Virus record (IMG/VR): IMGVR_UViG_3300023179_000009
Coordinates: 394,814-458,813 of that record
Strand: one strand, 5' to 3'
DNA length: 64,000 nt
Positions 1 through 64,000 of this stretch are shown piece after piece. The notes beneath the pieces were generated by a model. The model saw only the letters and a program-made list of their open reading frames with translations, had not been told where the DNA came from and did not search any database. A program made the translations under genes and the position numbers. Positions within the stretch are counted from its first letter, which is position 1, and each line of letters begins with the position of its first letter.

Positions 1-1896
1 CCTGCTGGTAGTACTATTATGATTTTGTTTGAATCTGGGAACGTTGACTCTGCATTTTATCTAGGAACAGCTTGGAGTAAAGATCGAAGGCCCGGTGGAC
101 AAGATATAATGGACATTTTTCCTTCTCGTGAATGGCAGCGTGTTTATCAAGGACACAGAAAGGGATATTTGGTTGGACCAGACGACGAGTCTCAAGTTTA
201 CCCTCCCTGGAACACAGAATCTTACAACGGAAGCGACATTTACGATATTAAAAAATTTGTTTTTGACCCCAATGAACAAAAAAGAACAACTTATCCAAAC
301 ATTTATGGATTCAAAACTCCCGAAAAACATATGTTAAAAATGGTTGACGGGAACGCAAAATGTAACAGGAGATGGAAAAGACTGGAGATAATGTCGGGTT
401 GTGGAAATTGGATGATCTTCAAGGATGATCACCTTCATTACGGTGGCCAGTGGGCACATCCAAGTTGCCCTCCGGACCCTGGTGGGGGTAATGTTGATGT
501 CTGTTCTATACACCAAGATAGACTTCCTTATTTTAGTAATTTCCATGGAGAACCTATCGAGAAGGGTGCTGGTTGCGAACCAAATTGCGAAGGAAAAAGC
601 AAAACTCAATGTTCTAGAATTTTGGGAGGACACACTTCTACTCCATGCGACCCAGAGACAAAATATTGCAAATCTCAAGGTGGTGCGAATCCTTTTTTTA
701 AACATAAAAATGAATGTCGTCCATATAAGGGACCACAAACTCCACAAAACAACAAATGTGATTTGCCGCAATCAGGCATTCAATTTTTATCCATATCTGG
801 TCACACTTGGGTAATGGACGACTCTGTGGAGGAACCCAAGGGTAAGCCTGAGTGGGAGCGAAGTATGCAACCTTTTGATTTTGGTTGTAGCGATTTATTT
901 CAAGGAAGAACATATTGGAAAAGTGCAACTGGTCATTCGATAATGATGAGCGATGTTGAGAAAAAAGGCTTATGCACAGGAGGAAAGCCAGGAAGGCCAA
1001 ATATAAATTATATTAAACTTCTCTCTGCTTCGGGAAATAGAATAGAGTTAAACGATCACACAATTCCGGTGTGTAGGGGCGGAGAAGATCGTGGAATTCA
1101 CATGCAAAGCACATCAAACCATGTGATTAAAATGATCGATCATTTAGTTAGTCAATGTTCTCCTTGTAGGCGTGAAGGCGGAAAACCAATTCCAAATGCA
1201 ACAAGAGCATATATTCAAATAAGATCAGGGTACGGACTGGAAATGAGATATAATGACGACTTCAGTCAACAAACAACACAAAAACAATGGATACAAATTT
1301 TGCACCCACAATGTGTTAGTCCTCAGTCCGACAAGGCTTGTAATTCTCTACCGAGTTGTGGATACAGGGGACCGCATATTTTAAGATTTCAAGGTCGCCC
1401 CAAGGGTCAAGCTGGTTGCATTTATCTCCGGGCTGGAGGTCATTCGGTTCGTCAAACTTATGATTTTGACGTTGTTTTAGTTGGCGACAAAGAATGTAAT
1501 CCTTCCGATAAAATTACTTATGTTTCAAGAAAACATATTAGGGGTTGCGAAGATGTGGACTTTAGATATTCCGGGAAAAGACACGTTTTTTTTGCGGAGA
1601 AAAGAATTTTATTACTTGCTGGACGAGATTGCCCGCCCAAGCCTCCTAAAAAATGCAAAGGTCCATGTGTTTATAGTGTTATAATAGCACGATGTCCTGT
1701 TATATGTCCGTTAACTGGTATCGTTCATTGGACCCAAAAATCAATGAGCGAAAGAGTTTTTGCCTCTGGTTGGCATCCGTGTCCTGCTTGTTTGCCTTGT
1801 AGGATACCTGGATGTGAACACCCAGAGCCAGAGCCACCGAATGTAAAGATAGACACAGGTATAGGTATAATAGAAGTAAATAATAACGTTGATTAA
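1..1896 (+). CDS. Baseplate hub/spike protein, gp5/VgrG-like, Cys-rich (5'-truncated by window edge)
   Basis: Frame is open from base 1 (PAGSTIMILFESGNVDSAFYLG resembles the end of the gp5/VgrG OB-fold); repeated S-x-x-G-H-x-x-x-M-x-D beta-strand units; directly upstream of gp25 and gp6 homologues. Confidence 0.7.
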   Translation, partial: PAGSTIMILFESGNVDSAFYLGTAWSKDRRPGGQDIMDIFPSREWQRVYQGHRKGYLVGPDDESQVYPPWNTESYNGSDIYDIKKFVFDPNEQKRTTYPNIYGFKTPEKHMLKMVDGNAKCNRRWKRLEIMSGCGNWMIFKDDHLHYGGQWAHPSCPPDPGGGNVDVCSIHQDRLPYFSNFHGEPIEKGAGCEPNCEGKSKTQCSRILGGHTSTPCDPETKYCKSQGGANPFFKHKNECRPYKGPQTPQNNKCDLPQSGIQFLSISGHTWVMDDSVEEPKGKPEWERSMQPFDFGCSDLFQGRTYWKSATGHSIMMSDVEKKGLCTGGKPGRPNINYIKLLSASGNRIELNDHTIPVCRGGEDRGIHMQSTSNHVIKMIDHLVSQCSPCRREGGKPIPNATRAYIQIRSGYGLEMRYNDDFSQQTTQKQWIQILHPQCVSPQSDKACNSLPSCGYRGPHILRFQGRPKGQAGCIYLRAGGHSVRQTYDFDVVLVGDKECNPSDKITYVSRKHIRGCEDVDFRYSGKRHVFFAEKRILLLAGRDCPPKPPKKCKGPCVYSVIIARCPVICPLTGIVHWTQKSMSERVFASGWHPCPACLPCRIPGCEHPEPEPPNVKIDTGIGIIEVNNNVD

Positions 1897-1899
1897 ATT

Positions 1900-2328
1900 A
1901 TGACAAATAGTAGTAAATTTTTAGGATTGCAATATCCACTTGTAAAAACGCCAAGAGGCATCATGGCCCAAAAAACTGGTGTTGATCAAATTAAAGCTGA
2001 TTTATTGCAACTTTTGTTAACAAATCCCGGAGAAAGAGTTATGTTGCCAACATATGGAACTCCTTTAAGGGAATTGTTTTTTGAACCAAATGATAAAACT
2101 CTAGAATCAAAAGCAAGACAAATAATAGCCGAATCGATCATCACCTGGGAGCCTAGAATAGTTGTATCAGATATACAAGTGACTTCAAATGCTCCCAAAT
2201 CTTCGTTAAATCAATATGATTCTTTTGATGAAAAAGATGCTATCTTATATATAAGCATAAAATTTATAGACCCGGAAAATATCCAATCTGTTGAAGAATT
2301 AGTGTTAGAAAGGCCCGTTGGTGCTTAA
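1900..2328 (+). CDS. gp25: Baseplate wedge subunit, GPW/gp25 family
   Basis: LLLTNPGERVMLPTYGTPL and ITWEPRI motifs typical of gp25; baseplate context. Confidence 0.9.
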   Translation: MTNSSKFLGLQYPLVKTPRGIMAQKTGVDQIKADLLQLLLTNPGERVMLPTYGTPLRELFFEPNDKTLESKARQIIAESIITWEPRIVVSDIQVTSNAPKSSLNQYDSFDEKDAILYISIKFIDPENIQSVEELVLERPVGA

Positions 2329-2330
2329 TT

Positions 2331-3887
2331 ATGGCTTATGAAAATTGTCCTTTTGATGTAACCCCTTATGATCAATCTAACTTGGTTAAAGTTCCCAATC
2401 TTGTAAACTTGAATTATACAAATCAAGATTTTTGGTCAATGAAATCCAGACTGGTTTCTTTCATAAAAGAAAAGTTTGCTGATTCTTTTAATGACTTTGT
2501 AGAGTCAGACTTGGCCATTATGCTCATTGAAAATTGGGCTTTTATTGCTGATACCCTGAGTTTTAAGATGGATCAAATAGCGAATGAAATATTTATAGAC
2601 ACGGTGAGCGAGGTTGATAACGCCTTTCGTTTAAGTTTGTTGGTGGGATTTAAACCTCAGCCGCCGATAGGATCAAGATCCTTATGGTCTGCAACAATAA
2701 ATAATGTTCTAGAGACAGACCTGGACATACCAACCCCGTTGCAGATTCCTTTTAACTCAGAACAGGGTCAAAGATATATTGAGCTTTTTGCAGCAGATGA
2801 GAACAACCAACCTATTTTTGGCCAAAACATTTACATACAAGCAGGTTCTTTTTTGACAACAGCCATAGTAGGTGTCGAAGGTCAAACTTTTGAGCAAAAT
2901 GCAAGAGGAACCGGTGAGTCAAATCAATTTATTAGTTTGCCACAAGGCCCAGTTCTTTCAAATTCCATAAAGGTATCGGTGGATGGCAATGAGTGGACAC
3001 AGGTCGAGTATTTTTCAGAGTCTCAACCCAAAAAAGAATTTAGAGTTGAGTATAACACAATTTACAACGCTTTTATAATTTTTGGAAACAATCGTGCTGG
3101 ACAAATACCTTCTTTGAACGCAGATATTCGTGTTTCGTATCGAGTGGGAGGTGGTGTAGTTGGAAATATAGTCACTGGGTCGGTTGAGGTTCAAAAAAAT
3201 TATATTGTTCCAGGTTTTGATTTTAGAGTTCCTGTGACTTTTAGAAATTACACCAAAGGTGAATTTGGTTATGCTGGTGATGGAATCGATGATATAAAAA
3301 GAAAATTACCACACTGGCTTAGGACACAAAATAGGGTTGTGTCCGGTGACGATATTGAAGCTTTTGCAAATCAGTTTTCAACTGACTATAATGGACAGAT
3401 TGGAAAAGCCAAAGCAGTTTTGAGAAATTATGGGTGTGCCGCAAATGTGATTGATCTTTATATTTTAGCAAGACAAGATCAAGACAATCTTGTGATCTCA
3501 GATAATGGTTTAAAAGTTGAATTGCTAGAATCTTTAGATAATAAAAAAATGATGACGGACCTTATTTGTATCAAAGATGGATCTATTATAGAAGTTGATG
3601 TTGCGATTGACATAACTATGGATAAATTTTATAGAAAATTTGAAGAAGAATTTTTAGAAAAAATAAATCGTCGTGTTAATAATTTTTTTCTTTTAAATAA
3701 TTGGGATTATGGAAAGACTCTAAACGCTGTTGATCTGATTAAAACCACCTCGGATGTTCCTGAAATAAGACAGGTTGAGGTAAATTTAAATACTTCAAAT
3801 GAATCTAACTCAGGTCTTGTTGTTACAACAAAATTTTATGAAATTATAAGACCAGCCAATATAGAAATCAACTTTATTTACGAATAA
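2331..3887 (+). CDS. gp6: Baseplate wedge subunit, gp6/baseplate J-like
   Basis: NYTNQDFWSMKSRL, NDFVESD, Y-R-V-G-G-G-x-x-G-N and Q-N-R-V-V-S-G-D-D motifs; follows gp25. Confidence 0.85.
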   Translation: MAYENCPFDVTPYDQSNLVKVPNLVNLNYTNQDFWSMKSRLVSFIKEKFADSFNDFVESDLAIMLIENWAFIADTLSFKMDQIANEIFIDTVSEVDNAFRLSLLVGFKPQPPIGSRSLWSATINNVLETDLDIPTPLQIPFNSEQGQRYIELFAADENNQPIFGQNIYIQAGSFLTTAIVGVEGQTFEQNARGTGESNQFISLPQGPVLSNSIKVSVDGNEWTQVEYFSESQPKKEFRVEYNTIYNAFIIFGNNRAGQIPSLNADIRVSYRVGGGVVGNIVTGSVEVQKNYIVPGFDFRVPVTFRNYTKGEFGYAGDGIDDIKRKLPHWLRTQNRVVSGDDIEAFANQFSTDYNGQIGKAKAVLRNYGCAANVIDLYILARQDQDNLVISDNGLKVELLESLDNKKMMTDLICIKDGSIIEVDVAIDITMDKFYRKFEEEFLEKINRRVNNFFLLNNWDYGKTLNAVDLIKTTSDVPEIRQVEVNLNTSNESNSGLVVTTKFYEIIRPANIEINFIYE

Positions 3888-3896
3888 CGGACCAAA

Positions 3897-6800
3897 ATGG
3901 CACTAAAAAAAATAAATGAAAATCCAAAAATAACCGACGTTATTCTAATTGAGATCGAAACACCTGGAGTTGACGGGTGTTTTACAAATAACCCTTATAA
4001 AGTGGATAATTTGACAATTTATTATGTTGAACGTGATTTCATGGGAGATAATTTTGGGGAATACTCCTCAGAGGTTGTTGATGATAATTTAAAAGTTAAG
4101 TTAAAAAAAGCCGAAGAGGAATTTTGCGGGAACCCTAATTTAGATAATCTAAATAAATTAGAAAAAATAAAAACGGAGATCTACTCCGCCACACAAAGAA
4201 ATACTTTTTATTACAAAGACCGATCAATTGTAAAGCAAGTTGGTTCGCCATCTTTCCCAGCTTGGTTGTCAACTGACACCGATAATGCTTATTTGCAATT
4301 AAAAGAAAATCAATATGGAAGTTTTTATTACGAATGGGATCCAAAAGGTCACGCAAGAGAAGGCGACTATTTTATTTGTTGGACTTGGACCCCAATTCCA
4401 GATGGAGAAAAGTTATCTGCTCATTTGCATTTTTTTGTTGAAGGTGATGGAGCAGCCGTTTCCGCCACTCCTGCACACGTAACGCCAAAAGATAAATATG
4501 AAACTTTATTGGAACGCTATCTTCCAGAAGTCTACAAATACACTCTTTCAAATAACGATATAACCCCCCAAGTAACAGAAAGACTCAATCAGTCTGTTGC
4601 TAAAGGTTTTACTTTTTTGGAGGATATGGCAAATCAATTAATAGATTTATTCGATGCCAATGCCCTGCACGAATCTTTATTAAATTATCTTTCCAATCTT
4701 TTCGCAATCAAACTGAGGTCGAGTGATCCAACTTTGTGGAGAAGACAAATAAAAGAAGCAATCCCTTTATTCAAAAAAAAGGGAACTTTAGACGGTTTAA
4801 AACAAGCTTTTACACAATCCGGGATGGTTTTAAATTCGTATGTTCAATATTGGCAAATTACCTCTCCGTATACATGGATTCAAGTTTTTAAGGTAAAAGA
4901 CAGTGTAAGTTTTATTTTAGAAAAAGATAATATCGTATCATTTAATAGTCAAAATTTTAAGTTATGGTTAAAAAGAGAAGGGCAAGAATACACGGAAGTT
5001 TCCTTTGATAATGTATCGTTTAGTTCTGGAGAAGACGGTTTAATTCGAATGACATGGGTTGGGGATCAGTTGTCCACAAACAGGCTGGATTTATATGAAA
5101 ATGATAAAATTAAATTGCAATATCAATATCATCCAATAAATTCTAATAATGAACAAAATATAGAAAATTATATACAAATGCTCCCTTTGATGGATCAAAG
5201 AAACGAAGACGATCAGGATTATCCTCCCAAAAATTGGAACGTTAAACTAATTGCCGAAGACGATCCGATGTTCTCGGTTTTAATTCCTGTTAGGCATCCA
5301 TTTGCTGACCCTCTCCAATTCGGTTGGGTCAGAACTGAATTTGCTTACTCTGAAAATGTTTATAACGCAGAAGAGTATAATGGTTCCACTAGACCTTCTT
5401 TTGATGCTTGTCGTATAGATAAAGAATTTATAGATCCATGCAGGGCTTGTTTAAGTAGTTCGTATAGTTTGGATGTCGGCATTGAAGAACTCTCCAATGA
5501 CAGAATTTTAGAAGCACAAGATATACTTCGAGAATATGTTCCTTTTCACGCTCAACTATACTCAATTGGATTTACAGGAGAGGTAAATGAATTTGTTCAA
5601 TCGCCAGTTGAGAAGATAGAAACATTGGTTACATTAGATTATTCTCAATTTATTTTATCCGGGAACTCAAACCCATTTTTTACTAGAAATTTAGAAAAAG
5701 GATCAAGCAATTATTTTATTACAAGAGAAGACCTTACCGATCAAGTCACAGTTTTGTCTGGTAAGATTGGCGTGGCTTATAATGATCATATAAAAATAAT
5801 AATCCCCGATTACAATCTTAAAAGTTTAGGGTTAAATGTCCAAAATCATATTTTGGAAGTATTATCCCCATCCGTTAATGTTGGGACATATACTATTGAT
5901 GAAATAGAGGGAAACACAGCAAAAGTTACATCTTATGTTAACGAACCCCTAGATAAAACAGCCTTTACTTTTAATTTGTCAAATATTATTTACGGAAACA
6001 CAAACTCTTCAATATTTCAAAGAGATTTAGTAAAATTAAATGATTTAAAGAATGATATAATAAAATATTCAATAAAGACTGTTTGGCATAGGGAATTTGA
6101 TGATTATGAAGGAGAAGTTTATAAAATTTTAATTCCTTCGTATTCAAACGTAGCTTTTGATATAGAACAAATTTTGGACGGAAACATTATTATCAAAAAT
6201 GATAGTTTTGTTTTCTCTAATGCAACAAACGTAAATTATTCTATAATTGATGATTCGGGAGAAGTGATACTCAATAGTAATTTTGGCAATTTATTTGTAG
6301 AAAAAAGAGGTCTAGTAAACTTTAACGATTCTGCAATTTTGAATATAAATGATTTTGTAAAAATTGGCGATTTTTTATATTACAATCAACAAGAGTTCAT
6401 CATATCTGAAATATCCGACAACAGTTTTTATATTAAAAATTATTTAAGTGGCGATGCAGTAGGAGTTTCTGTACACAATAGAAGAAGGTTAATTGTTAAC
6501 GGAGTTGGTTTTTTTGGCTATAAAGGACTTAATTTAAAAACTCAATTTGATCATGAATCAGAGTTTGAGATGATGAATGGCAAAAACAGGCCGATTGACG
6601 AAAACGAAATCTTACAAGAAAATTCATTTATTCAAAATTTTATGTTTAAAATTGGAGAAGAATTTTATAAAATTACCTCTATTAATAAAACAGATGTGGT
6701 TTTAAATGGTCGAGAACAAGACTGGACTACTTTGAATTTTGGCGGAGAACCAGTGGATTATTCTATAATTAAGTTTCCTAAAAAACAAATAAACGTAGGA

Positions 6801-7001
6801 TTTACTGTGTTTAGTGGCCTAGATAGAAGTGGATATGACCCTGTAATTCGTGAAATCGAATCTGAAATAGATCAGAACACGGCTACTGTTGCTTTGAGCA
6901 TGCCAAAAAGTAGCGGTTTTCAAGAAAGTGTTTCAAACGGAGAAAATATTTTGGTTACAATTGAGTCTAAAAACGGCGAAAAAATAGAAGGTGAATTATG
7001 A
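3897..7001 (+). CDS. Baseplate wedge protein, gp7/P2 gpI-like
   Basis: LLNYLSNLFAIKL...WRRQIKEAIPLFKKKGTLDGLKQAF resembles the phage tail P2_I domain; follows gp6. Confidence 0.65.
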   Translation: MALKKINENPKITDVILIEIETPGVDGCFTNNPYKVDNLTIYYVERDFMGDNFGEYSSEVVDDNLKVKLKKAEEEFCGNPNLDNLNKLEKIKTEIYSATQRNTFYYKDRSIVKQVGSPSFPAWLSTDTDNAYLQLKENQYGSFYYEWDPKGHAREGDYFICWTWTPIPDGEKLSAHLHFFVEGDGAAVSATPAHVTPKDKYETLLERYLPEVYKYTLSNNDITPQVTERLNQSVAKGFTFLEDMANQLIDLFDANALHESLLNYLSNLFAIKLRSSDPTLWRRQIKEAIPLFKKKGTLDGLKQAFTQSGMVLNSYVQYWQITSPYTWIQVFKVKDSVSFILEKDNIVSFNSQNFKLWLKREGQEYTEVSFDNVSFSSGEDGLIRMTWVGDQLSTNRLDLYENDKIKLQYQYHPINSNNEQNIENYIQMLPLMDQRNEDDQDYPPKNWNVKLIAEDDPMFSVLIPVRHPFADPLQFGWVRTEFAYSENVYNAEEYNGSTRPSFDACRIDKEFIDPCRACLSSSYSLDVGIEELSNDRILEAQDILREYVPFHAQLYSIGFTGEVNEFVQSPVEKIETLVTLDYSQFILSGNSNPFFTRNLEKGSSNYFITREDLTDQVTVLSGKIGVAYNDHIKIIIPDYNLKSLGLNVQNHILEVLSPSVNVGTYTIDEIEGNTAKVTSYVNEPLDKTAFTFNLSNIIYGNTNSSIFQRDLVKLNDLKNDIIKYSIKTVWHREFDDYEGEVYKILIPSYSNVAFDIEQILDGNIIIKNDSFVFSNATNVNYSIIDDSGEVILNSNFGNLFVEKRGLVNFNDSAILNINDFVKIGDFLYYNQQEFIISEISDNSFYIKNYLSGDAVGVSVHNRRRLIVNGVGFFGYKGLNLKTQFDHESEFEMMNGKNRPIDENEILQENSFIQNFMFKIGEEFYKITSINKTDVVLNGREQDWTTLNFGGEPVDYSIIKFPKKQINVGFTVFSGLDRSGYDPVIREIESEIDQNTATVALSMPKSSGFQESVSNGENILVTIESKNGEKIEGEL

Positions 7002-7471
7002 TTTCTGACAGTATGCAACCAATTGGGGATGTTGAGATTATTTTAGAGTGTCGAAGCGGCACCTCTGAGATTAAAAATTTTAAAAACACCGTTTTACTGG
7101 GTGGGAGAAGGGCTTTAGCTAAATGTTTAGCGAATCAAATAGGTGATAAATTTCAATTTAATATAGTTAATATGGTTTTTGGAGATGGGGGAACAAATAA
7201 CGGTGTTAAAAAATTTGTAAATGCTGGAAGAGAAGGTTTGTTTGGCATCACAAGATTATCAAAACCAGCGTTATCGAATTTAGATAATTCTATACCCGCT
7301 CAAGTGATATTCACATCTGTAATAAAATTCGATGAAGTAGTTGGGGTTACTTTAAACGAAATGGCTTTACAAATGGCGAATGGTCAATTATATAGTATGG
7401 TTACATTCCCTGATTTAAATAAAACAGAGGATATGCAGCTTACATTCAACTGGAGAATTAATTTTGTTTAA
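6998..7471 (+). CDS. Baseplate/tail-fibre-associated structural protein
   Basis: KNTVLLGGR...FGDGG...LNEMAL...F-x-W pattern of tail-collar-type proteins; ATGA overlap with the upstream gene. Confidence 0.5.
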   Translation: MISDSMQPIGDVEIILECRSGTSEIKNFKNTVLLGGRRALAKCLANQIGDKFQFNIVNMVFGDGGTNNGVKKFVNAGREGLFGITRLSKPALSNLDNSIPAQVIFTSVIKFDEVVGVTLNEMALQMANGQLYSMVTFPDLNKTEDMQLTFNWRINFV

Positions 7472-7494
7472 ACAACAATAAAGAAGGTTTTGCA

Positions 7495-8277
7495 ATGCCA
7501 AGAATCGAACTTATACCCGAAGTTTTATACGGCCCAATGGATCCAATTCATTGGGAAATAGACAATTTGCCACTTAAAGCAATTCTAAGAAGGCAAAATT
7601 TAATCAATCTAGCTTTAGATAACGTCATTGCACAAATTCGTGACGCAATAGGAACACAAGGGAGTTTGTCGAATCGTTTAAATCAATCAATAAATCCAGA
7701 TGGTAGTTTAAAAACTGAATCTATTAATGAAACTCTCCACAGTATTGAAGATCACCAAGACACAGATCTTTATGTAAGGATGACTCGTGAAGAATCAGAG
7801 AAGTTGGCAAATATTGCCGATGAGGCAAAAAACGTTAGTTTTGAAATTTTTACTAACGAATCTTCTTTTGTTGGTTTTTCGGAAGGGGTTCTAAAAATAA
7901 AACCATCAAGCACCCTAATTCCTAGTTTTGAAGCCCCCGATGTAGTGAAATTCAATCTTAACTTCCCAGCATCCTCCGCTCATCAACATTATTATGGTTT
8001 AGTGCCTGTCCATGAGGATATTGTAAATCCAAATCACAAGAACTATAGAGTTGTTAGTGCGAATACTAATTTTATTGAGGGTTCGTTGCGTGTTTACATA
8101 AATGGAGTTAGAATTTTTGAAGATGATGAGGTCTATGTGCCGGGAGCGATGTTAGAAGACGCATGGACGTTACTATCGTTTACTTCAAATTCATCCGATG
8201 GTTCATTCGAACTGTCTTCTGCTATAACCGAAGATGATATTATAAGAATTGATTTTGATATATCTTTGGTTGAATAA
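7495..8277 (+). CDS. Putative virion structural protein
   Basis: In the baseplate operon; C-terminal GSLRVYINGVR...IRIDF beta-rich motif. Confidence 0.45.
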   Translation: MPRIELIPEVLYGPMDPIHWEIDNLPLKAILRRQNLINLALDNVIAQIRDAIGTQGSLSNRLNQSINPDGSLKTESINETLHSIEDHQDTDLYVRMTREESEKLANIADEAKNVSFEIFTNESSFVGFSEGVLKIKPSSTLIPSFEAPDVVKFNLNFPASSAHQHYYGLVPVHEDIVNPNHKNYRVVSANTNFIEGSLRVYINGVRIFEDDEVYVPGAMLEDAWTLLSFTSNSSDGSFELSSAITEDDIIRIDFDISLVE

Positions 8278-8301
8278 TTTTGAAAATATAGAAAGACCAT
8301 A

Positions 8302-8835
8302 ATGGAAGTATGTTTCTTGATTCTGAATCCTGATGGGAATTACATCGGTTTAAAGAATACAATTGGATCAATTAAATTAAGAAGTTTTAATAGAGATTAT
8401 ATTTGTGCTGTTGGCCAAAACACGGGTTCTAAAGAATTAAAAGAAATGAAGGAATTGTGTCCAACATTTAAAGGCAAAAATACAATAACAAGTTTAATAA
8501 ATACTGGTTTTAAAAAAATTAAAAAAGGATGGGTTTGTATTGTTTTTAGCGGAAGTAGAATTCCGGCTGGCATAGAAAAAAAATGGAGTCTTTTTTGTAA
8601 GAATGAAAACGATGTCTTGTATCCAATAGTTGAAAAAAAGTATAATTTTGTAGAAGGCTCTTTTAATGGGGTTTTAATCAACACCGATTTTTTTAATAAA
8701 TGCGGAGACTTTCCTGATCATGTTATGCAAAAACAAGGTTTAAATGATTTTGAGTTTGCAAAACTTTTGTGGTCTTTTGATGCCTTGAAAAATGGCGCTT
8801 GTTTTAAAGGAATTATTGGTATGAAGGTGATATAA
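8302..8835 (+). CDS. Hypothetical protein, possible compact GT-A glycosyltransferase-like fold
   Basis: Weak resemblance (ITSLINTGFKK..GWVCIVFSG; GVLINTDFFNKCGDFPD); no clear DxD motif. Confidence 0.3.
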   Translation: MEVCFLILNPDGNYIGLKNTIGSIKLRSFNRDYICAVGQNTGSKELKEMKELCPTFKGKNTITSLINTGFKKIKKGWVCIVFSGSRIPAGIEKKWSLFCKNENDVLYPIVEKKYNFVEGSFNGVLINTDFFNKCGDFPDHVMQKQGLNDFEFAKLLWSFDALKNGACFKGIIGMKVI

Positions 8836-8837
8836 AG

Positions 8838-9341
8838 ATGTTAGAACATAGCGGCTGGACAATAACATTAAGAAAAGAAAATGAGGAAGATACACTACTT
8901 CAGTCACCTGTTAGATCTTTTTCTTTGACTCGTGAAAACGATGATTATTCTCAAATCGCAAGCAATATAGAGGTTACGATTGATAATTGTAACCTCTTGT
9001 TAAACGAAGGCACCTCTATGTTGGGTCAAAAATTTGACATAACCATGATTTGTGAGCCTTATGAAGGGTCTAAAAAAAATATTTTAGACGCAACTCTTAT
9101 TAGTTTGACTCACAAATTGGAAGGAACAAACATGCATGTTGTCGCAAATTGGAGTTATCTTGAAGATGAGTCTTTCCCACAAACTGTTAATGTTGATACA
9201 AGACAGATTTGGGAAGTAGCTGATTATTATACGTCTATTTCAAACTATAATATTGGTATTCAAGCGGTGTACAATGAGGGATTTATTAATTTAAACTTAG
9301 ACCGGGATCAAAAAGTGAATTGGAGTCTGTTAGGGTTTTGA
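8838..9341 (+). CDS. Hypothetical protein
   Basis: 167-aa ORF tightly spaced in the operon. Confidence 0.5.
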   Translation: MLEHSGWTITLRKENEEDTLLQSPVRSFSLTRENDDYSQIASNIEVTIDNCNLLLNEGTSMLGQKFDITMICEPYEGSKKNILDATLISLTHKLEGTNMHVVANWSYLEDESFPQTVNVDTRQIWEVADYYTSISNYNIGIQAVYNEGFINLNLDRDQKVNWSLLGF

Positions 9342-9931
9342 AGTCTAATATGTTCAAGGTATTTTCTAATCAAAACCCATTTATTTGACATTTTAACTTC
9401 ACCAGAGTCTATTTTTAACAACTCTTCAACAACTTCTTCCAGGCTTCCAAAAACATTGCAGCGAGTTTGTTTTTGAGAGTCTTCTAAATCCACAACATCA
9501 TAAAGCCATCTAGGTAATTTTGATAAACCCCCATCGCACACAAAAAAACAAGGCTTGTGTTGCTGCTCTGCAAGAAAAACTTCGTTATAAGTTCCGCACA
9601 AATGAATGTTGGGGTCTATAACAACCACAAGAAAGTCGGAAAGGTCCACAAATCTTAGGTCAAATCTTCTATATTTTGAAACATAATCTCTTAGTTCTAA
9701 ATATTTCCCTTCTTTTTGAAGTTTAACTTGATATTCCTTGTCTTCTCCTAATTTTATATCTTCGCCACCGGGTTTATTTGTTGGATCTATAAAATCAATA
9801 TTTAAACCTTTATCCCAAATCATTTTCATAAATTGCCTACGCCAAGAAACCCCACTATCAGCAGCGTATTCCATTGCTCCCGAAAGGTAACAACAAGCCT
9901 GATCGAGTTTTCCCCTAGAAAGTTCATTCAT
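9308..9931 (-). CDS. Nucleoside 2-deoxyribosyltransferase-like protein
   Basis: YLSGAMEYAADSGVSWR, IDP, D..FVDLSDFLVV and GTYNEVFLA..HKP motifs of the NDT/N-glycosidase fold. Confidence 0.7.
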   Translation of the reverse strand: MNELSRGKLDQACCYLSGAMEYAADSGVSWRRQFMKMIWDKGLNIDFIDPTNKPGGEDIKLGEDKEYQVKLQKEGKYLELRDYVSKYRRFDLRFVDLSDFLVVVIDPNIHLCGTYNEVFLAEQQHKPCFFVCDGGLSKLPRWLYDVVDLEDSQKQTRCNVFGSLEEVVEELLKIDSGEVKMSNKWVLIRKYLEHIRLQNPNRLQFTF

Positions 9932-9989
9932 TTTTCAAAAACTCCTTTACTAATTTAAAGTTGTAACAATCTCTCAAATCGGAGGATAA

Positions 9990-10700
9990 ATGTCAATAGA
10001 ATTATTAGAAAAAACAAATGATTTGTTGGAAAAAGTAAAAATACCGGACAGACACACGTATTTTCAGATAGAAAAATTTATAATTGGCAAAGAGCCAACG
10101 GCACAATCTCAATTATGGGCCATTCTAAAAGAGTTGCAGTCAAGGAAAGAAACCGTCGAACAATTTCACAAAGATCTTAAGGACGCCGAGGACAACCTGG
10201 AATTATTTGATATTAAAATAGAAAGATTAAATAGGTTGATAAAAAACGAATCTTCTTCTTCAAATGTGGAGGAATCAGGGCTAAATATTAAAGAATACGA
10301 AATAAATATAAGAAAGTTATTAAGAGAAAAAGAAAGTTTAATAAAATCTGCACAAAAACTAAACAAAAAATTAAAAGGTGTTTTGGAGGAAATGAATTGT
10401 TTATTAATTGGATATGAAAAAATTACATCAAAATATGAAGAATTAAAGGATTTAGATGACGAACAATCGCAAAAAGAAATGTGGAATGAAAAATTGTTAG
10501 AAGAATTTAATTTAAGGTTAATACTTCAAAGACCCCTAGACCCAGATTTTGTTAGAACAGTATTGTCTCTTCACGACGAATCTACTGCAAAAAAACAAGT
10601 CGTAACTTTAATTGAAAATATTCAAAAAAAAATGATTGCTGATAGGAGTCCAAACCAACAACCTCAAGTTGAAAGCAAGCCAAAGATCATGGCTAATTAA
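9990..10700 (+). CDS. Coiled-coil hypothetical protein
   Basis: Heptad-rich K/E/L sequence; GGAGG Shine-Dalgarno upstream. Confidence 0.55.
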   Translation: MSIELLEKTNDLLEKVKIPDRHTYFQIEKFIIGKEPTAQSQLWAILKELQSRKETVEQFHKDLKDAEDNLELFDIKIERLNRLIKNESSSSNVEESGLNIKEYEINIRKLLREKESLIKSAQKLNKKLKGVLEEMNCLLIGYEKITSKYEELKDLDDEQSQKEMWNEKLLEEFNLRLILQRPLDPDFVRTVLSLHDESTAKKQVVTLIENIQKKMIADRSPNQQPQVESKPKIMAN

Positions 10701-10704
10701 AATT

Positions 10705-11727
10705 ATGGCAAAAATATCAAGTTTAGATGCGGGTTACACCACAGGGATGCTGTCTGTTTTTCCTGAGGCTTTAGATGATTTTGAATCACTATACAGGGCC
10801 ACAAATAATACCAAGATTGCTTTAAAGCAAACTTTGAATTTTAACTCTCCAAGAATTATAGTAGAGGACACAAGTGCTTTTCCTCCAAATGGAATAGTTA
10901 GAGTAGGTCCGGATGTTGGGACTTATGGCGAATATGAAATGATTTTTTATGAATACAAAACGCCTTATACTTTCGAAAAATTAAGTCGAGGCTTTGCTGG
11001 TTCAAGACAAAGAAAATGGTCCACTCAAGGAAATTATGTCACCAACTCTGTCGTGGCCGAACACCACAATGCTATAAAAGACGCTTTAATTAATATGCAA
11101 GTTAATTGTGGTTTGAAAGAATTTCCAGAGCCTGAATCTTTGAATGGAATTTTGAAATATCAAGAAACTAGATTTCTTGCTCCCAAGCCTTTGTTTCGTG
11201 CGTTTCCCATTAAAGGCCCGCCTCCCTTGAAAGTAAGATTTCAAAATTTCTCCACTGGTTGGATCGCACGATATCTTTGGGATTTTGGCGACGGATCTAA
11301 TTCGTTAGAGAAAAGCCCTGTTCACGTTTACTTGAACGAGGGTATTTATAATGTAAAACTAAATGTAATAACTTCTAGTGGCGCTCAAGGCGTTGCTTCA
11401 AAAATAGGATACATAGAAGTCAATGCAGACGAGTCCATCCCGTATTTTTATGTTGATTCTATCGATAATCCTTACTCTCAAAAATACGCAACAGAGAGGG
11501 GTCTGCAACCAAAAGAATTTATTTTTGTGGATCAGTCAGACGGGGATATAGTTCAAAGGAATTGGATTTTTGGAGATGGAACAAATTTTGCCCAGCAAGA
11601 CCCGAACATACACGAAGTAAAGCACATTTATGCAAATCCTGGAGAATATGTAGTCACACAGTTAATTCAGTTTGCTAACGGTAGGATTAAGCGTGTTGAA
11701 CTACCGGAAACTTTGATAGTTTTATAA
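10705..11727 (+). CDS. PKD-domain virion protein (paralogue 1)
   Basis: Two PKD repeats (YLWDFGDGS...HVY...GIYNVKL; RNWIFGDGT...HIY..PGEYVVT); likely start is the ATG at 10705. Confidence 0.8.
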   Translation: MAKISSLDAGYTTGMLSVFPEALDDFESLYRATNNTKIALKQTLNFNSPRIIVEDTSAFPPNGIVRVGPDVGTYGEYEMIFYEYKTPYTFEKLSRGFAGSRQRKWSTQGNYVTNSVVAEHHNAIKDALINMQVNCGLKEFPEPESLNGILKYQETRFLAPKPLFRAFPIKGPPPLKVRFQNFSTGWIARYLWDFGDGSNSLEKSPVHVYLNEGIYNVKLNVITSSGAQGVASKIGYIEVNADESIPYFYVDSIDNPYSQKYATERGLQPKEFIFVDQSDGDIVQRNWIFGDGTNFAQQDPNIHEVKHIYANPGEYVVTQLIQFANGRIKRVELPETLIVL

Positions 11728-11739
11728 GAAAAGAGATTT

Positions 11740-14028
11740 ATGATTCCTTATAGTTCCCTATATCCAAATGAATTTGATTCAGACAGTAATTTATTTTTAG
11801 TTCATGATTCTTTAAGAGGAATTCTTATAAACGATTACAACCCAGGGGATAAATCAATACAAGTTGATATGATTCCAGATGTTGCCAATAGCATTCCCCC
11901 GACAGGTTTGATCACCCTTACAGAACAATGCTCTGACGTTGATGAACGTGCTGTTTCTTTTTTTTACAACACATGGGATTTTGACACACAAACATTCTCA
12001 GATTTAGAAATACTACCAACATTTGTTGATGTGCTTAAGCCTAAAAAAATCACAAACGTAACAGTGAACGTTATGGCTATGCATCACAATCATTTAAAAA
12101 ACGCCTTAATAGAAATTCAAAAATTTTGTGGAGTAAAAGGCACCGAGGATTTGGAACCCTTTGGTCCAACTTTAGAAGGAAGAATAAATTTTTTAAGAAG
12201 ATTGGTGCTGCAACCCAAAGCTTGGTTCACATCAAACATAAGAACCGGAAACGTTCCGCTAGAAGTCGAATTTAAAAATATGAGTTTTAGGCTGGGAACA
12301 GATGGTACCGCTGATGAGGTGAAAATTACTTGGGATTTTGGCGACCAAACGACTTCAATAATATCGGACATTTCACTTATAAGTGCGGACAGCGTTACCC
12401 CAAATAGCAACGTCAATGTTATAGTTCGTGATACAGATGGCGGCGTTATTAAAAAAACTTATTACCAGCCGGGATTGTACGATGTCAAACTAACTGTGGA
12501 GAATAATTTTGGAAAAGATGTTTGTGTTTTTGAAGATTTTATCAATGCACGTGTTAAGGCACCAGATGTTGCTGTTTTAAGATTTGTTGAGGATTCTTCT
12601 ACTCAAACATCTGAGGCTGGCGTTCCTCCGAATGGACCTTTTGAAACTTTTCCAAAGATAAGATCTCCTGTTAATACTTTGATCAATATTGAGATAGAAA
12701 ATGGAGAAAACTTTTTAGGAAATCCTGGTTTTAGTTATGGTGGCGAAAAACTAAATGAATCCGGCGCAGCCATTGATCCTATAGTTTCTTGGAGTTGGCA
12801 ATTAGGAGATGACTTAACTCATCCAAATTCCCCTGTTACTAAAGCCTCTTATAGTGTTGGCGGCATATATGATTGTAAATTACGTGTTGATACCAAATTT
12901 GGGGCATACAGAATATCAAATTATGAAAACGTAATAGATGTTGTAGAAAATACAAATTTGTGGCTTTGGACCGTCCAGGACAACTTAGCTCGTGCTTATG
13001 AATATGGATTAATAAGTGAAACTTATAAATTAACGAGCAATCCAACTCTAAGTGTTTTAAGAAATCATTCGTTTTTAGATCAACACGAAGAGAATATTAG
13101 ACACAAAATGAAATTCGAATTTCTTAGAAATAATGGATTTGCTCCAAGAGGCACAACGAGATCGGGTCAAAAAGGAACCTGCCTGCTGTATTGGGCAGGG
13201 GGAAGAAATTTGTCTCAACCTTCCAGCGTTGAGGAAATTAAGGTCACAGAGTTTGAGGGATTTACTGGAATTTACATATCTCGAAATTCGATAATGAGAT
13301 CTTGGAATTGGGCAAACTTAAACTCTGCCAATAAGTCTTATTTCATTTTTGGGACAAATCCTAATAATCTACCTCAATCCTCCCCGACAAATGAAACTAA
13401 AGTTGAATTTGATTTATTAAATTTAACTTCTGCCAATTCGACAATAGAGCCTTCGATGTATTTAAATGGCGCTCAAGAACTCGGGCAAAACGTATCAATC
13501 TATGATTCTTTGGGAGAATCTGTTTATGGCGACTATAGCGTTTATAAAACGACTTGGAAAGACAATACTGGTTACATAGCAAGAAATGATGGTGTGGGGC
13601 CTTTCTTTAGAATAAAAAGTTTCTATAGAACAGAGGGTAGCCTAGGAGAGCCGGTTAGTTTCTTGAGAAAACTTCAAGATATACAAGGCCCAACAAAAAC
13701 AGAGGGGCAATTAACAAATTTAAGTTCAGGCGTTTATTTTCTAAATAACTCTGGCTCAGTGTCTAAGTTTGATCCAAACACAAGTGCCTGGACAAGCGGT
13801 GGGCCTGGAGTCAATTCGTTATTGTATAGAAATTTACAAGACACATCAGTCGTCGGTTTTGATCAGGACGCAAACTCTTTGTTGCTTGCATCAGATAGCG
13901 ATAAGCGTGCTTATTTAAGTTTTGATTACAGTCCGAATGCATTTATAAAATTTAGCGAAATAGATCTTACTTTCTCTAGTTTGGGCAGCAGACCGAGTGG
14001 GGAGCAGTGGATCATGGGAGTGTTTTAA
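11740..14028 (+). CDS. PKD-domain virion protein (paralogue 2)
   Basis: ITWDFGD...Y.QPGLYDVKL and WSWQLGDD...YSVGGIYDCKL PKD motifs; shared HHN motif with neighbours. Confidence 0.75.
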   Translation: MIPYSSLYPNEFDSDSNLFLVHDSLRGILINDYNPGDKSIQVDMIPDVANSIPPTGLITLTEQCSDVDERAVSFFYNTWDFDTQTFSDLEILPTFVDVLKPKKITNVTVNVMAMHHNHLKNALIEIQKFCGVKGTEDLEPFGPTLEGRINFLRRLVLQPKAWFTSNIRTGNVPLEVEFKNMSFRLGTDGTADEVKITWDFGDQTTSIISDISLISADSVTPNSNVNVIVRDTDGGVIKKTYYQPGLYDVKLTVENNFGKDVCVFEDFINARVKAPDVAVLRFVEDSSTQTSEAGVPPNGPFETFPKIRSPVNTLINIEIENGENFLGNPGFSYGGEKLNESGAAIDPIVSWSWQLGDDLTHPNSPVTKASYSVGGIYDCKLRVDTKFGAYRISNYENVIDVVENTNLWLWTVQDNLARAYEYGLISETYKLTSNPTLSVLRNHSFLDQHEENIRHKMKFEFLRNNGFAPRGTTRSGQKGTCLLYWAGGRNLSQPSSVEEIKVTEFEGFTGIYISRNSIMRSWNWANLNSANKSYFIFGTNPNNLPQSSPTNETKVEFDLLNLTSANSTIEPSMYLNGAQELGQNVSIYDSLGESVYGDYSVYKTTWKDNTGYIARNDGVGPFFRIKSFYRTEGSLGEPVSFLRKLQDIQGPTKTEGQLTNLSSGVYFLNNSGSVSKFDPNTSAWTSGGPGVNSLLYRNLQDTSVVGFDQDANSLLLASDSDKRAYLSFDYSPNAFIKFSEIDLTFSSLGSRPSGEQWIMGVF

Positions 14029-15881
14029 TGGCTTTTCCTCCAGTACCTGTTTATCCGAAGGCAATAGACAGCGACTATACGTTGTACCTTGTTTTTGACA
14101 CAACCGAAACCAGACTGTCTGTGGATAATGTTGCTTGGTCTCAAGAAATTGAAATAGTTCCTGTAGAGCCAGAGAAACCAGAGATATGGGCAGACAATGG
14201 CTTTGCCAACATAGATGGGGAGTTGCTTTATTATGACTCAGTTGAGCGAAACTCTTATGGAAAAATTAATAAATTAAAAAATTGTGAACGCAATTTAGGT
14301 GGAGAAAAAACAAAATTTAATAAAAAAGGAATTTGGATTAGAAGTTATGTTGTTGCCGAGCATCATAATCAATTAGTTTCTTGTGTTTTAAAAACACAAA
14401 ATTTTATAGGTTACAATTTTGACCCTCGAAGAGAAACCCTTGATTGGAGAATTAGAAATTTACAAGCCTTAGAGGTAATATTCGATGACTTTAACTGTCC
14501 TGATATAAATTTTACTTGGAATATCATAGAAAACAACCCAGTGACAGGTATTTTGGCTGAGTATTTGATAGAAATATCTCCGCCGGGAACAGTAGGTGAT
14601 TTTAGATTAGATTTTGGCGATGGGAATTTTACAACTACAGAATTGTCGGGGCAACACAGATATCCGGTGAACGCAAGAGTAGATCCTGTTATACGTGTTT
14701 CCAACGAAAAGTGTCAAATTATACAAACACCAATTGAGAGAGACAATCCAGCAGAGCCGCCACCGGATGACACTCCCACTTTTGAAGTTGAAATACCAGA
14801 ATTTCCAGATATTCCAGATTTTACATTTGTTCCTTGTGATGTTCCAGAGGCCGACATCAATGTTCCGCCTCTTGTTGTTCCGTGTATATCTATCGAGGGA
14901 CAAGTTGGGCCTTTACCCTCTGTGATTATAACTGAGGGCTTGAATGTTCCGAGTATAATCACGGCGACAGGATTAACAGGTGTGCCTAGCACAATTACTG
15001 TGACAGGAGTAACAATCCCCAGTGTTATAGTTGTGGATACTCCTCCTATTCCGCCCACAATTATAATTGAACCTCCTATTCCTCCAACAATTGTTATAGT
15101 TCCTCCGCAATCTAATATCGCTATTGATGTTGACTTCACTGAGATGCCAAGACTAGCAGTTGATTGGGGAACGCCTCCAGAGATGGAAGTCGCCATGACT
15201 TTTGCTCGTGAAGTAAAAATACCTGAAAGGTTTGCGGCAGATGAGAAGTTAATGGCAGATTTTGGTGAAGAATTTGCTGATTTGTTTGAAACCAAACAGA
15301 CAATGAAAATCGAATATGAACCTGTTGGCATACCATCAGAGATACGAGTTATTTTACCAGAGGACACTAGTTTAAAACTTGATACAAGTGATTTAGACAA
15401 TAAAAAAATTCAAATAGATGCAACCTCAGTTGATTTGCCCGAAAGTATTCAAATTCATGGCCCCGATAGTCCTATACCCGATTCCATAGTTTTCGATGCT
15501 TCTGACTTCGTTCAAGCTATAGAAAGACTGCAATCATCGCCTCCAATAAAGTTGGACGCATCAGGCATACCGAAATCAATTAAGATTGATTTGGAAAAAG
15601 AAATTCCAAAAACAATAGTGGTCGAAATGCCAAACCCAATACCTGAAAAGATTGTTGTTGAAAGCCAAATACCTGATAGAATTATATTAGAAGGTCCAGA
15701 GGGCATACCCTTAATCTTGCCAGATGAATTTGTTTTACCAGTCAAATTTCCAGACAAGATGCCTGAAGTCGAACTGGTCTGGAAGGGTAGTCCGATTGAA
15801 GTTAAGGTTACTTTGGATGAAGTTTTAGATAAAGAAGCGGATGGAAGAAACTGTGTTATGATAGTTCCTTGCAAGAAGTAA
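14028..15881 (+). CDS. PKD-domain, Pro/Ile-rich repeat virion protein (paralogue 3)
   Basis: RLDFGDG...HRY PKD motif followed by many IP(S/D/E/K)xI repeats; TAATG overlap gives a start at 14028. Confidence 0.7.
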   Translation: MAFPPVPVYPKAIDSDYTLYLVFDTTETRLSVDNVAWSQEIEIVPVEPEKPEIWADNGFANIDGELLYYDSVERNSYGKINKLKNCERNLGGEKTKFNKKGIWIRSYVVAEHHNQLVSCVLKTQNFIGYNFDPRRETLDWRIRNLQALEVIFDDFNCPDINFTWNIIENNPVTGILAEYLIEISPPGTVGDFRLDFGDGNFTTTELSGQHRYPVNARVDPVIRVSNEKCQIIQTPIERDNPAEPPPDDTPTFEVEIPEFPDIPDFTFVPCDVPEADINVPPLVVPCISIEGQVGPLPSVIITEGLNVPSIITATGLTGVPSTITVTGVTIPSVIVVDTPPIPPTIIIEPPIPPTIVIVPPQSNIAIDVDFTEMPRLAVDWGTPPEMEVAMTFAREVKIPERFAADEKLMADFGEEFADLFETKQTMKIEYEPVGIPSEIRVILPEDTSLKLDTSDLDNKKIQIDATSVDLPESIQIHGPDSPIPDSIVFDASDFVQAIERLQSSPPIKLDASGIPKSIKIDLEKEIPKTIVVEMPNPIPEKIVVESQIPDRIILEGPEGIPLILPDEFVLPVKFPDKMPEVELVWKGSPIEVKVTLDEVLDKEADGRNCVMIVPCKK

Positions 15882-15885
15882 AATT

Positions 15886-16743
15886 ATGTATATTAAAAAA
15901 CACGATAGTGGAAATGAGTATATCTACGCCGGGGATGTTTGGGTTAGAAATTTTACCAAAAAAAAAGTATCCCCATTACAGATAACTAGTTTGTTTTCTC
16001 AAAGTGACTTTAGAAGTGTAATAGAGAACCAACAATTAAATTTAAATTTTCCCAAAATATCCGATGAAGTGTTGCAATTTGATAAAGTGGTAATAGTGTC
16101 TGATGGTTTTAAATTTGAAGAAAAACAATCTATTTTATCCAATTTACCAAAAGATGTTTGTATTCTTGCAACAAATGGAGCATTGAATAAGTGGAAACTA
16201 TTCAAAAAAGATATTGATGATGATAAAAAAAGATCAATAAACGCTTATGTTGTAAACAATCCTTTCAAAGAATGTTTTAATTATCTACCTCCTCAAAATT
16301 CAAAATATTACCCTGTGTGTGTTGCCTCTTTAAGAACAAATCATGAGTTTTTAAAAAAATATTTAGGTGACGTTTATACTTATTGTCCAACTTCCGAAGC
16401 TGGATTTGGAATCCATGCTGCTGAGCAGTATTTTATAGATGATTATAGAAATCCAATATGTGCTTGTATAAACTTAGCTTACCAGTTCGGTGTTAAAAAA
16501 TTAATGTTGTTTTGTTGTGATGACTCTTTTGAAAAATCAAGAGAACAAGCGATCCAGTTGCCGAATAAACTTTGGACTTATTCTTCGCTTTTAAGATCTC
16601 AAGATATAATTGATGCAAATTTATATTGGTTAAAAAATCAAGAAAATGAAGAAATTCAAATCGTAGACCACTCTAGCGGTGCAGATTATAAGTATGCAAC
16701 ATATATACATGAAAAGGATATAACATCCTTTTTCAATGACTAA
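15886..16743 (+). CDS. MAF/DUF115-like glycosyltransferase-related protein
   Basis: VVIVSDG...ILATNGAL...CINLAYQFGVKKLMLFCCD resembles DUF115/Maf-type Rossmann proteins. Confidence 0.5.
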   Translation: MYIKKHDSGNEYIYAGDVWVRNFTKKKVSPLQITSLFSQSDFRSVIENQQLNLNFPKISDEVLQFDKVVIVSDGFKFEEKQSILSNLPKDVCILATNGALNKWKLFKKDIDDDKKRSINAYVVNNPFKECFNYLPPQNSKYYPVCVASLRTNHEFLKKYLGDVYTYCPTSEAGFGIHAAEQYFIDDYRNPICACINLAYQFGVKKLMLFCCDDSFEKSREQAIQLPNKLWTYSSLLRSQDIIDANLYWLKNQENEEIQIVDHSSGADYKYATYIHEKDITSFFND

Positions 16744-16757
16744 TCGGAGGGATTCTG

Positions 16758-17078
16758 ATGAAAAATAAACCAATATCTTTAAACGAGTTCAAGACTTGGT
16801 TTGAAAACCAAAAAGATTTAAAAAATATTTTTAGTTTAAATCGAGACAAAATTAAAGATAACGAAAATGAAAAATTTGTTGGGTATCATTGCGAAAGTAA
16901 AGTAAGCGAGAAAAAATTAAAAGAAAAAATAAAAACCGACGAAGACGTAGAGGGTTTAATTCGTGAGTTTTTAGAGAGTGGTGGAGTTATTACCGCTGTA
17001 GATGAAAAAAGATTTTCCATAGAAACGGACAGCGGTAGTTTTACCCTTCCTATATTTTGTGTAAAAGTTAAAAAGTAA
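16758..17078 (+). CDS. Hypothetical protein
   Basis: GGAGG SD; ends at a bidirectional terminator; NEFKTWFE near the N-terminus. Confidence 0.55.
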   Translation: MKNKPISLNEFKTWFENQKDLKNIFSLNRDKIKDNENEKFVGYHCESKVSEKKLKEKIKTDEDVEGLIREFLESGGVITAVDEKRFSIETDSGSFTLPIFCVKVKK

Positions 17079-17103
17079 AAAAATAAAATTACTCTTAAAA
17101 AAT

Positions 17104-17133
17104 AACAAGCCTAGTTTAGAAACTGGGCTTGTT
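17104..17133. terminator. Bidirectional rho-independent terminator
   Basis: AACAAGCCTAGTTT / AAACTGGGCTTGTT hairpin between convergent genes, with A- and T-rich flanks. Confidence 0.75.
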
Positions 17134-17487
17134 TTGTTTTTTGATCATGGTTCTTAAAGTTTTAAAAGATTTTTTAAAACTTGTATTAAAATTGTTGTGT
17201 TCAAAAGACTCAACCAAAGGATTAAAAACAGCGGGGAGATCTGTGTATCCTCTTCCTCTTAGTCTTGTTTTTAACTCATCAAAATTGTTGCAAGTTTCAA
17301 TCCATAAATCATAAAGTATTTTGTTTTCTTGAATAATTTGATTTATTTTTTTTTCCGCAAAAACAGGGAGATTTAAGTCTTTAATATCGCTAATTTTTGA
17401 AGTAACAATTGACTCACTCAAAATTGTTGTTATGACCTTTATTCCCCTTTTGTTCCTGTTTGCCAAATATAAATAAAGCTTCTTCAT
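17116..17487 (-). CDS. Hypothetical protein
   Basis: 123-aa ORF converging on the terminator. Confidence 0.5.
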   Translation of the reverse strand: MKKLYLYLANRNKRGIKVITTILSESIVTSKISDIKDLNLPVFAEKKINQIIQENKILYDLWIETCNNFDELKTRLRGRGYTDLPAVFNPLVESFEHNNFNTSFKKSFKTLRTMIKKQNKPSF

Positions 17488-17608
17488 TCATTAAACCTTT
17501 AAATAAAATTTCTAAAAAAATTTTTGCATGTTCATCTTTTCCCCATAGATCAAAAAAATCTACGAGTTCTCTATTAACATAGTCAATTTTTTCTTTATCT
17601 TTACTCAT
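17414..17608 (-). CDS. Small hypothetical protein
   Basis: 64-aa ORF; overlaps the downstream gene by 74 nt. Confidence 0.35.
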   Translation of the reverse strand: MSKDKEKIDYVNRELVDFFDLWGKDEHAKIFLEILFKGLMNEEALFIFGKQEQKGNKGHNNNFE

Positions 17609-17619
17609 TTTTTATAGTT

Positions 17620-18222
17620 ATGATTGGTTTAACTGAATATTCTGCGTTGAAGAACGATATTTGTTTGATTTATAATGGTTGGTGTGACGAGTATCTTTTA
17701 CAATTAGATATTTTAAAGCCATTTATTGAAAAACAAAAAAATATCTCAATATTTATATCATGCCGAAATGATAAAAAAATATTATTTCCCGACAAGGATT
17801 ATTTTGTGCCATCATCCGATTTAGGCAATTATAAATTTGGTTTTACTTATGAAATTACTTTTGATGGACAAAATCACCCAATTGACAATTTCTTAAAACT
17901 ATTATCAATTGATAAAATAGAAAACAAAAAAATTGAAAAAGATTCAATTACAAATCTTTGTGTTTTATTAACAAAAGGAAACTATCCAACAAAAAACTTA
18001 AATAGTGACCAAATTAATTTTTTAAATAAAATAGCCAAACAAAAAGGATATGATGTCGTTGTCGATCAAAGTATTTTCAATGCTGGGTTGGTTATGGGTG
18101 TAGAAAGTTTTGATTTATTCAAGGCTGCTAGTCTTGGAATTGAGACTTGCTTATTCGATACAGGGCTGGGTTTGAATCTCTTTAAAAAAATGTTTCCTTA
18201 TTTTGAAACAATTAGTTTATAA
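17620..18222 (+). CDS. Hypothetical protein, possibly GT-B-derived
   Basis: 200-aa ORF; GLVMGVESFDLFKAASLGIET weakly recalls the C-terminal domain of GT9. Confidence 0.35.
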   Translation: MIGLTEYSALKNDICLIYNGWCDEYLLQLDILKPFIEKQKNISIFISCRNDKKILFPDKDYFVPSSDLGNYKFGFTYEITFDGQNHPIDNFLKLLSIDKIENKKIEKDSITNLCVLLTKGNYPTKNLNSDQINFLNKIAKQKGYDVVVDQSIFNAGLVMGVESFDLFKAASLGIETCLFDTGLGLNLFKKMFPYFETISL

Positions 18223-18254
18223 AATAATATATATTATATCACAAAAGAGGCACC

Positions 18255-18821
18255 ATGTCTGTATTTAAGGTAAAATTAAACAACGGAACTCAAGGAAAAT
18301 TAGATGTAAATCCCGATACAGGGACAGCTTTTGGCGTTTCCAAACAAAGACAAATTTATGTGGCTGGCCCCAATAGAAAAATAAGGATATTGAGCGATGG
18401 CGATGTCTTCACCGATTGCAACTATTGGAAAAGATTCACAAAAGAGTTCATGGGCGAAGAAAATGCTTTTATAGAGATAGTCAGCGATGACGGCTCTGTT
18501 TATAGCGAAAATTCAGCGGAAAACACCTACTCGGTTGGGAACACTTTAAGCGTAACAACGTCTTTTTCTGCAACTGCTATTGATTTTATGGATCTTTATG
18601 GTTCTCCAGCAAGGTTCTTAATGGTTCAAAATATAGATAATTCAACACCCGTAACCGGCGAATTAAATGGAAATTCTGGAGTTACATTTATTGTCGGCCC
18701 TGGCGAGACAATGATGTTCAATCAGGGTGACGTTGTTATTACTAAATTAAGATTAAAAAGTGACTCAGGAAATCCTAGTGTTACATATATCGCATCGGTC
18801 AGGAGTGACTGCAAAACTTGA
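18255..18821 (+). CDS. Hypothetical protein (possibly structural)
   Basis: 188-aa beta-rich ORF with GAGG SD. Confidence 0.5.
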   Translation: MSVFKVKLNNGTQGKLDVNPDTGTAFGVSKQRQIYVAGPNRKIRILSDGDVFTDCNYWKRFTKEFMGEENAFIEIVSDDGSVYSENSAENTYSVGNTLSVTTSFSATAIDFMDLYGSPARFLMVQNIDNSTPVTGELNGNSGVTFIVGPGETMMFNQGDVVITKLRLKSDSGNPSVTYIASVRSDCKT

Positions 18822-18836
18822 TTTAGAAAGTTTTCA

Positions 18837-19814
18837 ATGGGGATTGTAAAAAAAAATATTAAAAATTTAAGACCAGAGAAGTTTAAGAAGAAATCTAATT
18901 TATTAAATTATTTAGAAAATAGAAATAAAATATTAATAATAAGAAGTGTTGGTGGATTGGGCGACATACTCATGCATCGAATGATGTTTGAAGATTTTAA
19001 AAATTTATCTCAAGATTTAGAAGTTCATTTTTGTTGCCCCAGTTATTATCACGACGCAATAAAAGATCACCCTTTTATTGATAAAATTTTGGATTGTCAA
19101 CAAGTTAACAAAAATGATTATGTAATTCATTATAACACATCAACTGTTTGCGGCAGAACAGAGATGGATAATTTGCCTAATAAATCGCCTCATAGAAGTG
19201 ATATTTGGGCAAATTATTGTGGGGTTGAGTTAAAAAATCATGACATGCATATAAACTTGAGCGATTGGGAAAAAAACATTGCTTATGATTTGCTAAAGTC
19301 AATCAATAAAAAATCAATCAAAAGCGTTGCAATATGCCCAATCTCAGCCATGGTGAACAAAAATTTATTGCCAAATCAAGTTTGTTTTTTAGTAGATTTC
19401 TTGAAAAAACAAAATTTGTTTCCTTTTTGTTTGCATCATAAAATTATAGATTATTGTGAAAAAAATAGAATTCCATCGATAATAGAACCAAGAATTAGAA
19501 TTTGGATGGCTATTTTGCAACAAGTTGATTATGTCATAAGTGTAGACACTGCTGCTTTTCATTGTGCTGGAGGGTTAAAAAAGCCCCTAACGGGGATTTT
19601 TAGTTTCATAGACGGAAAAGTATATGGAAAATATTTTGATTTTGTTCTGCTTCAAAAACACAAAGAAGATGACACAAATTGGACTTGCGGCCCTTGTTAT
19701 GATTGGTGCAAGTGCCCAAAAACTTCTCTTAGTCCAAAGCCCTGCATAACAGATATTTCTGAAGAAATGTTAACTGGAGCAGTAAATAGGATGCTAGAAA
19801 AATGGCCGTTATAA
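18837..19814 (+). CDS. Glycosyltransferase family 9 (heptosyltransferase-like)
   Basis: RSVGGLGDILM and VISVDTAAFHCAGGLKKP...IF GT9 signature motifs; C-terminal CGPC..W..C. Confidence 0.85.
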   Translation: MGIVKKNIKNLRPEKFKKKSNLLNYLENRNKILIIRSVGGLGDILMHRMMFEDFKNLSQDLEVHFCCPSYYHDAIKDHPFIDKILDCQQVNKNDYVIHYNTSTVCGRTEMDNLPNKSPHRSDIWANYCGVELKNHDMHINLSDWEKNIAYDLLKSINKKSIKSVAICPISAMVNKNLLPNQVCFLVDFLKKQNLFPFCLHHKIIDYCEKNRIPSIIEPRIRIWMAILQQVDYVISVDTAAFHCAGGLKKPLTGIFSFIDGKVYGKYFDFVLLQKHKEDDTNWTCGPCYDWCKCPKTSLSPKPCITDISEEMLTGAVNRMLEKWPL

Positions 19815-19836
19815 ACTATATTAAATAAGGGTTGTT

Positions 19837-20049
19837 ATGCCTCAACTCATAAAACCGAGCACAAAAGTAAAAATTATTCCTAAAGATGGAGAGATTGAGA
19901 TTACTCTTAATATAAACATAAATCTTGATGGAAAAGTTTCTGCTATTGCGGACAATGCTGATGTTTTGGTTGATGAAGAAGAAAAAGTTCCTCATATTAT
20001 TCCGGATTTTTCTTCGGGTTTAAAATTAAATTTTGGGAAAAATGCATGA
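19837..20049 (+). CDS. Small hypothetical protein
   Basis: 70-aa ORF; ATGA overlap with the GIY-YIG gene. Confidence 0.5.
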   Translation: MPQLIKPSTKVKIIPKDGEIEITLNININLDGKVSAIADNADVLVDEEEKVPHIIPDFSSGLKLNFGKNA

Positions 20050-20813
20050 TTGGAATTTACGCAATAAAAAATAAATTTAATAACAAACTTTATATCGGAC
20101 AGAGCGTGTCGATTAAATGTAGATGGATGAATCACAGATCAGATTTGGCCACGGGTAGGCATCCAAATAAACATTTGCTAAAATCTTATAAGAAATATGG
20201 AGAAGATTGTTTTGAATTTTTGATTTTAGAAAATTGTTTAAAAAGAGATTTGGGGAAAAAAGAAGAAGAGTGGATAAAAAAATTTCCTAAAAAACAACTA
20301 TACAATATAAACTATAACATTGTAGATTTAAATGGAGAAAAAAATCCTTTTTTTGGTAAAAAGCACAAAAAAGAATCCAAAAAGAAAATGTCAATTTGGA
20401 AAAAACAAAATTATATAGGTGCTAAAAATCCTAATTTTGGCAAAAAATGGACAAAAGAACAAAAAACCAAAAATGTTTTAAAAAATTCAAACACCAAATT
20501 AAAAAAAACTGATGTTCTGGAAATTAAAAAATTATTAATAGATGGCAAATTAGAAGATAAAGAAATTGCTAAAAAATTTAAAATTGGAAGATCCGTGGTA
20601 ACAAGAATTTCTAACGGAACAAGGTGGTCCCATGTAACAGGGGGAAGAGTAATAAAAAAAGAAAGGAGAGGTTTAAGGAACATAGGTGTTAAGAGGTCAG
20701 AGAAAACAAAACAAAAAATCAGAAATTCTATTTTGGGCATCAAAAGATCTGAAGAAACAAAACGCAAAATAAGTTTATCTAAACAAAAAAAGAAGGAGAA
20801 AAAATGTCAATAG
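20046..20813 (+). CDS. GIY-YIG homing endonuclease with NUMOD3-type repeats
   Basis: MIGIYAIKN...LYIGQS....RW..H, NPFFGKKHKKESKKKMS, RSEETKRKIS motifs. Confidence 0.9.
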   Translation: MIGIYAIKNKFNNKLYIGQSVSIKCRWMNHRSDLATGRHPNKHLLKSYKKYGEDCFEFLILENCLKRDLGKKEEEWIKKFPKKQLYNINYNIVDLNGEKNPFFGKKHKKESKKKMSIWKKQNYIGAKNPNFGKKWTKEQKTKNVLKNSNTKLKKTDVLEIKKLLIDGKLEDKEIAKKFKIGRSVVTRISNGTRWSHVTGGRVIKKERRGLRNIGVKRSEKTKQKIRNSILGIKRSEETKRKISLSKQKKKEKKCQ

Positions 20814-21817
20814 GAGCGGATGTCGGGACTTACAATCTGGTTTGCTGTAAAAGAAATGACAATGGGGATTTTGTTTACAAACGTGAAGTGAATGCTTTTT
20901 TGTCAATGCCTCTTGATAATGATTTTGTTTTTAACATGATGAAGCAGGCTGGCGTTCCACTTATTCACAGGGAAGACGCAAACATAGCATACGCTCTTGG
21001 CGAAGCAGCCGTTAATATGGCCTACACAATGACTCAATTAGAATTAAAAAGACCAATGAAAGATGGTTGTGTTAATCCGAAAGAACAAGATGCTTTTCAA
21101 ATTATGAATATTATGATCCACAATCTTTTGGATGAAATAAAGCACGATAAGGAAGTGCTAGTTTACTGTGTTCCCGCAAATGCTATAAACGAACAAACTG
21201 ATGCTGATTATCATCAAAAGATTGTTGAAGCAATATTTAAAGCATACAAGTCAGAGAAAGGTTTTACCGTAGATGCGAGACCAATAAATGAAGCAATGGC
21301 TCTTGTTTATGCCGAACTAAAGGACAAGATGTTCACTGGAATTGGGGTTTCATGCGGAGCAGGCTTAGTTAATGTTGCATTCAGTCTTTTTGGTGCTCCT
21401 GTTTTCAGTTTTGCTCTCGCCAATTCGGGGGATTGGATAGACAAACAAGCCGCTTTGGCAACAGGCGAGACGATAGCCTTTATTAATAAAACAAAAACAA
21501 AAATAGACTTAGACAAAGAACCCGCCAATTTAGTGGAACGTGCAATAATCACTCAATATCAATTAATGATTGAAAAAACAGTGGGTGGTATCAAAAAAGG
21601 TCTGGAAAATAATAAAGAAAAAAATGCAAAGTTAGATGCACCTGTTGATTTTGTTCTTGCTGGGGGAACGTCTTCTCCTCCAGGTTTTGCGAAAATGTTT
21701 GAAAAACTTTTAAGACAAACAAAACTTCCGATAGAAATAGGCCGTGTTATTCATCCAAGCGACCCATTATTTAGTGTTGCTCGTGGTTGCTTGGTGGCCG
21801 CTGAAAATATAAAGTAA
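20804..21817 (+). CDS. Actin-fold ATPase (MreB/FtsA/ParM superfamily)
   Basis: Phosphate-1 IGADVGT, connect-1 INEAMA, phosphate-2 GVSCGAG, adenosine VLAGGTS, connect-2 SVARGC. Confidence 0.85.
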   Translation: MSIGADVGTYNLVCCKRNDNGDFVYKREVNAFLSMPLDNDFVFNMMKQAGVPLIHREDANIAYALGEAAVNMAYTMTQLELKRPMKDGCVNPKEQDAFQIMNIMIHNLLDEIKHDKEVLVYCVPANAINEQTDADYHQKIVEAIFKAYKSEKGFTVDARPINEAMALVYAELKDKMFTGIGVSCGAGLVNVAFSLFGAPVFSFALANSGDWIDKQAALATGETIAFINKTKTKIDLDKEPANLVERAIITQYQLMIEKTVGGIKKGLENNKEKNAKLDAPVDFVLAGGTSSPPGFAKMFEKLLRQTKLPIEIGRVIHPSDPLFSVARGCLVAAENIK

Positions 21818-21824
21818 AGGTAAA

Positions 21825-22316
21825 ATGACTGTTCTAAAATTTGTAAATGATTTAGGTGTCGCCGCTTATGTGTTAATGCACGGCTACACTGTTGTTGGCA
21901 AAAAAGCAAAATCTATTTATTTTGAGTGTGAAAATATTGAATCATCTAAAGAATTTGATAAATTAGTTTTGGAATATCAACCACCAAATGATTTTTACAC
22001 ATTTGACTCTTGTCTCATGTTTTTGAAAAAAATCAACGAAAGTGTTCCAGAGGTTATCGATGATAGAATACATAAGACTGTCGGTGATCTTGGTGTGGCG
22101 GCTTATTTGTTGATGCATGAATATAGACCTAAAAGTATGGGCTTAAAGGTTATCGGCAAAAAAGGAAAATATGTATATTTCGAACACCCCGAGGGTCGTG
22201 GCGACGACTTTGAAAGATTGAGCTACCAATATCTGCCTAGTCAATTCCAAGTTTATGATTCTAATTTGATGGCTTTGAAAAAAATTGGCGAACATATGCC
22301 GAAGAATAGACCTTAA
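21825..22316 (+). CDS. Tandem-repeat protein, DUF5659-like
   Basis: Two internal copies of (N/G)DLGVAAY(V/L)LMH...V(V/I)GKK...YF. Confidence 0.6.
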   Translation: MTVLKFVNDLGVAAYVLMHGYTVVGKKAKSIYFECENIESSKEFDKLVLEYQPPNDFYTFDSCLMFLKKINESVPEVIDDRIHKTVGDLGVAAYLLMHEYRPKSMGLKVIGKKGKYVYFEHPEGRGDDFERLSYQYLPSQFQVYDSNLMALKKIGEHMPKNRP

Positions 22317-22365
22317 GAAAAGTTTTCTTTCGATATATATATTTAGAAATATCGAAAAGGTGACC

Positions 22366-25300
22366 ATGAAAAGTTTTATAGAGTATAGAAAAAACAAATT
22401 GCTTAAAGGCAATAAATTAAATATTCAAGAATCTATTATTGAATGCTTTGATCTTTTAAAATTAGATCTATTAAAATCTATAAAATTACCGGATATCCTC
22501 TCTGAGAACACTAGAGTCAAAGCAATCACTGAATCTGCTTATGAAGTTTGTAAAAAAGAAGATTATCAAGACAATAAACAAATAATAGAATTAATAATTT
22601 CCGAATTTAAAAATAATTTTTGGTCACAATTGATATCGGAGGCGACTGCAACCGCTGAAAAAGAACCTAAGGTTACTGTTGATGATTTAAAAAAACAAAT
22701 GTCGGATGAAATAGACTCGATGGTTGGCGAATTAAAACAATTAGTTTCTCGCTCATTATCTGCCTCAAGAACAACAACCGGAAATGACGTTGAGGATGCA
22801 ACAACAAGTTCAACCGAACCCGGTGAAGAAAATTCACCAACACCCAAACTTACCGCAAATCAAGCAAAATACATAAGTGATTTGTATCAAAAATTAGGAA
22901 GAAACCCTCCGTCTGATCTTGATAAACTAAATCCTTTACAAGCCAGTAGGCTTATAGATCAATTAAAAAAACAAATAGGAGCGAGAACAGGATCGCCTGC
23001 TCCATCTTCGTCTCAATTCAACGCCAATCAAACGACTAGCGGGGATGCTGGTGGTGAAGATTTTTCATTAGACGAACCTACTTCTTCGCCAGCCAGTTCT
23101 TCTCCACTTCCTAGTCAACAGGTTATGAATGGAAGATATGTTTTGCCAAATGATTGGAAAAGCAAATACGGAACAAGATATGGCACTGAGAGACCGACAT
23201 ATCCTGACGGGTTTAAACCAGCACCATATGGACACATGAGACCGAGCGATGGTTGGCTAGGTGGTTTGAAAAGAACAATTTGGGATCCTGCTACCGGCTG
23301 GCTAAAAAATAAAACCAGGAACTTTAGAAGACGCTGGCACAGAGATGAGTTTAGAGAACATTTTATTAATTTAGAAAATATATTCTTGGAAAATGCTGTG
23401 GAGATCATGAGTGATATTGACACATGGACCACAAGATTGAAAGATATTGTTTTAAATAAATACTTTGATCAAATTAAAAACTTTTTAAGTGGAGATGTTC
23501 AATCTTTGCCAAAAACCAAAGATTCCGTCGCCGGGAAAACTGGCGATGTTAGTCCAAGACAACAATCGCCCGCTGTTGATGCTGGATCTGGTAAAGTTGA
23601 TGACGACGATGTTGAATACGAAGACGATAATAAGGCCGAAGGCCCCACAGGTGATGTTCAACCCAAGAAATCAAATGATGCTTCCGTCGATTCCAATATT
23701 CAAAAAACTGATTTTACAAAGAAGGAAAGCATATCTGAAGGTGCAAATTTATTGAAGCTGACTTATAGGGACGATAAATTTTACACTTCTAATTCTAATG
23801 AAGAATTAGAGGGAAGTGTTTTGAGAAATTTTTTAATCAGGCAACTTTTAAAGATTTTTCAAAAAGATCAAAAATTACAAGATGAAGTTTGGAAATCAAA
23901 AGATCTAAAAGAAAGAGATGAAGCCGAAGCAAGGTTGGATAAAATTATTGCTAGCTCAATCAAAAGACCCACGGATTTTGAACTACAAATAATAAATGAA
24001 TGGCTTGGTAAATTTGAATCTATTGCATTAACCGGCTATAGCAATAAAAAAACAAATTTTCCTTTAATTTTGGCATATTTCAAATGGCATAAAAAAGAAA
24101 AGTATGGGTTAGATATTAAAACCAATAAAAGAGAACCTAGAAAAACCGAGGGCGATGACTCTGGTGAGGTTGCAGCAAAAAAACAAGATTTAACACCTGA
24201 GCAAAAAAAAGATTTGGAAGAATTCAATAGATTTAAAAAAGAATTCCCTAAAGCTTATAAAAAGTTAATTGATAGTTTCGAAGGCGGAACCGAAGAGGAG
24301 CGGATTAAAGATACCGAAGTTTGGGTTTTAGAGGCGGGCTTAGGAGAAGAATCTGAATTAAAACAAATTATTGAATTTCTAAAAAAACAATCAGGTGAAG
24401 AGTCACAAGAATCAGGTGAAGAGTCACAAGAATCAGGTGAAGAGTCACAAGAATCAGGTGAAGAGTCACAAGAATTAAAAAAAAAATCCCTAACTGATGA
24501 GGAATTTATTTTTAGTTTGCAAAAAAAATGGTTTGAGAACAATAAGTCAACATTAGATTTAAGAGATGTTTTAACAAACAAATTCATTGACAGCGGGAAA
24601 GGGCCGCTAACATTAGATGATCTCAAAAATATAGTTAGTGATTTTGATTTGGAAGACAAAGATCAAATTGAAGAAGCTAGGCAAAAAGTTATGGATGCTG
24701 TTAGAAAGCACCCTATAACTTTGGAAAGAAAAAAAGTAAATAGAGATCAATTAAAAAAAACTAAAGACTCAGATGTAGTTGACCCCGAAACTACGACAAT
24801 AAAAATAAATTCAAACAAAGAAGAAGAGAACCAGATTAAAGATGAACTGGACGAGAATGAAGTTTATCAAAGAATTTATGAAAAATATCAAAATTATCTA
24901 ATTAGCAAAGGCTCAAAAGGAGATGATTTAAGAAATGGCCTAGATTTGTTTGACGAAAAAATTATACAAGATATTTTATTGAAAGGCAAAGATAAAATTG
25001 AAGACATTCTATCTACGCAAGAAAGTCTTTTAGACAATTTGATTGAAAAAATCAAAAAAGATCCCGTACCCGAAAATTCGGATGTGCCCGAGGAGTTAGA
25101 GTCTTCTTTTGAAAAATTAGAAAGAGACACGCAGTACAAAGATTTGACAAAGCAATATGTTGATTCGTTGAGAGGTCAAGGAAAAGATGAAGAAACTATA
25201 AAAAAAGAATTGCATAAAAAAACATTAAAACATGCAAAAGAAATGTTTGATCAAGAAAAAACAATAAAACAAATTGTTCAAGATTATGAAAAAGAATTGG

Positions 25301-25959
25301 GCATAATCCCCGAAGAAAGTCCAGATAAAACTAAATCTTCGCAAAAGTCAGATTCTCAAGAAGAAATCAATAGGATCGCAAGAGATTCAGGGGAAATTAC
25401 TCGAACATCTTCGGGAGATAATGAGGGAACAACTAAATTAGGTGAAGAAAAAAATATAGAAAAAACTATAAAAGACATAACAAAACATGTTAAGTTGCAG
25501 GGCGGCAGTTTGTCTCTAAGAGATGGGAAACTTTTAATTAAAAACAGAGATAAATTAGATAAAAAAACTCAAAATTTAATTAAAAAACACAGGGAAGAAA
25601 TAATAGATTTTTTAACCCCAAAAGAAACAAGATCTCAGAAGACATCGCCAGAAGAAGCAATTGAAAAAAAAGTTAAGCCCGATGATAAAAAACTTGAAGA
25701 AATCCCTGAGAGATTAAAAAATATAGATGGATACGATTCATTGAGACAAGAAATAATAAAAATAATTGAGGGCAGCAATAATCAAGTGATGCGTAATATT
25801 TTAATGAGAAAAGAGTCAGAGTGGCTGGATTCAGATTTGGATGACAATCAAATAATAAAAAATTTAAGAGAATTAAAAAATCGTTTTGAGTCTCAAACAA
25901 GAAAAACTGAGGGTTTTTTGGGGATATTAAAAAGATTTAAAGAGTTAGTTAATTCATAA
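22366..25959 (+). CDS. Very large charged protein with CTS-like N-terminus (putative internal/ejection protein)
   Basis: Start MKSFIEYR at 22366 after AAGGTGA; low-complexity K/E/D content; DUF3072-like and TubC_N-like segments. Confidence 0.6.
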   Translation: MKSFIEYRKNKLLKGNKLNIQESIIECFDLLKLDLLKSIKLPDILSENTRVKAITESAYEVCKKEDYQDNKQIIELIISEFKNNFWSQLISEATATAEKEPKVTVDDLKKQMSDEIDSMVGELKQLVSRSLSASRTTTGNDVEDATTSSTEPGEENSPTPKLTANQAKYISDLYQKLGRNPPSDLDKLNPLQASRLIDQLKKQIGARTGSPAPSSSQFNANQTTSGDAGGEDFSLDEPTSSPASSSPLPSQQVMNGRYVLPNDWKSKYGTRYGTERPTYPDGFKPAPYGHMRPSDGWLGGLKRTIWDPATGWLKNKTRNFRRRWHRDEFREHFINLENIFLENAVEIMSDIDTWTTRLKDIVLNKYFDQIKNFLSGDVQSLPKTKDSVAGKTGDVSPRQQSPAVDAGSGKVDDDDVEYEDDNKAEGPTGDVQPKKSNDASVDSNIQKTDFTKKESISEGANLLKLTYRDDKFYTSNSNEELEGSVLRNFLIRQLLKIFQKDQKLQDEVWKSKDLKERDEAEARLDKIIASSIKRPTDFELQIINEWLGKFESIALTGYSNKKTNFPLILAYFKWHKKEKYGLDIKTNKREPRKTEGDDSGEVAAKKQDLTPEQKKDLEEFNRFKKEFPKAYKKLIDSFEGGTEEERIKDTEVWVLEAGLGEESELKQIIEFLKKQSGEESQESGEESQESGEESQESGEESQELKKKSLTDEEFIFSLQKKWFENNKSTLDLRDVLTNKFIDSGKGPLTLDDLKNIVSDFDLEDKDQIEEARQKVMDAVRKHPITLERKKVNRDQLKKTKDSDVVDPETTTIKINSNKEEENQIKDELDENEVYQRIYEKYQNYLISKGSKGDDLRNGLDLFDEKIIQDILLKGKDKIEDILSTQESLLDNLIEKIKKDPVPENSDVPEELESSFEKLERDTQYKDLTKQYVDSLRGQGKDEETIKKELHKKTLKHAKEMFDQEKTIKQIVQDYEKELGIIPEESPDKTKSSQKSDSQEEINRIARDSGEITRTSSGDNEGTTKLGEEKNIEKTIKDITKHVKLQGGSLSLRDGKLLIKNRDKLDKKTQNLIKKHREEIIDFLTPKETRSQKTSPEEAIEKKVKPDDKKLEEIPERLKNIDGYDSLRQEIIKIIEGSNNQVMRNILMRKESEWLDSDLDDNQIIKNLRELKNRFESQTRKTEGFLGILKRFKELVNS
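24391..24474 (+). repeat. Perfect 21-bp tandem repeat x4 (encodes SGEESQE)
   Basis: TCAGGTGAAGAGTCACAAGAA four times in frame. Confidence 0.95.
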
Positions 25960-26442
25960 TTATTTTTTAAATATCTGATCCTGTGCTTCGAATGTTCTTC
26001 TAGATTGTTCAGCTAAACTTTCTAAACTTGCTATATCAACAAAAGAAGCATCTCCTTGCTGATCCTGCTCTGCTTCTTTTTTTTCAATAATAGGAAGAGT
26101 TTCTTGTTGGGGTTTGTTTTTTACTTTTGCTTTTATATCGCTTTCTAACTTCTCTCCAGTTCTTTCTTCATATTCTTTTATCATTAAAGCGTGTTCGGGA
26201 TTGCTTGAATCTAATTCAACTTCTTCATGAATTGAAATTATATGTTGCGTTGTGAAAAAACTCACAAGGTCATCGTTGTATGGGTGTGTTCCCCAAATTC
26301 CATCAGAATTTATAGTTTGAACTCTAATGACGAAGTGTTCACGAGAAATAGTTTCATCAAAACTTCTATTCATAGATGTGGTCACAACACTACACACTTT
26401 TCCAACAAAATATTGAAGTTCTTTGATTGTGTTTGAAGTCAT
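25960..26442 (-). CDS. Hypothetical protein
   Basis: 160-aa ORF converging on the large gene. Confidence 0.55.
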   Translation of the reverse strand: MTSNTIKELQYFVGKVCSVVTTSMNRSFDETISREHFVIRVQTINSDGIWGTHPYNDDLVSFFTTQHIISIHEEVELDSSNPEHALMIKEYEERTGEKLESDIKAKVKNKPQQETLPIIEKKEAEQDQQGDASFVDIASLESLAEQSRRTFEAQDQIFKK

Positions 26443-26474
26443 AATTTTTTAAATAATAATGGTAAATAAATTAT

Positions 26475-26798
26475 ATGCCATCAAAAAGCAAAAGTCAACA
26501 AAGATTGTTTGGAATAATTCATTCTTGTCAAAAGAATGAAAAGAAAAAGATATGCTCAGAGCCTAGTATTAAAAAAATTATACAAAATATTAGTAAAAAA
26601 GACGCAAAAGATTTTGCCAGCACAAAACATGAAGATTTGCCCGAGAGGTTGGAGAGTTTTAAAAATTGGCTTGAAAGCCAAAAAGGAGAAAAAATGGAAG
26701 AAAACAAATGTATGTGCGATTGCCCACCTTGCAAAAGTGGCGATTGCTCAAGCTGCACCTGCAAAAATTGTAAATGTGAAAACTGCACTTGCAACTAA
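26475..26798 (+). CDS. DUF3008-like protein with a C-terminal metallothionein-like Cys-rich tail
   Basis: MPSKSKSQQRLFG...AKDFASTKHEDLPE, then 11 Cys in the last 29 residues. Confidence 0.65.
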   Translation: MPSKSKSQQRLFGIIHSCQKNEKKKICSEPSIKKIIQNISKKDAKDFASTKHEDLPERLESFKNWLESQKGEKMEENKCMCDCPPCKSGDCSSCTCKNCKCENCTCN

Positions 26799-27856
26799 AT
26801 TTTATTTGCCAAAAGTATAGGGCGAGTGTCTTTTGTAAACAATTTAATGTATTTGTTTACGTAAGATACTAGTGTTTCTAAATTTTTATTTACTAAAAGA
26901 CCATTCCAATCTTTGTAGATTTTAGGTGGTCTAACGAAGTATATTTCTTTAAATCCTTTTGAAAGCAAATTTTCGCCAATATTAAGCATTGCCTCCAAGC
27001 CAGCCTCATCTGAGTCGAATGCTAAAACCGGCACAAAGTCTTTAATTAAATCTATTTGTGTTTCTGATAAGAATTTACCGCCACAAGCACAAGCATTTAA
27101 TCCTGCTTGTTTAATTGTGAGTGCATCAAACTCTCCCTCCATTATAAACAATTTTTCTCCTAAACAATTCCAATTAGTCATAAATAAAACATTTTTTTGA
27201 TCCACTACAGAGGTGGGGCATTTCATATATCGAAGTGTATTCCTCCGATCTGTTATGGATCTTGCGTTGTAATAAATTAAATTACTAGATTTATCATAAT
27301 ATGGAATAACTATTCTATTTTTGTATTCGCCCGAAACACAAACATATAAACCTTCACAATTTATTTTTCTGGCAGTTAGGTATTGTTCGGCTTTTTTCTT
27401 CATAAAATGATGAGGGTATTCCGCCGAGATCAAATAGGAATGGGGCGGCAACTGGAGATCGACTTTTTTTTCTTTGTCTTCGTGTCTGACAATATTGTTG
27501 CTTTGATTAAAGAAATCATGAACTTTTTCTTCGAGATCACGAAGAGAAGAACCCTCAGATATTCTGTATTCGGCTTCTTCCCAGTCAACTTTATCTAGTT
27601 CTGAAACCAAGCCAACCAAGGATCCCATTTGGTCCGTCAACCAACATCTATATGATCCGAATTCAGGATGTTTAGACTTTCCCCCGCTTGGATTCATCCA
27701 TAAGTGAAATTTGTTGTCTGTTTTGCCGAGTTTATCCTCTGACCAAGGAGAATTAGTACATATTTCTGTTCCGTGTGCTGTGTTTCTAAGTTTTATGTTA
27801 TGCTCTCCAAACTTTTGTTTAGACCATTCATAAAACAAATCAAAATCAACTGACAT
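26795..27856 (-). CDS. gp61: DNA primase (T4 gp61/DnaG-like)
   Basis: RIVIPYY...YYNARSI, Toprim FIMEGEFDAL, AFDSDEAG, PPKIYKDWN. Confidence 0.9.
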   Translation of the reverse strand: MSVDFDLFYEWSKQKFGEHNIKLRNTAHGTEICTNSPWSEDKLGKTDNKFHLWMNPSGGKSKHPEFGSYRCWLTDQMGSLVGLVSELDKVDWEEAEYRISEGSSLRDLEEKVHDFFNQSNNIVRHEDKEKKVDLQLPPHSYLISAEYPHHFMKKKAEQYLTARKINCEGLYVCVSGEYKNRIVIPYYDKSSNLIYYNARSITDRRNTLRYMKCPTSVVDQKNVLFMTNWNCLGEKLFIMEGEFDALTIKQAGLNACACGGKFLSETQIDLIKDFVPVLAFDSDEAGLEAMLNIGENLLSKGFKEIYFVRPPKIYKDWNGLLVNKNLETLVSYVNKYIKLFTKDTRPILLANKI

Positions 27857-27921
27857 TTTGTTTTCCTCGCTGTTGATTTATATCAGAATTTTTAGGATAA
27901 TTCAACTTTGAGGAAATTTTT

Positions 27922-28758
27922 ATGGATATAAATCACCTGTCAGTTAGTAGAAAAAAGACATTCGATCAGTGTTCGCAGTTATACAAATTCAAATATCATC
28001 TCAAAACACCTTCGCCGCAACCAGAGCCTTTTTACTTTGTGTATGGAAATTTGGTTCACAAAATAGCGGAGTTGTATGTTGCCGAAAAGGGGTCTAAAGC
28101 AATAGACAAAATAGCCTTAGATGTGCTGCATGGAAAAATCGAATTAAAAGAGGGCAAAAAATGTCCCAAATTGCCAAAAGAATATCAAAATAAAATAGGC
28201 AAAGACATAAAGGCAATTAAAAATTTAACAAAAAAAATAGGATTTGATGGTTATGTTGAATATGATTTTACTTACGATTTGGACCCGCCAAACAAAAAAA
28301 ATGTTATAGGTTTTATAGACCGATTGATAATAAAGGAAGATTCAAAACAAAAAAAAGCTTTTATAATTGATTATAAGACAACCAAAAAAGGAAAACATCG
28401 ACTTAACAACGAAACTGTTTTATATGACTTACAACTTAGATGTTACTGTAGAGTGGTTCAAAAAATATTTGACATACCAGCGTCGAATATAAAGGCGGCA
28501 CTTTTTTATTTAGATGGAGAAAATTTGATCGCTGCCCAATACAACCAAGACTCACTAGATAGGGTTGAAAAAGAATTAAAAAATGGATATGTGACTATTG
28601 AAGAAACAAAATCAGAAACAGTTCGTGGTAGTGTTGGGTGGCACTGCAAAAACTGTGAGTATTCGAGCATTTGTCAATTTTATAAATCCCAAAATCAATC
28701 AAATGAATCTTGGAATGGGGATTTGTTGGAATTGGGACACGATAATTCTTGGAATTAA
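27922..28758 (+). CDS. PD-(D/E)XK RecB/Cas4-like exonuclease
   Basis: HLSVS...C..LY, GNLVH, GFIDRL, IIDYKT, QLRCY, C-terminal HCKNCEYSSIC Cys cluster. Confidence 0.9.
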   Translation: MDINHLSVSRKKTFDQCSQLYKFKYHLKTPSPQPEPFYFVYGNLVHKIAELYVAEKGSKAIDKIALDVLHGKIELKEGKKCPKLPKEYQNKIGKDIKAIKNLTKKIGFDGYVEYDFTYDLDPPNKKNVIGFIDRLIIKEDSKQKKAFIIDYKTTKKGKHRLNNETVLYDLQLRCYCRVVQKIFDIPASNIKAALFYLDGENLIAAQYNQDSLDRVEKELKNGYVTIEETKSETVRGSVGWHCKNCEYSSICQFYKSQNQSNESWNGDLLELGHDNSWN

Positions 28759-29648
28759 TTTTTGGGTAAAGGAATATAGTCTTCTGGGTAAATGCCCTGC
28801 GGATTATTTCTATCTATAATAGGTAATTTTCTTGCCCAACTAGATCCAATTTCGTTTAGCCACCCAAATCCTTGTTGTTCGTTGATTTCTCTTAACACTT
28901 TTAATGGTGTAAACAAACCATTCCCGTTTCCTTGTATGTCAGTTGTCCCCCAGCATATTCCAACAAAAAAATCTTCTGACATTAAACCGCCACCGGATCT
29001 TCCTGGTCTTGGGCTATTCTCTGTTGTTACTATATCTGGCCCTCTTTCGCCTAGATAACGAACATCGTAGTGGGCAACTTCTCTACCACCATCGCAACCA
29101 AGAGAATGCAATCTCACGTTTGTGTTAAAGTTAAAATCTGGTGGGGATATTGGAAAGTAGTTTGGAACCCAATCTGGTTTAAATTTTACTAAACTACAAT
29201 CTCTGCCTCTATCATTAAAATAAAAAAGAACTTCGGCTTTGTATGATTTTGGTTTATCTAATTTAGTTTCATTGTGATACCAAGTTATTACGTCGCAATT
29301 TAATTTTTTTTTGGCACCATCTTCGGCATTCATGTTCCCAGACCACAGGTGACCGCAAGATTGAACATAAGCATAATTTTCCTTTGTGTCATAAAAAATT
29401 ATAGTTCCAGAGCCGGATGCGTTTTTGACCGATATTTTTATACTTACACATAACCATTTTTTAAATTTTTCATCTCTTTGATCTATCGGAACTCCGCCAA
29501 TTGCCAAATGTGCATATGGGTCATCCCCAACAATTGGCATTGGCTCCACTGGCTTGGTTATTTTATTTTTTTCTAAATATTTAGTGAAAAATAGAAAAAC
29601 CAAAGAGCTAAAAATTAAAAATAAAAAAAATAAAATTTTTTTAGTCAT
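28755..29648 (-). CDS. Membrane-anchored trypsin-like serine protease
   Basis: N-terminal hydrophobic anchor; triad SCGHLW / RDCSLV / GRSGGGL. Confidence 0.85.
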   Translation of the reverse strand: MTKKILFFLFLIFSSLVFLFFTKYLEKNKITKPVEPMPIVGDDPYAHLAIGGVPIDQRDEKFKKWLCVSIKISVKNASGSGTIIFYDTKENYAYVQSCGHLWSGNMNAEDGAKKKLNCDVITWYHNETKLDKPKSYKAEVLFYFNDRGRDCSLVKFKPDWVPNYFPISPPDFNFNTNVRLHSLGCDGGREVAHYDVRYLGERGPDIVTTENSPRPGRSGGGLMSEDFFVGICWGTTDIQGNGNGLFTPLKVLREINEQQGFGWLNEIGSSWARKLPIIDRNNPQGIYPEDYIPLPKN

Positions 29649-29671
29649 TCGTTCCTTTACTATATTAATTT

Positions 29672-30094
29672 ATGCTTAAACTAACAATTAATCACAATAT
29701 TTATGTTTCGAGAGAACAATCTTATCTCCTTCATCAAGGAAAAGAAGTAACAACAATAGGTGCTAGTGTCCCTGTGTGGTTTTATAATAAAGTTTCTTCT
29801 GAGCCTGCGATAGAAGTTTTTTGTAAATATTATATAAAAAACCCTAAAAAAGAAGTGCCCATAAAAATTTTAGAGGATGGTTACGAAATAAACTTGCCTT
29901 TTCAAGAAAAGTCTATTGATGGTAAAGAAATTTCTTCAAAAAGTCTTCTGGATATATGCGACGGAGGATCTGAGTTTTTGAATTACAGAGAACTAAACAA
30001 AGTTTTAGTAAAAGATAAAACTTTGAGTATTATGCATTATATAACAATAAATAGACTAGAAAAAATAGAAGAAACTTTTAATCAAGGTTTTTAA
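29672..30094 (+). CDS. Hypothetical protein
   Basis: 140-aa ORF divergent from the protease gene. Confidence 0.5.
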   Translation: MLKLTINHNIYVSREQSYLLHQGKEVTTIGASVPVWFYNKVSSEPAIEVFCKYYIKNPKKEVPIKILEDGYEINLPFQEKSIDGKEISSKSLLDICDGGSEFLNYRELNKVLVKDKTLSIMHYITINRLEKIEETFNQGF

Positions 30095-30119
30095 CTAATT
30101 TCTTTTAAGGCTTAGCATT

Positions 30120-30641
30120 TCATGGGCAATCACGTATTTGCATGCCAATTCTCAAAGTAACCGAATCGCCCACATTAAGCGATATCACATCAGACAATAC
30201 AGCAGTTGATATGAGCCTGTAGGTGTTTTGAACCTCTGCCGCTAAAAATAAATTGGATACCGGTCCCCAAGATCCTGCCGTGGATCTAAAGGCAACTATT
30301 GGGCTTGTTGCAACATAATGATCTTGAATAAAATTAATTGCAAAATCTCCCGAAGAGGATAATTCTGCTCTTTGATAACCTCCACCAAAAGGCTCTCCTA
30401 TTAAATCATTCATCACATCATCTACATTGACTTGCTGTCTTCTGTCTAGTCCCAAATAATAGAAATTTGGAATAATAGTACTGTTTTTTCCACCCACAAA
30501 AGCCGCCTGTAAGAGAAATTGCTCTCCTTCTTGGTGTAAAATGTTTTTAATATTTTTTTCTTCCCAAAGAATATTTCCAAGATAATCCCTGTGTTGGATT
30601 TCTTGTATCTTCATTATTCCAGGCCAATTTTTGTTTTTCAT
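30120..30641 (-). CDS. Putative virion tail-associated protein
   Basis: GNILWEEKNIKNILHQEGE...GGYQR...V.F...GSWGPV pattern; distantly like 6998..7471. Confidence 0.5.
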   Translation of the reverse strand: MKNKNWPGIMKIQEIQHRDYLGNILWEEKNIKNILHQEGEQFLLQAAFVGGKNSTIIPNFYYLGLDRRQQVNVDDVMNDLIGEPFGGGYQRAELSSSGDFAINFIQDHYVATSPIVAFRSTAGSWGPVSNLFLAAEVQNTYRLISTAVLSDVISLNVGDSVTLRIGMQIRDCP

Positions 30642-30691
30642 AAATTTTTATTATCCTTTTCTAGATATTATAGCAAATTTAAAAAAATACT

Positions 30692-30892
30692 ATGAAATTT
30701 AAAAATTGGATCCAAAAAGAAAATCTTGCTGGTCCCGGTGGAGGGCCAAGTTTTTCTCCCGAAGATCAAGAGGCTTTAAACCTAAACATTTCAACAAGAG
30801 GGGCCGGAGCTTTTCCTAATTTTTCTCAAAAAATAAAGTTTATGTCGAAAAATAAAAACGAAAAGATACGACAAAAAAAGTTAATTTTTTAA
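30692..30892 (+). CDS. Small protein with CTS-like N-terminus
   Basis: Begins MKFKNWIQKE. Confidence 0.5.
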   Translation: MKFKNWIQKENLAGPGGGPSFSPEDQEALNLNISTRGAGAFPNFSQKIKFMSKNKNEKIRQKKLIF

Positions 30893-30896
30893 ATTT

Positions 30897-31403
<507 letters not shown>

Positions 31404-31433
31404 TTTCTACTCCGGGTTAAAGGGACAAATGTT

Positions 31434-31462
31434 ATATTAGAAAAAATTTTAAAATTTTGCAA
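31434..31462 (-). promoter_or_regulatory. Sigma70-type promoter TTGCAA-N17-TAATAT
   Basis: Consensus-like boxes with 17-nt spacing upstream of the acidic-protein gene. Confidence 0.55.
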
Positions 31463-31551
31463 ATTTTTTCTAACTTAAAATTCAAAGTCTCAAAGTTGTA
31501 ATCAATTTGAGAAAAAATATTTTATATAAATAAACTTATATGTCCATAGTC

Positions 31552-31866
31552 TTAAAAATAAATTTTATGTCTTAAAAAACAATCTTTTTTAAGATTGTTT
31601 TTGTTGATGGGACATATCTTTTTCTCAACAACTTGCACTTGTTTTCCAAATTGATCTTGTTTAAAAGTAACTATTGTTTGCAATTTACCATATTTTTTTT
31701 GCCACAAATCTAAAGGAGAATCACCTAAGGCCAAAGATGGACTATTGCAGTTTGATTTTTGCTGGCAACAGCCGCAACCGCTATTGTTCTCGGGCTTTTT
31801 TCTTCTTTGATATTCTAGGGAAGATTTGCCGGGACTATAGTCAAAACAAGACATTTTTAACCTCAA
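31552..31866 (-). CDS. Hypothetical protein with CGCC motif
   Basis: 104-aa ORF overlapping the metalloprotease stop. Confidence 0.4.
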   Translation of the reverse strand: MRLKMSCFDYSPGKSSLEYQRRKKPENNSGCGCCQQKSNCNSPSLALGDSPLDLWQKKYGKLQTIVTFKQDQFGKQVQVVEKKICPINKNNLKKDCFLRHKIYF

Positions 31867-33308
31867 GAAATAAATTTTCTTTGTAATTTTCCATTTACAA
31901 TTTCAAAGGGAGCGTTTGCATTTTGGGAAACTTGATTTGTTTCTTTTAAATAGTTTAAAGCATCCATTGCACCCACTATGTCCTCTTCTTCGGTTGTTGA
32001 TAGGGAGTCGTAAATATTATTGTTTAGATCATAAAGATAAATTTTTTCGTTTGGAATTTCTACTTCAACATCGTAAAGAAAATTTTGTTCGGATTGTGAG
32101 GAAATTATATAATCTTTTAATTTTATACTCAGGAGATTCGATTTTTTAACAAAAAATTCGTTATTTTCACATTTTGGAGCCGAAAGCATTTTCACTTGTG
32201 TTGTTAATAAATTTCTTTTCTTAAAAATTTCTTGTATTTTATCTTGATATTTTCCATCCCCCAAGATCATGTCAGCCCACAGTATTGTTTTTGCTACTGA
32301 TTGGTAAAATTTAGAGTTTAAAGGAGCGTGTTGCATTGCTTTTAAAACATATTTTAAAGAAATGTCTCTTGATTGTTTTAAAGACTCCAAACAATCTAAG
32401 GAATTTCTTTTGTCTTCGTATATCAAAACTATTAAATCATAAAAAGCACCCAAAAAGATACGACCAAAACTGTGGCACTCAGCCGCAATATTATCATCTG
32501 TGTTCTCTGCTGGTAAAGAATTTGGATTAACATACTTAAAGTCATTTATTGCAGATCTTAAACAATCTTTATTTCTTCCGGAGTTGGGCTTCGACAACTT
32601 ATAAACCGCTTGTCCAAATTGTTCGGCCAAATTTGATATTATGTTTGGCTTTTTCATGTCGCCATTCGTTTGATTAATCGCATATTCTAATATTTCTTGA
32701 TGACTCATTATGTTTACAATCGCTATAAAATCAGCGAATGCTTCGTGCATTGACATTATTTCTAAAGACATGGCACTCCAAGTCTCTGGTCTATAGGCGT
32801 CAAGTATTGCGTGTCCTAATTCATGTGCCACAATATCGCTTGAATCGCAAGCAAATAAGGATCCGCCTATTTGTGGATTATTAATATAAAAAAATCTCAA
32901 GGATTTACGGTCATAGTAAGCATTTAAGTCAACGCCAGCTCTTGGAAAAACTTGTAAAGAAGAAGCCCCAGGCCAGTTTGGTATTTTTTTATTTGTTTGA
33001 GAATTTACAACGTTTAGAGTATTTGAAATTGTAATATAGCAATTTGCTGCTTGTCCTTCCGCCGATATTCTATTATACCCGCCACCTTTGTATCCTATAA
33101 TGTTAAAAAATGGAGCATTAGTTTGTTGAGGAGGTATAATTTTTTTTGTTAAAAGTGGAGTAGATGGGTCACTAATCAGGTAGTCTACTGGTTTACTATT
33201 CGAAACATTTTCTTTTTTAATTATTTTTGTCTCAACCCTGCTTCTTAATATAGAAGAAAAATGTTTTTTAAGGTTAAAATAATTAATAAATTTTTCAAAT
33301 AAATACAT
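31863..33308 (-). CDS. Zinc metallopeptidase, thermolysin/fungalysin (M4/M36)-like
   Basis: LNAYYD, IVAHELGHAILD (HExxH), HEAFADF third ligand, ECHSFGRIF. Confidence 0.85.
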   Translation of the reverse strand: MYLFEKFINYFNLKKHFSSILRSRVETKIIKKENVSNSKPVDYLISDPSTPLLTKKIIPPQQTNAPFFNIIGYKGGGYNRISAEGQAANCYITISNTLNVVNSQTNKKIPNWPGASSLQVFPRAGVDLNAYYDRKSLRFFYINNPQIGGSLFACDSSDIVAHELGHAILDAYRPETWSAMSLEIMSMHEAFADFIAIVNIMSHQEILEYAINQTNGDMKKPNIISNLAEQFGQAVYKLSKPNSGRNKDCLRSAINDFKYVNPNSLPAENTDDNIAAECHSFGRIFLGAFYDLIVLIYEDKRNSLDCLESLKQSRDISLKYVLKAMQHAPLNSKFYQSVAKTILWADMILGDGKYQDKIQEIFKKRNLLTTQVKMLSAPKCENNEFFVKKSNLLSIKLKDYIISSQSEQNFLYDVEVEIPNEKIYLYDLNNNIYDSLSTTEEEDIVGAMDALNYLKETNQVSQNANAPFEIVNGKLQRKFIS

Positions 33309-33353
33309 AATCTAATTCTCCTTTTTTATATTTATAATTACTAATATCCAGTT

Positions 33354-33926
33354 ATGGCGAATCATAAAGAAAACATAATACGTGAAAAAAGAACGCTTGA
33401 AGCAACAAAAAAAAATTTTATGGGGCCATCGGGTAAATTTGGAGTTATCTTGCAAGTTTTTGGAACCCCTGTCGTGAGACAAGGCTCTGGCTTGTATGAA
33501 TCAAATTTACTGGAAGATTGCAATAAAATAGATAATGACCATAGCTATGAGTCAACAGCAAGCGGACAGGCTGGGCCATTGATTGACAAAGGCGAAATTG
33601 GAAATTTAGATTTTGATTTTATTCAAAATGAGGGAGTCTTATTTGATGGATTAAGTAAAGGCGTGCATTTAGAAATTATTTATTGGCAATCTAGCAATCA
33701 ATTAAAAGTCTCTTATAAAGGTCGTCTAGTTTATCTAGAAATAGCTGGCGAACTGGAGGGATACGTTCCTTTTGATGAATGGGAAAATATAATTAACCGT
33801 TTATTTGAAATTTCTAAAAATAAATTAAAAGATAAAAATCTAATTAAAGAAAAAGAACAAAAAGAAACTATAAATAAAAATAAACTTAAATTTCTGGAAA
33901 ATATTAAAAATAGATGGGGTATCTAA
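33354..33926 (+). CDS. Hypothetical protein
   Basis: 190-aa ORF. Confidence 0.55.
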   Translation: MANHKENIIREKRTLEATKKNFMGPSGKFGVILQVFGTPVVRQGSGLYESNLLEDCNKIDNDHSYESTASGQAGPLIDKGEIGNLDFDFIQNEGVLFDGLSKGVHLEIIYWQSSNQLKVSYKGRLVYLEIAGELEGYVPFDEWENIINRLFEISKNKLKDKNLIKEKEQKETINKNKLKFLENIKNRWGI

Positions 33927-33977
33927 ATATTTAAAATTAAAATCATAAATAAGTTAAACCAAAAGGTAAGGTGAAAA

Positions 33978-34403
33978 ATGTCCGACAACAATTCAGAGGA
34001 TGTAAAAATTGAAGAATTTCAACTAGAGGATGGAAGGCGTGCTGAGAAGCATGTTGTTATAGATGAAAAGGGCGTTGAAGTTGAAGAGGTTTTTGCAGAG
34101 CAAAAACCTGTTCTGAAAATTGAAAAAAGAATTATTCGTGAATCAAAAAATATAGTAGTCAAAGAAATTCATCAAACTTTAAAGGATGGAAACGTTGTTG
34201 ATGAAAATGTTTTTGAAATTAGTCCAGAAGCTTTCAGTTTGACTAAAAAAGAAAAAGTCACAAAAAGTGTTGTAAAGGCTGTTGATTTAATTGAAGAAAA
34301 AGTTGAAAACAAGAATAAAACCAATAATATTGTAAATATTGTATTAGTATCATTGATAGTTTTACAAATTGTATTTTTATTGGGCTATTTGCTTTGGAAC
34401 TAA
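33978..34403 (+). CDS. Tail-anchored membrane protein
   Basis: Acidic soluble region followed by one C-terminal hydrophobic helix; AAGGTGA SD. Confidence 0.6.
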   Translation: MSDNNSEDVKIEEFQLEDGRRAEKHVVIDEKGVEVEEVFAEQKPVLKIEKRIIRESKNIVVKEIHQTLKDGNVVDENVFEISPEAFSLTKKEKVTKSVVKAVDLIEEKVENKNKTNNIVNIVLVSLIVLQIVFLLGYLLWN

Positions 34404-34410
34404 AAACAAA

Positions 34411-34441
34411 AAAAGCAAGCCTTTTTAGGGGCTTGCTTTTT
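34411..34441. terminator. Bidirectional rho-independent terminator
   Basis: AAAAGCAAGCC / GGCTTGCTTTT hairpin between convergent genes. Confidence 0.8.
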
Positions 34442-34464
34442 GTTTTCAACAACGAACAAGTTGT

Positions 34465-34824
34465 TCAGTCAACAAACATGGCTGCGATTGGGAATCTTTC
34501 CAAAGTAGTTGAAGTAACATTCTTTCTCTTGGCTTTTGCAGCAACCTTAAGCCTGCTGTAATCGTTCCATCTTGCAATTCTGTCTTTTCGATAACTCTTG
34601 ATCTTTTTCCCAACTTCAGAAATTGTTCTTGACACATTTCCTTCTCTTAGCTCGTAACCCCTGATTTGTTCCTTTGTTTCTTCAACAACTAAAACAGTTC
34701 TTCTTACAGGGTGACTGTGGTTGCCTTGGTAATAAAACTTTGCAACTGGCAGTCTCGAAACCGGCTCGTAAACTTTATTAACAGTCTTCATTGAAATCCC
34801 TTTTGTTAGTGTTAATGTCCACAC
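34465..34824 (-). CDS. Stand-alone WYL-like domain protein
   Basis: FYY...RRTV...GYELR...KSYRKDRI resembles the WYL (SH3-like) pattern. Confidence 0.5.
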   Translation of the reverse strand: MWTLTLTKGISMKTVNKVYEPVSRLPVAKFYYQGNHSHPVRRTVLVVEETKEQIRGYELREGNVSRTISEVGKKIKSYRKDRIARWNDYSRLKVAAKAKRKNVTSTTLERFPIAAMFVD

Positions 34825-34843
34825 GCTTTTGGCGATAAATCAT

Positions 34844-34872
34844 TTTATATTAAAAAATAAATTATTTGTCAA
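34844..34872 (-). promoter_or_regulatory. Sigma70-type promoter TTGACA-N17-TATAAA
   Basis: Perfect -35 and near-perfect -10 with 17-nt spacing upstream of the WYL-like gene. Confidence 0.75.
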
Positions 34873-35321
34873 ACGCATTTTTCTTTAAGATATGGAAGTA
34901 TGAATTGGTTAAGTTCCAATGCTGTTTTTTGGCTATCCTGCAATTGATCTTCGTAGAATAAGTGAACGTAAGATTCGTGAGCGTTACCCGAATCAGTTGA
35001 CGTTTCTCGTAATCTCACAGCATACAAGTTTGATACTTCTTGCTCCATTTCTTGAGCATATTTTAAAATTTCAAAAGGACAGGTCAGGTCTATGGGGAAC
35101 GGGTTTGCTTCTTGTTGTGGGATGCCGCCTAATTGCACTATAAGACGAGCAAATTCCTCCACGTGCTTGTGTTCTTCAAATGATTCTTTAATCAAAAACT
35201 CAGAGAGTTCCTCTCTGTGGAGACCTTGGATCATTGTGCCTGCTTGCAGGTAAAAAAGCATATGCTTTCTTTCATTTTTTAAATCATTTTGAAGCATCAA
35301 GATTAAATCGTCATTTTTCAT
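34869..35321 (-). CDS. Ferritin/bacterioferritin-like di-iron protein
   Basis: E-x-x-H motifs (ESFEEHKH), LIVQLGGIP, AQEMEQE four-helix-bundle pattern. Confidence 0.85.
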   Translation of the reverse strand: MKNDDLILMLQNDLKNERKHMLFYLQAGTMIQGLHREELSEFLIKESFEEHKHVEEFARLIVQLGGIPQQEANPFPIDLTCPFEILKYAQEMEQEVSNLYAVRLRETSTDSGNAHESYVHLFYEDQLQDSQKTALELNQFILPYLKEKCV

Positions 35322-36454
35322 TTTTGTTCCTTGTGATAATGATGATTGAATGGCATCTCTGGGTTGCCGTGATCATGATTGTAATCCATTTGTTTAAATT
35401 TAGCAAAATTAAATTCGGGGGCAGATTTTGAATTGATAATATTTAAGCCCAACTCAAAAGCATATTTTGTAATTTGTTCTAACCCCTCATAATTAATTTT
35501 ATCTGGTGTGTCGTCGGGGGTGTGATAATTAGAGTGAAGACCTGTGTGTAAAAAAGCTATTGGTATTTTTTTGTTGTAAAAAGAAGCATGATCTGATCCC
35601 CCCGAGGTTCTTCCTGTAATTTTTTTTGCAAATTTGTATTTTTGATTTAAATCATTAATTATTCTACTGACATCGAAGGAACTATCACCTTCTGAAAATC
35701 CAGCAAAATAATGCCCTTTATCCAAATAACCAACCATGTCTAAATTGATCATAAAAACATGTTTTTTTATATCGGGTTTTTCTTCTGGGAATAAAGGATT
35801 TTCACAATAGTGACGACTGCCAATCAGACCCATCTCTTCTGCTGAGTAGGCTTGAAAAACAACCGTTCTTTTAAGATCTTCTTTTATTAAAGAAAACGCT
35901 TTTGCCAATTCTATCAAAGCCACTGTTCCAGATGCGTTATCGTCGGCACCTGGATGAACTTCTCTTCTATTTGGGGTTCTACTCATTGATGGCCCATAAC
36001 CTATATGGTCCATGTGAGCGCCGATCACTACAATTTCATCCTTAACATTTTTGTCATTTCCTTTTATTATTGCATAAATGTTTTGGGTAAAGTCATCGCC
36101 CGATTCATTTTTTGGTCCGAAATTTGTTTTTCTTATAGAAAATTTTTGATAAAAAGTTTTTAATCCAAAACTTTCAAATTTCTTTTTTATGAACTCTGCG
36201 GCCATTATATTGCCTTTTTTGCCGCTCATTCTTCCTTCTAGTTCATTACTAGATAAATAATCTAAGTCTTGTTTAAGATTTTTTGATGAAATTCCAGATA
36301 TCGCTTGTTCAATTGTGTTTTTTGGTGTGTTATCTATTTTTTCAACTTTTGGTTCATTTGGTTTTATTGGTTTTTCTTTTTTATATTCAATCAATAGTAT
36401 TGATACAAAGATGATTGTTGTTACGCAAAATAATATTGGTATTAATTTTTTCAT
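35318..36454 (-). CDS. M28 family aminopeptidase with N-terminal membrane anchor
   Basis: GAHMDH, GADDNASG, SAEEMGLIGS, NLDMVG, SDHASF, YHTPDD. Confidence 0.9.
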   Translation of the reverse strand: MKKLIPILFCVTTIIFVSILLIEYKKEKPIKPNEPKVEKIDNTPKNTIEQAISGISSKNLKQDLDYLSSNELEGRMSGKKGNIMAAEFIKKKFESFGLKTFYQKFSIRKTNFGPKNESGDDFTQNIYAIIKGNDKNVKDEIVVIGAHMDHIGYGPSMSRTPNRREVHPGADDNASGTVALIELAKAFSLIKEDLKRTVVFQAYSAEEMGLIGSRHYCENPLFPEEKPDIKKHVFMINLDMVGYLDKGHYFAGFSEGDSSFDVSRIINDLNQKYKFAKKITGRTSGGSDHASFYNKKIPIAFLHTGLHSNYHTPDDTPDKINYEGLEQITKYAFELGLNIINSKSAPEFNFAKFKQMDYNHDHGNPEMPFNHHYHKEQK

Positions 36455-36503
36455 TGTTTGCCTCTAACTAAATTATAGTGTTAAACTTTTAAATAGAAAT
36501 TTT

Positions 36504-38330
36504 ATGGGTATAGCTGGGGAAAATATAGATCCCAACTGGAAGATCAAATATAAATCTCTAAAAGAATTTTATAAAAGTGAATATGATTCAAAATATTTTA
36601 CTTTTAACAAATATGAGTTAGAAATTGATCCGTTGGAAAGTTTTGAAGAAGTTGAAGCATATGACTTCAATAAACAAAAAAAAGAATTGATGAAGTGTGC
36701 TTTGTCATTTTCTTATTTTTGTCACAAATACGTAAAAATTGCACATCCCAAACGAGGATTATTGCCATTTGTTTTGTACAACTACCAAAGAAGGTGTGTG
36801 CAAGAATATGAAAATCATCGATTCAATATATTATCAAAATTCAGACAGGGGGGACTTACAACCGTTACAGTTTTATGGTGCATGTGGCGATGTATGTTCA
36901 AATTAGATGAAACAATAATGGTTTTATCAAAATCTGATCGTGAGGCTATTGCAGCAGGTGAGATAGTTAAACGTGGACTCATAGAGTTGCCATCTTGGAT
37001 GAGACCAGATATGGATAAGAATAATGACCATCAAAAATTATTCAATGAAACAGGTTGTAAATTATTTTTCTACACACCAGAGGCTGCTCGTGGTCGCTCT
37101 ATTACATATCTTGTTTTGGACGAAGCAGCGTTTATTCCTCAGATGGAGAAACACTGGAAAGCCATGTTTCCCACCATAAGCACTGGTGGACATTGTATCA
37201 CAATATCCACGGTTAACGGCGTGGGAAATTGGTATTATGATATTTTTCAAGGAGCAAAGAAAAAAGAAAATGATTTTCATGTAATCGAATTAGATTATTG
37301 GGAACACCCCGAATACAACGACGCCAACTGGGTCAAGGCAACACGAGCGCAACTCGGAGAAAAAGGATGGCTTCAAGAAGTTATGCGTGACTTTCTTGGT
37401 GCTGGAGATTCGTACATCCCGACAGATGTGATTGTGGATTTAGATTTGGTTACCCAGCAAATAGAGCCGATAAGAATGTTGTTTCCTCAATGGAACAATT
37501 TGGAAGAAGCTCGTGAACAGCGAATTACCGATATGGACTCTTGGACCAGGGGGGCCTTTCATATTTGGCGTGAGCCAATTGAAGGAAGAGACTACATAAT
37601 GGGGATAGATTGCTCGGCCGGTTTAGGAGAAGACAATGACAACTCTGTTATACAAGTTATAGACGCCGTTACTTGCGAGCAAGTTGCTGAATTTTATTCC
37701 AACTTATGCCCACCTTATAACTTTGCTCAAGTTGTTGCAATGGTGGGGAGACTTTATAACAACGCTCAAATTGTTGTTGAAGACAATGGCGGATATGGAA
37801 CGAGTGTTTTGGAAAAATTACAACATGAATTTTTTTATGAAAATCTTTTTGAATCTTCTCAGGGAACTAACAAAAACCCAAAACCAGGAATTAAAACAAC
37901 ACATAGTAACCGACCTAAGTTTTTAGAAATGATTCAAACACGATTAGTTAACAAAAGCATGGCGATTAGATCGAGAAGGCTCGTTAAAGAGCTAAAGGGA
38001 TTTATTTGGAACACAGCAACGAAACGTGCAGAGGCAACCAAGGGCTTTCACGACGATGCCATTATGGCCTTGTGCTTGGCTCTATACGCAAAAGAGTCAA
38101 AAAATAGGGGCGTTCCCATGGGGTCTGCTGAGACCGGTGAATCCTATACAGAAACTTATAAAGCTGAAATTTATGAAGAAATAAAAAAAGAACTATCCAA
38201 AGACAGCCCGGATGATTGGATGGAATCTGGGGACGACTATCTTATGGGCAAAATAAACGATTCTGATGCTTCTTTGTATTATAAGTCCAAACGACCACAA
38301 GATGATTTACTTAAAGAATTCGGATGGTAG
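36504..38330 (+). CDS. terL: Terminase large subunit (T4 gp17-like)
   Basis: KFRQGGLTT, Walker B LVLDEAAF, ISTVNG, nuclease GIDCSAG and HDDAIMA. Confidence 0.95.
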   Translation: MGIAGENIDPNWKIKYKSLKEFYKSEYDSKYFTFNKYELEIDPLESFEEVEAYDFNKQKKELMKCALSFSYFCHKYVKIAHPKRGLLPFVLYNYQRRCVQEYENHRFNILSKFRQGGLTTVTVLWCMWRCMFKLDETIMVLSKSDREAIAAGEIVKRGLIELPSWMRPDMDKNNDHQKLFNETGCKLFFYTPEAARGRSITYLVLDEAAFIPQMEKHWKAMFPTISTGGHCITISTVNGVGNWYYDIFQGAKKKENDFHVIELDYWEHPEYNDANWVKATRAQLGEKGWLQEVMRDFLGAGDSYIPTDVIVDLDLVTQQIEPIRMLFPQWNNLEEAREQRITDMDSWTRGAFHIWREPIEGRDYIMGIDCSAGLGEDNDNSVIQVIDAVTCEQVAEFYSNLCPPYNFAQVVAMVGRLYNNAQIVVEDNGGYGTSVLEKLQHEFFYENLFESSQGTNKNPKPGIKTTHSNRPKFLEMIQTRLVNKSMAIRSRRLVKELKGFIWNTATKRAEATKGFHDDAIMALCLALYAKESKNRGVPMGSAETGESYTETYKAEIYEEIKKELSKDSPDDWMESGDDYLMGKINDSDASLYYKSKRPQDDLLKEFGW

Positions 38331-38671
38331 CAATGATTAAAAACAATATTGAAAAAACTAACAATCTTTTGAAACAAATTTTACAATTATTGCCAAAAGA
38401 TAAAAAAGATTTTAATGAAACTAGACTCCATGTAAAGAATGCTATTAAAAGTCTTGATAAGGTAAATCAAAAAATTTTTAAAAAAAATAATCAAGCAGAG
38501 TCGTGGTGGGCAAATGTTTGTGATGGGGTTTTCAAAAATCAACTGTCTGATAATGCTGATTCTAATTTACAAAAATTAAAAATAATAGACTCGCTGATCC
38601 AGGACCAAAACAAAATTTTGGATAATTCTAAAAAACAAAATATTACAAAAAAAGAATTGCTAAGCGAATAA
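38324..38671 (+). CDS. Hypothetical protein
   Basis: Coiled-coil-like ORF following the terminase. Confidence 0.5.
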   Translation: MVAMIKNNIEKTNNLLKQILQLLPKDKKDFNETRLHVKNAIKSLDKVNQKIFKKNNQAESWWANVCDGVFKNQLSDNADSNLQKLKIIDSLIQDQNKILDNSKKQNITKKELLSE

Positions 38672-38707
38672 TATATAAAATCGTATTATTTTTTTGGAGT
38701 TTATTCT

Positions 38708-39535
38708 ATGGCACTAACATTTTCAGAGTATAAAAAGACAAGAGATCAAAGTAATTTTGATCACAAATTTAACAAACTTTGTGAAGGCATAGTTTTAAGT
38801 AATTTGAGTTTTGAACAATATTGGGAAAATTATGCCATACCAACGCTTTTAGAATCCACTTTTGTTTCGGACGAAGAACAACTGTTGAATGAATTTTTTG
38901 GTTTATTTGGAGGAAAAAAACAAAATAATAACACCAACTCACCAAATTTTGATTTTTTAAATGAGCCAAAACAAACTCCAAAACCTTACGGCTCAGGTGT
39001 GTCGTCGGTAAATGCCCCAGGCACAGGCGTGTCTTCAACAAATGACCCTGATTTGATACAAAATTATCAAGCGATGCAAAAAGATGCTCAAGAAAGAAAA
39101 AAAGCAGAGCGTTTGGGTCAATTTCAAAAAAACATAGACGCACAAATAGAAACTGTAAAGCAGAGATTCTCAACTGCGATGAAAGACTTTTTAAAGGCTA
39201 TGACAAATGATGCGAAACAAAGCAATGATCCCCACATGTGGAAAATAGCACAAAATTTTTATAAAAAGATACTTTCTGTAGCGCAACCTGTTGTGGATGA
39301 GTTTAAAATGCAAGCCAGGTACGGCAAGGCTTCGTACAAAGATAATTTTAATAGGCTGACTGATCGCCATCAACAAAAAGTTGGAGATTTTTATGGCAAT
39401 CTAGGCAAGTCTGTCGCTGGTAATACCGTTCCTTCGAATGTCGGTGGAAGTCAATCGCCATCGCCCGCTTCGAATATTGTTATCCCTGGGCAGCAACCCC
39501 AAAAACAACCTCAAAAAATTTGGACGCCCGGTTAA
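38708..39535 (+). CDS. Hypothetical protein with CTS-like N-terminus
   Basis: Begins MALTFSEYKK; GGAG SD; LLNEFFGLFG internal motif. Confidence 0.55.
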   Translation: MALTFSEYKKTRDQSNFDHKFNKLCEGIVLSNLSFEQYWENYAIPTLLESTFVSDEEQLLNEFFGLFGGKKQNNNTNSPNFDFLNEPKQTPKPYGSGVSSVNAPGTGVSSTNDPDLIQNYQAMQKDAQERKKAERLGQFQKNIDAQIETVKQRFSTAMKDFLKAMTNDAKQSNDPHMWKIAQNFYKKILSVAQPVVDEFKMQARYGKASYKDNFNRLTDRHQQKVGDFYGNLGKSVAGNTVPSNVGGSQSPSPASNIVIPGQQPQKQPQKIWTPG

Positions 39536-39573
39536 AGAAGTTAAATTTAACACTTTGATTCATTAATATTTCC

Positions 39574-40095
39574 ATGTTAAATGGGAAATACGAATACTCA
39601 TCGGTCCACATAGAAGTTCCTTGTGATTTATCAAAAAAAATCATCAACTGGGGGATAAAAAATATTCAAGATAAAGACCTTCATTATTCTAAAAAAAAAG
39701 AAGTTAATTTTGGAAGAGAAGATGAAATTCACGTGACAATTTTATATGGGATACACTCTGACTGCCATAAAAAAACAACAAATATAATAAAAGATTACGG
39801 ACAGGTTGACTGTTGTTTGGGAGAAATTCAAATATTTAAAGACCCCGAAGGTTACGATGTGGTTGTTATAGATGTTTTAAGTGAAGATTTATTTAAATTA
39901 AATGAGTTGATTGTTAAAAACATTAAACACACCAACAAATATAAAACATACAAACCACACGTTACAATAGCCTATGTTAAAAAAAATAGAAATTGGGACA
40001 AACTAAACAAAGATTTTTTTAAAGATATTAAATTTACTTCAAATCACGCAGTTTTTTCATCTAAAAATGGATTGAAATATGGATTTTTCCTCTAA
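39574..40095 (+). CDS. 2H phosphoesterase (LigT-like; Acb1/T4 57B-like)
   Basis: Two HxT motifs: EIHVTILYG and KPHVTIAYV. Confidence 0.85.
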   Translation: MLNGKYEYSSVHIEVPCDLSKKIINWGIKNIQDKDLHYSKKKEVNFGREDEIHVTILYGIHSDCHKKTTNIIKDYGQVDCCLGEIQIFKDPEGYDVVVIDVLSEDLFKLNELIVKNIKHTNKYKTYKPHVTIAYVKKNRNWDKLNKDFFKDIKFTSNHAVFSSKNGLKYGFFL

Positions 40096-40491
40096 GGGTG
40101 GATTCCACAAAGAAAATGGAGATCTTTTTTTGTATTGTTTCAATCCTTGCACTCTATAGGACCAGTAGTCCTCGGCTTGTTTTTGGCTATAATTATATTT
40201 ATTTTTTAATTCTTCTTCGCAATCTTTAAAATCACATGACCAAAATATAATTTTATAATAGTCACATAAATGTTTCATTGTAAAATCTTTATTATGAAAA
40301 ATAACGTCCACCCAAATGCTCACAGAACTGTTGCGTCTGTGAATTTGAGATGTGAGCAATGAAACATCTGTTGGGTGTTTGTAGCTATTGCCGGTTTGAA
40401 AGACTTGAATATAAGAATTTTTTTCTAATAATTTAGATAATTTTTCCCAACCAGAGCCTAGGTGCGTCATTATAAACAATGTGTTGTACAT
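40057..40491 (-). CDS. Hypothetical protein, possibly degenerate sulfotransferase/P-loop fold
   Basis: LFIMTHLGSGWEKLSKLL resembles a 5'-PSB loop. Confidence 0.3.
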   Translation of the reverse strand: MYNTLFIMTHLGSGWEKLSKLLEKNSYIQVFQTGNSYKHPTDVSLLTSQIHRRNSSVSIWVDVIFHNKDFTMKHLCDYYKIIFWSCDFKDCEEELKNKYNYSQKQAEDYWSYRVQGLKQYKKRSPFSLWNPPLEEKSIFQSIFR

Positions 40492-40574
40492 ACTCTAATA
40501 CAATAATAGAAATTTAAATTTAAATTAATAACTACTTGAGTCAATTAATTTTTTGACAAGAACGGAGAGATCTA

Positions 40575-43106
40575 ATGTGGTGGGATTTTTTTAAAGTATT
40601 CACATATGCCTTTACTGAAGATCCTTTGTCTGAAAAGAACAAAAATGTGCTTACAGGTGCAGGTGTTTCTCAGCTTGATGCAATACCTGATTTGAGATCG
40701 GGAAATGAAGGATCGATAGGCGGTGGGACATCGATTAGACTAAGAGACACAAATGATTTCGTTGACCTCTCCACTGTAACAAATAGGATTCATCGATACA
40801 AAGAGTACGAAAGACTCAGGAATATGCCAGAAATTGAGATGGCTATGACTGTGTTTGCAGATGAGACCTGTCTCTCCGGAGATACAAGAGTTTCTACTCC
40901 ACAAGGCATGAGAACATTGAAAGATTTGGCAGAAAACGAGAAAGAGAGATTCCTTGTTTATTGTTATGATTTTAAAAAACAAGACTACACATTAAGTTGG
41001 GCACACAGTGCCAGAAAAACAAAAACAGCCAAAACTATAAAAATCATATTTGATAATGGGGATCATGTCGTATGCACACCAGACCACAGAATTCTAAATG
41101 CTGAGGCCGAATGGGTTTTGGCCGGAAGTTTAAAAACAGGCGATGAGTTGATGCCATTTTATAGAATTGAAGCAAATCCCGATTTGTCGAACAGCAAAGT
41201 AAATCAATTTCCTAGAATCTATTCAACTATTCATGGCTGGGTACACGAAAGACAATTTATTGATCATTGGAGAACTGGTAAGATACCAGAGGAGTTGCAA
41301 ACCCTAAACAAATATTGCCGAATGATAGCGGGTGGTTTAAATATTCGACAAATAAAAAAAATTACACAAAATCAATTTAAGACTGTGCGTGATAGGTTGG
41401 CGAAACATGGTTTTTCAAACAAAGAACTAAAATGGCTCGGTACAAAATCAAAAACAAGACGGGTAGTCTCGGTATTTGATTATAAAGAAATGGATGTATA
41501 TGACCTATCGGTTGACGAGCATGAAAACTTTGCAACAGATTGGGGCATAGTTCACAATTGTCAAAAAGACGACTCTGGTAGAGCATTTCAAATACACACA
41601 AAAAACAGCGATGCAAAAGAAGAACTTGAATTTTTATTTTTTCACAAAAAAATGTTGAATTTTGACCAAAAAAGAATTTGGAATTTAGCAAAATTACTTT
41701 TTATTTATGGAGACTTTTTTTATGAGGTTATTATAAACCCAGAGAATCCTTCCGAGGGCATTTATAATCTCATACCACTTCCTGCCGATTCGATGTATAG
41801 GTTGGAAACCACCAAAGGAAAACTATTAGAATTTCAACAATCAAAAGAAGGCCCCGATTATCAAAGTTTGGCAAACGTTGATATAACTCAGGCGACAGAT
41901 GCGGACTTGCAACAATCTACAGCCATTCGATTTGCTCCCGAACAAATTATACACATTCGAATTGGGGATGATAGAAAAACTTTTTATCCTTATGGCGTTT
42001 CTTTAATGGAAGCAGCACGTGGTCCAGCACATCAATTAAGATTGATGGAAGATGCCATGGTTGTTTACAGACTGTCAAGATCGCCAGAGCGAAGAGTTTT
42101 TTACATAGATGTCCAACAATTGCCACCATACAAGGCCGAAGCTTTCATAGAAAGAATGAAAGATCAATTCAAGAAAAAGAAAGTACCCAGCACCGGTCGA
42201 GCGCCTGGGGCCTCGTCTGTTGAGGAGAGATGGCAAACTCCTGCTGTCGATGAAGATTTTTGGATTCCGATTCGCCCAAATGCAAACACTAGGGTAGAAA
42301 CGCTTCCTGGGGCAAGCAATCTAGGAGAAATAGATGATGCTCTTTATTTTAGAAACAAGTTATTCACAGCATTAAATTTTCCAAGGAATTATTTTAACAA
42401 CGAAGATGTCAACAGCACCCGAATAGCCTTGTCTGCTCAAGATGTAAAGTTTGCTAGAATGATTGAAAGATTGCAAAGTCATATCGAAGATGCTTTGTGG
42501 GAAGTCTGCAATCGTCATCTTAAATTACAAGGGTATCCTGAGGAGTCTTATGATGATCTTGTTGTTAAGATGACTCCGCCCTCGGATTGGCGTGAACTCA
42601 CAAGAGCGGAAGTGGTTACAAATCGTTTGAACAATGCTTCAAACTTAAAGAGTGCTATGTTGCTTAGTGATTATGATATACTAACAAAATGGCTTAAATA
42701 TAGCGAAGAAGAAGCCAAAGAAATGATAGCAAGATTGAAAATTCAAAAACTTGATGATCTTAAGTTGCAAATTGTTGCACAAAATCCTACATTATTAGGA
42801 GTTGGATTGCCAAATCCAAACGAGCCAGAAATAGGAACAGATCCCGGTGGGCCAAACCCAATGTTGGCACCAGATGCTGGTCAACAAATGGCACCAGATG
42901 CTGGTCAACAAATACCACCAGATGCTGGTCAACCGGCTTTAGGAATGAAAAAATTTATGAATGCTGATCAACAGGTTCCAAAATCTGGTAGTGGGGTGGC
43001 CATACCTGATGCCTCTGAGGAAGATATTCAAAAATACAATTTGGATATTAAAGATTTTGAAAAAGAAATGGATGAAGAAGAAGTTGACATGAGTGAAAAT
43101 TTATGA
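40575..43106 (+). CDS. gp20: Portal protein (T4 gp20-like) containing an intein
   Basis: YERLRNMPEIEMA, QLRLMEDAMVVYRLSRSPERRVFYIDV, EDFWIP, ETLPG, YFRNKLFTAL motifs of gp20. Confidence 0.95.
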   Translation: MWWDFFKVFTYAFTEDPLSEKNKNVLTGAGVSQLDAIPDLRSGNEGSIGGGTSIRLRDTNDFVDLSTVTNRIHRYKEYERLRNMPEIEMAMTVFADETCLSGDTRVSTPQGMRTLKDLAENEKERFLVYCYDFKKQDYTLSWAHSARKTKTAKTIKIIFDNGDHVVCTPDHRILNAEAEWVLAGSLKTGDELMPFYRIEANPDLSNSKVNQFPRIYSTIHGWVHERQFIDHWRTGKIPEELQTLNKYCRMIAGGLNIRQIKKITQNQFKTVRDRLAKHGFSNKELKWLGTKSKTRRVVSVFDYKEMDVYDLSVDEHENFATDWGIVHNCQKDDSGRAFQIHTKNSDAKEELEFLFFHKKMLNFDQKRIWNLAKLLFIYGDFFYEVIINPENPSEGIYNLIPLPADSMYRLETTKGKLLEFQQSKEGPDYQSLANVDITQATDADLQQSTAIRFAPEQIIHIRIGDDRKTFYPYGVSLMEAARGPAHQLRLMEDAMVVYRLSRSPERRVFYIDVQQLPPYKAEAFIERMKDQFKKKKVPSTGRAPGASSVEERWQTPAVDEDFWIPIRPNANTRVETLPGASNLGEIDDALYFRNKLFTALNFPRNYFNNEDVNSTRIALSAQDVKFARMIERLQSHIEDALWEVCNRHLKLQGYPEESYDDLVVKMTPPSDWRELTRAEVVTNRLNNASNLKSAMLLSDYDILTKWLKYSEEEAKEMIARLKIQKLDDLKLQIVAQNPTLLGVGLPNPNEPEIGTDPGGPNPMLAPDAGQQMAPDAGQQIPPDAGQPALGMKKFMNADQQVPKSGSGVAIPDASEEDIQKYNLDIKDFEKEMDEEEVDMSENL
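40869..41558 (+). mobile_element. Intein (230 aa) in the portal
   Basis: Block A CLSGDTRV, block B CTPDHRIL, block F VYDLSV..HENF, block G IVHN followed by +1 Cys. Confidence 0.95.
42867..42932 (+). repeat. 24-bp imperfect tandem repeat (A/P-P-D-A-G-Q-Q) in the portal C-terminus
   Basis: GCACCAGATGCTGGTCAACAAAT repeated about 2.75 times. Confidence 0.85.
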
Positions 43107-43336
43107 AATCAATAATTACAGAAGCTCCAAAAAGAGCGTTAAAGAATCGTGAAGAAATATCCAAAGCAACCAAGTGTAGTTGCTATAGCTGTTTCTCTGT
43201 ATTCGATTCCAAAGAAATAAAAAATTGGACAGATCAAAACAAGACTGCCATTTGCCCAAATTGTTCAGCAGATACTGTTTTGCCCGAAGAATTAAACATG
43301 GATACTTTAAAACAGATTAAGAATTACTGGTTTTAA
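43103..43336 (+). CDS. Small zinc-ribbon protein
   Basis: CSCYSC...TAICPNC motif. Confidence 0.65.
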   Translation: MKSIITEAPKRALKNREEISKATKCSCYSCFSVFDSKEIKNWTDQNKTAICPNCSADTVLPEELNMDTLKQIKNYWF

Positions 43337-43680
43337 GCGTCTCCGCCAAAACCACTATCTGCTTCTGAGGGTTTAACTTCTTCTTTTTCTTCAGGGTGTT
43401 CTGGTTTTTTTCCCATTCTCAAAAAATGATTTTTATCAATTTTTCTAAGCATCACCACAATTTCATTATCTCCACGTTGTGCAAGTGTATGAAAAAAATC
43501 TAGAGTTTCTTCAGGGTACTTTTTTATAGCAACGTCAAATAAGTCTTTTTTTACTTTGTCGTGATCATCTGCATAATCTGCGTCTTGATCATTAAATTTA
43601 TACTTATCCACAAAATTTTCTTCGTCATTCATATTTTCTTTTAATCGCTTATTATTAAGCCAATCTGTGAAGTTGTACAT
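43333..43680 (-). CDS. Hypothetical protein with CTS-like N-terminus
   Basis: Likely ATG at 43680 after GAGG; begins MYNFTDWLNNKRLKE. Confidence 0.55.
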   Translation of the reverse strand: MYNFTDWLNNKRLKENMNDEENFVDKYKFNDQDADYADDHDKVKKDLFDVAIKKYPEETLDFFHTLAQRGDNEIVVMLRKIDKNHFLRMGKKPEHPEEKEEVKPSEADSGFGGDA

Positions 43681-43745
43681 TTTTTCCTCTTTCAAATTAT
43701 AAAATTTGCACGTTTCTGCATAACTAGAGTGTAGTAGACAGCGTG

Positions 43746-43753
43746 TATTTATA
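43746..43753 (-). promoter_or_regulatory. T4-type late promoter box TATAAATA
   Basis: Exact match in the intergenic region upstream of 43333..43680; the 8-mer also occurs by chance in AT-rich DNA. Confidence 0.35.
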
Positions 43754-43847
43754 ATGCTCGTTTTAGAATCGAGAGATTAAAAATAAATATAAGCAAAAAA
43801 ACATAATGTTTTTGGTGCCAAAACAAAACTAGTCGAGGAGTTAAAAC

Positions 43848-45671
43848 ATGAGAAGAAGACTCATTAAGCAAGATGCCTTTGATAAAATCGTAAACGAATC
43901 TGTTTCAACAGTTAAACGTGAGCTTGTTGCAGCAGAGCCGATTTTGGCAAAAGCAGTGGATAAAACCTATCTTCGTCTGAAATCATTCACAGAATCAACA
44001 GTTCTCTACGAATCTGCCGAGGACACTTTTGTGCATGCTGGATATGAAGTTAAAAATGGACAACTTACCTTCAACAACGTAGAAGAATTAGTCGTTGACG
44101 AAGAATCACAAAAAGAAAAACGCAAAACAACGCTCTCTGAAATGATCGACGCTGTTTTGGTTGACAACAATGATAAAGCCGGTGAATTATTTGAAAATTA
44201 TCTCGGAATGGTTCGTTGGAATGAAGCGAAGAAAAAAGAAGAAGAAGATTCCGAAGATGAAGACGAAGATATGCCAGCTTTCTTGAAAAAGAAGAGCAAA
44301 AAAGAAAAGAAATTGCCAGCTTTCTTGAAAAACAAGAAAAAGAAAGCACACAAAAAACATGACGAAGAAGAAAAGAAAGAAATCGTCAAGAAAATCAAAA
44401 AATCTGACAAAGATCTTGCAGAAGCCTATATCACTTCTCAAAATGTTTTAGAATATGTTGAGTTTATGAAGGTTGGCCCAAGTCTCGCAGAATCGGTTGT
44501 TAAAACTGACGAGAGTGGCAACCTTACCAACATTAAGATACCAACCAGCAAAGTTCGTAACGAAAACAGAATGTTGCGAAGCGACTGGAAAGGCTTGAAT
44601 GCAAAAGTTGCTGAAACCAGAAACAAAGTTGCTGATCTTGTTGAAAATCAAGAATTCTGCAAAGCGGTTGCTGTGTTGAAGAGACAAAATGCTTTTGCCG
44701 ACGCACAAGGACTTGAAGAGGCTTTGGATGTTGTTGTTCAGCAATACCCAGAAGTTCTTTATGCAACCCAATCTGAGTTGGCCGAGGTTGTAAAAGAGGC
44801 TTTAGAAGTCGTTGGTGCTACAAATTTTGACGATAAAGTTTGTGAATTCATGGCCGAGGGCATTTTGAGAAAAGCACACGATGCTTACGCTGAAAAAGTT
44901 TCTCAAGTATTGCACCTCGCTTCTGCAAATAAAGTAGAAGAGGGTGTTGATCCTTACGCTTTCTTCCAATCGGTAGTTGAAAAGTTCTACCCATCATTAG
45001 ATGAAAAATTTGGATTGGAACGCAAAGTTTTCAGCGATCTCTATGAATCACTTGAAGTTGTTTACAAGAAAGCCGAACGTCAAGGCGTCAAATCGGTTAT
45101 GAATGAAACTGCATCTTATCTCAATGATTTGGCTGCTGTTTTAAACAACGAAGTTAAACCAACTTTAGAAGTTGCCGAGGAAACAGCGGAGTATCTTGCT
45201 TCGTTAATCGAGACCAACCTTGAATCGGGGATTTGGGTTGTTTCTAACAAACCACACGAAACTCTTAATGGAGATCATCCAGAGATGAGCAAAAAAGCCG
45301 CTCATGGTTATGCTCCATCAAAAGATTTCTCTGGAAACTATGGCGATCCTCTTCCCGCAGTTGGGTCAGATGATATGAGTTACAAGGGTGGCAAACACTC
45401 AAAAGAAATGAGAAATAAGGGCATGGGTCAAGAAGGCGGAAACGACGTTTTCCCAAGCCTTAAAAACCCTTACGTGCCAACTCCTTTCGGAACTTACACC
45501 ATGAAGGGTGAAAAAGGAGTTGATAAAGATAAAGGCGACTTGCTGAGCGGATCCAAAGACACTTTCCCAAACCTGAAAAACCCTTACGTACCAAAGGAAG
45601 AGGTTGGAACAGGCGGAAAAGGTTACAAAATGAATCACGGCAAAGAAAAGGATTTAGTTGTTGACAAATAA
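43848..45671 (+). CDS. Putative prohead core protein
   Basis: Lies between portal and protease; strong GAGGAG SD; highly expressed codon style; duplicated PAFLK and FPxLKNPYVP motifs. Confidence 0.55.
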   Translation: MRRRLIKQDAFDKIVNESVSTVKRELVAAEPILAKAVDKTYLRLKSFTESTVLYESAEDTFVHAGYEVKNGQLTFNNVEELVVDEESQKEKRKTTLSEMIDAVLVDNNDKAGELFENYLGMVRWNEAKKKEEEDSEDEDEDMPAFLKKKSKKEKKLPAFLKNKKKKAHKKHDEEEKKEIVKKIKKSDKDLAEAYITSQNVLEYVEFMKVGPSLAESVVKTDESGNLTNIKIPTSKVRNENRMLRSDWKGLNAKVAETRNKVADLVENQEFCKAVAVLKRQNAFADAQGLEEALDVVVQQYPEVLYATQSELAEVVKEALEVVGATNFDDKVCEFMAEGILRKAHDAYAEKVSQVLHLASANKVEEGVDPYAFFQSVVEKFYPSLDEKFGLERKVFSDLYESLEVVYKKAERQGVKSVMNETASYLNDLAAVLNNEVKPTLEVAEETAEYLASLIETNLESGIWVVSNKPHETLNGDHPEMSKKAAHGYAPSKDFSGNYGDPLPAVGSDDMSYKGGKHSKEMRNKGMGQEGGNDVFPSLKNPYVPTPFGTYTMKGEKGVDKDKGDLLSGSKDTFPNLKNPYVPKEEVGTGGKGYKMNHGKEKDLVVDK

Positions 45672-45690
45672 TAATTAAGGAGCAGACACA

Positions 45691-46386
45691 ATGGATCAGA
45701 TGTTACTCATCGATTGCTGTGCTAGCTCTGGATTCGAACTACAACTTAGTGAGTCTACTATGAAAGGTGGACTCACTAAATTTCGTGGCAAGTTCCAAGA
45801 AGCTGAAGCAGTAAACAAAAACAAAAGAATGTACCCTTTTGATGTGCTAAGTGAAAACATTGGCCGTCTTCAAGAGGCAATAGATGATCGTAGACTTGTT
45901 GGAGAGCTAGATCACCCAACAGACTCTATTATACATTTTGCAAATACATCTCACGTAGTTACCAAACTATGGTGGGAAGGAAACGTTCTCATGGGCGAGG
46001 GCGAAATCCTAAACACACCGTCTGGTATGATTTTGAAAAGTCTTATTGATGGCGGCGTTAAAGTTGGTATCAGTTCAAGGGGAGTTGGTAATGGAAAGGT
46101 GAACGAAGATGGCATTCTTGTCATCGGTGAGAGTTATAAACTTATCACATTCGACGCCGTTGCAGACCCCAGCACTTTTGCTGCATTCCAAGAAAAAGTC
46201 GTTGCTAAAGGTGAGAGTTTTAATCCTCAAGTTAAAGAGCAAATTCGTTCTACACAACAAAAATCAAAAATTGCTGTGAAAAATGAAAGCTCCAGCATAC
46301 ATAATGTTAACAAAGAGGTATTAATCGCTTACTTAAGCGGCTTTGTAAAATCTCAAACACAAGAAATTAAGTCGAGGTTAGGCTAA
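45691..46386 (+). CDS. gp21: Prohead maturation protease (gp21)
   Basis: NKNKRMYP, GELDHP, SHVVTKL, ILNTPSG, GISSRGVG, ITFDAVADPS. Confidence 0.95.
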   Translation: MDQMLLIDCCASSGFELQLSESTMKGGLTKFRGKFQEAEAVNKNKRMYPFDVLSENIGRLQEAIDDRRLVGELDHPTDSIIHFANTSHVVTKLWWEGNVLMGEGEILNTPSGMILKSLIDGGVKVGISSRGVGNGKVNEDGILVIGESYKLITFDAVADPSTFAAFQEKVVAKGESFNPQVKEQIRSTQQKSKIAVKNESSSIHNVNKEVLIAYLSGFVKSQTQEIKSRLG

Positions 46387-47282
46387 TGGATAAAATTACT
46401 GAAGCATTGAAGAGCATCCTTCCTGCTGAGCATGTCAATGAGGTTGCCAAAGCCGTCGAAGAAATGATGGCTGAAAACGTCGCTGCACTCGAAGCGGAGT
46501 TCCAATCCAAATTGGACGAGGCTTACGAGCAACTTACTGAAGAACGTAAGGCTGATGAAGTCATCGCTGAAAATGGCTATCAACAAGCCTATGACATGAT
46601 TCAGTCTTTGATGGCTCGTTTGGATGAACAACGTGAAGAATTCGAAACAGCGTTAGAAGAAGGCTTTGAAGAAGCCTATAGCGAACTACAAAAAGAAAAA
46701 GGTCGCAACGAAACTCTTGAAGTAGAAATATACGAAGAAGCAGATAAGAAACTTCAAGAAATGAAGAGCATGATGGTTGACAAACTTGATCAATTCTTGT
46801 CGCTACAAGAACAAGAAATGTACGAGTCAGCCAAACGTGATGTTCTCAGCGATCCAAGCATACTTGAGCAAAGAGTTGCAGTTGAGAAGATGGCTGAAGT
46901 CCTTGCTGATTATATCGGTGACGACACCATCAACAATGCAACATCGGCCAAACTTGAAGAAATGCAAAAACAAGTTGAAGCCCTTAAAGGTCAAATGAGA
47001 ATTATTGAAGCCAAAAACGTTCGTCTTGCTACTCAAAACAACAAGTTGACCGAGCAAGTCCGTGAGGCTCACGAAGTGATCACCGAGGCTGCAAAAGCCG
47101 AGAAAACGAATAGATTGAATAAGAAAGAGAATGCAAGTGGGCGTGGACAAAGAGTTGTGAACGAGCAAATTATTAGTGAATATGCCGCTCCAACTGAAAA
47201 ATCGGCAAAAGAGGCTGACCTGCGTGAGGGTCATGATCCTTTAGCCGATCTTCTGGTTCTTTCAGGTCTTGAACAAACCTGA
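46386..47282 (+). CDS. gp22: Prohead scaffold protein (gp22)
   Basis: Acidic coiled-coil protein between gp21 and gp23. Confidence 0.85.
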   Translation: MDKITEALKSILPAEHVNEVAKAVEEMMAENVAALEAEFQSKLDEAYEQLTEERKADEVIAENGYQQAYDMIQSLMARLDEQREEFETALEEGFEEAYSELQKEKGRNETLEVEIYEEADKKLQEMKSMMVDKLDQFLSLQEQEMYESAKRDVLSDPSILEQRVAVEKMAEVLADYIGDDTINNATSAKLEEMQKQVEALKGQMRIIEAKNVRLATQNNKLTEQVREAHEVITEAAKAEKTNRLNKKENASGRGQRVVNEQIISEYAAPTEKSAKEADLREGHDPLADLLVLSGLEQT

Positions 47283-47328
47283 TACCAAAAAATTACATCG
47301 AACTCATTAGAAAGAGGGATTAAATATT

Positions 47329-48774
47329 ATGAACGCACGTTTCCTCAACGAAGCACGTGAGATCGAGACCAGATGGTCCAAGCCTCTTCGTAACGGCAAG
47401 TCGATGCTTGATGGCATCACCGACCGCTACGAGAGAGCTTCTGCCGCTGTTCTTCTCGAAAATCAACGTCTTATGAACGAAGCTATGACCGACAGTGGTG
47501 ACATTTCGCAATTCAAAAGAATTTCGATACCACTCGTCCGTCGTATCTATCCACAATTGATCGCCAACAAAATCGTTTCGGTCCAACCATTACTTGGCCC
47601 AACCGGTTTGGTCTACTATCTCCGTTTTAGATACTCTTCAAACAAGGGTGCTATGCGTGGTGCTGACCTCAATAGCGGCTTTCCAAGCGACGACGCAACA
47701 TCGTTACAACAACTTGCTAGCGGTGATGGCAATTTAGACATCTTCTACACTCATCAATTTGTTCAAAATGAAACAAGTTCGACTGATGCTGGCGGAGATA
47801 CAACTTCAGTGTATGCTCCACTTGAGCACACTCCAGTTCTTGCCGGAACCGTGACTGGCACCGTTTATGACGGCTCAGTTGCTGTTCAAACATTTGTTGT
47901 TGCCGAGAATGGTACTTTCACCTTCACCGACATCGGAACCCCATCTGCTAAAGCAACTGGCGGCACCGTTGATCTTGTGACTGGCGAAATGACCCTTACT
48001 TGGAACAACGATCCAGGTGCTAACAATGTTGTTGTTTCATATGAATACAACATGGAATGCAATCAAGATCTGCCTGAAGTCAACCTCGTTGTTGAATCAG
48101 AAGAAATTGCTGCTAAGACTCGTAAGTTGAAGGCTGCTTGGAGCTATGAAGCCCAACAAGATCTTCGCTCACAGCATAACCTCGACGCCGAAGCCGAACT
48201 CACCGCAGTTCTCGCTCAGGAAATAAATTTGGAGATAGATAGAGAGGTGCTAACTGACCTTCGTAATAACGCTGGTACAGTGGCTGTGTGGGATTTCAAT
48301 ACTGCTCTCGGTGACACCATCAAAGAGAAGTATGAATCACTCTATGTGAAGGTTGTTGAAGTCAGCAACGTTGTGCATCGTAAGACACTTCGTGGTGGCT
48401 GCAACTGGCTCGTGACTTCACCTGAAGTTGCATCAGTTTTCGAAACTGCTACAGCCGGTTTTGCACCAGCCCCAAGTGAGACTTTCACAAGTTCGCTCGG
48501 CATCCAATATGTTGGCACAATCAACAATCGTTGGAGACTGTATAAGGATCCACTGTTCCCACAAGGTCAAATCCTCATGGGTTACAAGGGCGACAGTTAC
48601 ATGGACAGCGGATACTTCTACTGCCCATACGTGCCACTCACCCAAACCCCAGTCGTACTCGACCCAGAGTCGTTTTGTCCTCGCAAAGGAATATTAACAA
48701 GATATGGGAAAAAGTTGCTTAGAGAGGGAGCAAAGTTCTACGCCCGCATGAGCATCGCAAATTTCATCGTGTAG
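47329..48774 (+). CDS. gp23: Major capsid protein (gp23)
   Basis: LLENQ, IPLVRRIYPQLIA..IVSVQP, KTRKLKAAWSYEAQQDL, QEINLEIDRE, YCPYVPL, GILTRYG. Confidence 0.97.
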   Translation: MNARFLNEAREIETRWSKPLRNGKSMLDGITDRYERASAAVLLENQRLMNEAMTDSGDISQFKRISIPLVRRIYPQLIANKIVSVQPLLGPTGLVYYLRFRYSSNKGAMRGADLNSGFPSDDATSLQQLASGDGNLDIFYTHQFVQNETSSTDAGGDTTSVYAPLEHTPVLAGTVTGTVYDGSVAVQTFVVAENGTFTFTDIGTPSAKATGGTVDLVTGEMTLTWNNDPGANNVVVSYEYNMECNQDLPEVNLVVESEEIAAKTRKLKAAWSYEAQQDLRSQHNLDAEAELTAVLAQEINLEIDREVLTDLRNNAGTVAVWDFNTALGDTIKEKYESLYVKVVEVSNVVHRKTLRGGCNWLVTSPEVASVFETATAGFAPAPSETFTSSLGIQYVGTINNRWRLYKDPLFPQGQILMGYKGDSYMDSGYFYCPYVPLTQTPVVLDPESFCPRKGILTRYGKKLLREGAKFYARMSIANFIV

Positions 48775-48807
48775 TGTAAAACCCTAGTAATTAGGGATAA
48801 AATAAAC

Positions 48808-48837
48808 AAAACCCTTGGCAGAAATGCCAAGGGTTTT
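48808..48837 (+). terminator. Rho-independent terminator after gp23
   Basis: AAAACCCTTGGCA-GAAA-TGCCAAGGGTTTT perfect hairpin with T-tract. Confidence 0.9.
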
Positions 48838-48865
48838 TTATTTGTTTTTTTAGAGCAAAAAACTA

Positions 48866-48894
48866 TTGCGTGAAATTTTAATTTGTGATACTAT
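48866..48894 (+). promoter_or_regulatory. Sigma70-type promoter TTGCGT-N17-TACTAT with extended -10 TG
   Basis: Spacing 17; immediately upstream of the endonuclease gene pair. Confidence 0.55.
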
Positions 48895-48914
48895 ATTGAG
48901 ATAGGAGAAATCTC

Positions 48915-49277
48915 ATGTACGAAATAAAATGTCCTGTGTGTGGTCAAAAAAGATCTGTCAGGGCTAAAAAACCTTGGATGTCAGGGGAGCCACCGTTTTC
49001 AAAAATCTGCAAGAGTTGTTGCCAAAAAGGCAAAGAAAAAACTCCGGAGTGGCGGTCAAAACTTTCGGAATCAATCAGGATTCTTCAAACTGAAGAAGTG
49101 CTTCAAAAAAAGAGCCAGTTTATGAAAGACCACCCTGAAGTTTGGAAAGAAAACCTTATATTTGGACAATCTGCCGGATGGAACAAAGGCAAGAAAATGC
49201 CCAAAACCTCTGATGAAATTAGAAAAAAGATATCGGATTCTTTAAAAACTACTTTAAGAAAAAAGAAAGACAATTAA
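48915..49277 (+). CDS. Zn-ribbon/NUMOD3-like DNA-binding protein (homing-endonuclease related)
   Basis: CPVC...CKSCC; WNKGKKMPKTSDEIRKKISDSLK NUMOD3-like motif; no catalytic domain seen. Confidence 0.6.
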   Translation: MYEIKCPVCGQKRSVRAKKPWMSGEPPFSKICKSCCQKGKEKTPEWRSKLSESIRILQTEEVLQKKSQFMKDHPEVWKENLIFGQSAGWNKGKKMPKTSDEIRKKISDSLKTTLRKKKDN

Positions 49278-50401
49278 TGAACATTGAAGAATTTAAAATT
49301 AAATTTAAAAAAAATTTTTATAGAGACAAAATTGACATTAATTGTGGTGTTGAAGGTTGTCATCGATTATCTCACGTAAACAAAGATTCAGCTTTTAGAA
49401 ACATAAAAAAATATGGAATTTTCAAATGCCGAAATTGTTGCTACACAGTCGATGGTAAAAAAAGAATATCAGAGGCCACTTCTTACGAACGGTCGCCCGA
49501 TACATGTGAAAAAATGTCAAAAGCCAAAAAATCTTTTTACCAAACTGAGCGGGGTCAAGAATTAAAAAACAAACTATCTTTGGCAACAGCCGAAAATCAC
49601 ACGGTTCATAAATTTGATAAATTTAAAAGAAAAGGGGTTTTTCAATCCAAGAAGACTGGAAAAAAATTGTCATATGACTCTTCTTATGAGTTATTGCTTT
49701 GTTGGATGTTAGATTCAGATGAATCTGTGGTGGATTTTGAAACTCAATTAGTATTTAAAATAAACAATAGAGGAAGGTGCTTAGATTGCCTTATCACTTA
49801 CAAAGCGGGTAATAAAAAAGCAATAGAAATGAAACCAAAAAAAAGAATAGATGAATTTAAAGAACAAATTAATGATAGTAGAGAATATGCAAATCAGAAT
49901 GGGTGGGATTTTCAATTAATGACAGAGGATGATTTGGGCATGAGCTATAAGGAGATAAAAATTTGGGCTGACGAATACAGATCCAAGACCGAAGGAGTAG
50001 ATTACTCTGCTTATAGAAGAGAAATCAATAAAAACAAGGCCAAAAAATATTATCAGTCTCGTATTGCCAACGATAAAGTCGAAGTTTATTGTGAATATTG
50101 CAAAGAAATCCACAACCCACTTCGTTTAACTTATGACAGAAATATTGTTCGTAACGGTCGATATGTTTGTGAACGAGAGGGTGGACATATAGCTGGCAGC
50201 AAACCCAAGCCGCATCTTAAAAAGACTAACCCCTATGAATCAGAAGGTAAGAAAGAATGCAATGCCTGCCAATCTGTTCTTGCTTTGGATCTGTTTAGTG
50301 CTGGTAAGAATATTTGCAAAAGTTGTAGGGCTAAGAAATATAAGGAAAAATATAAGGATAAAAAAACTTGTAATTTAGATACAAGTGTTTTTTTGTCCTA
50401 A
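49277..50401 (+). CDS. TnsA-N-like PD-(D/E)XK free-standing endonuclease with Zn-binding and NUMOD3-like modules
   Basis: YDSSYELLL...DFETQ...LDCLITY...AIEMKP; RSPDTCEKMSKAKK; several CxxC pairs. Confidence 0.7.
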   Translation: MNIEEFKIKFKKNFYRDKIDINCGVEGCHRLSHVNKDSAFRNIKKYGIFKCRNCCYTVDGKKRISEATSYERSPDTCEKMSKAKKSFYQTERGQELKNKLSLATAENHTVHKFDKFKRKGVFQSKKTGKKLSYDSSYELLLCWMLDSDESVVDFETQLVFKINNRGRCLDCLITYKAGNKKAIEMKPKKRIDEFKEQINDSREYANQNGWDFQLMTEDDLGMSYKEIKIWADEYRSKTEGVDYSAYRREINKNKAKKYYQSRIANDKVEVYCEYCKEIHNPLRLTYDRNIVRNGRYVCEREGGHIAGSKPKPHLKKTNPYESEGKKECNACQSVLALDLFSAGKNICKSCRAKKYKEKYKDKKTCNLDTSVFLS

Positions 50402-50409
50402 AATTACCA

Positions 50410-52155
50410 CTAACTTAGTTTTGAGATAGCTTCGTCATCAAACATAGAATTTTTTGCCTTCAATGCCCCCTCTCTGGGCCAATTTTTCCTAGCCTCTATT
50501 TCTTGCTTTGAAACACTCACTAAAGCTATTTTAGACTGAACATTTCCATATTTTTTTAAAAGTTCATCAAAATCTTTAGAGTATTTTTCATTTGGACCAT
50601 CAATGAAAATGGGGGCCAATATTACGTGGTGATTTTTAGTAACTAAACAATTGGCTATATTTGCTTTACGATTTCCACTAATAGTTCTTAAGAATCTTAC
50701 AGTTTTGTCTTTGGTCACTAGTCCGTATTGTTCTTTATGTTCCTTAACTTTTGGATGAGTAGAAAGCCATTTATTTATAGCTGGATATTTTTGCTTAATT
50801 TTATCACTATGATTTATTTCGCCCAAAACCGACTGGGGAACATCTATAAATTCTATAGTTCTAGCATCTATCATTTCAGGAGTTGCCCTGAAATTTGTCC
50901 CACTAATACTCGATTGAATTCTGGAAGAAATTTTTCTTTTTTTTCTTAATTCTTCTAAAGTAATTTCTCCAGCAGTATACCTTATGCAATCAACGCTTGT
51001 GTAAATGTGAACACCCGTGTGCGGTTCGGGCGTGTTCCAATAGAGTTCATTTGTTTTATATGGATAATGAGAAACTCTTAACGCAGACTGGATTACCGTG
51101 TTATAAGGAGTCTCTGAACTTCTAAAATCATGCCAAAAAAATATCAAAGGTATAAAACCTAATTCGGTTGATCTGGTGCATGTCTGATTTATCAAAAATA
51201 TTTTTTTTGGACCACCGTAGTAGTCGGACCAGCTTTTTGAAGAACTGTTCTGCCAACCCCAGTTCATGCTGTCATTTTGATCTACTGCTACAAATTTAAT
51301 ATTAAAATTTAAAAACAGCCAGTCTTGAACTTTCTTACTGTTCTTAAGAGAATTGTAATCTGGACCAATTTTTAAATTTTTATTAGCCACTCTAAGGATA
51401 GAAAAAGGCTTGTCTGATTTAGTGAATTCTTTGAGCAATGAAACTGCTTGTTGAGATGGAACTATATCTACCTCTTCATCGTAAACAAAAAAATGATCGG
51501 CTTCATGAACTAAATTATTATCCAAGTGCCACTTTGCCCCTCTGTAAAAATGGGGCGTAGGAAACTTGAAAAAATCACAGTTTTTCCCATAATTTGAATG
51601 TAAAATTTCTTCATTCGATCCAGATAGGTATCTTAAGAAGATTTTCTTTTTAGTGTTATTTTTTTCTAAATCATCTATAGTCTTACACAGTTTTTTAAAT
51701 AATTTATTCATTTTTTGTCTACAGTCTGTTCCGTAGTCACTTTCATCTAAAAATATAAAAATCATATTGTTCTCTGATTGGTACAATTTTTTAATATGAT
51801 TTAAAATTTCTTTTTCTTTTCTTGCGACAAAACACTCTATTCCATATTCTCTCATTTCTTTGTGTTGCTCTTTATTGTCTTTTCGATCCAAGCTAGTGAT
51901 CATTATAAAATTAAGATCTATATTTGACGCTATTTTTTGCCTGAGGCATTCGATTATTTTAAATTCTCTTTTGCCAACTTTTGGCTCAGCATCGATAATA
52001 ACCCTTGAGCAATTTTCATATTTTTTAACAAAATCAACATGCTCAAGTCTATTTTCTTCGAAAAACTTGTAGCTTCTTATCCCTTTGGCATGTTCGTTGT
52101 CCGATTTTAAAGTCTTTAGGCCGGGAATGTGGTATTTAAAACTAGTATTTTGCAT
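50410..52155 (-). CDS. Divergent SF2 helicase-like P-loop protein
   Basis: AEPKVGKR (Walker A-like), IFLDESDYG (Walker B), YLSGS, TVIQSALR. Confidence 0.5.
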   Translation of the reverse strand: MQNTSFKYHIPGLKTLKSDNEHAKGIRSYKFFEENRLEHVDFVKKYENCSRVIIDAEPKVGKREFKIIECLRQKIASNIDLNFIMITSLDRKDNKEQHKEMREYGIECFVARKEKEILNHIKKLYQSENNMIFIFLDESDYGTDCRQKMNKLFKKLCKTIDDLEKNNTKKKIFLRYLSGSNEEILHSNYGKNCDFFKFPTPHFYRGAKWHLDNNLVHEADHFFVYDEEVDIVPSQQAVSLLKEFTKSDKPFSILRVANKNLKIGPDYNSLKNSKKVQDWLFLNFNIKFVAVDQNDSMNWGWQNSSSKSWSDYYGGPKKIFLINQTCTRSTELGFIPLIFFWHDFRSSETPYNTVIQSALRVSHYPYKTNELYWNTPEPHTGVHIYTSVDCIRYTAGEITLEELRKKRKISSRIQSSISGTNFRATPEMIDARTIEFIDVPQSVLGEINHSDKIKQKYPAINKWLSTHPKVKEHKEQYGLVTKDKTVRFLRTISGNRKANIANCLVTKNHHVILAPIFIDGPNEKYSKDFDELLKKYGNVQSKIALVSVSKQEIEARKNWPREGALKAKNSMFDDEAISKLS

Positions 52156-52251
52156 TTTTGCACCTTTCGAATCAAAACTCGAACTCGTTTAGTGCATTGT
52201 ACAAAACTTAGAAAAAAATTCAAGACAAGTCATTTTTAAGTTCAAACTTCC

Positions 52252-52656
52252 CTATTCCCCCAACTCAACCCCTTTAACGTCTTTATTTTTGCGCAACCAT
52301 TCGAGGAACGAGTTGACGTTTCTTCTTAATGACATTTTAACTTCATAAGTGTCGTTTTCTGTTTGTTTGACGCTCAAGACACGCCCGCCGCCGACTGACA
52401 CGATACCTGCGATAAAGTCTGGGTTAACATCACTGGCGGCAATAACGACAGTGATGTCTTTTGGTGATAATGATACTATTCCAACACCGGCAACTCCCAA
52501 AAACACGCAAAATGCTGCGGCCCATACAATACGTTGAGGCCATTTGCTTCTTGGGGTAACGATTTGGCCCATGCCCACAACAGGTGAGTTTTCTTGACTA
52601 TTTCTATGATTTTTTAAGTATTCTGGTAGATCTTGTAGGGGCATTGGGTCGTTCAT
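52252..52656 (-). CDS. Single-pass membrane protein
   Basis: WAAAFCVFLGVAGVGIV hydrophobic helix followed by a small ferredoxin-like domain. Confidence 0.55.
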   Translation of the reverse strand: MNDPMPLQDLPEYLKNHRNSQENSPVVGMGQIVTPRSKWPQRIVWAAAFCVFLGVAGVGIVSLSPKDITVVIAASDVNPDFIAGIVSVGGGRVLSVKQTENDTYEVKMSLRRNVNSFLEWLRKNKDVKGVELGE

Positions 52657-52706
52657 GGTAATCCTTTTGCTTATTATAATTTATTTATTAAAATAATCAC
52701 AAAACT

Positions 52707-52714
52707 TATAAATA
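52707..52714 (+). promoter_or_regulatory. T4-type late promoter box TATAAATA
   Basis: Exact match about 20 nt upstream of the three-gene CTS operon. Confidence 0.45.
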
Positions 52715-52733
52715 CTATTAAATTGAGGGATTT

Positions 52734-53123
52734 ATGAAAACATTTCAAGAGTGGTTGAACGAAAATCGATACCGTGATACTTATTCGCCAGCTTATGGTG
52801 GCGGCAACATAGAGCAACTGGCCAAATCAAGAACCAGTGGCCTTTCCTACGGCGGAAGATCGTTGGCCAATTGGAGTGCTGTTAATGCGGATCGGAATAA
52901 AATAAAAAAAGAAATGAGTGTGGACCAACTATCACGTGATGAGAATGGCGTTCCTACATTGAGTACGGACACAGTGAGAAGGATACAGGATCTTTTGGAT
53001 CGTAAAGGTCTCACCATTTCAAAAGAGTCACCAAATAGATTTGCTGTATTAGACGATGAGGGCAACGTAGTGTTTCATAGCAACGGTTGGTCTGATATTG
53101 AAAAAACCCTCCAGCAGATTTGA
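52734..53123 (+). CDS. Hypothetical protein with CTS-like N-terminus
   Basis: Begins MKTFQEWLNE. Confidence 0.65.
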   Translation: MKTFQEWLNENRYRDTYSPAYGGGNIEQLAKSRTSGLSYGGRSLANWSAVNADRNKIKKEMSVDQLSRDENGVPTLSTDTVRRIQDLLDRKGLTISKESPNRFAVLDDEGNVVFHSNGWSDIEKTLQQI

Positions 53124-53132
53124 TATGATTTT

Positions 53133-53966
53133 ATGAAAACATTCCAGCGATTTTTTCTAACTGAGGAAAATTTTGAGCAATTTCAAAATTATCTTAGAAA
53201 TACCGGCATGACATTTGAGCAATTGCTGCAAAAATTACGTTCTGGTCGTCCTGATGGTGTGGGTGGCAATGCTAAATTTTATCGAATACCCGGAACAGAG
53301 TTTGGCGTTCGGGAAGTGAGTTCTTCTTGGGGCGTGCGTGACACATCGCATCCAAAACTCGTGGCTGCTCATGATCCTTTTGATGGGGAAAACTTTGGCC
53401 AACCTGTGGCTCATTATGGAAACAATGTACAGGTATTACGACTTCAGCATGGTTCACCTGCTGGCAAGCCGTATGGAATTAATAAAAAAGATGCTCAAGC
53501 CGATGATCGTGCGGTTCAGGCTTATAGGCAGAGAATTTTTGATGCTGCAAATCTTTCAGACGGTGCCTATGAGCGTTTGATGATGCAAATTATAAAATTA
53601 AATGAAAAAGGATACAAAGTAGATTCAAGCAAATCAGGTAATTTACTGATCGATCCACGCTCTGATAGATTTAATATTGTGGATTTAAATCCATTACAAG
53701 ATGAAAAACACAATAACAACGGCGGAGATATTATACTCATGCTTGTTGATAATTTTTTCTTTGAAAAGCATGAGTTTTATAATGACCCGGAGATAGCGAA
53801 GGCTGGTCAAGAAATCATTAAAAAGGTCGAAAGAGCATGCAATAAAACAGGACTGTCTTTGGGCGATAACGGCAGTGCTGATTATTCACGTGAATTGACC
53901 AGTGGAAATTATAAACCTTACGTAGCACCTCCTGATTCTGGAATCAAAGTAAACGATGTTTGGTGA
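53133..53966 (+). CDS. Protein-kinase-like fold protein with CTS-like N-terminus
   Basis: Begins MKTFQRFFLTEE; Gly-loop GVGGNAKFY, catalytic-loop-like VDSSKSGNLLID, DFG-like IVDLN. Confidence 0.55.
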   Translation: MKTFQRFFLTEENFEQFQNYLRNTGMTFEQLLQKLRSGRPDGVGGNAKFYRIPGTEFGVREVSSSWGVRDTSHPKLVAAHDPFDGENFGQPVAHYGNNVQVLRLQHGSPAGKPYGINKKDAQADDRAVQAYRQRIFDAANLSDGAYERLMMQIIKLNEKGYKVDSSKSGNLLIDPRSDRFNIVDLNPLQDEKHNNNGGDIILMLVDNFFFEKHEFYNDPEIAKAGQEIIKKVERACNKTGLSLGDNGSADYSRELTSGNYKPYVAPPDSGIKVNDVW

Positions 53967-53972
53967 TAAACA

Positions 53973-55400
53973 ATGAAAACATTCTTAAATTGGCTCAAAA
54001 ACAAAATAAACGAAAATCAAGATCCTAAAACTATTCGTGATTTAGGGATCGATGGTGTTCCTGATGGTGTGAAAAAACAAATTGATATTTTTTCAAGCGA
54101 TGATTGGCTGCGTGCCATCGATGCTGGGCGAGAATATCAAATGATAAAATTTGCCGATGTTAAGTTTGATTCAATTGAAAAATATTATGCAAACTTAGAT
54201 CAATCAATAAATACTATTCGTGATATAAAAACTTTAAAAATTGGTCAAAAAATTGCAGATTACGCAATCAGAAAAACTCCGTATTGGGTGGTTACGGGCG
54301 TTGATGAGACTAGAAACGTTGTTTACCTTGACCCAATTAAGCCCAATCCATATGTTCCAGATGCTTCTGGAAAGATGGTTGGTGCTGGGGGGCATGAATT
54401 TACAGCACATGATTTTGATGTGATGAGCGGCGAATATGAATCAAGAAAAATTGATCAATTACTCGATATAATCAATTCAAAAAACTATCATGATCCAAGA
54501 GATGTCGCATATATCCTTTTGGGCACAGTGCCGGTGCAATCTGGCCCTAATGGATCTCAAGGGGGTTGGTATAACGTATTTGATAGGCACAATAGGGGCA
54601 GTTTGAAATCAATGACTATTGAGCAAATTATACAAAAAGATGCACAAACTTTAAAAAAACTTGGATTTTCGGTGCCTGCTAAATCTTTAAATGGAACAAT
54701 TAAACCAGATGCTTGGAATGCATATGTTGAGGGAGGATATGTTCCTCGTGGTCAAGAGCAAGAATCGCAACTAGAAGAAGAAGATTTCCAAGATGCTCAA
54801 ACTATGGCAAAAATTATTTTAACTCACAGCCAACCTCAAATTCGTGAAAGAAATGCCGATCTGTTAATAAAAATGTATTCCGATAACCCAGACGGGTTTG
54901 AACCTTTGATCCGGGATGTGTCGATGAAACTTGCTGCCCAACCACAATTCGGTAAAGATTTTGATCGCAATTACAATGTTAAAGGAAAATTTATTTGGCT
55001 TGCTTGGCACAACAAATGGCAAGATATTTTGGATGCTTTCCAAGACAGCCCAGAACCTGACAACAGACGTTATGTTTCACATGGATACAAAGAATCAGGT
55101 AATGTTAATGGAATTATTGAAATGATTAAAAAAGAAACTAGTTCTGAGGCTGTGGGATCGATGTTGAACGATTTATGGAGCATGAAGTTTGAAGGAAAAA
55201 TTCCTTATTTCACTTCGGCTGAAGAGAAGGTTTCTATTTATAAAAAACTTTTTGAAGAAGATGCTGAGTCTAAGGATGTGGTAATATTCTTTTGTTCAAA
55301 CAAAGACAAAATTAAAAAAGTTATAGATAATCACGAATACCACAAAAAAGATGGTGGTATCATTTTTGATAGATTTAGCAAGTTGTGTGAGTTGGTTTAA
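53973..55400 (+). CDS. Hypothetical protein with CTS-like N-terminus
   Basis: Begins MKTFLNWLKNKINE; helical C-terminal half. Confidence 0.65.
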   Translation: MKTFLNWLKNKINENQDPKTIRDLGIDGVPDGVKKQIDIFSSDDWLRAIDAGREYQMIKFADVKFDSIEKYYANLDQSINTIRDIKTLKIGQKIADYAIRKTPYWVVTGVDETRNVVYLDPIKPNPYVPDASGKMVGAGGHEFTAHDFDVMSGEYESRKIDQLLDIINSKNYHDPRDVAYILLGTVPVQSGPNGSQGGWYNVFDRHNRGSLKSMTIEQIIQKDAQTLKKLGFSVPAKSLNGTIKPDAWNAYVEGGYVPRGQEQESQLEEEDFQDAQTMAKIILTHSQPQIRERNADLLIKMYSDNPDGFEPLIRDVSMKLAAQPQFGKDFDRNYNVKGKFIWLAWHNKWQDILDAFQDSPEPDNRRYVSHGYKESGNVNGIIEMIKKETSSEAVGSMLNDLWSMKFEGKIPYFTSAEEKVSIYKKLFEEDAESKDVVIFFCSNKDKIKKVIDNHEYHKKDGGIIFDRFSKLCELV

Positions 55401-55453
55401 TAAACATAAATACAAATGATCAGGATGGTCATTTTAAACGTCACGGAGGGCGT

Positions 55454-56134
55454 ATGTTGCATGAGTTATTGTACAATGATCGTGCTGCTGGTTTTTGTGA
55501 TCGTTTTGTTCACTTATTTGTGCTGCTAGATATCGCACGCCAAAATCAAAAATCTCTTCATTGCTTTTGGCGTAAAAACTATGCTTGCAGAGGTCATTTT
55601 TTAGATGTTTTTGAACCAATTGAAGATGTAATATTTCTAAATTATCCATTAAATATAACCAAGTTCAAAAAAGTTCCTTGGAAAAATATCTATAAAATAA
55701 ATTTTTGGAAAGATTTGGTGTTAAAAAAATCTATAGAAAAAGAAATATATGATTTTAAAAAATTTTTAAATTTTGATTATATCGCCGTGCATGTGAGAAG
55801 AACTGATAAAATGGACCCCAAGTTGAAAATTAAAAATGTAACAACAGATGAACAATTTTTTAAATTTATTGACGACAACAAAAAGAATAAAAAGATATTT
55901 TTGGCCACAGATAATTCTGATACACAAAAAAATTTCAAAAAAAGATACGGCAATGATTTAGTGTTTTATTCTAACATAATTGATGTTAAAGGAAACACAA
56001 GAAACACAAGTTTCGCACACAGCATTATTGATTTTTATCTTTGTATAAATAGTCAAAACTTTCTAGGAAGTCATTATTCTTGGTGGTATTTTTTTATAAA
56101 TAAAATTAGAGAAAACAGGTTTAAAAATTTATAG
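55454..56134 (+). CDS. O-fucosyltransferase/NodZ-like glycosyltransferase
   Basis: IAVHVRRTD, IFLATD, DFYLC...FLGSHYS motifs of GDP-fucose-using GT-B enzymes. Confidence 0.7.
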   Translation: MLHELLYNDRAAGFCDRFVHLFVLLDIARQNQKSLHCFWRKNYACRGHFLDVFEPIEDVIFLNYPLNITKFKKVPWKNIYKINFWKDLVLKKSIEKEIYDFKKFLNFDYIAVHVRRTDKMDPKLKIKNVTTDEQFFKFIDDNKKNKKIFLATDNSDTQKNFKKRYGNDLVFYSNIIDVKGNTRNTSFAHSIIDFYLCINSQNFLGSHYSWWYFFINKIRENRFKNL

Positions 56135-56152
56135 CCAGCACTCCTTTAAAGT

Positions 56153-56704
56153 GTGAGTTGCCCAAAAGAAAAATACTTCAAAGATATTGACCACAAAAAA
56201 GTTTTGGAATACATGTTTGATCAATCATGTGCTTCCTCTTTTGCAAAAGGATCAATTGTCGAATTAAACTTTATAGATCAACTGAAAGCCAATGGCTACC
56301 AGTTAAACAAAATTAAAGATCATGATAAATCTAAAAGATATGATTTTTTAGCAAGCAAAAATAATAAAAAAATTACCTTTGAAGTAAAAACAATAAAAGA
56401 AAGTTTGTCGGTCGATGTCGGATATAAAGACCCTAGAAAAATCACCCTTCCATCGGGGCAAGTGTGGTCCACAAGAAGTCGCCATATTAATGAGCGATTT
56501 GACTTTTTAGCGGTGTGCCTAGTTAATTGCGACAAATTTACAATAAAAGACTTTATTTACATTCCATTTGAAGAAATCCCCAAAATCAAAAAAAGAAAAT
56601 TTACAAAAGAAGATCGTGATTTTATTGAATCAAACTATCTTGCTTTGAGTTTTAGTTTGAAAAAATGCGAATTTAAAAATGTAAATAAGTTATGCTTTTC
56701 GTAA
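56153..56704 (+). CDS. Restriction-endonuclease-like PD-(D/E)XK protein
   Basis: ELNFIDQL...RYDFLA...TFEVKT. Confidence 0.55.
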   Translation: MSCPKEKYFKDIDHKKVLEYMFDQSCASSFAKGSIVELNFIDQLKANGYQLNKIKDHDKSKRYDFLASKNNKKITFEVKTIKESLSVDVGYKDPRKITLPSGQVWSTRSRHINERFDFLAVCLVNCDKFTIKDFIYIPFEEIPKIKKRKFTKEDRDFIESNYLALSFSLKKCEFKNVNKLCFS

Positions 56705-57426
56705 ACTCTGATTGTGATAAAAAAGTTTTTATTGTTGGGGTTGGTAGATCTGGAACTTCTCAACTAGCAAAAATTTTTATAAGCCACCCTTCTTTAAAAG
56801 GCTTATCTTTTGAAACATTTCGTTTAAATTCAAAAAACTTAGACTTAAGCATAGCCACAGAGCATCAAATAAATTTATACTTTAGGTATATGTTTGAACG
56901 GTACGATGTTTTTAAAGAGATTATAATTAATGACAAACACAACAACGCTGTAAGAAATTATTTTTTTTCCACAAATATTAATAAAATTGTAATTTACAGA
57001 AAAAACAAATTAAAACAAGCTATTTCACATGTTTTTTCGAGGACTTCACAAATGTGGCACCCTACGGAAAAAGACCGAGATGTTTACAACAAAGAAATAG
57101 ATGGCATTAGAATTTCTTTAAATGAAGTTCGAAGTACCTTAAATTATATTAATTTTCAATATAAACTTTTATTTAAAGAGTTGAAAGAAAAAAAATATTT
57201 TTTAGTTGTTTATGAAGATCTTTTTTTTGACAATGTTGAAAATCAAAAATTGTTACTAAAAAATATGTTTAACTTTTGTAATTTAAAATTTGATGAAAAT
57301 CAAAAAATTATGAATTTATTATCGAATGGTAGAATTAATTCAAATGAAACTTATAAGAAAATAATCAACCATCAAGAAATCGAAGATGCTTTTGGTAATA
57401 AAGAAAACGGATTTTTGTTCGACTAA
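56692..57426 (+). CDS. Sulfotransferase (Stf0-like)
   Basis: 5'-PSB FIVGVGRSGTSQL, 3'-PB IYRKNKLKQAIS, VVYEDL. Confidence 0.8.
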   Translation: MLFVNSDCDKKVFIVGVGRSGTSQLAKIFISHPSLKGLSFETFRLNSKNLDLSIATEHQINLYFRYMFERYDVFKEIIINDKHNNAVRNYFFSTNINKIVIYRKNKLKQAISHVFSRTSQMWHPTEKDRDVYNKEIDGIRISLNEVRSTLNYINFQYKLLFKELKEKKYFLVVYEDLFFDNVENQKLLLKNMFNFCNLKFDENQKIMNLLSNGRINSNETYKKIINHQEIEDAFGNKENGFLFD

Positions 57427-57427
57427 A

Positions 57428-57640
57428 TTATTTTTCTTTTTTTTGCTGGGTTTTTTTCCAATCTTCCCATTTTGTGTTTGCCGCCGAGACTCTTGTTTCA
57501 AAAGTTTTTTTCTTCGATTTATACTCTTCAAACATCTTTTTAAATTCTTCTTCGACAACTTTTTTTTCTTCATGTATAGAAGCTATTTCTTTTGAAAAAG
57601 CAACAAACTCGTCTGTTAGAAGTAACTCTGCTTCGCTCAT
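57428..57640 (-). CDS. Small coiled-coil protein
   Basis: 70-aa K/E-rich ORF with AGGA SD. Confidence 0.55.
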   Translation of the reverse strand: MSEAELLLTDEFVAFSKEIASIHEEKKVVEEEFKKMFEEYKSKKKTFETRVSAANTKWEDWKKTQQKKEK

Positions 57641-57714
57641 ATTTTTTCCTTTAAAAAGAACAAATTATAATAGTAATAATTGTAGATATTTTACACCAAA
57701 ATATTGGAAACATT

Positions 57715-58167
57715 ATGCTTAACGAAAAAGACAAAAGTTGGTTTTGGAATGTGTTTGGCGGAGCCATGATGAGTGTGGTTTTTGTGTTGTTTTTATCACA
57801 CATCAATAACATCAACAATAATATTGATAAAAGTTTTCTTTCTTTAAAGACAGAAATAAAAGAACTATCTGTGGTGTTGGATTCTCAAAAAGAAAGAATT
57901 GTTGGTTTAGAGAAAAATCGTGAAATTGATAAAGAAAAAGATTGTTCATTAGAAAACAATCTTAAAAATTTAGAAAATTTGTTAAATGAAAATAAACAAA
58001 AATTGTTAGTTTGTGAAACTCAAATATTATCAATGAAAGAAGAAATCAAAATAATATCTGAGGCCAACAAAGATTATTTAAAACAGATACAGACTTTAAA
58101 AGAAAAACTAGCCGCCGATGAGGCAACAAAAAAAGCAAAACAAGAATCTACAAACCTAAATCCTTGA
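57715..58167 (+). CDS. Membrane-anchored coiled-coil protein
   Basis: N-terminal TM helix followed by a long coiled coil (inner-spanin-like architecture, unproven). Confidence 0.5.
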   Translation: MLNEKDKSWFWNVFGGAMMSVVFVLFLSHINNINNNIDKSFLSLKTEIKELSVVLDSQKERIVGLEKNREIDKEKDCSLENNLKNLENLLNENKQKLLVCETQILSMKEEIKIISEANKDYLKQIQTLKEKLAADEATKKAKQESTNLNP

Positions 58168-58414
58168 GTTTGTCCTTCTTCTTTTTCTTGATTTTCTTTT
58201 TCTTGTGTTTCTTTGATGCTTTTTTTATCTCGGGATTTAACAAATCTGGGTGAACATCACTGTGCGTTGTTGCAAATGCATTTAAATGTCCAGCAACACT
58301 CGGAGCAAAAGCAAGAGGAGGAAGTTGTCCGCTTCCGTAGAGTGGCGGATATATTCCCAGTGCTGTGCGTTTGCCACGTTCATTTAGCCATTGTGTGAAT
58401 GATTGCAAAGCCAT
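58148..58414 (-). CDS. Small basic protein with CTS-like N-terminus
   Basis: Begins MALQSFTQWLNE; Lys-rich C-terminus. Confidence 0.55.
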   Translation of the reverse strand: MALQSFTQWLNERGKRTALGIYPPLYGSGQLPPLAFAPSVAGHLNAFATTHSDVHPDLLNPEIKKASKKHKKKKIKKKKKDKLKDLGL

Positions 58415-58578
58415 TATGTGTTTCCTTTTTTGTGATCCAAGTCTAAAAGCAACATATTTTTGTCAAATTCTTCTTTTGTAATTAGCTCTGCTGCTAACAT
58501 TTTTTCAAGTTTATTTTTTCTTTTTTCGTAATCTTCCTGGGTCATTTCTTCAAAGACCCAATTTTTAAAATCTTTCAT
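58414..58578 (-). CDS. 54-aa protein, not in the ORF track, with CTS-like start and SHOCT-like helix
   Basis: Hand translation MKDFKNWVFEEMTQEDYEKRKNKLEKMLAAELITKEEFDKNMLLLDLDHKKGNT; ATGA and TAATG coupling to both neighbours; AAGGTG SD. Confidence 0.7.
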   Translation of the reverse strand: MKDFKNWVFEEMTQEDYEKRKNKLEKMLAAELITKEEFDKNMLLLDLDHKKGNT

Positions 58579-59237
58579 ATTTGCACCTTTTTATCAATTG
58601 GAAAACGCTCTTCAACCACGCTCTCAACAGGAATAAAAGCCATTACTTTGTTTGGAGTAAAACTATTAGGATCTGGGTCACGTGTTGGCCTTAAATCAAT
58701 TCCGTTGGCTGCTTTAAATGGTCTTGTTAGTCTTCCGCCAAAATAACTCAGGTTCATTTCACGTATTGATTCAAGAACAGCACTTTTTAGCTTAGATGCC
58801 GGGACGTAATAAATCTCTGTTTCTGTTTGATTTAAAACAAAGTAATGTTCTACTTTTGTACCCCTGAAATCCCGGCCTTGTTGGTGATAATTTTCCAATT
58901 GTTTTGAAAGCAACTGAGTGTTGTCGTGGTTTCTCAACACTTCATAGGCTATGTCATTTCTTCCTGGCTTAAAACTTCTTCTTAATTTTATTTGAACTGG
59001 ATCTTTTTGATTTCCGCCAAGATAACCATCTATCTTAAATTTAGCGTCTGTTCTGTAGTCGGATGCAGGGGTTATTTCTATTCCGTGCTTGCCAAGTTGA
59101 TCTATGATGAATTTTTCACCTATATCACGACCTTGAGCCATTCTGTCTTCGATAGGCAAATTGCTAAAATCTTTTTGAATCATGCTTGACGTTTCAATGT
59201 AATCTCTAAAACCCTTCGTGGTTGATTTGTTCTTCAT
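58575..59237 (-). CDS. PD-(D/E)XK nuclease-like protein
   Basis: GEKFIIDQL...KIDGYL...VQIKLR; N-terminus KGFRDYIE is CTS-like. Confidence 0.55.
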   Translation of the reverse strand: MKNKSTTKGFRDYIETSSMIQKDFSNLPIEDRMAQGRDIGEKFIIDQLGKHGIEITPASDYRTDAKFKIDGYLGGNQKDPVQIKLRRSFKPGRNDIAYEVLRNHDNTQLLSKQLENYHQQGRDFRGTKVEHYFVLNQTETEIYYVPASKLKSAVLESIREMNLSYFGGRLTRPFKAANGIDLRPTRDPDPNSFTPNKVMAFIPVESVVEERFPIDKKVQI

Positions 59238-59323
59238 TTCGTGTATATATTGATTTGTTCTTTGAATTTGTTAAGATCGCATAAGAAATATAGTTACTTT
59301 TTGTCGAAATTTAGGATCAAAAT

Positions 59324-59854
59324 ATGCAGATCGACAACCGCAATGTAATTGATTTTTACAAATACTGGGACACAGAGGCCATATTTGCGGACTTGCAATC
59401 AAAACATAATGATTTCTCTGTGTTGATAACCAATAAATTTAACGATTTTAACATTGGCAGCGTTATAAGAAACGCCAACGCTTTTTGTGCCAAAGAGGTA
59501 ATAATTTACGGTAGACGGTCTTTTGATCGTCGTGGTTGTGTTGGCACCCACAATTATTTACAAATAAAGCGTGTTAAATTTGTAGAAGAACTTGATTTCA
59601 AAGATTGCTTTGTTGTTGGAATTGATAATATAAAAAACTCAAAGCCAATAGAAGATTTTGTTTGGCCAACAAATAAACACGTTGTTATGGCTTTTGGACA
59701 AGAAAATGGCGGATTGTGTGATGAAATAATTTCTTTGTGTGATGAATTAGTTTATATTAAACAATATGGGAGCGTGAGGTGTCTTAATGTCGGATGTGCA
59801 TCATCTGTGGCAATGTACGATTATTGTAGAAAAGTTAAATGCGGTGAAACATAA
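59324..59854 (+). CDS. trmH: SpoU/TrmH-family RNA 2'-O-methyltransferase
   Basis: DFNIGSVIRNANAF, MAFGQENGGL, VRCLNVGCASSVAMY SPOUT motifs. Confidence 0.85.
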   Translation: MQIDNRNVIDFYKYWDTEAIFADLQSKHNDFSVLITNKFNDFNIGSVIRNANAFCAKEVIIYGRRSFDRRGCVGTHNYLQIKRVKFVEELDFKDCFVVGIDNIKNSKPIEDFVWPTNKHVVMAFGQENGGLCDEIISLCDELVYIKQYGSVRCLNVGCASSVAMYDYCRKVKCGET

Positions 59855-60386
59855 AGTTTGGAAAACGATGTGCGATAGTTTTAAGAAAAACCTCTGTACC
59901 ATCGACGGAAAATAATACCTTTAGTCTGTTTTTGTCGTGATTGACGGTACAATCCATTCCAATTTCTTGAAAGTATCTTAAAATTGTTTGGGTTCCTTCT
60001 TCGCCAAATTTGGTTGTATTTATATAAGCATTTTTCTTGTTTCTCCCAGTTTTGCTCCCTCCATCTAAAAACCACGTGGCCAAACCAGTGTCTGTGAGGG
60101 TGTCTAAAACGCTCATTTTTATACTTCTTTTATTGTTTTCGTATAGTTTTTCATGCAACTCTGTTATTTTAGGATGACAACTTGAGTTGCACCTATAAGT
60201 ATTTCCATATCTTTTTAAATTTAAATTATCAAAAAAATCACACATTTCTAACATCTTGTATTCTAGCCATTCTTTATTGTTGCTTCTCATGGAAACACAA
60301 TAATTTACTCCTTTTGGAGGCTTTATCAAGCTAGATCCGCCCAAAATTGTTCCTAATAATATTTGAAGTTGAAAGTTATGATTCAT
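59835..60386 (-). CDS. Free-standing LAGLIDADG-family protein with degenerate first motif
   Basis: ILLGTILGGSSL and LATWFLDGG motifs. Confidence 0.75.
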   Translation of the reverse strand: MNHNFQLQILLGTILGGSSLIKPPKGVNYCVSMRSNNKEWLEYKMLEMCDFFDNLNLKRYGNTYRCNSSCHPKITELHEKLYENNKRSIKMSVLDTLTDTGLATWFLDGGSKTGRNKKNAYINTTKFGEEGTQTILRYFQEIGMDCTVNHDKNRLKVLFSVDGTEVFLKTIAHRFPNFMFHRI

Positions 60387-60496
60387 TAGAATTTATACGC
60401 CTCCCGCCAGAAAACCCAGTCCCTTTAGGGGCTGGGATGAATGGCGGTAAAATCACACACGCACTATATATGATGTCGTTCAAGAAAGGTGAAATT

Positions 60497-60934
60497 ATGA
60501 AAAGTTTTAATGAGTGGATAAAAGAAAGATTAAAATACAATCAATTTTTTAGCGAGGAAAACCTCTCTCGCACCTACGATAGAAAAGCCTTCGTTAGCCT
60601 TCCTTGGGATTGGAATTCAATGATTAGAGCCAAAGTCATCCAGCCCCTGTTCTATTATGCAAAAGAAAATTATGTAGACGGAAAACCCGAGGTGATGGAT
60701 GATAATTCGGCAAGCGTAATAACTCTTCCCAATCTTAAGTCCATAGATAATAGTGAACTTTCTGCAAAAAACATACACACAGGAAAACCGCCCAACCTCA
60801 ATTCTTTCATGCTTTTGCTTCGCAATCCAGAATCTTGGTACGACCAGAAAATAGACCAGATTTACGACGGCATTAAAATGATTGGAAAAAAGCCAGAGGA
60901 TTTTGGCGGTAGAGACATAAGAACGCTAGATTGA
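60497..60934 (+). CDS. Cargo hypothetical protein with CTS-like N-terminus
   Basis: ATG at 60497 after AAGGTGA; begins MKSFNEWIKE; no HUH motif. Confidence 0.65.
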   Translation: MKSFNEWIKERLKYNQFFSEENLSRTYDRKAFVSLPWDWNSMIRAKVIQPLFYYAKENYVDGKPEVMDDNSASVITLPNLKSIDNSELSAKNIHTGKPPNLNSFMLLLRNPESWYDQKIDQIYDGIKMIGKKPEDFGGRDIRTLD

Positions 60935-60998
60935 TAGATTGTTTACAAAAACCATAATTCCCGTATAAATTTGTATTGACCTGCATACATAACCCTGT

Positions 60999-62165
60999 AT
61001 GCTAAAGTCGTTCAAATTTCAACTACTACCCACGAAAGACCAAAAAGAAAAACTGAGCCAGCATTTTGGTTGCAGAAGGTTCGTGTGGAATTATTTCTTG
61101 AACAGACGAAAAGAAGAATACTTAGACAACAAGAAAACATTGAACTACTACGATTGTGCCAATGAACTGACAAAGGTTAAAAAGCAGACGGAATACAACT
61201 GGCTCAAGGAAGTCAACAGCCAAACATTGCAACACACATTGCGTGACTTGGACACGGCATACAACAAGTTCTTCAGAAAAGAAACCAAGTTTCCAATCTT
61301 CAAATCAAAACACAAAAAGCAAAGTTTCAGAGTCCCGCAGCATATTGCAGTCAAAGAAGACAAAATATATTTCCCAAAATTCAAGGAAGGAATCAAATTA
61401 AACATTCATCGTGAATTTGGTGAGATAAGGTTCATCACCATATCCAAGACTCCGACCAACAAATACTTTGTTTCGCTTACCTGTGAGGTTGAACAAAATA
61501 AACTCAAAAAAAACAAGAACAAAATAGGTGTTGATTTGGGCATCAGGAACTTTGCTGTTTGTTCTAATGGTGAAGTTTTTGATAATCCCAGACACTACCA
61601 CAAACTAGAGAAAAAGTTGAAGTACAATCAAAGACAATTGAGCAAAAAGACAAAAGGAGGACCGACCAGAGGAAAACAAAGACTAAAACTAGCCAAGATA
61701 CATGAGAAAATCACCAACAGCAGAACGGACTTCTTGCATAAACTCTCCAGAAAGTTGATTGACGAAAACCAAGTCATATGCGTAGAAGACCTTAATGTGA
61801 AGGGCATGATGAGTAATCATAAGTTGGCAAAATCAGTAGCAAATTGCGGTTGGGGAGAGTTTGTTCGTCAACTATCCTACAAGGCGGAATGGTATGGACG
61901 AACAATTGTGAAAATAGACAGGTTCTTCCCGAGCAGTAAAACTTGCTTTGATTGTGGATACATCAATCAAGAATTCTCACTGAAAGACCGTGAATGGAAA
62001 TGCGTTTGTGGTAAGAACATTGACCGAGACTACAACGCTAGTCTCAACATACTAAAACAAGGCTTGAATATGAGTGGTTTGGGAACCAAGTCGCTCAATA
62101 AACAAAAACAAGTGGAGTCGTTGTCGCTAGACAAGGCTATGAAACTTGAAGCCCAATCCCTTTAG
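60999..62165 (+). CDS. tnpB: TnpB RNA-guided endonuclease
   Basis: N-terminal HTH (QKEKLSQHFGCRRFVWN), RuvC-I GVDLG, RuvC-II VEDL, CFDC/CVCG Zn finger, RuvC-III DRDYNA; all catalytic acids present. Confidence 0.95.
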   Translation: MLKSFKFQLLPTKDQKEKLSQHFGCRRFVWNYFLNRRKEEYLDNKKTLNYYDCANELTKVKKQTEYNWLKEVNSQTLQHTLRDLDTAYNKFFRKETKFPIFKSKHKKQSFRVPQHIAVKEDKIYFPKFKEGIKLNIHREFGEIRFITISKTPTNKYFVSLTCEVEQNKLKKNKNKIGVDLGIRNFAVCSNGEVFDNPRHYHKLEKKLKYNQRQLSKKTKGGPTRGKQRLKLAKIHEKITNSRTDFLHKLSRKLIDENQVICVEDLNVKGMMSNHKLAKSVANCGWGEFVRQLSYKAEWYGRTIVKIDRFFPSSKTCFDCGYINQEFSLKDREWKCVCGKNIDRDYNASLNILKQGLNMSGLGTKSLNKQKQVESLSLDKAMKLEAQSL

Positions 62166-62200
62166 GGGTTGGGTAGTTCACGTATGTTTTTTGAACACAG
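62030..62200 (+). ncRNA. Predicted omegaRNA (reRNA): scaffold overlapping the tnpB 3' end plus a flank-derived guide (about 62182..62200)
   Basis: Known TnpB architecture; terminal hairpin 62151..62174 and TCAC end seen; the 5' boundary is a guess. Confidence 0.55.
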
Positions 62201-62251
62201 TTTTTTAATGTGTATCATGCACCAAAATTTGTAGGAAAGAAATTTATAAAC

Positions 62252-62259
62252 TATAAATA
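62252..62259 (+). promoter_or_regulatory. T4-type late promoter box TATAAATA
   Basis: Exact match upstream of the strongly expressed 62301 gene. Confidence 0.4.
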
Positions 62260-62300
62260 ATTGTGAATTTTAACCCTTTAACATATTAAGGAGAATCATT

Positions 62301-62642
62301 ATGGCTGCTAGTTCTGTAACAGGTGTCGGTCGTGGATCGGCTGTAAAGAAACAAAAAGGATCTGAGCATGTTAGCCTCGGAGCCGCAAAAATCGTTGGAC
62401 CCAGAGTGGTTTATGCTGGAAAAGCAACCACCGATGCAAGCGGAGACGTTACCGTGGTTTTGCCAAGACTTCCGGGTGTTGCCGCTAACTACGTAACAAT
62501 GGTAACCGAAACAGGCGTTTCTGCTGCTGGTGCTTGTGCTGTTTCGTTGACCTTATCGGCTAATGCCACAACTTTGGTTCTTAAAGGACCAGTCTCGACA
62601 GAGTGCAACGTTGTGATTGTCAAAGCTGGTTTGGCCATCTGA
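62301..62642 (+). CDS. Small Ala/Gly/Val-rich putative virion (decoration-like) protein
   Basis: Strong AAGGAG SD, own terminator, codon style like gp23. Confidence 0.55.
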   Translation: MAASSVTGVGRGSAVKKQKGSEHVSLGAAKIVGPRVVYAGKATTDASGDVTVVLPRLPGVAANYVTMVTETGVSAAGACAVSLTLSANATTLVLKGPVSTECNVVIVKAGLAI

Positions 62643-62671
62643 TCTTACAAAAGTAAATAGTTATAAATAGA

Positions 62672-62707
62672 AAACCGGCCCAAAATTTTGCAATTTTGGG
62701 CCGGTTT
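62672..62707. terminator. Bidirectional rho-independent terminator
   Basis: Perfect 16-bp inverted repeat AAACCGGCCCAAAATT / AATTTTGGGCCGGTTT. Confidence 0.85.
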
Positions 62708-62711
62708 GTTT

Positions 62712-63056
62712 TTAACATTTTTTGATATTTTCTATATCAACAAGTTTATCAAACCAATAGTTCTCGGCAATTAATTTCGCATCATCGAATTCTATTAAAT
62801 CAGATTCGTTCCAAAGCCCATTTAATGTGTCTGTGTACAAAACGACAAATCGATTATATGTTTTTTTTGACTTAATTAGTTTTTGTGATTTTATTACTAC
62901 TTTTTCTAAAACTCCACGATTTGCTTTGATTAAACTATAAACGACATCCCCTGGACCATACAGCGTGCTGTAATTTTTTAAAAATTCTTCAACAATGCAC
63001 CCTGCTAGTTTTATGCCGCCCGAAAAGTTCTCATTTATAATCATTTTAACCACCAC
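62712..63056 (-). CDS. Hypothetical protein
   Basis: Shares a Y/F-x-x-G-x-x-V-Y...K-x-x-I motif with the upstream gene; start may be the ATG at 63044. Confidence 0.5.
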   Translation of the reverse strand: MVVKMIINENFSGGIKLAGCIVEEFLKNYSTLYGPGDVVYSLIKANRGVLEKVVIKSQKLIKSKKTYNRFVVLYTDTLNGLWNESDLIEFDDAKLIAENYWFDKLVDIENIKKC

Positions 63057-64000
63057 TTAATTGTTTAATTTTTTTCATTATTTTTTCTCGGTTGTTTGTA
63101 ATCAAATTGTTTGAATTATTTAAAGTCAACACAAATTTTCCGCCTTTTGGATTTGGTGGCTTCTTGTGTTTGTTTAAATTATTTATCTTATCGCTTATAT
63201 TTAAAATTTTATCTTTTTGCTGAGTTGTGTCTGCAAATTTAACAACCCCGCCTTGAGATAACGGTGGGCTTGTGTTGCTCTCTATTGTTTTTAAATTAGA
63301 ATCTATATTGTCTATGTTGAGGTTTAACACCTTATCTTTTTCTTCTATGGGAGATATCTCATTTGAATAAAAGTCTCCTAATGGCGTAACGTATCTAAAT
63401 ACATTATTTTCTAAAATAATTCTTGATATAGTGGTTTTTTGTGGACTTAAATTGTTGCTGATGGAATAAACTTTTTGTCCTATTTCAAATGAATATTTTA
63501 TATCTCTTAAAAAATTATAAAAATCCATCGAAACAATCGAAGATATAGAAACTTTTACTCCTCCAAAAGTGAGTATATCTTGTCTTAATAAACTAAAAGG
63601 AGAAACAATTAGTCCCCCAGATGCCAAAAATATTAAATCAACTACAGCAGATCCATTGGCAGTTAAATCCAAAGATGAAACTAGATTATAATCAAAGTAA
63701 CTTAAAGAGAATCCGTTATTGATCACCCCGCCCATCGAGATTAGATTATATTCTAATTCAATCTCAGAAGTGCTACTAGCAAGTGAACCACCAGTAGAAA
63801 CAATAGTGTAAACTGCTGTCTCTAATCCAGCACCACCGGCAAGTGAACCACCAGTAGAAACAATAGTGCAAACTGCTGTCTCTAATCCAACACCACCGGC
63901 AAGTGAACCACCAGTAGAAACAATATTGTAAACTGCTGTCTCTGATCCAGCACCACCGGCAAGTGAGCCACCGGTGGCAGCAATATTGTAAACTGCTGAT
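63046..64000 (-). CDS. Repeat-containing protein (5'-truncated by window edge), probably structural
   Basis: Frame of 63046..63735 stays open to base 64000 through the 20-aa repeats. Confidence 0.6.
   Translation of the reverse strand, partial: SAVYNIAATGGSLAGGAGSETAVYNIVSTGGSLAGGVGLETAVCTIVSTGGSLAGGAGLETAVYTIVSTGGSLASSTSEIELEYNLISMGGVINNGFSLSYFDYNLVSSLDLTANGSAVVDLIFLASGGLIVSPFSLLRQDILTFGGVKVSISSIVSMDFYNFLRDIKYSFEIGQKVYSISNNLSPQKTTISRIILENNVFRYVTPLGDFYSNEISPIEEKDKVLNLNIDNIDSNLKTIESNTSPPLSQGGVVKFADTTQQKDKILNISDKINNLNKHKKPPNPKGGKFVLTLNNSNNLITNNREKIMKKIKQLSGG
63779..64000 (-). repeat. 60-bp tandem repeat, about 3.7 copies visible (encodes GGAGLETAVYTIVSTGGSLA)
   Basis: Direct reading of consecutive near-identical 60-nt units. 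Confidence 0.95.

What the first reader, a model, noticed from the sequence alone, without database searches (positions are those of the whole stretch)
26694..26798. Metallothionein-like 34-aa peptide with its own ribosome-binding site
Seen: MEENKCMCDCPPCKSGDCSSCTCKNCKCENCTCN has 11 Cys in CxC/CxxC spacing and no aromatic residues. It is in frame at the end of a DUF3008-like ORF but is preceded by AGGAG, so it could be made separately or as a fusion. Known: this composition is typical of metallothioneins. Inference: a phage-encoded Zn/Cu/Cd buffer or redox sink; I know of few described examples.
Basis: partly seen in the sequence, partly recalled or inferred. Interest (0 to 1): 0.6.

Follow-up and report, generated by a model that had tools for sequence, protein, structure and literature searches.

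The report
Phage protein with captured 11-cysteine mini-domain
A jumbo phage carries a small protein whose last 34 residues are a conserved 11-cysteine, metallothionein-like module; the same module exists as never-annotated free-standing 30-37-residue genes beside a stress sigma factor in many Flavobacteria, so it is a real, portable and probably metal-binding mini-domain whose function has not been tested.

Summary
Window 26694-26798 encodes a 34-aa stretch with 11 Cys and no aromatic residue or His. It lies in frame at the end of a 107-aa DUF3008 ORF (26475-26798) and follows AGGAG-N5-ATG.

It is a conserved domain, not chance. All 11 Cys are invariant in every phage homologue found, and dN/dS is about 0.02-0.1. 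No homologue has a stop between the two parts, so the fusion protein is real.

The new result is that the tail belongs to an unannotated family. Free-standing ORFs of 30-37 aa with the same Cys spacing occur in 34 of 201 sampled Flavobacteriaceae genomes. They usually sit directly upstream of an ECF sigma factor, behind a conserved ECF-like promoter motif. Other phages fuse the same module to a prohead protease.

The internal SD and ATG are kept in all four lineages of this jumbo-phage clade, and they would give a peptide the size of the bacterial ones. More distant fusions lack them. Separate translation is therefore plausible (about 40%) but unproven.

No curated metallothionein family matches. 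Metal binding is inferred from composition only.

Verdict: a new variant of a known kind (a metal-thiolate mini-domain) in a new context. Interest is moderate to high.

The parts
26475..26798 (+). Whole ORF, 107 aa plus stop: DUF3008 domain, linker and 11-Cys tail. Its 3' end overlaps the convergent primase gene by 4 nt.
   Evidence: The exact protein is on record on 5 contigs.
26463..26468 (+). TAAATA motif 6 nt before the main ATG. The main start has no Shine-Dalgarno sequence. It may be a T4-late-type promoter or short-leader signal (inferred).
   Evidence: An (A)TAAATA motif lies 5-15 nt upstream of the start in every phage homologue examined. TAAATA lies 4-6 nt before the ATG in 15 genes of this genome, and 38 genes have it within 30 nt against about 11 expected.
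26484..26648 (+). DUF3008 domain (residues 4-58), a helical, Lys-rich domain with two conserved Cys (C18, C27).
   Evidence: Pfam PF11450 at 28.3 bits. AF2 gives helices with pLDDT about 85. Shape look-alikes in the ESM Atlas are all viral.
26649..26693 (+). Linker (residues 59-73): a conserved FKxW helix followed by a disordered stretch.
   Evidence: AF2 predicts helix 60-69, and residues 71-78 have pLDDT below 50. Alignment A3.
26684..26688 (+). Internal Shine-Dalgarno sequence AGGAG, 5 nt before the internal ATG.
   Evidence: GGAG lies 5-9 nt before a conserved ATG in all six members of the syntenic clade, which form four lineages.
26694..26798 (+). The reported 34-aa segment (M74-N107) plus stop. 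It is a possible separately translated product.
   Evidence: It aligns end to end with free-standing bacterial ORFs of 30-37 aa.
26709..26792 (+). The 28-residue Cys11 core (C79-C106), spacing CxCxCxxCx4CxxCxCxxCxCxxCxC.
   Evidence: All 11 Cys are invariant. dN/dS is 0.02-0.1 with saturated dS. A profile built from bacterial peptides alone hits it at E 9e-8, the only hit in the genome.
26795..27856 (-). Convergent neighbour: a Toprim DNA primase. It is the conserved syntenic partner of the gene.
   Evidence: Pfam and PHROG hits. Synteny.
25960..26442 (-). Divergent neighbour: a 160-aa protein of unknown function, conserved in synteny. Only 32 nt separate the two start codons.
   Evidence: No family hit.

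Best explanation
The segment is the C-terminal domain of a real 107-aa late phage protein built from two modules.

**N-terminal module.** DUF3008 is a virus-specific helical domain. In other phages it carries many different C-terminal cargoes, and in one cyanophage it is found in virions.

**C-terminal module.** A disordered linker tethers a 28-residue Cys11 mini-domain. This mini-domain is a portable unit shared with free-standing bacterial mini-proteins of 30-37 aa. The phage lineage most likely gained it by in-frame capture of such a minigene together with its own SD and ATG.

**Inferred mechanism.** The 11 thiolates wrap a small metal cluster, about 3-4 Zn(II)/Cd(II) or more Cu(I), as metallothionein domains do. 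The protein therefore carries or sequesters metal, or uses the cluster as a metal- or redox-sensitive fold.

**Products.** In this jumbo-phage clade the retained internal SD-ATG may also yield the free 34-aa peptide.

**Shown:** the ORF, the domain architecture, conservation, purifying selection, homology to the bacterial mini-ORFs, and the alternative fusions.

**Inferred:** metal binding, late or virion expression, internal initiation, and the direction of capture.
For: **The fusion is real.**
- DUF3008 hit.
- No stop between the two parts in 13 or more homologues.

**The tail is under selection.**
- All 11 Cys are invariant, while Cys codons switch between TGT and TGC.
- Tail dN/dS is 0.02-0.1.

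**It is a portable module.**
- The same spacing sits at the C-terminal part of a Peptidase_S78 prohead protease, within a TerL-portal-protease-MCP head module.
- It is fused to PurS in a Propionibacteriaceae MAG and repeated in a signal-peptide protein of a Gastranaerophilaceae MAG.

**Bacterial homologues exist.**
- There are 47 unique free-standing ORFs of 30-37 aa, 48-65% identical to the tail over a gapless core.
- A profile of the bacterial peptides alone hits only this ORF in the phage genome (E 9e-8).
- 34 of 201 sampled genomes of the family carry one.
- Third positions of the Cys codons vary freely.

**The two modules look independent.** AF2 gives DUF3008 pLDDT about 85, the linker below 50 and the tail 55-65.

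**Internal start.**
- AGGAG-N5-ATG matches the genome's own ribosome-binding-site consensus.
- GGAG and the ATG are kept in four lineages although dS is saturated.
- This holds even where KGEK became KEEK, which is coded with the minor codons AAG GAG GAG.

**Late or virion hint.**
- A TAAATA motif lies upstream in all homologues examined.
- The DUF3008-only protein SSCSM1_93 is annotated 'virion protein' in a record whose paper identified virion proteins by mass spectrometry (PMC9602691).

**Metal context (weak).** A ferritin-like gene and M28 and M36 metallopeptidase genes lie 5-10 kb away.
Against: - No Pfam, NCBIfam or PDB metallothionein match, even at E<=10.
- AF2 models of the tail have low confidence, and no fold match was found.
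- Metal binding is inferred from composition alone.
- No RNA evidence was found.
- Distant fusions lack the internal Met and SD, so free peptide is not a general requirement. The SD-like string could simply reflect a Lys/Glu/Gly-rich linker.
- The virion inference rests on a distant DUF3008-only homologue and on a short AT-rich motif in an AT-rich genome.
- The bacterial context (an ECF sigma operon) suggests regulation rather than buffering.
- The direction of transfer between phage and bacteria was not tested with a tree, because the core is too short.
Confidence: 0.6

Rival explanations
1. **Regulatory mimic.** In Flavobacteria the Cys11 mini-protein would be a metal- or redox-sensing partner of the ECF sigma factor it is co-transcribed with, acting as a mini anti-sigma or co-factor. 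The phage copy, as a fusion or as free peptide, would titrate or mimic that pathway to blunt or trigger a host stress response.
For: - The same ECF sigma family lies directly downstream on the same strand in 21 of 34 loci and in 17 of 20 further loci.
- A GC[AG]TC-N16-NGTCT motif with a fixed spacer lies 26-30 nt before the ATG in 29 of 48 upstream regions, against 1.4% background. Its CGTC-type -10 element is typical of ECF promoters (my own knowledge).
- There is a precedent for Cys-rich metal-sensing control of ECF sigmas: CorE and CorE2 (PMC8999054).
- One distant phage fusion lies two genes from a phage sigma factor.
Against: - No binding evidence exists.
- The phage encodes no relative of that ECF sigma.
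- The host is unknown, and the phage genome uses SD sites, which is atypical for Bacteroidota.
- Co-transcription fits equally well if the peptide is simply a sigma-induced metallothionein.
- The tail has no His and no HxxxCxxC anti-sigma motif.
Confidence: 0.15
2. **Structural clasp.** The Cys11 module would be a compact structural knot, held by Zn or by disulfides formed once outside the cell. It would stabilise or anchor a capsid-interior or virion protein and play no role in metal homeostasis.
For: - The module is fused inside a prohead protease, upstream of that protein's C-terminal peptide.
- A DUF3008 homologue is annotated as a virion protein.
- A late-promoter-like motif lies upstream.
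Against: - The free-standing cytoplasmic bacterial versions have nothing to anchor.
- Arrays of 11 Cys in 28 residues with CxC spacing are typical of multi-metal clusters, not of single structural Zn sites (my own knowledge).
- The odd number of Cys does not fit a fully disulfide-paired knot.
Confidence: 0.12
3. **RiPP precursor.** DUF3008 would serve as a leader peptide and the Cys-rich C-terminus as a core that is modified after translation (thioether, ranthipeptide or azoline type).
For: The layout of an N-terminal leader and a Cys/Ser/Thr-rich C-terminal core ending at the stop codon resembles RiPP precursors. Flavobacteria encode many RiPPs (my own knowledge).
Against: - No radical-SAM, YcaO or lanthionine-synthetase gene lies next to the phage gene or the bacterial ORFs. 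The neighbours are a primase and a PD-(D/E)XK nuclease, or an ECF sigma and an IcmF-like mutase.
- No NCBIfam RiPP-precursor model matches.
- The bacterial ORFs have only 1-7 residues before the core, so they have no leader.
- In the S78 and PurS fusions the module is part of an enzyme.
Confidence: 0.03
4. **Two separate genes.** The DUF3008 part and the 34-aa peptide would be distinct genes, and the fusion would be an artefact of a missing stop codon or an assembly error.
For: A strong internal SD-ATG is present, and the peptide equals the bacterial free-standing ORFs in size.
Against: - The frame is open in independent assemblies of six clade members and in seven or more distant fusions.
- Contigs from other runs show no stop or indel in the parts of the gene they cover (the linker-tail junction and tail); none spans the whole ORF.
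- The distant fusions have no Met before the tail.
Confidence: 0.03

Closest known systems
Metallothioneins (e.g. the beta-domain of vertebrate MT; the comparison is from memory, not tested by alignment)
   Same: About 30% Cys, CxC and CxxC runs separated by Lys, Ser, Thr, Asn or Glu, no aromatic residues or His, and a domain size of about 30 residues. Eleven Cys equals the count of the vertebrate alpha-domain, which holds four divalent ions.
   Different: No significant sequence match to any Pfam metallothionein family or PDB chain. The module is fused to a helical viral domain. Its bacterial relatives are ECF-sigma-linked mini-ORFs. Metal binding has not been shown.
Bacterial metallothioneins SmtA/BmtA (Pfam Metallothio_Pro)
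   Same: A small prokaryotic Cys-rich protein that may handle metal.
   Different: SmtA/BmtA use Cys and His ligands within a zinc-finger-like fold, are about 55 aa long and contain aromatic residues (my own knowledge). No hit was found here.
CorE/CorE2 Cys-rich C-terminal domain of ECF sigma factors (PMC8999054)
   Same: A Cys-rich metal-sensing element tied functionally to an ECF sigma factor. This resembles the genetic linkage seen for the bacterial relatives of the tail.
   Different: In CorE the Cys-rich domain is part of the sigma factor. Here it is a separate ORF of about 33 aa upstream of the sigma gene, and in the phage it is fused to DUF3008. Sequence similarity was not tested.
DUF3008 (PF11450) phage proteins, e.g. 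SSCSM1_93 of Synechococcus phage S-SCSM1
   Same: The same N-terminal domain. The gene lies near a DNA primase in both genomes.
   Different: Most DUF3008 proteins lack Cys tails and carry other C-terminal extensions, including Zeta-toxin-like, S-AdoMet-lyase and DUF6321 domains.
SCIFF/ranthipeptide and other Cys-rich RiPP precursors
   Same: A short Cys-rich C-terminal peptide.
   Different: No maturase neighbour, no model hit, and no leader in the bacterial forms.

Membership tests
Metallothionein (operational class) | Low molecular weight, about 15-35% Cys in CxC/CxxC/CC motifs, and few or no aromatic residues or His | tested here: met
   The tail has 11 Cys in 34 residues and no F, W, Y or H. 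The full 107-aa protein does contain F12, F47, F62 and W65 in the DUF3008 and linker part, so only the domain qualifies.
Metallothionein (curated sequence families) | A significant match to a Pfam or NCBIfam metallothionein model or to a solved metallothionein | tested here: not met
   No family matched at E<=10 for six tails or for ten peptides in NCBIfam. phmmer and a profile against PDB gave no hit. Foldseek gave no hit.
Metallothionein (operational class) | Forms metal-thiolate clusters with defined stoichiometry | not testable with these tools
   This needs expression with Zn, Cd or Cu followed by native MS or ICP-MS.
DUF3008 (PF11450) | A match above the Pfam gathering score | tested here: met
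   28.3 bits against a cut-off of 24, over residues 4-58. PHROG families of unknown function also match residues 1-78.
Cys11 mini-protein family (defined here; not in Pfam or NCBIfam) | Core spacing CxCxCxxCxxGxCxxCxCxxCxCxxCxC, ending within 0-3 residues of the stop codon | tested here: met
   The core aligns without gaps at 48-65% identity. A profile built from bacterial peptides alone gives E 9e-8.
Cys11 mini-protein family (defined here) | A free-standing ORF of 30-37 aa directly upstream of an ECF sigma factor, behind a GCATC-N16-CGTCT motif | tested here: not met
   The phage copy is fused to DUF3008. Its upstream region lacks the motif, and the genome encodes no relative of that sigma factor. 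Only the internal SD-ATG would recreate the free-standing form.
RiPP precursor (SCIFF/ranthipeptide, lanthipeptide, LAP) | An adjacent maturase gene and a match to a precursor model | tested here: not met
   The neighbours are a primase, a PD-(D/E)XK nuclease and unknown proteins in the phage, and an ECF sigma and an IcmF-like mutase in bacteria. No NCBIfam hit.
Zinc-binding anti-sigma (ZAS) domain | An HxxxCxxC motif within an anti-sigma domain of about 80 aa | tested here: not met
   The tail has no His, is only 34 aa long, and gives no Pfam anti-sigma hit.

The most novel reading that the evidence does not exclude
The Cys11 mini-protein is a previously unrecognised metal- or redox-sensing partner of an ECF sigma factor, widespread in Flavobacteriia. 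Phages have repeatedly captured it: it is fused to a virion-delivered DUF3008 carrier and to a prohead protease. In this jumbo-phage clade it would also be expressed as a free peptide from an internal start, to mimic or titrate that host stress-signalling pathway at infection.
Probability: 0.12. Interest if true: 0.85.

Novelty: new variant of a known kind. Interest (0 to 1): 0.62.

Why it matters
- **A missed gene family.** The work exposes a conserved mini-gene family of about 33 aa and 11 Cys that gene callers have missed entirely. None of 10 exact peptides is among about 15 billion catalogued proteins.
- **It is common.** The family is present in roughly one in six sampled Flavobacteriaceae genomes and is wired to an ECF sigma factor.
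- **Phages reuse it.** Phages have recruited the same module at least twice, with different carriers.
- **If it binds metal,** it is a new prokaryotic and viral metallothionein-type domain, and one of very few phage-encoded candidates.
- **If it regulates the sigma factor,** it is a new kind of minimal sensor.
- **Possible dual coding.** The conserved internal ribosome-binding site gives a testable case of one phage gene making both a fusion protein and a free peptide.

Tried and rejected
- **Degenerate DNA pattern.** The census of fusions therefore rests on the narrower patterns that the search for related loci derived.
- **Family and sequence searches.** Pfam at E<=10 on six tails, NCBIfam on ten peptides, and PDB by sequence and by profile all gave nothing.
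- **Tail-only homologue search.** The search for homologous proteins with the 40-aa tail found no candidate; a 34-aa query was too short. This is explained: the bacterial peptides are not catalogued as proteins.
- **ESM Atlas features for the tail.** Scores were about 0.8, which is noise level.
- **Folds.**
  - AF2 of the whole protein modelled DUF3008 well, the linker poorly and the tail at pLDDT 55-65.
  - AF2 of the tail alone reached only mean pLDDT 64.
  - Foldseek and VIA gave no meaningful match, with Z<=3.
- **Complex prediction.** Complex prediction on the Flavobacterial ECF sigma, the peptide and Zn returned 'no answer'. It counts neither for nor against binding.
- **RNA evidence.** No run on record as RNA holds the region. 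Two metatranscriptome contig sets laid on it gave nothing.
- **PHROG 'ferrochelatase' label.** The gene next to the fusion in L078 carries this label, but Pfam did not corroborate it, so it is not used as evidence.
- **Fusion partners of DUF3008.** Pfam on ten large DUF3008 proteins found no informative partner.
- **Literature.** DUF3008 gave no papers. Phage or Flavobacterial metallothionein searches and 'Cys-rich small protein plus ECF' searches found nothing describing this family.
- **Rejected readings.** A chance low-complexity stretch, a RiPP precursor, and two separate genes.

Full report
**1. What is in the sequence**

Window 26475-26798 (+ strand) is a 107-aa ORF.
- Residues 4-58 match Pfam DUF3008 at 28.3 bits against a cut-off of 24. 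Residues 1-78 match several PHROG families of unknown function.
It has 34 aa, 11 Cys and no aromatic residue or His, and it ends at TAA 26796-26798.
- AGGAG (26684-26688) lies 5 nt before the internal ATG at 26694.
- The main ATG (26475) has no Shine-Dalgarno sequence. It lies 6 nt after a TAAATA motif (26463-26468).
- The gene converges on a Toprim primase (26795-27856, -), overlapping it by 4 nt. It diverges from a 160-aa ORF of unknown function (25960-26442, -).

**2. Genome context**

- The window is the last 64 kb of a 458,813-bp virus record. It has 35% GC and dense coding.
- It encodes a T4-type baseplate wedge protein, large terminase, portal and gp23-like major head protein.
- The nearest catalogued phage is an uncultured 595-kb genome, LR756511. 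Its major head protein is 78% identical and its primase 38% identical.
- Runs holding the region are mostly lake and freshwater metagenomes, with four seawater and a few unspecified ones at low word shares.
- The host is unknown.
- The genome uses Shine-Dalgarno sites moderately. GGAG lies at -18..-3 for 16.5% of crude gene starts against 2.7% background. AGGAGAAA is the most enriched SD-type 8-mer upstream of genes.

**3. The tail is a conserved, translated domain**

- Five close homologues, from 59-86% identity up to the exact protein, occupy the same syntenic slot: large ORF, then a 165-aa ORF (-), this gene, primase (-) and a PD-(D/E)XK nuclease. A sixth homologue (P0075, 192 aa, with a longer linker) is syntenic too.
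- All are continuous ORFs, and all 11 Cys are invariant.
- Between lineages the synonymous sites of the tail are saturated, while dN stays at 0.01-0.23. Where it can be computed, omega is 0.02-0.1, as low as or lower than in the DUF3008 core. Cys codons switch between TGT and TGC.
- An exhaustive profile-free search of 1.84 billion representatives found 2,032 DUF3008 relatives. Among the best 150, further Cys-tail fusions turned up from non-syntenic phages: P0076, P0079, P0080, P0092, P0094 and a degenerate P0163. IMG/VR adds L078 and L079.
- Most DUF3008 proteins carry other tails.
- In LR756511 the slot beside the primase holds a 182-aa ORF with no Cys tail and no Pfam DUF3008 hit. The tail is therefore a lineage-specific cargo.

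**4. The module is portable and has free-standing bacterial relatives**

- Searching with the tail alone found the same spacing (CxCxCxxCx4CxxCxCxxCxCxxCxC) inside the C-terminal part of a Peptidase_S78 prohead protease. That protease sits in a TerL-portal-protease-MCP module of GC-rich phage contigs. An orphan fragment lies beside a TnpB-like gene.
- In prokaryotic genomes and metagenomes the module appears as free-standing ORFs of 30-37 aa (mode 33): a Met, then 1-7 residues, then the Cys11 core, then a stop. These occur in Polaribacter, Tenacibaculum, Kordia, Lacinutrix, Psychroserpens, Aureibaculum, Namhaeicola, Frigoriflavimonas, Saprospiraceae and Cytophagales.
- The phage's 34-aa segment aligns with them end to end at 48-65% identity, without gaps in the core.
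- A profile built from 47 bacterial peptides alone finds the phage ORF as the only hit in the six-frame translation of the phage genome. Its E-value is 9e-8 and the next best is 0.59.
- In 46 unique bacterial cores, Cys codon positions 1 and 2 are essentially invariant while position 3 varies freely, with entropies of 0, 0.01 and 0.82 bits. These ORFs are therefore coding.
- 34 of 201 sampled genomes of the family of a Polaribacter MAG carry one full-length copy in a short open frame.
- None of 10 exact peptides is in the 15-billion-protein collection. No Pfam or NCBIfam model matches. The family is unannotated, and I found no paper on it.
- Other contexts are a PurS fusion in a Propionibacteriaceae MAG, a short ORF in Kocuria, and a signal-peptide protein with several repeats in a Gastranaerophilaceae MAG.

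**5. Context of the bacterial relatives**

- One ECF sigma family (Sigma70_r2 plus r4_2, about 180 aa) lies directly downstream on the same strand, across gaps of 0-250 nt. This holds in 21 of 34 loci and in 17 of 20 further loci.
- Upstream, 29 of 48 unique regions carry GC[AG]TC-N16-NGTCT with a fixed spacer, 26-30 nt before the ATG. Background is 1.4%. A CGTC-type -10 element is typical of ECF promoters (my own knowledge).
- The mini-protein is thus probably the first gene of an autoregulated ECF operon.
- CorE-type sigma factors are a precedent for Cys-rich metal sensing in ECF control (PMC8999054).
- The phage gene lacks that motif, and the phage encodes no relative of that sigma factor. 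The phage does have three other sigma-70-family ORFs.

**6. One product or two?**

*For an internal start:*
- Only 0.49% of internal in-frame ATGs in this genome have AGGAG upstream, and the site matches the genome's own ribosome-binding-site consensus.
- GGAG lies 5-9 nt before a conserved ATG in all six syntenic clade members, which form four lineages, although dS is saturated.
- This holds where KGEK became KEEK. There it is coded AAG GAG GAG, although AAG is used at 13-20% and GAG at 25-29%.
- The product would have the architecture of the bacterial free-standing peptides.
- AF2 models the linker just before M74 as disordered.

*Against:*
- The non-syntenic fusions have no Met or SD before the tail.
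- No relative has a stop between the two parts.
- The purine-rich string also codes a Lys/Glu/Gly linker.
- There are no RNA or ribosome data.

I put a functional internal start at about 0.4. The fusion protein is certain as an ORF.

**7. What DUF3008 adds**

- AF2 gives a small helical domain with no solved look-alike, Z<=3.
- Its shape look-alikes in the ESM Atlas are all viral. Some are fused to Zeta-toxin-like, S-AdoMet-lyase or DUF6321 domains. DUF3008 therefore behaves as a carrier for varied cargo.
- The DUF3008-only protein SSCSM1_93 of Synechococcus phage S-SCSM1 (PF11450, 30.7 bits) is annotated 'virion protein'. It also lies near a primase. The paper identified 45 virion proteins by mass spectrometry of CsCl-purified particles (PMC9602691).
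- An (A)TAAATA motif lies 5-15 nt before the start in all phage homologues examined. In this genome, 15 genes have TAAATA 4-6 nt before the ATG. This resembles T4-type late promoters (my own knowledge).
- Late expression and virion association are therefore plausible but inferred.

**8. Mechanism**

The best-supported reading is a metal-thiolate cluster mini-domain. The reasons are:
- 11 invariant Cys in 28 residues, in CxC and CxxC runs;
- no other ligand types;
- Lys, Asn, Ser and Thr spacers;
- independence from the rest of the protein;
- function both alone and as an appendage to unrelated proteins.

By analogy with metallothionein domains (my own knowledge), it should hold about 3-4 divalent ions or more Cu(I). 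I could not decide whether its role is buffering or delivery, a metal- or redox-sensitive switch (as the ECF linkage suggests), or a structural clasp in a packaged protein. I rank them in that order, with the regulatory reading as the most novel. A ferritin-like gene and two metallopeptidase genes nearby are weak support for a metal theme.

**9. Novelty**

Metallothionein-like domains are a known kind. This sequence family, its ECF-linked mini-ORF form and its phage fusions are in none of the libraries or papers I could search. I rate it a new variant of a known kind, with moderate to high interest. The biochemical claim remains wholly untested.

Noticed in passing
L092-L129 and L135-L154 (bacterial loci); e.g. 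L099:3001-3099 (peptide) and L099:3228-3767 (sigma): Flavobacteriia carry an unannotated operon of an 11-Cys mini-ORF (about 33 aa) and an ECF sigma factor, behind a GC[AG]TC-N16-NGTCT motif. An IcmF-like MeaB-mutase fusion often lies upstream. In Polaribacter, a PAS protein and a dienelactone hydrolase lie downstream.
   Followed up: partly
L088:3428-4144 (also L087, L089): A Peptidase_S78 prohead protease carries the same Cys11 module between its protease domain and its C-terminal peptide. It sits in a TerL-portal-protease-MCP head module of a GC-rich phage.
   Followed up: partly
L086:3970-4090: An orphan 10-Cys copy of the module with no ATG, GTG or TTG start lies close to a TnpB/IS605-type gene. 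It may be the remnant of a gene disrupted by an insertion.
   Followed up: no
L090:2749-3207; L100 and L122:about 2800-3093: A Gastranaerophilaceae MAG has a signal-peptide protein with several Cys-module repeats. A Propionibacteriaceae MAG has the module fused to the C-terminus of PurS.
   Followed up: no
window 20804-21817 (+): An actin-like protein matches Pfam Volactin (E 5e-69). This is a phage-encoded actin homologue.
   Followed up: no
window 34869-35321 (-), 35318-36454 (-), 31863-33308 (-): A ferritin-like protein, an M28 aminopeptidase and an M36-like metallopeptidase are encoded 5-10 kb from the Cys11 gene. Together they form a cluster of metal-dependent or metal-handling genes.
   Followed up: no
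window 22285-25959 (+): A 1,224-aa highly charged, low-complexity protein with tandem SGEESQE repeats lies upstream of the gene. A large ORF is conserved at this position in relatives (1,154 aa in L002).
   Followed up: no
G000:C1, genome-wide, mostly outside the window: The motif TGATACCAACTAG is about 10-fold enriched within 45 nt upstream of genes. Its ACCAACTA core occurs 103 times on the + strand and 11 times on the - strand. It is a candidate phage-specific promoter or regulatory element.
   Followed up: partly
G000:C1:159075-159521 (+), 267245-267409 (+), 34792-34956 (-): The phage genome encodes three sigma-70-family ORFs, in open frames of 308, 294 and 180 aa. None is close to the Flavobacterial ECF sigma linked to the mini-ORFs.
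   Followed up: partly
window 27922-28758 (+): A PD-(D/E)XK nuclease with a weak Cas4 hit and a C-terminal Cys cluster (C-x2-C-x5-C) lies beside the primase. It is conserved in synteny.
   Followed up: no
L130:5919-6836 (-) and L130:8398-8604 (+): In the phage contig carrying the distant fusion P0080, a 305-aa sigma factor lies two genes away, with CsrA and ParB-like genes nearby.
   Followed up: no

What the first reader, a model, noticed from the sequence alone, without database searches (positions are those of the whole stretch)
48218..48735. Short synonymously recoded patches in the most conserved parts of gp23, beside an endonuclease pair
Seen: gp23 mostly uses ATC/ATT, AAC, CGT and GAA. 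Two patches of about 40-50 nt switch to ATA, AAT, AGA, GAG, CTA/TTA and GGG/GGA: 48218..48255 (QEINLEIDREVL) and 48688..48735 (GILTRYGKKLLREGA). A weaker case is near 47518..47530. The protein motifs remain conserved. Known: free-standing homing endonucleases cut conserved codons of adjacent genes, and the carrier is immune through local sequence differences. Inference: these are self-immunity or escape scars from the 48915/49277 nuclease(s) or from CRISPR targeting, marking the target sites.
Basis: partly seen in the sequence, partly recalled or inferred. Interest (0 to 1): 0.6.

Follow-up and report, generated by a model that had tools for sequence, protein, structure and literature searches.

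The report
Recoded capsid-gene patches beside mobile nuclease
In a 459-kb freshwater phage, two short silent-change patches in the major capsid gene are imported DNA tracts; the one at the gene's end lies on a family-wide hot spot beside a mobile nuclease gene, as expected of a homing-nuclease target, though cutting is untested.

Summary
Both patches are the two least codon-adapted windows of gp23 (synonymous-shuffle P about 0.004 and below 0.001). Against the nearest relative (L003), 57 of the 63 differences after 48037 fall in two tracts, 48177-48282 and 48669-48771, and all are silent.

Patch 2 is the left edge of a cassette swap running from 48669 to 50019. It also sits on a family-wide hot spot. 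In 15 independent close pairs, the Thr and Arg codons at 48697-48702 are the two most changeable of 481 codons. Alleles next to a nuclease gene are de-optimised there; nuclease-free alleles are not.

The cassette lies just after the gp23 terminator. It encodes a TnsA-like PD-(D/E)xK nuclease (p374) and a small zinc-finger protein (p120), which is not a nuclease. An empty-site and occupied-site pair exists among relatives (L051, L054).

Patch 1 rewrites 11 of 12 codons of the most DNA-conserved stretch of gp23. Its only near match is a distant relative, L084. Nothing links it to the adjacent nuclease.

The weak case at 47518 is not a patch.

Verdict: the homing-nuclease reading is well supported for patch 2 and only plausible for patch 1. 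No cleavage was tested.

The parts
47329..48774 (+). gp23-type major capsid protein gene (481 aa). GC is about 47% in a genome of 34.9% GC.
   Evidence: Pfam PF07068 E 8e-86 and PHROG 138; genome GC; no paralogue in the 458,813-bp genome.
48177..48282 (+). Patch 1: a 106-nt tract with 24 synonymous differences from the nearest relative. The core at 48220-48255 has 11 of 12 codons changed from the family consensus.
   Evidence: The core differs from consensus at 13 of 36 nt; 80 relatives differ at 0-8. It is the most DNA-conserved window of gp23 in relatives. The only near match is L084, 58/63 identical in 48217-48279 against 69-77% elsewhere.
48669..48771 (+). Patch 2: a 103-nt tract with 33 synonymous differences from the nearest relative. 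It is the left flank of the cassette swap.
   Evidence: From 48712 on it is closest to L069 and L077, the carriers of the most similar cassette.
48697..48708 (+). Synonymous micro hot spot (Thr-Arg-Tyr-Gly codons) inside patch 2. Candidate nuclease recognition or cleavage site.
   Evidence: The Arg codon differs in 12 of 15 independent close pairs and the Thr codon in 9 of 15, the top two of 481 codons; P(max>=6 of 8 closest pairs) = 1.5e-4. Two pairs with identical gene bodies (L074/L073, L021/L020) first differ at 48699, as does the empty/occupied pair L051/L054, whose bodies are 98.9% identical. These are the only 4 differences in the last 217 nt compared in that pair.
48808..48847 (+). Intrinsic terminator of gp23 (13-bp stem plus T run). 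The cassette begins just after it.
   Evidence: A homologous hairpin, differing at a few stem positions, is present in L069. In L054 the insertion point lies right after the equivalent terminator.
48870..48897 (+). Promoter-like site upstream of p120. This is a consensus match only.
   Evidence: The region is visibly similar to L069 in the alignment.
48915..49277 (+). p120: a small CxxC zinc-finger protein with weak NUMOD3-like motifs. Probably the split-off DNA-binding module of the nuclease. It is not a nuclease.
   Evidence: No nuclease domain; NUMOD3 below threshold (E 0.22 here, 0.004 in the L069 homologue). Homologous segments lie inside the same ORF as the nuclease in L073 and L002. Its stop overlaps the p374 start.
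49277..50401 (+). p374: a TnsA-like PD-(D/E)xK endonuclease flanked by zinc-ribbon modules. Near-invariant residues are E138, D170, E184 and K186.
   Evidence: Pfam PF08722 33.6 bits (cut-off 26.5). AF2 model pLDDT 85 with best PDB matches TnsA 1t0f and 1f1z at E 2e-6. Conserved residues from alignment A1. 50020-50368 is 95% identical to the nuclease gene of L003, which marks the right junction of the swap.
50410..52155 (-). p581: a protein of unknown function in the same low-GC island. Possibly a ResIII/DEAD-like ATPase (a lead only).
   Evidence: No Pfam or PHROG hit. 82% identical homologue in L001. Atlas feature search points to viral clusters, some with ResIII.
47518..47530 (+). It is not a recoded patch.
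   Evidence: Identical in L001 and L003 and variable across the family.

Best explanation
Both patches are short gene-conversion tracts in a gp23 that is otherwise almost identical to its closest relatives.

Patch 2 marks the zone where a mobile, free-standing TnsA-like PD-(D/E)xK nuclease gene interacts with gp23. This gene family sits immediately after the gp23 terminator in many relatives, in either orientation and with shuffled DNA-binding modules.

The inferred mechanism is as follows. The nuclease cuts nuclease-free genomes in or near the Ile-Leu-Thr-Arg-Tyr-Gly-Lys-Lys codons (about 48691-48714). The break is repaired from a co-infecting carrier. The repair copies the cassette together with the last roughly 60-100 nt of gp23. 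Carriers are protected because those codons are silently rewritten. In this window, the tract 48669-48771 and the cassette up to 50019 replaced what the closest relatives carry.

Patch 1 is a separate import. It brings a rare, strongly non-consensus allele into the most conserved DNA stretch of gp23. The most likely reason is escape from some sequence-specific nuclease that recognises the consensus.

What is shown: the mosaic structure, the hot spot, the association with nuclease presence, the nuclease fold and the empty/occupied sites. What is inferred: cleavage, its position, immunity of the carrier, and any selective cause for patch 1.
For: 1. Significance of the patches and their tract structure.

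2. Swap boundaries. WIN and L003 are 96% identical up to 48668, similarity resumes at 50020-50368 (95%), and the terminator, promoter region and p120 are homologous to L069, L077 and L075.

3. The nuclease family lies downstream of gp23 in 32 related loci, within 700 nt of the stop codon in 26 of them (plus the window itself), on either strand.

4. L051 is an empty site. L054 has a 1656-nt cassette inserted right after the terminator, with flanks 98-99.9% identical. The only 4 differences in the last 217 nt compared are silent and lie at 48699-48708. L053 diverges from L051 from 48715 into its cassette.

5. Among 15 independent close pairs, the Arg codon (48700) differs in 12 and the Thr codon (48697) in 9, the top two codons of the gene; P = 1.5e-4. 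The 3' end carries tracts in 9 of 12 independent close pairs.

6. Nuclease-adjacent alleles are de-optimised at 48685-48735 relative to the gene body (-0.45 against -0.15, P = 0.0017). GGR at 48706 occurs in 16/26 against 2/21 (P = 0.0003). CGT at 48700 occurs in 0/26 against 6/21 (P = 0.005). Gene-body usage is similar in both groups.

7. The nuclease assignment rests on PF08722, the TnsA fold and the E-D-ExK residues.

8. Patch 1 falls on the most conserved DNA window. It differs from consensus at 13 of 36 nt against at most 8 in 80 relatives. Its changes include GAA to GAG twice and GTT to GTG, which run against the genome's AT bias (P = 0.02 under genome codon usage). The allele is shared with the distant L084.

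9. Background knowledge: free-standing homing endonucleases of T4-type phages cut a neighbouring gene and co-convert its flanks, and T4 segD lies between genes 23 and 24 (PMC2988022). Nuclease genes mark the boundaries of genetic exchange and cluster near capsid genes (PMC10448857).
Against: No cleavage or homing data exist for any member of this nuclease family.

Across the family, similarity of the nuclease does not predict similarity of the gp23 3' end (partial Mantel r = 0.09, P = 0.07). Carriers of p120-type cassettes share no common patch-2 allele.

Differences between close pairs rise steadily toward the very end of the gene. Crossovers at the edge of a variable island would also produce that pattern.

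The class comparison was dereplicated but not fully corrected for phylogeny.

For patch 1: carriers of the nearest nuclease homologues keep the consensus. L084 shows no nuclease downstream. The patch-1 region shows tracts in only 3 of 12 independent pairs, no more than another region of the gene.

Most patch codons are simply genome-typical.

Confidence: 0.55

Rival explanations
1. Ordinary mosaic recombination with no nuclease role. Co-infecting relatives exchange short tracts. The 3' end of gp23 is hot only because it is the last stretch of homology before a hypervariable island. The patch codons reflect donors with AT-rich, genome-typical codon usage.
For: Short tracts occur elsewhere in gp23 and in upstream genes between close relatives. 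Differences rise toward the gene end. Most patch codons are the genome's preferred ones. Co-phylogeny of nuclease and 3' end is weak.
Against: Isolated clusters of 3-4 silent changes at 48699-48708 occur in pairs whose flanking sequence, including the rest of the 3' end, is nearly or wholly identical: L051/L054 on both sides, L021/L020 with one further difference. The codon state there tracks nuclease presence while gene-body usage does not. The patch-1 core changes more codons than genome usage predicts and falls on the most conserved window.
Confidence: 0.25
2. Escape from host defence (a CRISPR spacer or a restriction system) that targets the conserved capsid-gene sequence, mainly at patch 1.
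For: Patch 1 rewrites the most conserved DNA stretch, which would be an attractive protospacer. The allele appears in two distant gp23 backgrounds. The genome shows strong restriction-type avoidance, with CGCG absent.
Against: No spacer was found, although only one exact 23-nt pattern was scanned in one genome per species. GATC and TCGA, the palindromes lost in the patch, are not avoided in the genome (O/E 0.93 and 0.81), and gp23 keeps 7 and 8 copies of them. One or two changes suffice for CRISPR escape, whereas 13 occurred.
Confidence: 0.1
3. Functional rare-codon clusters that slow translation, or an RNA or regulatory element embedded in gp23.
For: Both patches lie in conserved protein motifs. 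Patch-2 codons are non-optimal in many relatives.
Against: The patch-1 codons are absent from 80 relatives, which keep optimal codons. Patch-2 sequences vary between near-identical genes instead of being conserved. No operator-like similarity to the cassette promoter was found.
Confidence: 0.03
4. Assembly chimera: the metagenome assembler switched between co-occurring strains inside conserved gp23.
For: The genome is a metagenome contig. Close relatives coexist in freshwater samples.
Against: An independent sample from another study holds 97% of the sampled 31-mers of 47329-50400. The patch alleles must exist in reads in any case. Comparable mosaics recur in many independent contigs.
Confidence: 0.05

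Closest known systems
Free-standing homing endonucleases of T4-type phages (Seg and Mob proteins; segD lies between genes 23 and 24; SegG, SegF and MobE cut the neighbouring gene)
   Same: A nuclease gene in an intergenic slot next to an essential conserved gene. Patchy presence among close relatives. Flanking sequence replaced along with it. The position downstream of the major capsid gene matches T4 segD (PMC2988022).
   Different: The catalytic domain is TnsA-like PD-(D/E)xK, not GIY-YIG or HNH. The host is a roughly 459-kb freshwater phage. The DNA-binding part is split off as a separate small protein in this genome. Cleavage and homing are untested.
Nuclease genes at boundaries of genetic exchange in ICP1 and other phages (T5orf172 and HNH HEGs; PMC10448857)
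   Same: The nuclease gene sits exactly at a recombination seam, close to a capsid gene, with shuffled DNA-binding modules.
   Different: A different nuclease superfamily. Here the seam can be resolved to a 12-nt synonymous hot spot inside the capsid gene.
Tn7 TnsA
   Same: Sequence profile and fold of the nuclease core; E-D-ExK residues.
   Different: No TnsB- or TnsC-type neighbours were seen. There is no transposon architecture. The core is fused to or accompanied by zinc ribbons, DUF7487 repeats, NUMOD3-like motifs or a Mom/GNAT-like domain.
PD-(D/E)xK homing endonucleases such as I-Ssp6803I and the Vsr-like EDxHD family such as I-Bth0305I (recalled from memory, not tested here)
   Same: A restriction-enzyme-fold nuclease used for homing.
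   Different: Those are intron-encoded. This one is free-standing and TnsA-like. No sequence comparison was made here.

Membership tests
Free-standing homing endonuclease gene | Encodes a DNA endonuclease domain | tested here: met
   PF08722 above the gathering score, TnsA fold at E 2e-6, near-invariant E138/D170/E184/K186. Catalysis itself is untested.
Free-standing homing endonuclease gene | Present or absent at the same intergenic site among close relatives, without disrupting genes | tested here: met
   L051 is empty; L054 and L053 are occupied, with flanks 98-99.9% identical and the insertion right after the gp23 terminator. The family lies downstream of gp23 in 32 related loci.
Free-standing homing endonuclease gene | Co-conversion of flanking sequence with the nuclease gene | tested here: inconclusive
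   The window's tract from 48712 on, plus the intergenic region, matches carriers of the closest cassette. L053 diverges from 48715 into its cassette. The family-wide correlation is weak.
Free-standing homing endonuclease gene | Cuts the nuclease-free allele near the insertion site; the carrier allele is resistant | not testable with these tools
   Only indirect evidence: a synonymous hot spot at 48697-48708 and codon states that track nuclease presence.
Free-standing homing endonuclease gene | Modular DNA-binding domains of homing-endonuclease type (for example NUMOD3) | tested here: inconclusive
   NUMOD3 hits are all below the Pfam cut-off (E 0.22, 0.005, 0.004). DUF7487 repeats and zinc ribbons are present in relatives.
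Tn7-like transposon (TnsA as part of a transposase) | TnsB- and TnsC-type partners next to TnsA | tested here: not met
   The neighbours p120 and p581 have no transposase or AAA+ regulator domains in Pfam. The wider genome was not searched for TnsB or TnsC.
CRISPR escape mutations | A host spacer matching the consensus sequence | tested here: inconclusive
   An exact 23-nt degenerate pattern in one genome per species hit only another gp23 gene. No spacer database was available.
Conserved rare-codon (translational pause) cluster | The same rare codons are kept in orthologues | tested here: not met
   Patch-1 codons are absent from 80 relatives. Patch-2 codons vary between near-identical genes.

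The most novel reading that the evidence does not exclude
A previously undescribed family of free-standing homing endonucleases built on a TnsA-like core drives a DNA-level arms race on the major capsid gene of huge freshwater phages. This arms race would leave a 12-nt synonymous hypervariable site and, in this genome, a second target (the most conserved 36 nt of gp23) rewritten codon by codon and passed between distant lineages as a small resistance tract.
Probability: 0.3. Interest if true: 0.65.

Novelty: new variant of a known kind. Interest (0 to 1): 0.5.

Why it matters
Homing endonucleases are thought to shape phage genomes, but their targets are known for only a handful of laboratory phages. 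Here comparison alone narrows a candidate target to about a dozen bases in an uncultured 459-kb phage, for a nuclease type (TnsA-like) that the papers searched do not describe in this role. This gives a directly testable substrate pair: nuclease-free allele against carrier allele. It also shows that clustered silent changes in conserved genes can serve as a search signature for nuclease targets. The general principle is already established, so the advance is incremental.

Tried and rejected
Ectopic conversion from a gp24-like paralogue: the genome has no second gp23-like gene and no other copy of either patch.

Patch 1 unique to this genome: at first only the window's own contig matched a strict degenerate pattern in IMG/VR and the JGI metagenomes. 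A looser pattern then found L083, L084 and L085, and L084 shares the allele. The claim of uniqueness was therefore dropped.

Guide of the TnpB-like gene in L003 aimed at gp23: only a chance 12-mer match.

Operator-like similarity between the cassette promoter and gp23: no better than shuffled sequence.

Restriction-site avoidance as the cause of patch 1: GATC and TCGA are not avoided.

CRISPR spacer scan: the single hit was another gp23 gene on a contig binned as Acidobacteriaceae.

Family-wide co-phylogeny of nuclease and gp23 3' end: not significant.

Patch-1 region as a recurrent exchange hot spot: only 3 of 12 independent pairs, so not distinctive.

The nuclease was analysed from 49334 onward. 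One search ran the promoter and terminator consensus scan over window 48600-50600, a range that spans those places, by coordinates only.

No phage record matches the cassette DNA. gp23 DNA matches only one uncultured 595-kb phage, at 71%.

The PDB sequence search for p374 gave nothing meaningful.
Full report
**Setting**

The window is the last 64 kb of a single 458,813-bp contig. That contig is a JGI lake metagenome contig with 34.9% GC. Three head genes lie in a row: a prohead protease (45691-46386), a scaffold-like gene (46386-47282), and a gp23-type major capsid gene (47329-48774; Pfam Gp23, E 8e-86).

gp23 is followed by a strong terminator (48808-48837 plus a T run). After that comes a low-GC island (about 0.31) with three genes:
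- p120 (48915-49277)
- p374 (49277-50401)
- p581 on the opposite strand (50410-52155)

Public phage records hold only one distant DNA match to gp23, an uncultured 595-kb phage at 71% identity, and no match to the island. IMG/VR holds 390 stretches encoding relatives. The best 80 (81-98% protein identity) were fetched with their flanks.

Yes. gp23 prefers ATC, CGT, GAA, GGC/GGT and CTC/CTT. Three of its four ATA codons, its only CTA and its only GGG lie in the two patches.

Mean log relative adaptiveness in sliding windows was compared with 5000 shuffles that permute synonymous codons within the gene. The lowest window lies at 48673-48711 (P about 0.004). The second lowest non-overlapping window lies at 48217-48252 (P below 0.001).

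The comparison with close relatives is stronger. L003 and L001 are 96% and 92% identical to the window over several kilobases. Within gp23, all 63 differences from L003 after position 48037 are synonymous:
- 24 lie in 48177-48282
- 33 lie in 48669-48771
- 6 lie in the other 529 nt

The patches are therefore replaced tracts of about 100 nt each in an otherwise near-identical gene.

It is not a patch.

One qualification applies to the word 'rare'. gp23 (about 47% GC) is the outlier in a 35% GC genome, so most 'rare' codons in the patches are the genome's usual ones.

**The neighbours**

p374 is a nuclease. The evidence is:
- It scores above Pfam's cut-off for the TnsA-like endonuclease N-terminal domain.
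- An AlphaFold model built on 27 homologues (pLDDT 85) finds Tn7 TnsA as its best solved match (E 2e-6).
- The family alignment keeps E138, D170, E184 and K186, the E-D-ExK pattern of this fold.

p120 has no nuclease domain. It has CxxC pairs and weak NUMOD3-like motifs, all below the Pfam cut-off. In L073 and L002 the homologous segment is part of the same ORF as the nuclease. p120 is therefore best read as a split-off DNA-binding module. The 'endonuclease pair' is one nuclease plus a partner.

Relatives of p374 carry other N-terminal modules: DUF7487 repeats, or a Mom/GNAT-like domain.

**Mobility of the nuclease gene**

In the 80 loci, this family is by far the commonest gene downstream of gp23 (32 loci). 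It lies within 700 nt of the gp23 stop codon in 26 of them (plus the window itself), on either strand, while the rest of the region is hypervariable.

L051, L053 and L054 form a natural experiment. L051 has an empty site. L054 carries a 1656-nt cassette inserted immediately after the gp23 terminator, with flanks 98-99.9% identical to L051. L053 carries a different cassette.

In the window itself, similarity to L003 ends at 48668 and resumes at 50020-50368 (95%), inside the 3' part of the nuclease gene. The terminator, the promoter region and p120 are homologous to those of L069, L077 and L075, whose gp23 genes are only 72-76% identical to the window's. So 48669-50019 was exchanged as a block, and patch 2 is its left flank. 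From 48712 to the stop codon, the window is closest to L069 and L077 (85% in 48712-48771, against 73-76% for the gene body).

**Patch 2 lies on a family-wide hot spot**

Between close pairs of relatives, differences pile up in the last 100 nt of gp23. Tracts are present there in 9 of 12 independent pairs.

Inside this zone there is a sharper signal. In 15 phylogenetically independent close pairs, the Arg codon at 48700 differs in 12 and the Thr codon at 48697 differs in 9. These are the two most changeable of 481 codons, although both residues are invariant. For the 8 closest pairs the counts are 6 and 5, and a count of 6 is reached in 0.015% of random placements.

Two pairs with 100% identical gene bodies (L074/L073 and L021/L020) first differ at 48699, and so does the empty/occupied pair L051/L054, whose bodies are 98.9% identical. 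In L051/L054, the only four differences in the last 217 nt compared lie at 48699, 48700, 48702 and 48708. L053 departs from L051 at 48715 and stays different into its cassette.

The codon state also tracks nuclease presence, as the table shows.

| Measure | Nuclease-adjacent alleles | Nuclease-free alleles | P |
|---|---|---|---|
| Codon adaptation of 48685-48735 relative to gene body | -0.45 (n=18) | -0.15 (n=21) | 0.0017 |
| GGA or GGG at Gly 48706 | 16 of 26 | 2 of 21 | 0.0003 |
| CGT at Arg 48700 | 0 of 26 | 6 of 21 | 0.005 |
| GGR fraction in gene body | 0.20 | 0.14 | similar |

These tests were dereplicated at 97% and 90% identity. They are not fully corrected for phylogeny.

**Limits of the patch-2 evidence**

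Across the family, nuclease similarity does not predict similarity of the gp23 3' end (partial Mantel r = 0.09, P = 0.07). Carriers of p120-type cassettes share no common allele. The zone is a fine-grained patchwork. Part of the rise in differences toward the gene end is what crossovers at the edge of any variable island would give.

**Patch 1**

The 36-nt core (48220-48255) differs from the family consensus at 13 positions, which is 11 of 12 codons. The 80 relatives differ at 0-8 positions, with a median of 4. This core coincides with the single most DNA-conserved window of gp23 in the relatives, whether the window is 24, 30 or 36 nt long.

Drawing codons from the genome's own usage, 11 or more changed codons are expected with P = 0.02. 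Two GAA to GAG changes and one GTT to GTG change run against the AT bias.

A strict degenerate pattern found only the window's own contig in IMG/VR and in 241 million JGI metagenome records. A looser pattern, requiring only an AGR codon for the Arg, found three more contigs. One of them, L084, shares the allele: 58 of 63 positions are identical in 48217-48279, against 69-77% elsewhere, and the next-best relative reaches 51 of 63. The window carries four further private changes in the core: ATC to ATA twice, CTC to CTA, and ACC to ACT.

Patch 1 is therefore an imported short tract carrying a rare allele that occurs in two distant gp23 backgrounds. That is the pattern expected for a selected escape allele.

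The link to the adjacent nuclease is missing, however:
- L069, L077, L079 and L075 keep the consensus at patch 1.
- L084 shows no recognisable nuclease downstream.
- The region shows tracts in only 3 of 12 independent pairs.

**Alternatives tested**

- The genome has no gp23 paralogue that could have donated the patches.
- There is no match between gp23 and the region downstream of the TnpB-like gene in L003.
- There is no operator-like similarity between the cassette promoter and gp23.
- The palindromes lost in patch 1 (GATC, TCGA) are not avoided in the genome.
- A scan of one genome per prokaryote species for the consensus patch-1 sequence found only another gp23 gene and no CRISPR array. 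This is a weak negative.
- An assembly chimera is unlikely. An independent freshwater sample from a different study holds 97% of the sampled 31-mers of 47329-50400.

The nuclease was analysed from 49334 onward. One search scanned a coordinate range that spans those places for promoter and terminator consensus only.

**Comparison with what is known**

Free-standing homing endonucleases of T4-type phages cut a neighbouring essential gene, are inherited by double-strand-break repair with co-conversion of the flanks, and exclude the markers of nuclease-free relatives. T4 segD lies between genes 23 and 24, and its target is unknown (PMC2988022). Nuclease genes occupy the boundaries of genetic exchange and cluster near capsid genes in many phages (PMC10448857).

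The present case works like these. It differs in three ways: the nuclease core is TnsA-like rather than GIY-YIG or HNH, it sits in a 459-kb uncultured phage, and comparison resolves a candidate target to about 12 nt. In the paper library, no article linked TnsA-like nucleases to free-standing homing next to capsid genes. It is not a Tn7-type element, because its neighbours show no transposase partners.

**Verdict**

It is well supported by comparison for patch 2 (mobile nuclease cassette, hot spot, allele association). It is only plausible for patch 1. It is wrong about the third site and about 48915 being a nuclease. Cleavage, its position and immunity remain inferences.

Noticed in passing
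whole genome (G000) and loci L001-L085: The tetranucleotide CGCG is completely absent from the 458,813-bp genome (about 297 expected). GCGC and AGCT are depleted (O/E 0.30 and 0.39). 59 of 85 related loci also have zero CGCG, including 12-13 kb loci with 58% GC. This suggests restriction avoidance or a DNA-modification constraint shared across this phage group.
   Followed up: partly
L003:6663-8150: A TnpB-like gene (Cas12f1-like TNB domain, E 2e-11) occupies the same island downstream of gp23 in the closest relative, in place of p581. The slot collects several kinds of mobile elements.
   Followed up: partly
L003:5108-6604, L001:8690-10186, L004:7523-9157, L010:8390-9865: Several relatives fuse a Mom/GNAT-like domain to the TnsA-like nuclease core (L010 fuses it to DUF7487 repeats instead). 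This domain combination is unusual and its role is unknown.
   Followed up: no
L082 (CAVSYW010000005.1, 933,350-bp contig): A gp23 gene of this family, with apparent frameshifts, lies on a 933-kb contig binned as an Acidobacteriaceae MAG. This could be a mis-binned or chimeric contig, or a very large phage. Its downstream gene starts with a zinc-finger-like module.
   Followed up: no
window 50410-52155 (-): p581 has no Pfam or PHROG hit. Language-model features place it near viral clusters, some carrying ResIII/DEAD domains. An 82% identical homologue lies in L001.
   Followed up: partly
L069 (equivalent to window 48451-48486) and L016 (equivalent to 48670-48705): The other two most extreme anti-consensus synonymous patches among the 81 gp23 genes belong to loci that also carry the nuclease directly downstream. 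L069 carries the closest homologue of p374.
   Followed up: no
L084:5039-6235 (-): This ORF has a MerR-type HTH at its N terminus, and its C-terminal part gives a 27% tblastn match to gp23 residues 302-476.
   Followed up: no
Read-level checks were therefore not possible, and later analyses avoided these letters as queries.
   Followed up: yes

Follow-up and report, generated by a model that had tools for sequence, protein, structure and literature searches.

A kinase-like protein with a T4-type capsid-targeting-like tag in an uncultured huge phage

Introduction

What is the role of a small kinase-like protein that is encoded downstream of the head genes of a huge phage, and that begins much like the internal proteins of T4? 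This question is raised by a 277-aa ORF in a stretch of phage DNA of 64,000 nucleotides (the window), and it can be divided into three parts: whether the protein has a kinase fold, whether its N-terminus is a signal for the capsid, and whether its active site is likely to be functional. These parts are treated in turn below, together with the alternative explanations that bear on each of them, before a possible mechanism is considered.

The phage and its head module

The window represents the final 64 kb of a single IMG/VR virus record, which is linear, 458,813 bp long and ~91% complete as estimated by CheckV, with a GC content of 35% and 12 tRNAs. A T4-type head module is carried by the window, with the following genes:

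36504-38330, large terminase
40575-43106, gp20-type portal, with an intein inside
45691..46386, plus strand, gp21-family prohead protease (Peptidase_S77; PF03420, E=6.6e-25, above cutoff; phrog_207, E=6e-49)
46386..47282, plus strand, Glu-rich putative scaffold/core protein (298 aa, 16 [LI]-x-E motifs), encoded between protease and major capsid protein
47329-48774, gp23-type major capsid protein

The matches to Peptidase_S77, Gp23 and Portal_T4 were all above the Pfam cutoffs and lie 4-12 kb upstream of the kinase gene, the protease gene being ~7 kb upstream of it. The capsid protein shares 78% identity with its counterpart in a 595-kb uncultured phage record and only about 30% with those of cultured T4-like phages. 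Taken together, the head module and these identities point to a huge phage, as yet uncultured, that assembles its head in the manner of T4. The 16 [LI]-x-E motifs of the putative scaffold protein are what would be expected of a gp22-like core that is degraded by a gp21-like protease. Based on gene position and motif count, this protein is presumed to be the docking partner of the N-terminal tags described below, and the Peptidase_S77 protease is presumed to be their processing enzyme.

A group of three tagged genes

The kinase gene is the middle one of three same-strand ORFs that are separated by intergenic gaps of 9 and 6 nt, and each of them starts with a similar tag:

52707..52714, plus strand, TATAAATA box, matching the T4 late-promoter consensus exactly, with 19 nt between it and the ORF1 ATG
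52734..53123, plus strand, ORF1, 129 aa, tag MKTFQEWLNE
53133..53966, plus strand, kinase-like protein, 277 aa, start MKTFQRFFLTEENF
53973..55400, plus strand, ORF3, 475 aa, tag MKTFLNWLKNKINE, beta-rich in its N-terminal domain and with a HEAT-like repeat at the C-terminus

This layout, a trio of tagged ORFs behind TATAAATA, had been proposed in an earlier note on this DNA and was verified in the sequence. Scans of the three ORFs against Pfam and PHROGs returned no matches. For ORF3 a structural model was obtained with a pLDDT of 87.6, and its structural matches were uninformative apart from the HEAT-like C-terminal repeat.

The TATAAATA box occurs 16 times in the window versus 5.5 occurrences expected, and it is found within 60 nt upstream of 4/22 tagged genes versus 8/649 other genes (p=4e-4). 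It is plausible that the box serves as a late promoter of the tagged operon. This assignment goes no further than plausible because no such box precedes the genes for the capsid protein, the portal and the protease, and because a single-sequence search for a T4 gp55 homologue in the phage's own genome was empty. A search for RNA runs holding the kinase gene listed none.

The kinase fold and its relatives

The earlier note had described a Gly-rich loop, an Arg in the usual VAIK Lys position, a D..K.GN catalytic loop and an IVDLN metal motif, all of which are present in the ORF. The features of the protein are located as follows:

53133..53165, plus strand, capsid-targeting-like tag MKTFQRFFLTE (F4, F7, L9-T-E11), with putative gp21-type cleavage after E11
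53253..53282, plus strand, Gly-rich ATP loop D41-G-V-G-G-N-A-K-F-Y50, aligned with NleH1 GKGGNAVVY
53310..53312, plus strand, R60 (CGG) within F57-G-V-R-E, predicted strand beta3, 'VAIK' catalytic Lys position
53391..53402, plus strand, N87-F-G89-Q90 motif ahead of strand beta4, family-specific, in place of the canonical alphaC-beta4 segment
53445..53453, plus strand, Q105-H-G107 (hinge), where the last N-lobe strand ends, with the Gln as a signature of the family
53622..53642, plus strand, catalytic loop D164-S-S-K167-S-G-N170, with D164 and N170 invariant
53676..53690, plus strand, metal-binding 'DFG-like' motif I182-V-D184-L-N186, aligned with NleH1 FNPID

An AlphaFold2 model of the protein, built with 75 diverse homologues, reached a pLDDT of 94.7 and a pTM of 0.89 and shows a bilobal kinase fold. 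When the model was compared with the PDB by Foldseek, the best matches were NleH1 and OspG, and all matches listed were kinases; among the Swiss-Prot models OspG was the best match, followed by Bud32 and AceK. The individual scores of these structural searches were middling, and their weight comes from the unanimity of the matches and from the result obtained with profiles at the sequence level. In that comparison, the family profile against all PDB sequences retrieved NleH1 (E=3.6e-6) and NleH2 (E=4e-5). In the alignment to NleH1, the family pattern G-x-G-G-N-A-x-V-Y falls on GKGGNAVVY, R60 falls on the catalytic Lys of V-L-K, and F-N-x-V-D184 falls on F-N-P-I-D, so that the motif assignments of the earlier note proved correct for both the Lys position and the metal-binding Asp. 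The kinase fold that it had suggested likewise stood up to AlphaFold and Foldseek, which gave a PKL-like domain with kinases as the only matches listed. The ORF at 53133-53966 thus almost certainly encodes a protein-kinase-like fold.

Beyond this common core, several features set the protein apart. The part of the model that aligns with NleH and OspG is confined to residues ~30-231, and the predicted secondary structure includes two N-terminal helices ahead of the Gly loop and further C-terminal helices at residues 197-255, within which K231 is nearly invariant. No alphaC helix with its Glu is predicted between beta3 and beta4; the N87-x-G89-Q90 motif is found there instead. The catalytic loop, D-x-x-K-x-x-N, is one residue longer than that of NleH.

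The family is recognized only sporadically by existing domain models. For the kinase itself no Pfam model was retrieved at E<=10, using a Pfam copy that may lack OspG_kinase (PF22303), and for all 75 family members the Pfam matches were sporadic and weak. In metagenomic protein collections, homologues are numerous, with 15 close ones and 266 representative clusters at E<=1e-3. In searches by blastn and tblastn, neither the kinase nor the operon DNA nor ORF3 matched any of 50,697 GenBank phage records, and these records therefore contain no detectable family member. A search of BFVD revealed no close structural relative, the best E value being 3e-4, to unrelated phage kinases, and a profile search of genome contigs with the alignment of close homologues gave no match.

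Kinase domains in giant virion and polyvalent proteins

Kinase domains of the same family are also found within proteins of 2000-5000 aa, and for 12 of the 75 sequences in the alignment the source protein is >1500 aa long. One of the giant proteins, of 4295 aa, is encoded on a phage contig of 40 kb, two genes after the terminase, and shows a C-terminal match to a PHROG that comprises virion structural proteins. Another, P0132 (4823 aa), carries the kinase-like domain at residues 683-931 in addition to ART-PolyVal, ddrB-ParB and helicase domains, a combination that makes it a classical 'polyvalent protein' with the kinase as one of its modules. Among the homologues P0034, P0038, P0040, P0054 and P0132, classical polyvalent-protein domains were found in P0132 only; Pfam detected no domains in the giant homologues P0034, P0038 and P0040 or in P0054.

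A distinctive kinase clade in polyvalent proteins of phages and conjugative elements, with a conserved Gln in the last N-lobe strand, was previously described by Iyer et al. 2017 (PMC5512222), who predicted that polyvalent proteins are injected with the DNA and also noted stand-alone versions (PMC5512222). The Gln signature is present in our family as Q105, which is Gln in 72/75 homologues and is located at the end of the predicted strand 99-103. Two other features given for the clade, a Glu N-terminal to strand 2 and an insert that separates the phosphotransfer His from the Asp, have no unambiguous match in the present family: neither a conserved Glu nor a conserved His was seen at these places in the 75-sequence alignment, and the profile alignment shows a one-residue insertion relative to NleH between the catalytic Asp and Asn. 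With its bilobal fold, its Gly-rich loop, its catalytic Asp and Asn and its metal-binding Asp, the protein belongs to the PKL superfamily. It is also a member of the polyvalent-protein kinase family. The family is therefore already known in silico from the work of Iyer et al. 2017, and no experimental characterization of it was found in the literature. With respect to the NleH/OspG family, the protein is treated here as a sister and not as a member. The occurrence of the domain in virion and polyvalent proteins provides an independent link of this kinase family to virions.

The N-terminal tag

In T4, 10 N-terminal residues suffice for encapsidation, and mutagenesis has assigned residues 4 and 7 to targeting and residues 8 and 10 to processing (PMC9026906), with cleavage by gp21 taking place after L/I-x-E (PMC9026906). 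The T4 internal proteins IPII and IPIII both start with MKTYQEFIAE, as read from the T4 record. The kinase start MKTFQRFFLTE, described in the earlier note as CTS-like, matches this capsid-targeting sequence: F4 and F7 agree with T4, and L-x-E follows one residue later, at positions 9-11. The agreement is even closer for the upstream ORF1, whose tag MKTFQEWLNE is identical to that of T4 at 6/10 positions, with three more conservative replacements and no shift. E11 of the kinase tag is conserved in >=90% of close homologues, and kinase homologues from other contigs start with MKTFREWLFTE, MNSFKSYLFVE, MNFKEWLYKEE and similar sequences. The same kind of tag is seen in many homologues of ORF3 (MNFKQWLNLQE, MEFRLWLEAEE and similar).

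The tag is not confined to this operon. Its pattern, M..[FY]..[WFY][LIVMF], heads 22 of the 671 crude genes of the genome versus 1.4 expected from the rate of the pattern at internal Met positions in the whole genome, and a one-residue-shorter variant, M-x-F-K-x-W-L, heads ten further genes, giving a total of about 22-32 tagged genes. These encode otherwise unrelated proteins, such as the kinase, ORF1, ORF3, a protein with HD and PolyA_pol domains, an FMN-reductase-like protein and a DUF5662 protein. The tag is therefore both real and specific, and it is best explained as a T4-type capsid-targeting propeptide. The kinase-like protein is thus a likely candidate for targeting to the capsid.

An alternative that we regard as unlikely is that the protein is an active kinase-fold enzyme that is never packaged and acts late in the infected cell, the shared N-terminus representing another signal, for instance an amphipathic start helix, a translation-initiation preference or the boundary of a recombination cassette. 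The size of the tagged set, about 30 genes, which far exceeds the three IPs of T4, would fit such a scenario, and so would the presence of housekeeping-like enzymes (HD + PolyA_pol, FMN reductase) among the tagged genes, which indicates that the tag may not always mean packaging. On the other hand, the tag matches the T4 targeting determinants position by position, a gp21 cleavage motif ([LIVMF]-x-E between residues 7 and 20) follows in 19/22 tagged genes versus 23% of the others (Fisher p=1e-9), and the phage has a gp21-family protease. The related kinase domains that other phages carry within virion and polyvalent proteins also argue against this alternative.

Predicted active site and catalytic competence

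Conservation was assessed in the alignment of 75 diverse homologues, which share 21-69% identity. Seven positions are invariant (G44, G89, Q90, G107, D164, N170 and D184), and in the rest of the Gly loop G45, N46 and A47 are retained in 54/75, 62/75 and 53/75 sequences, respectively. Position 60 is Arg in 59/75 homologues and Lys in 14/75. Arg prevails in the tagged clade (23/25 rows) and is universal in the giant-protein clade (14/14). Outside these two clades, where one member or more is bacterial, the two residues alternate. K167 is Lys in 64/75 sequences, including all rows of the giant clade and 24/25 tagged rows.

In the predicted active site, which includes the Gly loop (residues 42-47), R60 and K167 would act on the phosphates, N170 and D184 would hold Mg, and D164 would serve as the base. 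The conservation of the catalytic residues and the exchange of Arg and Lys at position 60 point to a working phosphotransferase that would anchor ATP through Arg. Lys-to-Arg changes inactivate many eukaryotic kinases. With an Asp/Asn/Asp triad that never varies and a beta3 position at which Arg and Lys replace one another, the conservation pattern argues for an active kinase over a pseudokinase, and there are good grounds to expect that the protein is catalytically competent. The chemistry could nevertheless be atypical, given the Arg in place of the canonical beta3 Lys and the lack of a predicted alphaC Glu helix.

Two further alternatives concern the activity itself. The kinase fold might act on a non-protein substrate or perform non-kinase chemistry, such as phosphorylation of small molecules, nucleotides or lipids as in the APH, Kdo and choline kinases, ATP hydrolysis as in Bud32, or AMPylation as in SelO. 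This appears quite improbable, for the only relatives in the PDB at the sequence level are the protein kinases NleH1 and NleH2, the base Asp is invariant, and the Lys typical of Ser/Thr kinases is kept at K167 in the two clades named above. That the protein is a packaged pseudokinase, serving for binding or as a scaffold with catalysis lost, is very improbable: the Arg in the canonical Lys position would fit it, and so would the apparent absence of an activation segment, a trait of other minimal kinases as well, but D164, N170, D184 and the Gly loop are maintained down to ~21% identity, a degree of conservation unexpected without catalysis, and Arg and Lys alternate naturally at position 60.

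A proposed mechanism

If the protein is a competent kinase that is targeted to the capsid, its course may be envisaged as follows. It would be made with the T4-type capsid-targeting propeptide MKTFQRFFLTE, which would dock it to the scaffolding core of the prohead, and the gp21-family protease would then cut the propeptide off after L9-T-E11. The mature kinase of ~30 kDa would stay in the DNA-filled head with the two flanking tagged products and would leave the head together with the DNA, and it is probably ejected into the host in this way. There, with ATP, it could phosphorylate proteins of the host, or others injected with it, ahead of all phage gene expression, probably to take over the host or to disarm its defences, as known for the early kinase of T7. 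This scheme as a whole, from a competent and capsid-targeted kinase through processing and ejection to early phosphorylation in the host, appears on balance probable. A kinase pre-packed in the capsid would act even earlier than that of T7, before transcription, at a time when the incoming genome is most exposed.

A broader view, in which the capsid is pre-loaded with 20-30 tagged proteins, including an Arg-using kinase, a CCA-adding/HD enzyme and a flavin reductase, as a kind of 'starter proteome', is possible but must be taken as tentative. If it is true, the protein would be the first example from a tailed phage of a stand-alone protein kinase packaged in the capsid, and in evolutionary terms it would bridge the gap from the proteins that phages eject to the NleH/OspG effector kinases.

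Comparison with known systems

The system may be likened to a T4 internal protein, with regard to delivery, crossed with an NleH/OspG- or T7K-type kinase, with regard to activity. The polyvalent kinases of Iyer et al. 2017 are of the same sequence family, with the conserved Gln and intact phosphotransfer residues, and for them, as for the present kinase, entry into the host along with the DNA is predicted. The present kinase differs from the polyvalent form in being a free protein of 277 aa with a T4-type propeptide in a huge myophage of the gp23/gp21 type. It thus appears that the same domain may use two routes of delivery into the host, a capsid-targeting propeptide or fusion to a giant virion protein. 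The stand-alone capsid-tagged form, the Arg-based predicted active site and the large tagged repertoire are what is new here.

NleH1, NleH2 and OspG, type III effectors of the 'half-kinase' kind and the nearest relatives that have been characterized, are the best matches among solved structures and the only significant ones in sequence-profile searches. They share with the kinase the G-x-G-G-N-A-x-V-Y loop and the F-N-x-[IV]-D metal motif, and possibly also the reduction to a minimal core that lacks an activation loop. They are likewise delivered into the target cell through an injection device. The genes of NleH and OspG in enteric pathogens are reportedly prophage-borne. OspG in particular comprises sub-domains I-VII only (PMC3585378). 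In comparison with these effectors, identity is only 14-18%, no Pfam match is found, beta3 carries Arg and not Lys, the catalytic loop is longer, and extra helices are present at the N-terminus and, at residues 197-255, in the C-terminal part. Moreover, the target must be a bacterium and not a eukaryote, and delivery would involve a capsid and a tail in place of a secretion system.

With IPI, IPII, IPIII and Alt of T4, the tagged proteins share the aromatic residues 4 and 7, L/I-x-E at positions 8-10(11) and a gp21-family protease, and the T4 internal proteins are likewise encoded in clusters of unrelated small cassettes that have only the tag in common. None of the latter is a kinase, however, as IPI inhibits restriction and Alt acts as an ADP-ribosyltransferase, and the number of tagged genes is 3 in T4 versus about 22-32 in the present genome.

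The T7 gp0.7 kinase (T7K) is another phage enzyme with a kinase fold that acts at the very start of infection. T7K phosphorylates most host and phage proteins and disarms defence systems by phosphorylation, including retron and DarTG (PMC13645617). It differs from the present kinase in being expressed early from the entering DNA and not packaged, and in having a DPV motif and a C-terminal shut-off domain. The neighbours of our kinase in a protein language model include a cluster that is partly annotated as Phage_T7_kinase. Membership in the T7 gp0.7 family was considered and rejected, since hhalign gave a probability of 0.9% (E=0.064) over only 28 columns of the Gly-loop region.

With respect to practical use, the small, soluble member of 277 aa with its confident model offers a far easier biochemical handle than the proteins of 2000-5000 aa. 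In addition, the genome-wide tag may serve as a simple criterion, applicable to sequence alone, for predicting which proteins are ejected by T4-like huge phages that are uncultured.

Gene neighbourhoods, phylogeny and occurrence

The gene order ORF1-kinase-ORF3 is kept in a contig that is 86% identical (L005). In a more distant relative (L001, 69% identical), the protease, scaffold and capsid genes are followed by a TnsA-like gene, a divergent 134-aa membrane protein and the kinase; a homologue of ORF1 comes after the kinase, and ORF3 is absent. Homologues of ORF1 thus adjoin the kinase gene in both relatives, with lengths of 84 aa in L001 and 159 aa in L005. A different arrangement is seen in a 373-kb IMG/VR contig (L006), where the kinase domain follows an internal ...RFKEWLIE tag within a 536-aa ORF that itself starts with MLFSQWLETE, and two more tagged ORFs follow. 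These varied neighbourhoods suggest that the kinase is a mobile cassette within clusters of tagged genes, an arrangement that resembles the variable internal-protein loci of T-even phages.

In the family tree, the tagged stand-alone kinases form one clade (SH-aLRT 99) apart from the giant-protein forms. Some members of the family are located among bacterial housekeeping genes, and the domain is therefore not tied to virions.

DNA nearly identical to that of the window was encountered in eleven studies from 2011 to 2025. The metagenomes in which it is present are from lakes and fresh water, and for part of the stretch also from seawater.

Tagged genes across the phage genome

On the whole-genome contig of this huge T4-like phage (G000:C1), the T4-like capsid-targeting pattern stands at the start of 22 genes, and a tag variant that is one residue shorter, M-x-F-K-x-W-L, begins 10 additional genes. 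The tagged genes are frequently clustered, and their products include a CCA-adding-like enzyme of 720 aa with HD and PolyA_pol domains, as well as a DUF5662 protein and one that resembles FMN reductases. The tagged genes of this contig may encode a very large ejected proteome. Examples are:

G000:C1, 17136-17603 (-), tagged gene
G000:C1, 71983-72633 (-), tagged gene
G000:C1, 73824-74234 (+), tagged gene
G000:C1, 204196-204792 (+), tagged gene
G000:C1, 209332-211494 (-), tagged gene
G000:C1, 361187-369381, cluster of tagged genes
window, 43333-43695 (-), tagged gene
window, 58414-58578 (-), tagged gene

The third tagged ORF of the kinase operon and the flanking genes

window, 52252-52656 (-), 134-aa protein, single membrane segment predicted
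window, 53973-55400 (+), third tagged ORF (ORF3), 475 aa
window, 55454-57426 (+), low-GC stretch (27%)

The family to which ORF3 belongs lacks a Pfam assignment and numbers at least 59 proteins from metagenomes, many of which carry the same tag. The confident structure model of ORF3 comprises a β-rich N-terminal domain, in which GAGG (137-140) and GPNG-x-Q-GGWY (191-200) are invariant, and a C-terminal part formed by a HEAT-like repeat; a structural search with this model returned no informative match. The 134-aa protein is retained in the relatives L001 (71% identity) and L005, in both of which its gene lies directly 5' of the tagged cassette in divergent orientation. Directly 3' of the operon, the low-GC stretch contains a glycosyltransferase-like ORF, two other ORFs of unknown function and two boxes of the T4 late-promoter consensus TATAAATA, at 56044 and 56095.

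Kinase domains in other contigs

L006, 4203-5813, 536-aa ORF with a kinase domain (IMG/VR contig, 373 kb)
L023, 8001-8951, kinase-family member P0066, 316 aa, untagged (bacterial contig)

The kinase domain occupies the C-terminal half of the L006 ORF, which carries capsid-tag-like sequences both at its N-terminus (MLFSQWLETE) and at an internal site (MKSNIRFKEWLIE) immediately preceding the kinase part; either two tagged cassettes have been fused or the start was mis-called. P0066 is surrounded by the housekeeping genes dxr, rseP-like, lptF/G, pyrH, frr, uppS and cdsA, and the kinase family therefore also comprises ordinary chromosomal genes in some bacteria.

Intein, mobile elements and contig ends

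window, 40575-43106 (+), gp20-type portal protein, 843 aa
window, 49277-50401 (+), TnsA-like/restriction-fold endonuclease ORF
window, 60999-62165 (+), IS200/IS605-type transposase (phrog_506, E=3e-138)

The portal protein contains an intein splicing domain at about residues 111-328 (PF14890, E=6e-14). The TnsA-like ORF, located about 500 nt 3' of the capsid gene with a 120-aa ORF in between (directly after the capsid gene in L001), and the transposase, close to the contig end, are mobile elements within the phage genome. A search for terminal overlap between the start and end of G000:C1 found none; the contig begins with a tandem duplication (positions 1-400), in which a second copy of the first 100 bases lies at offset 195.
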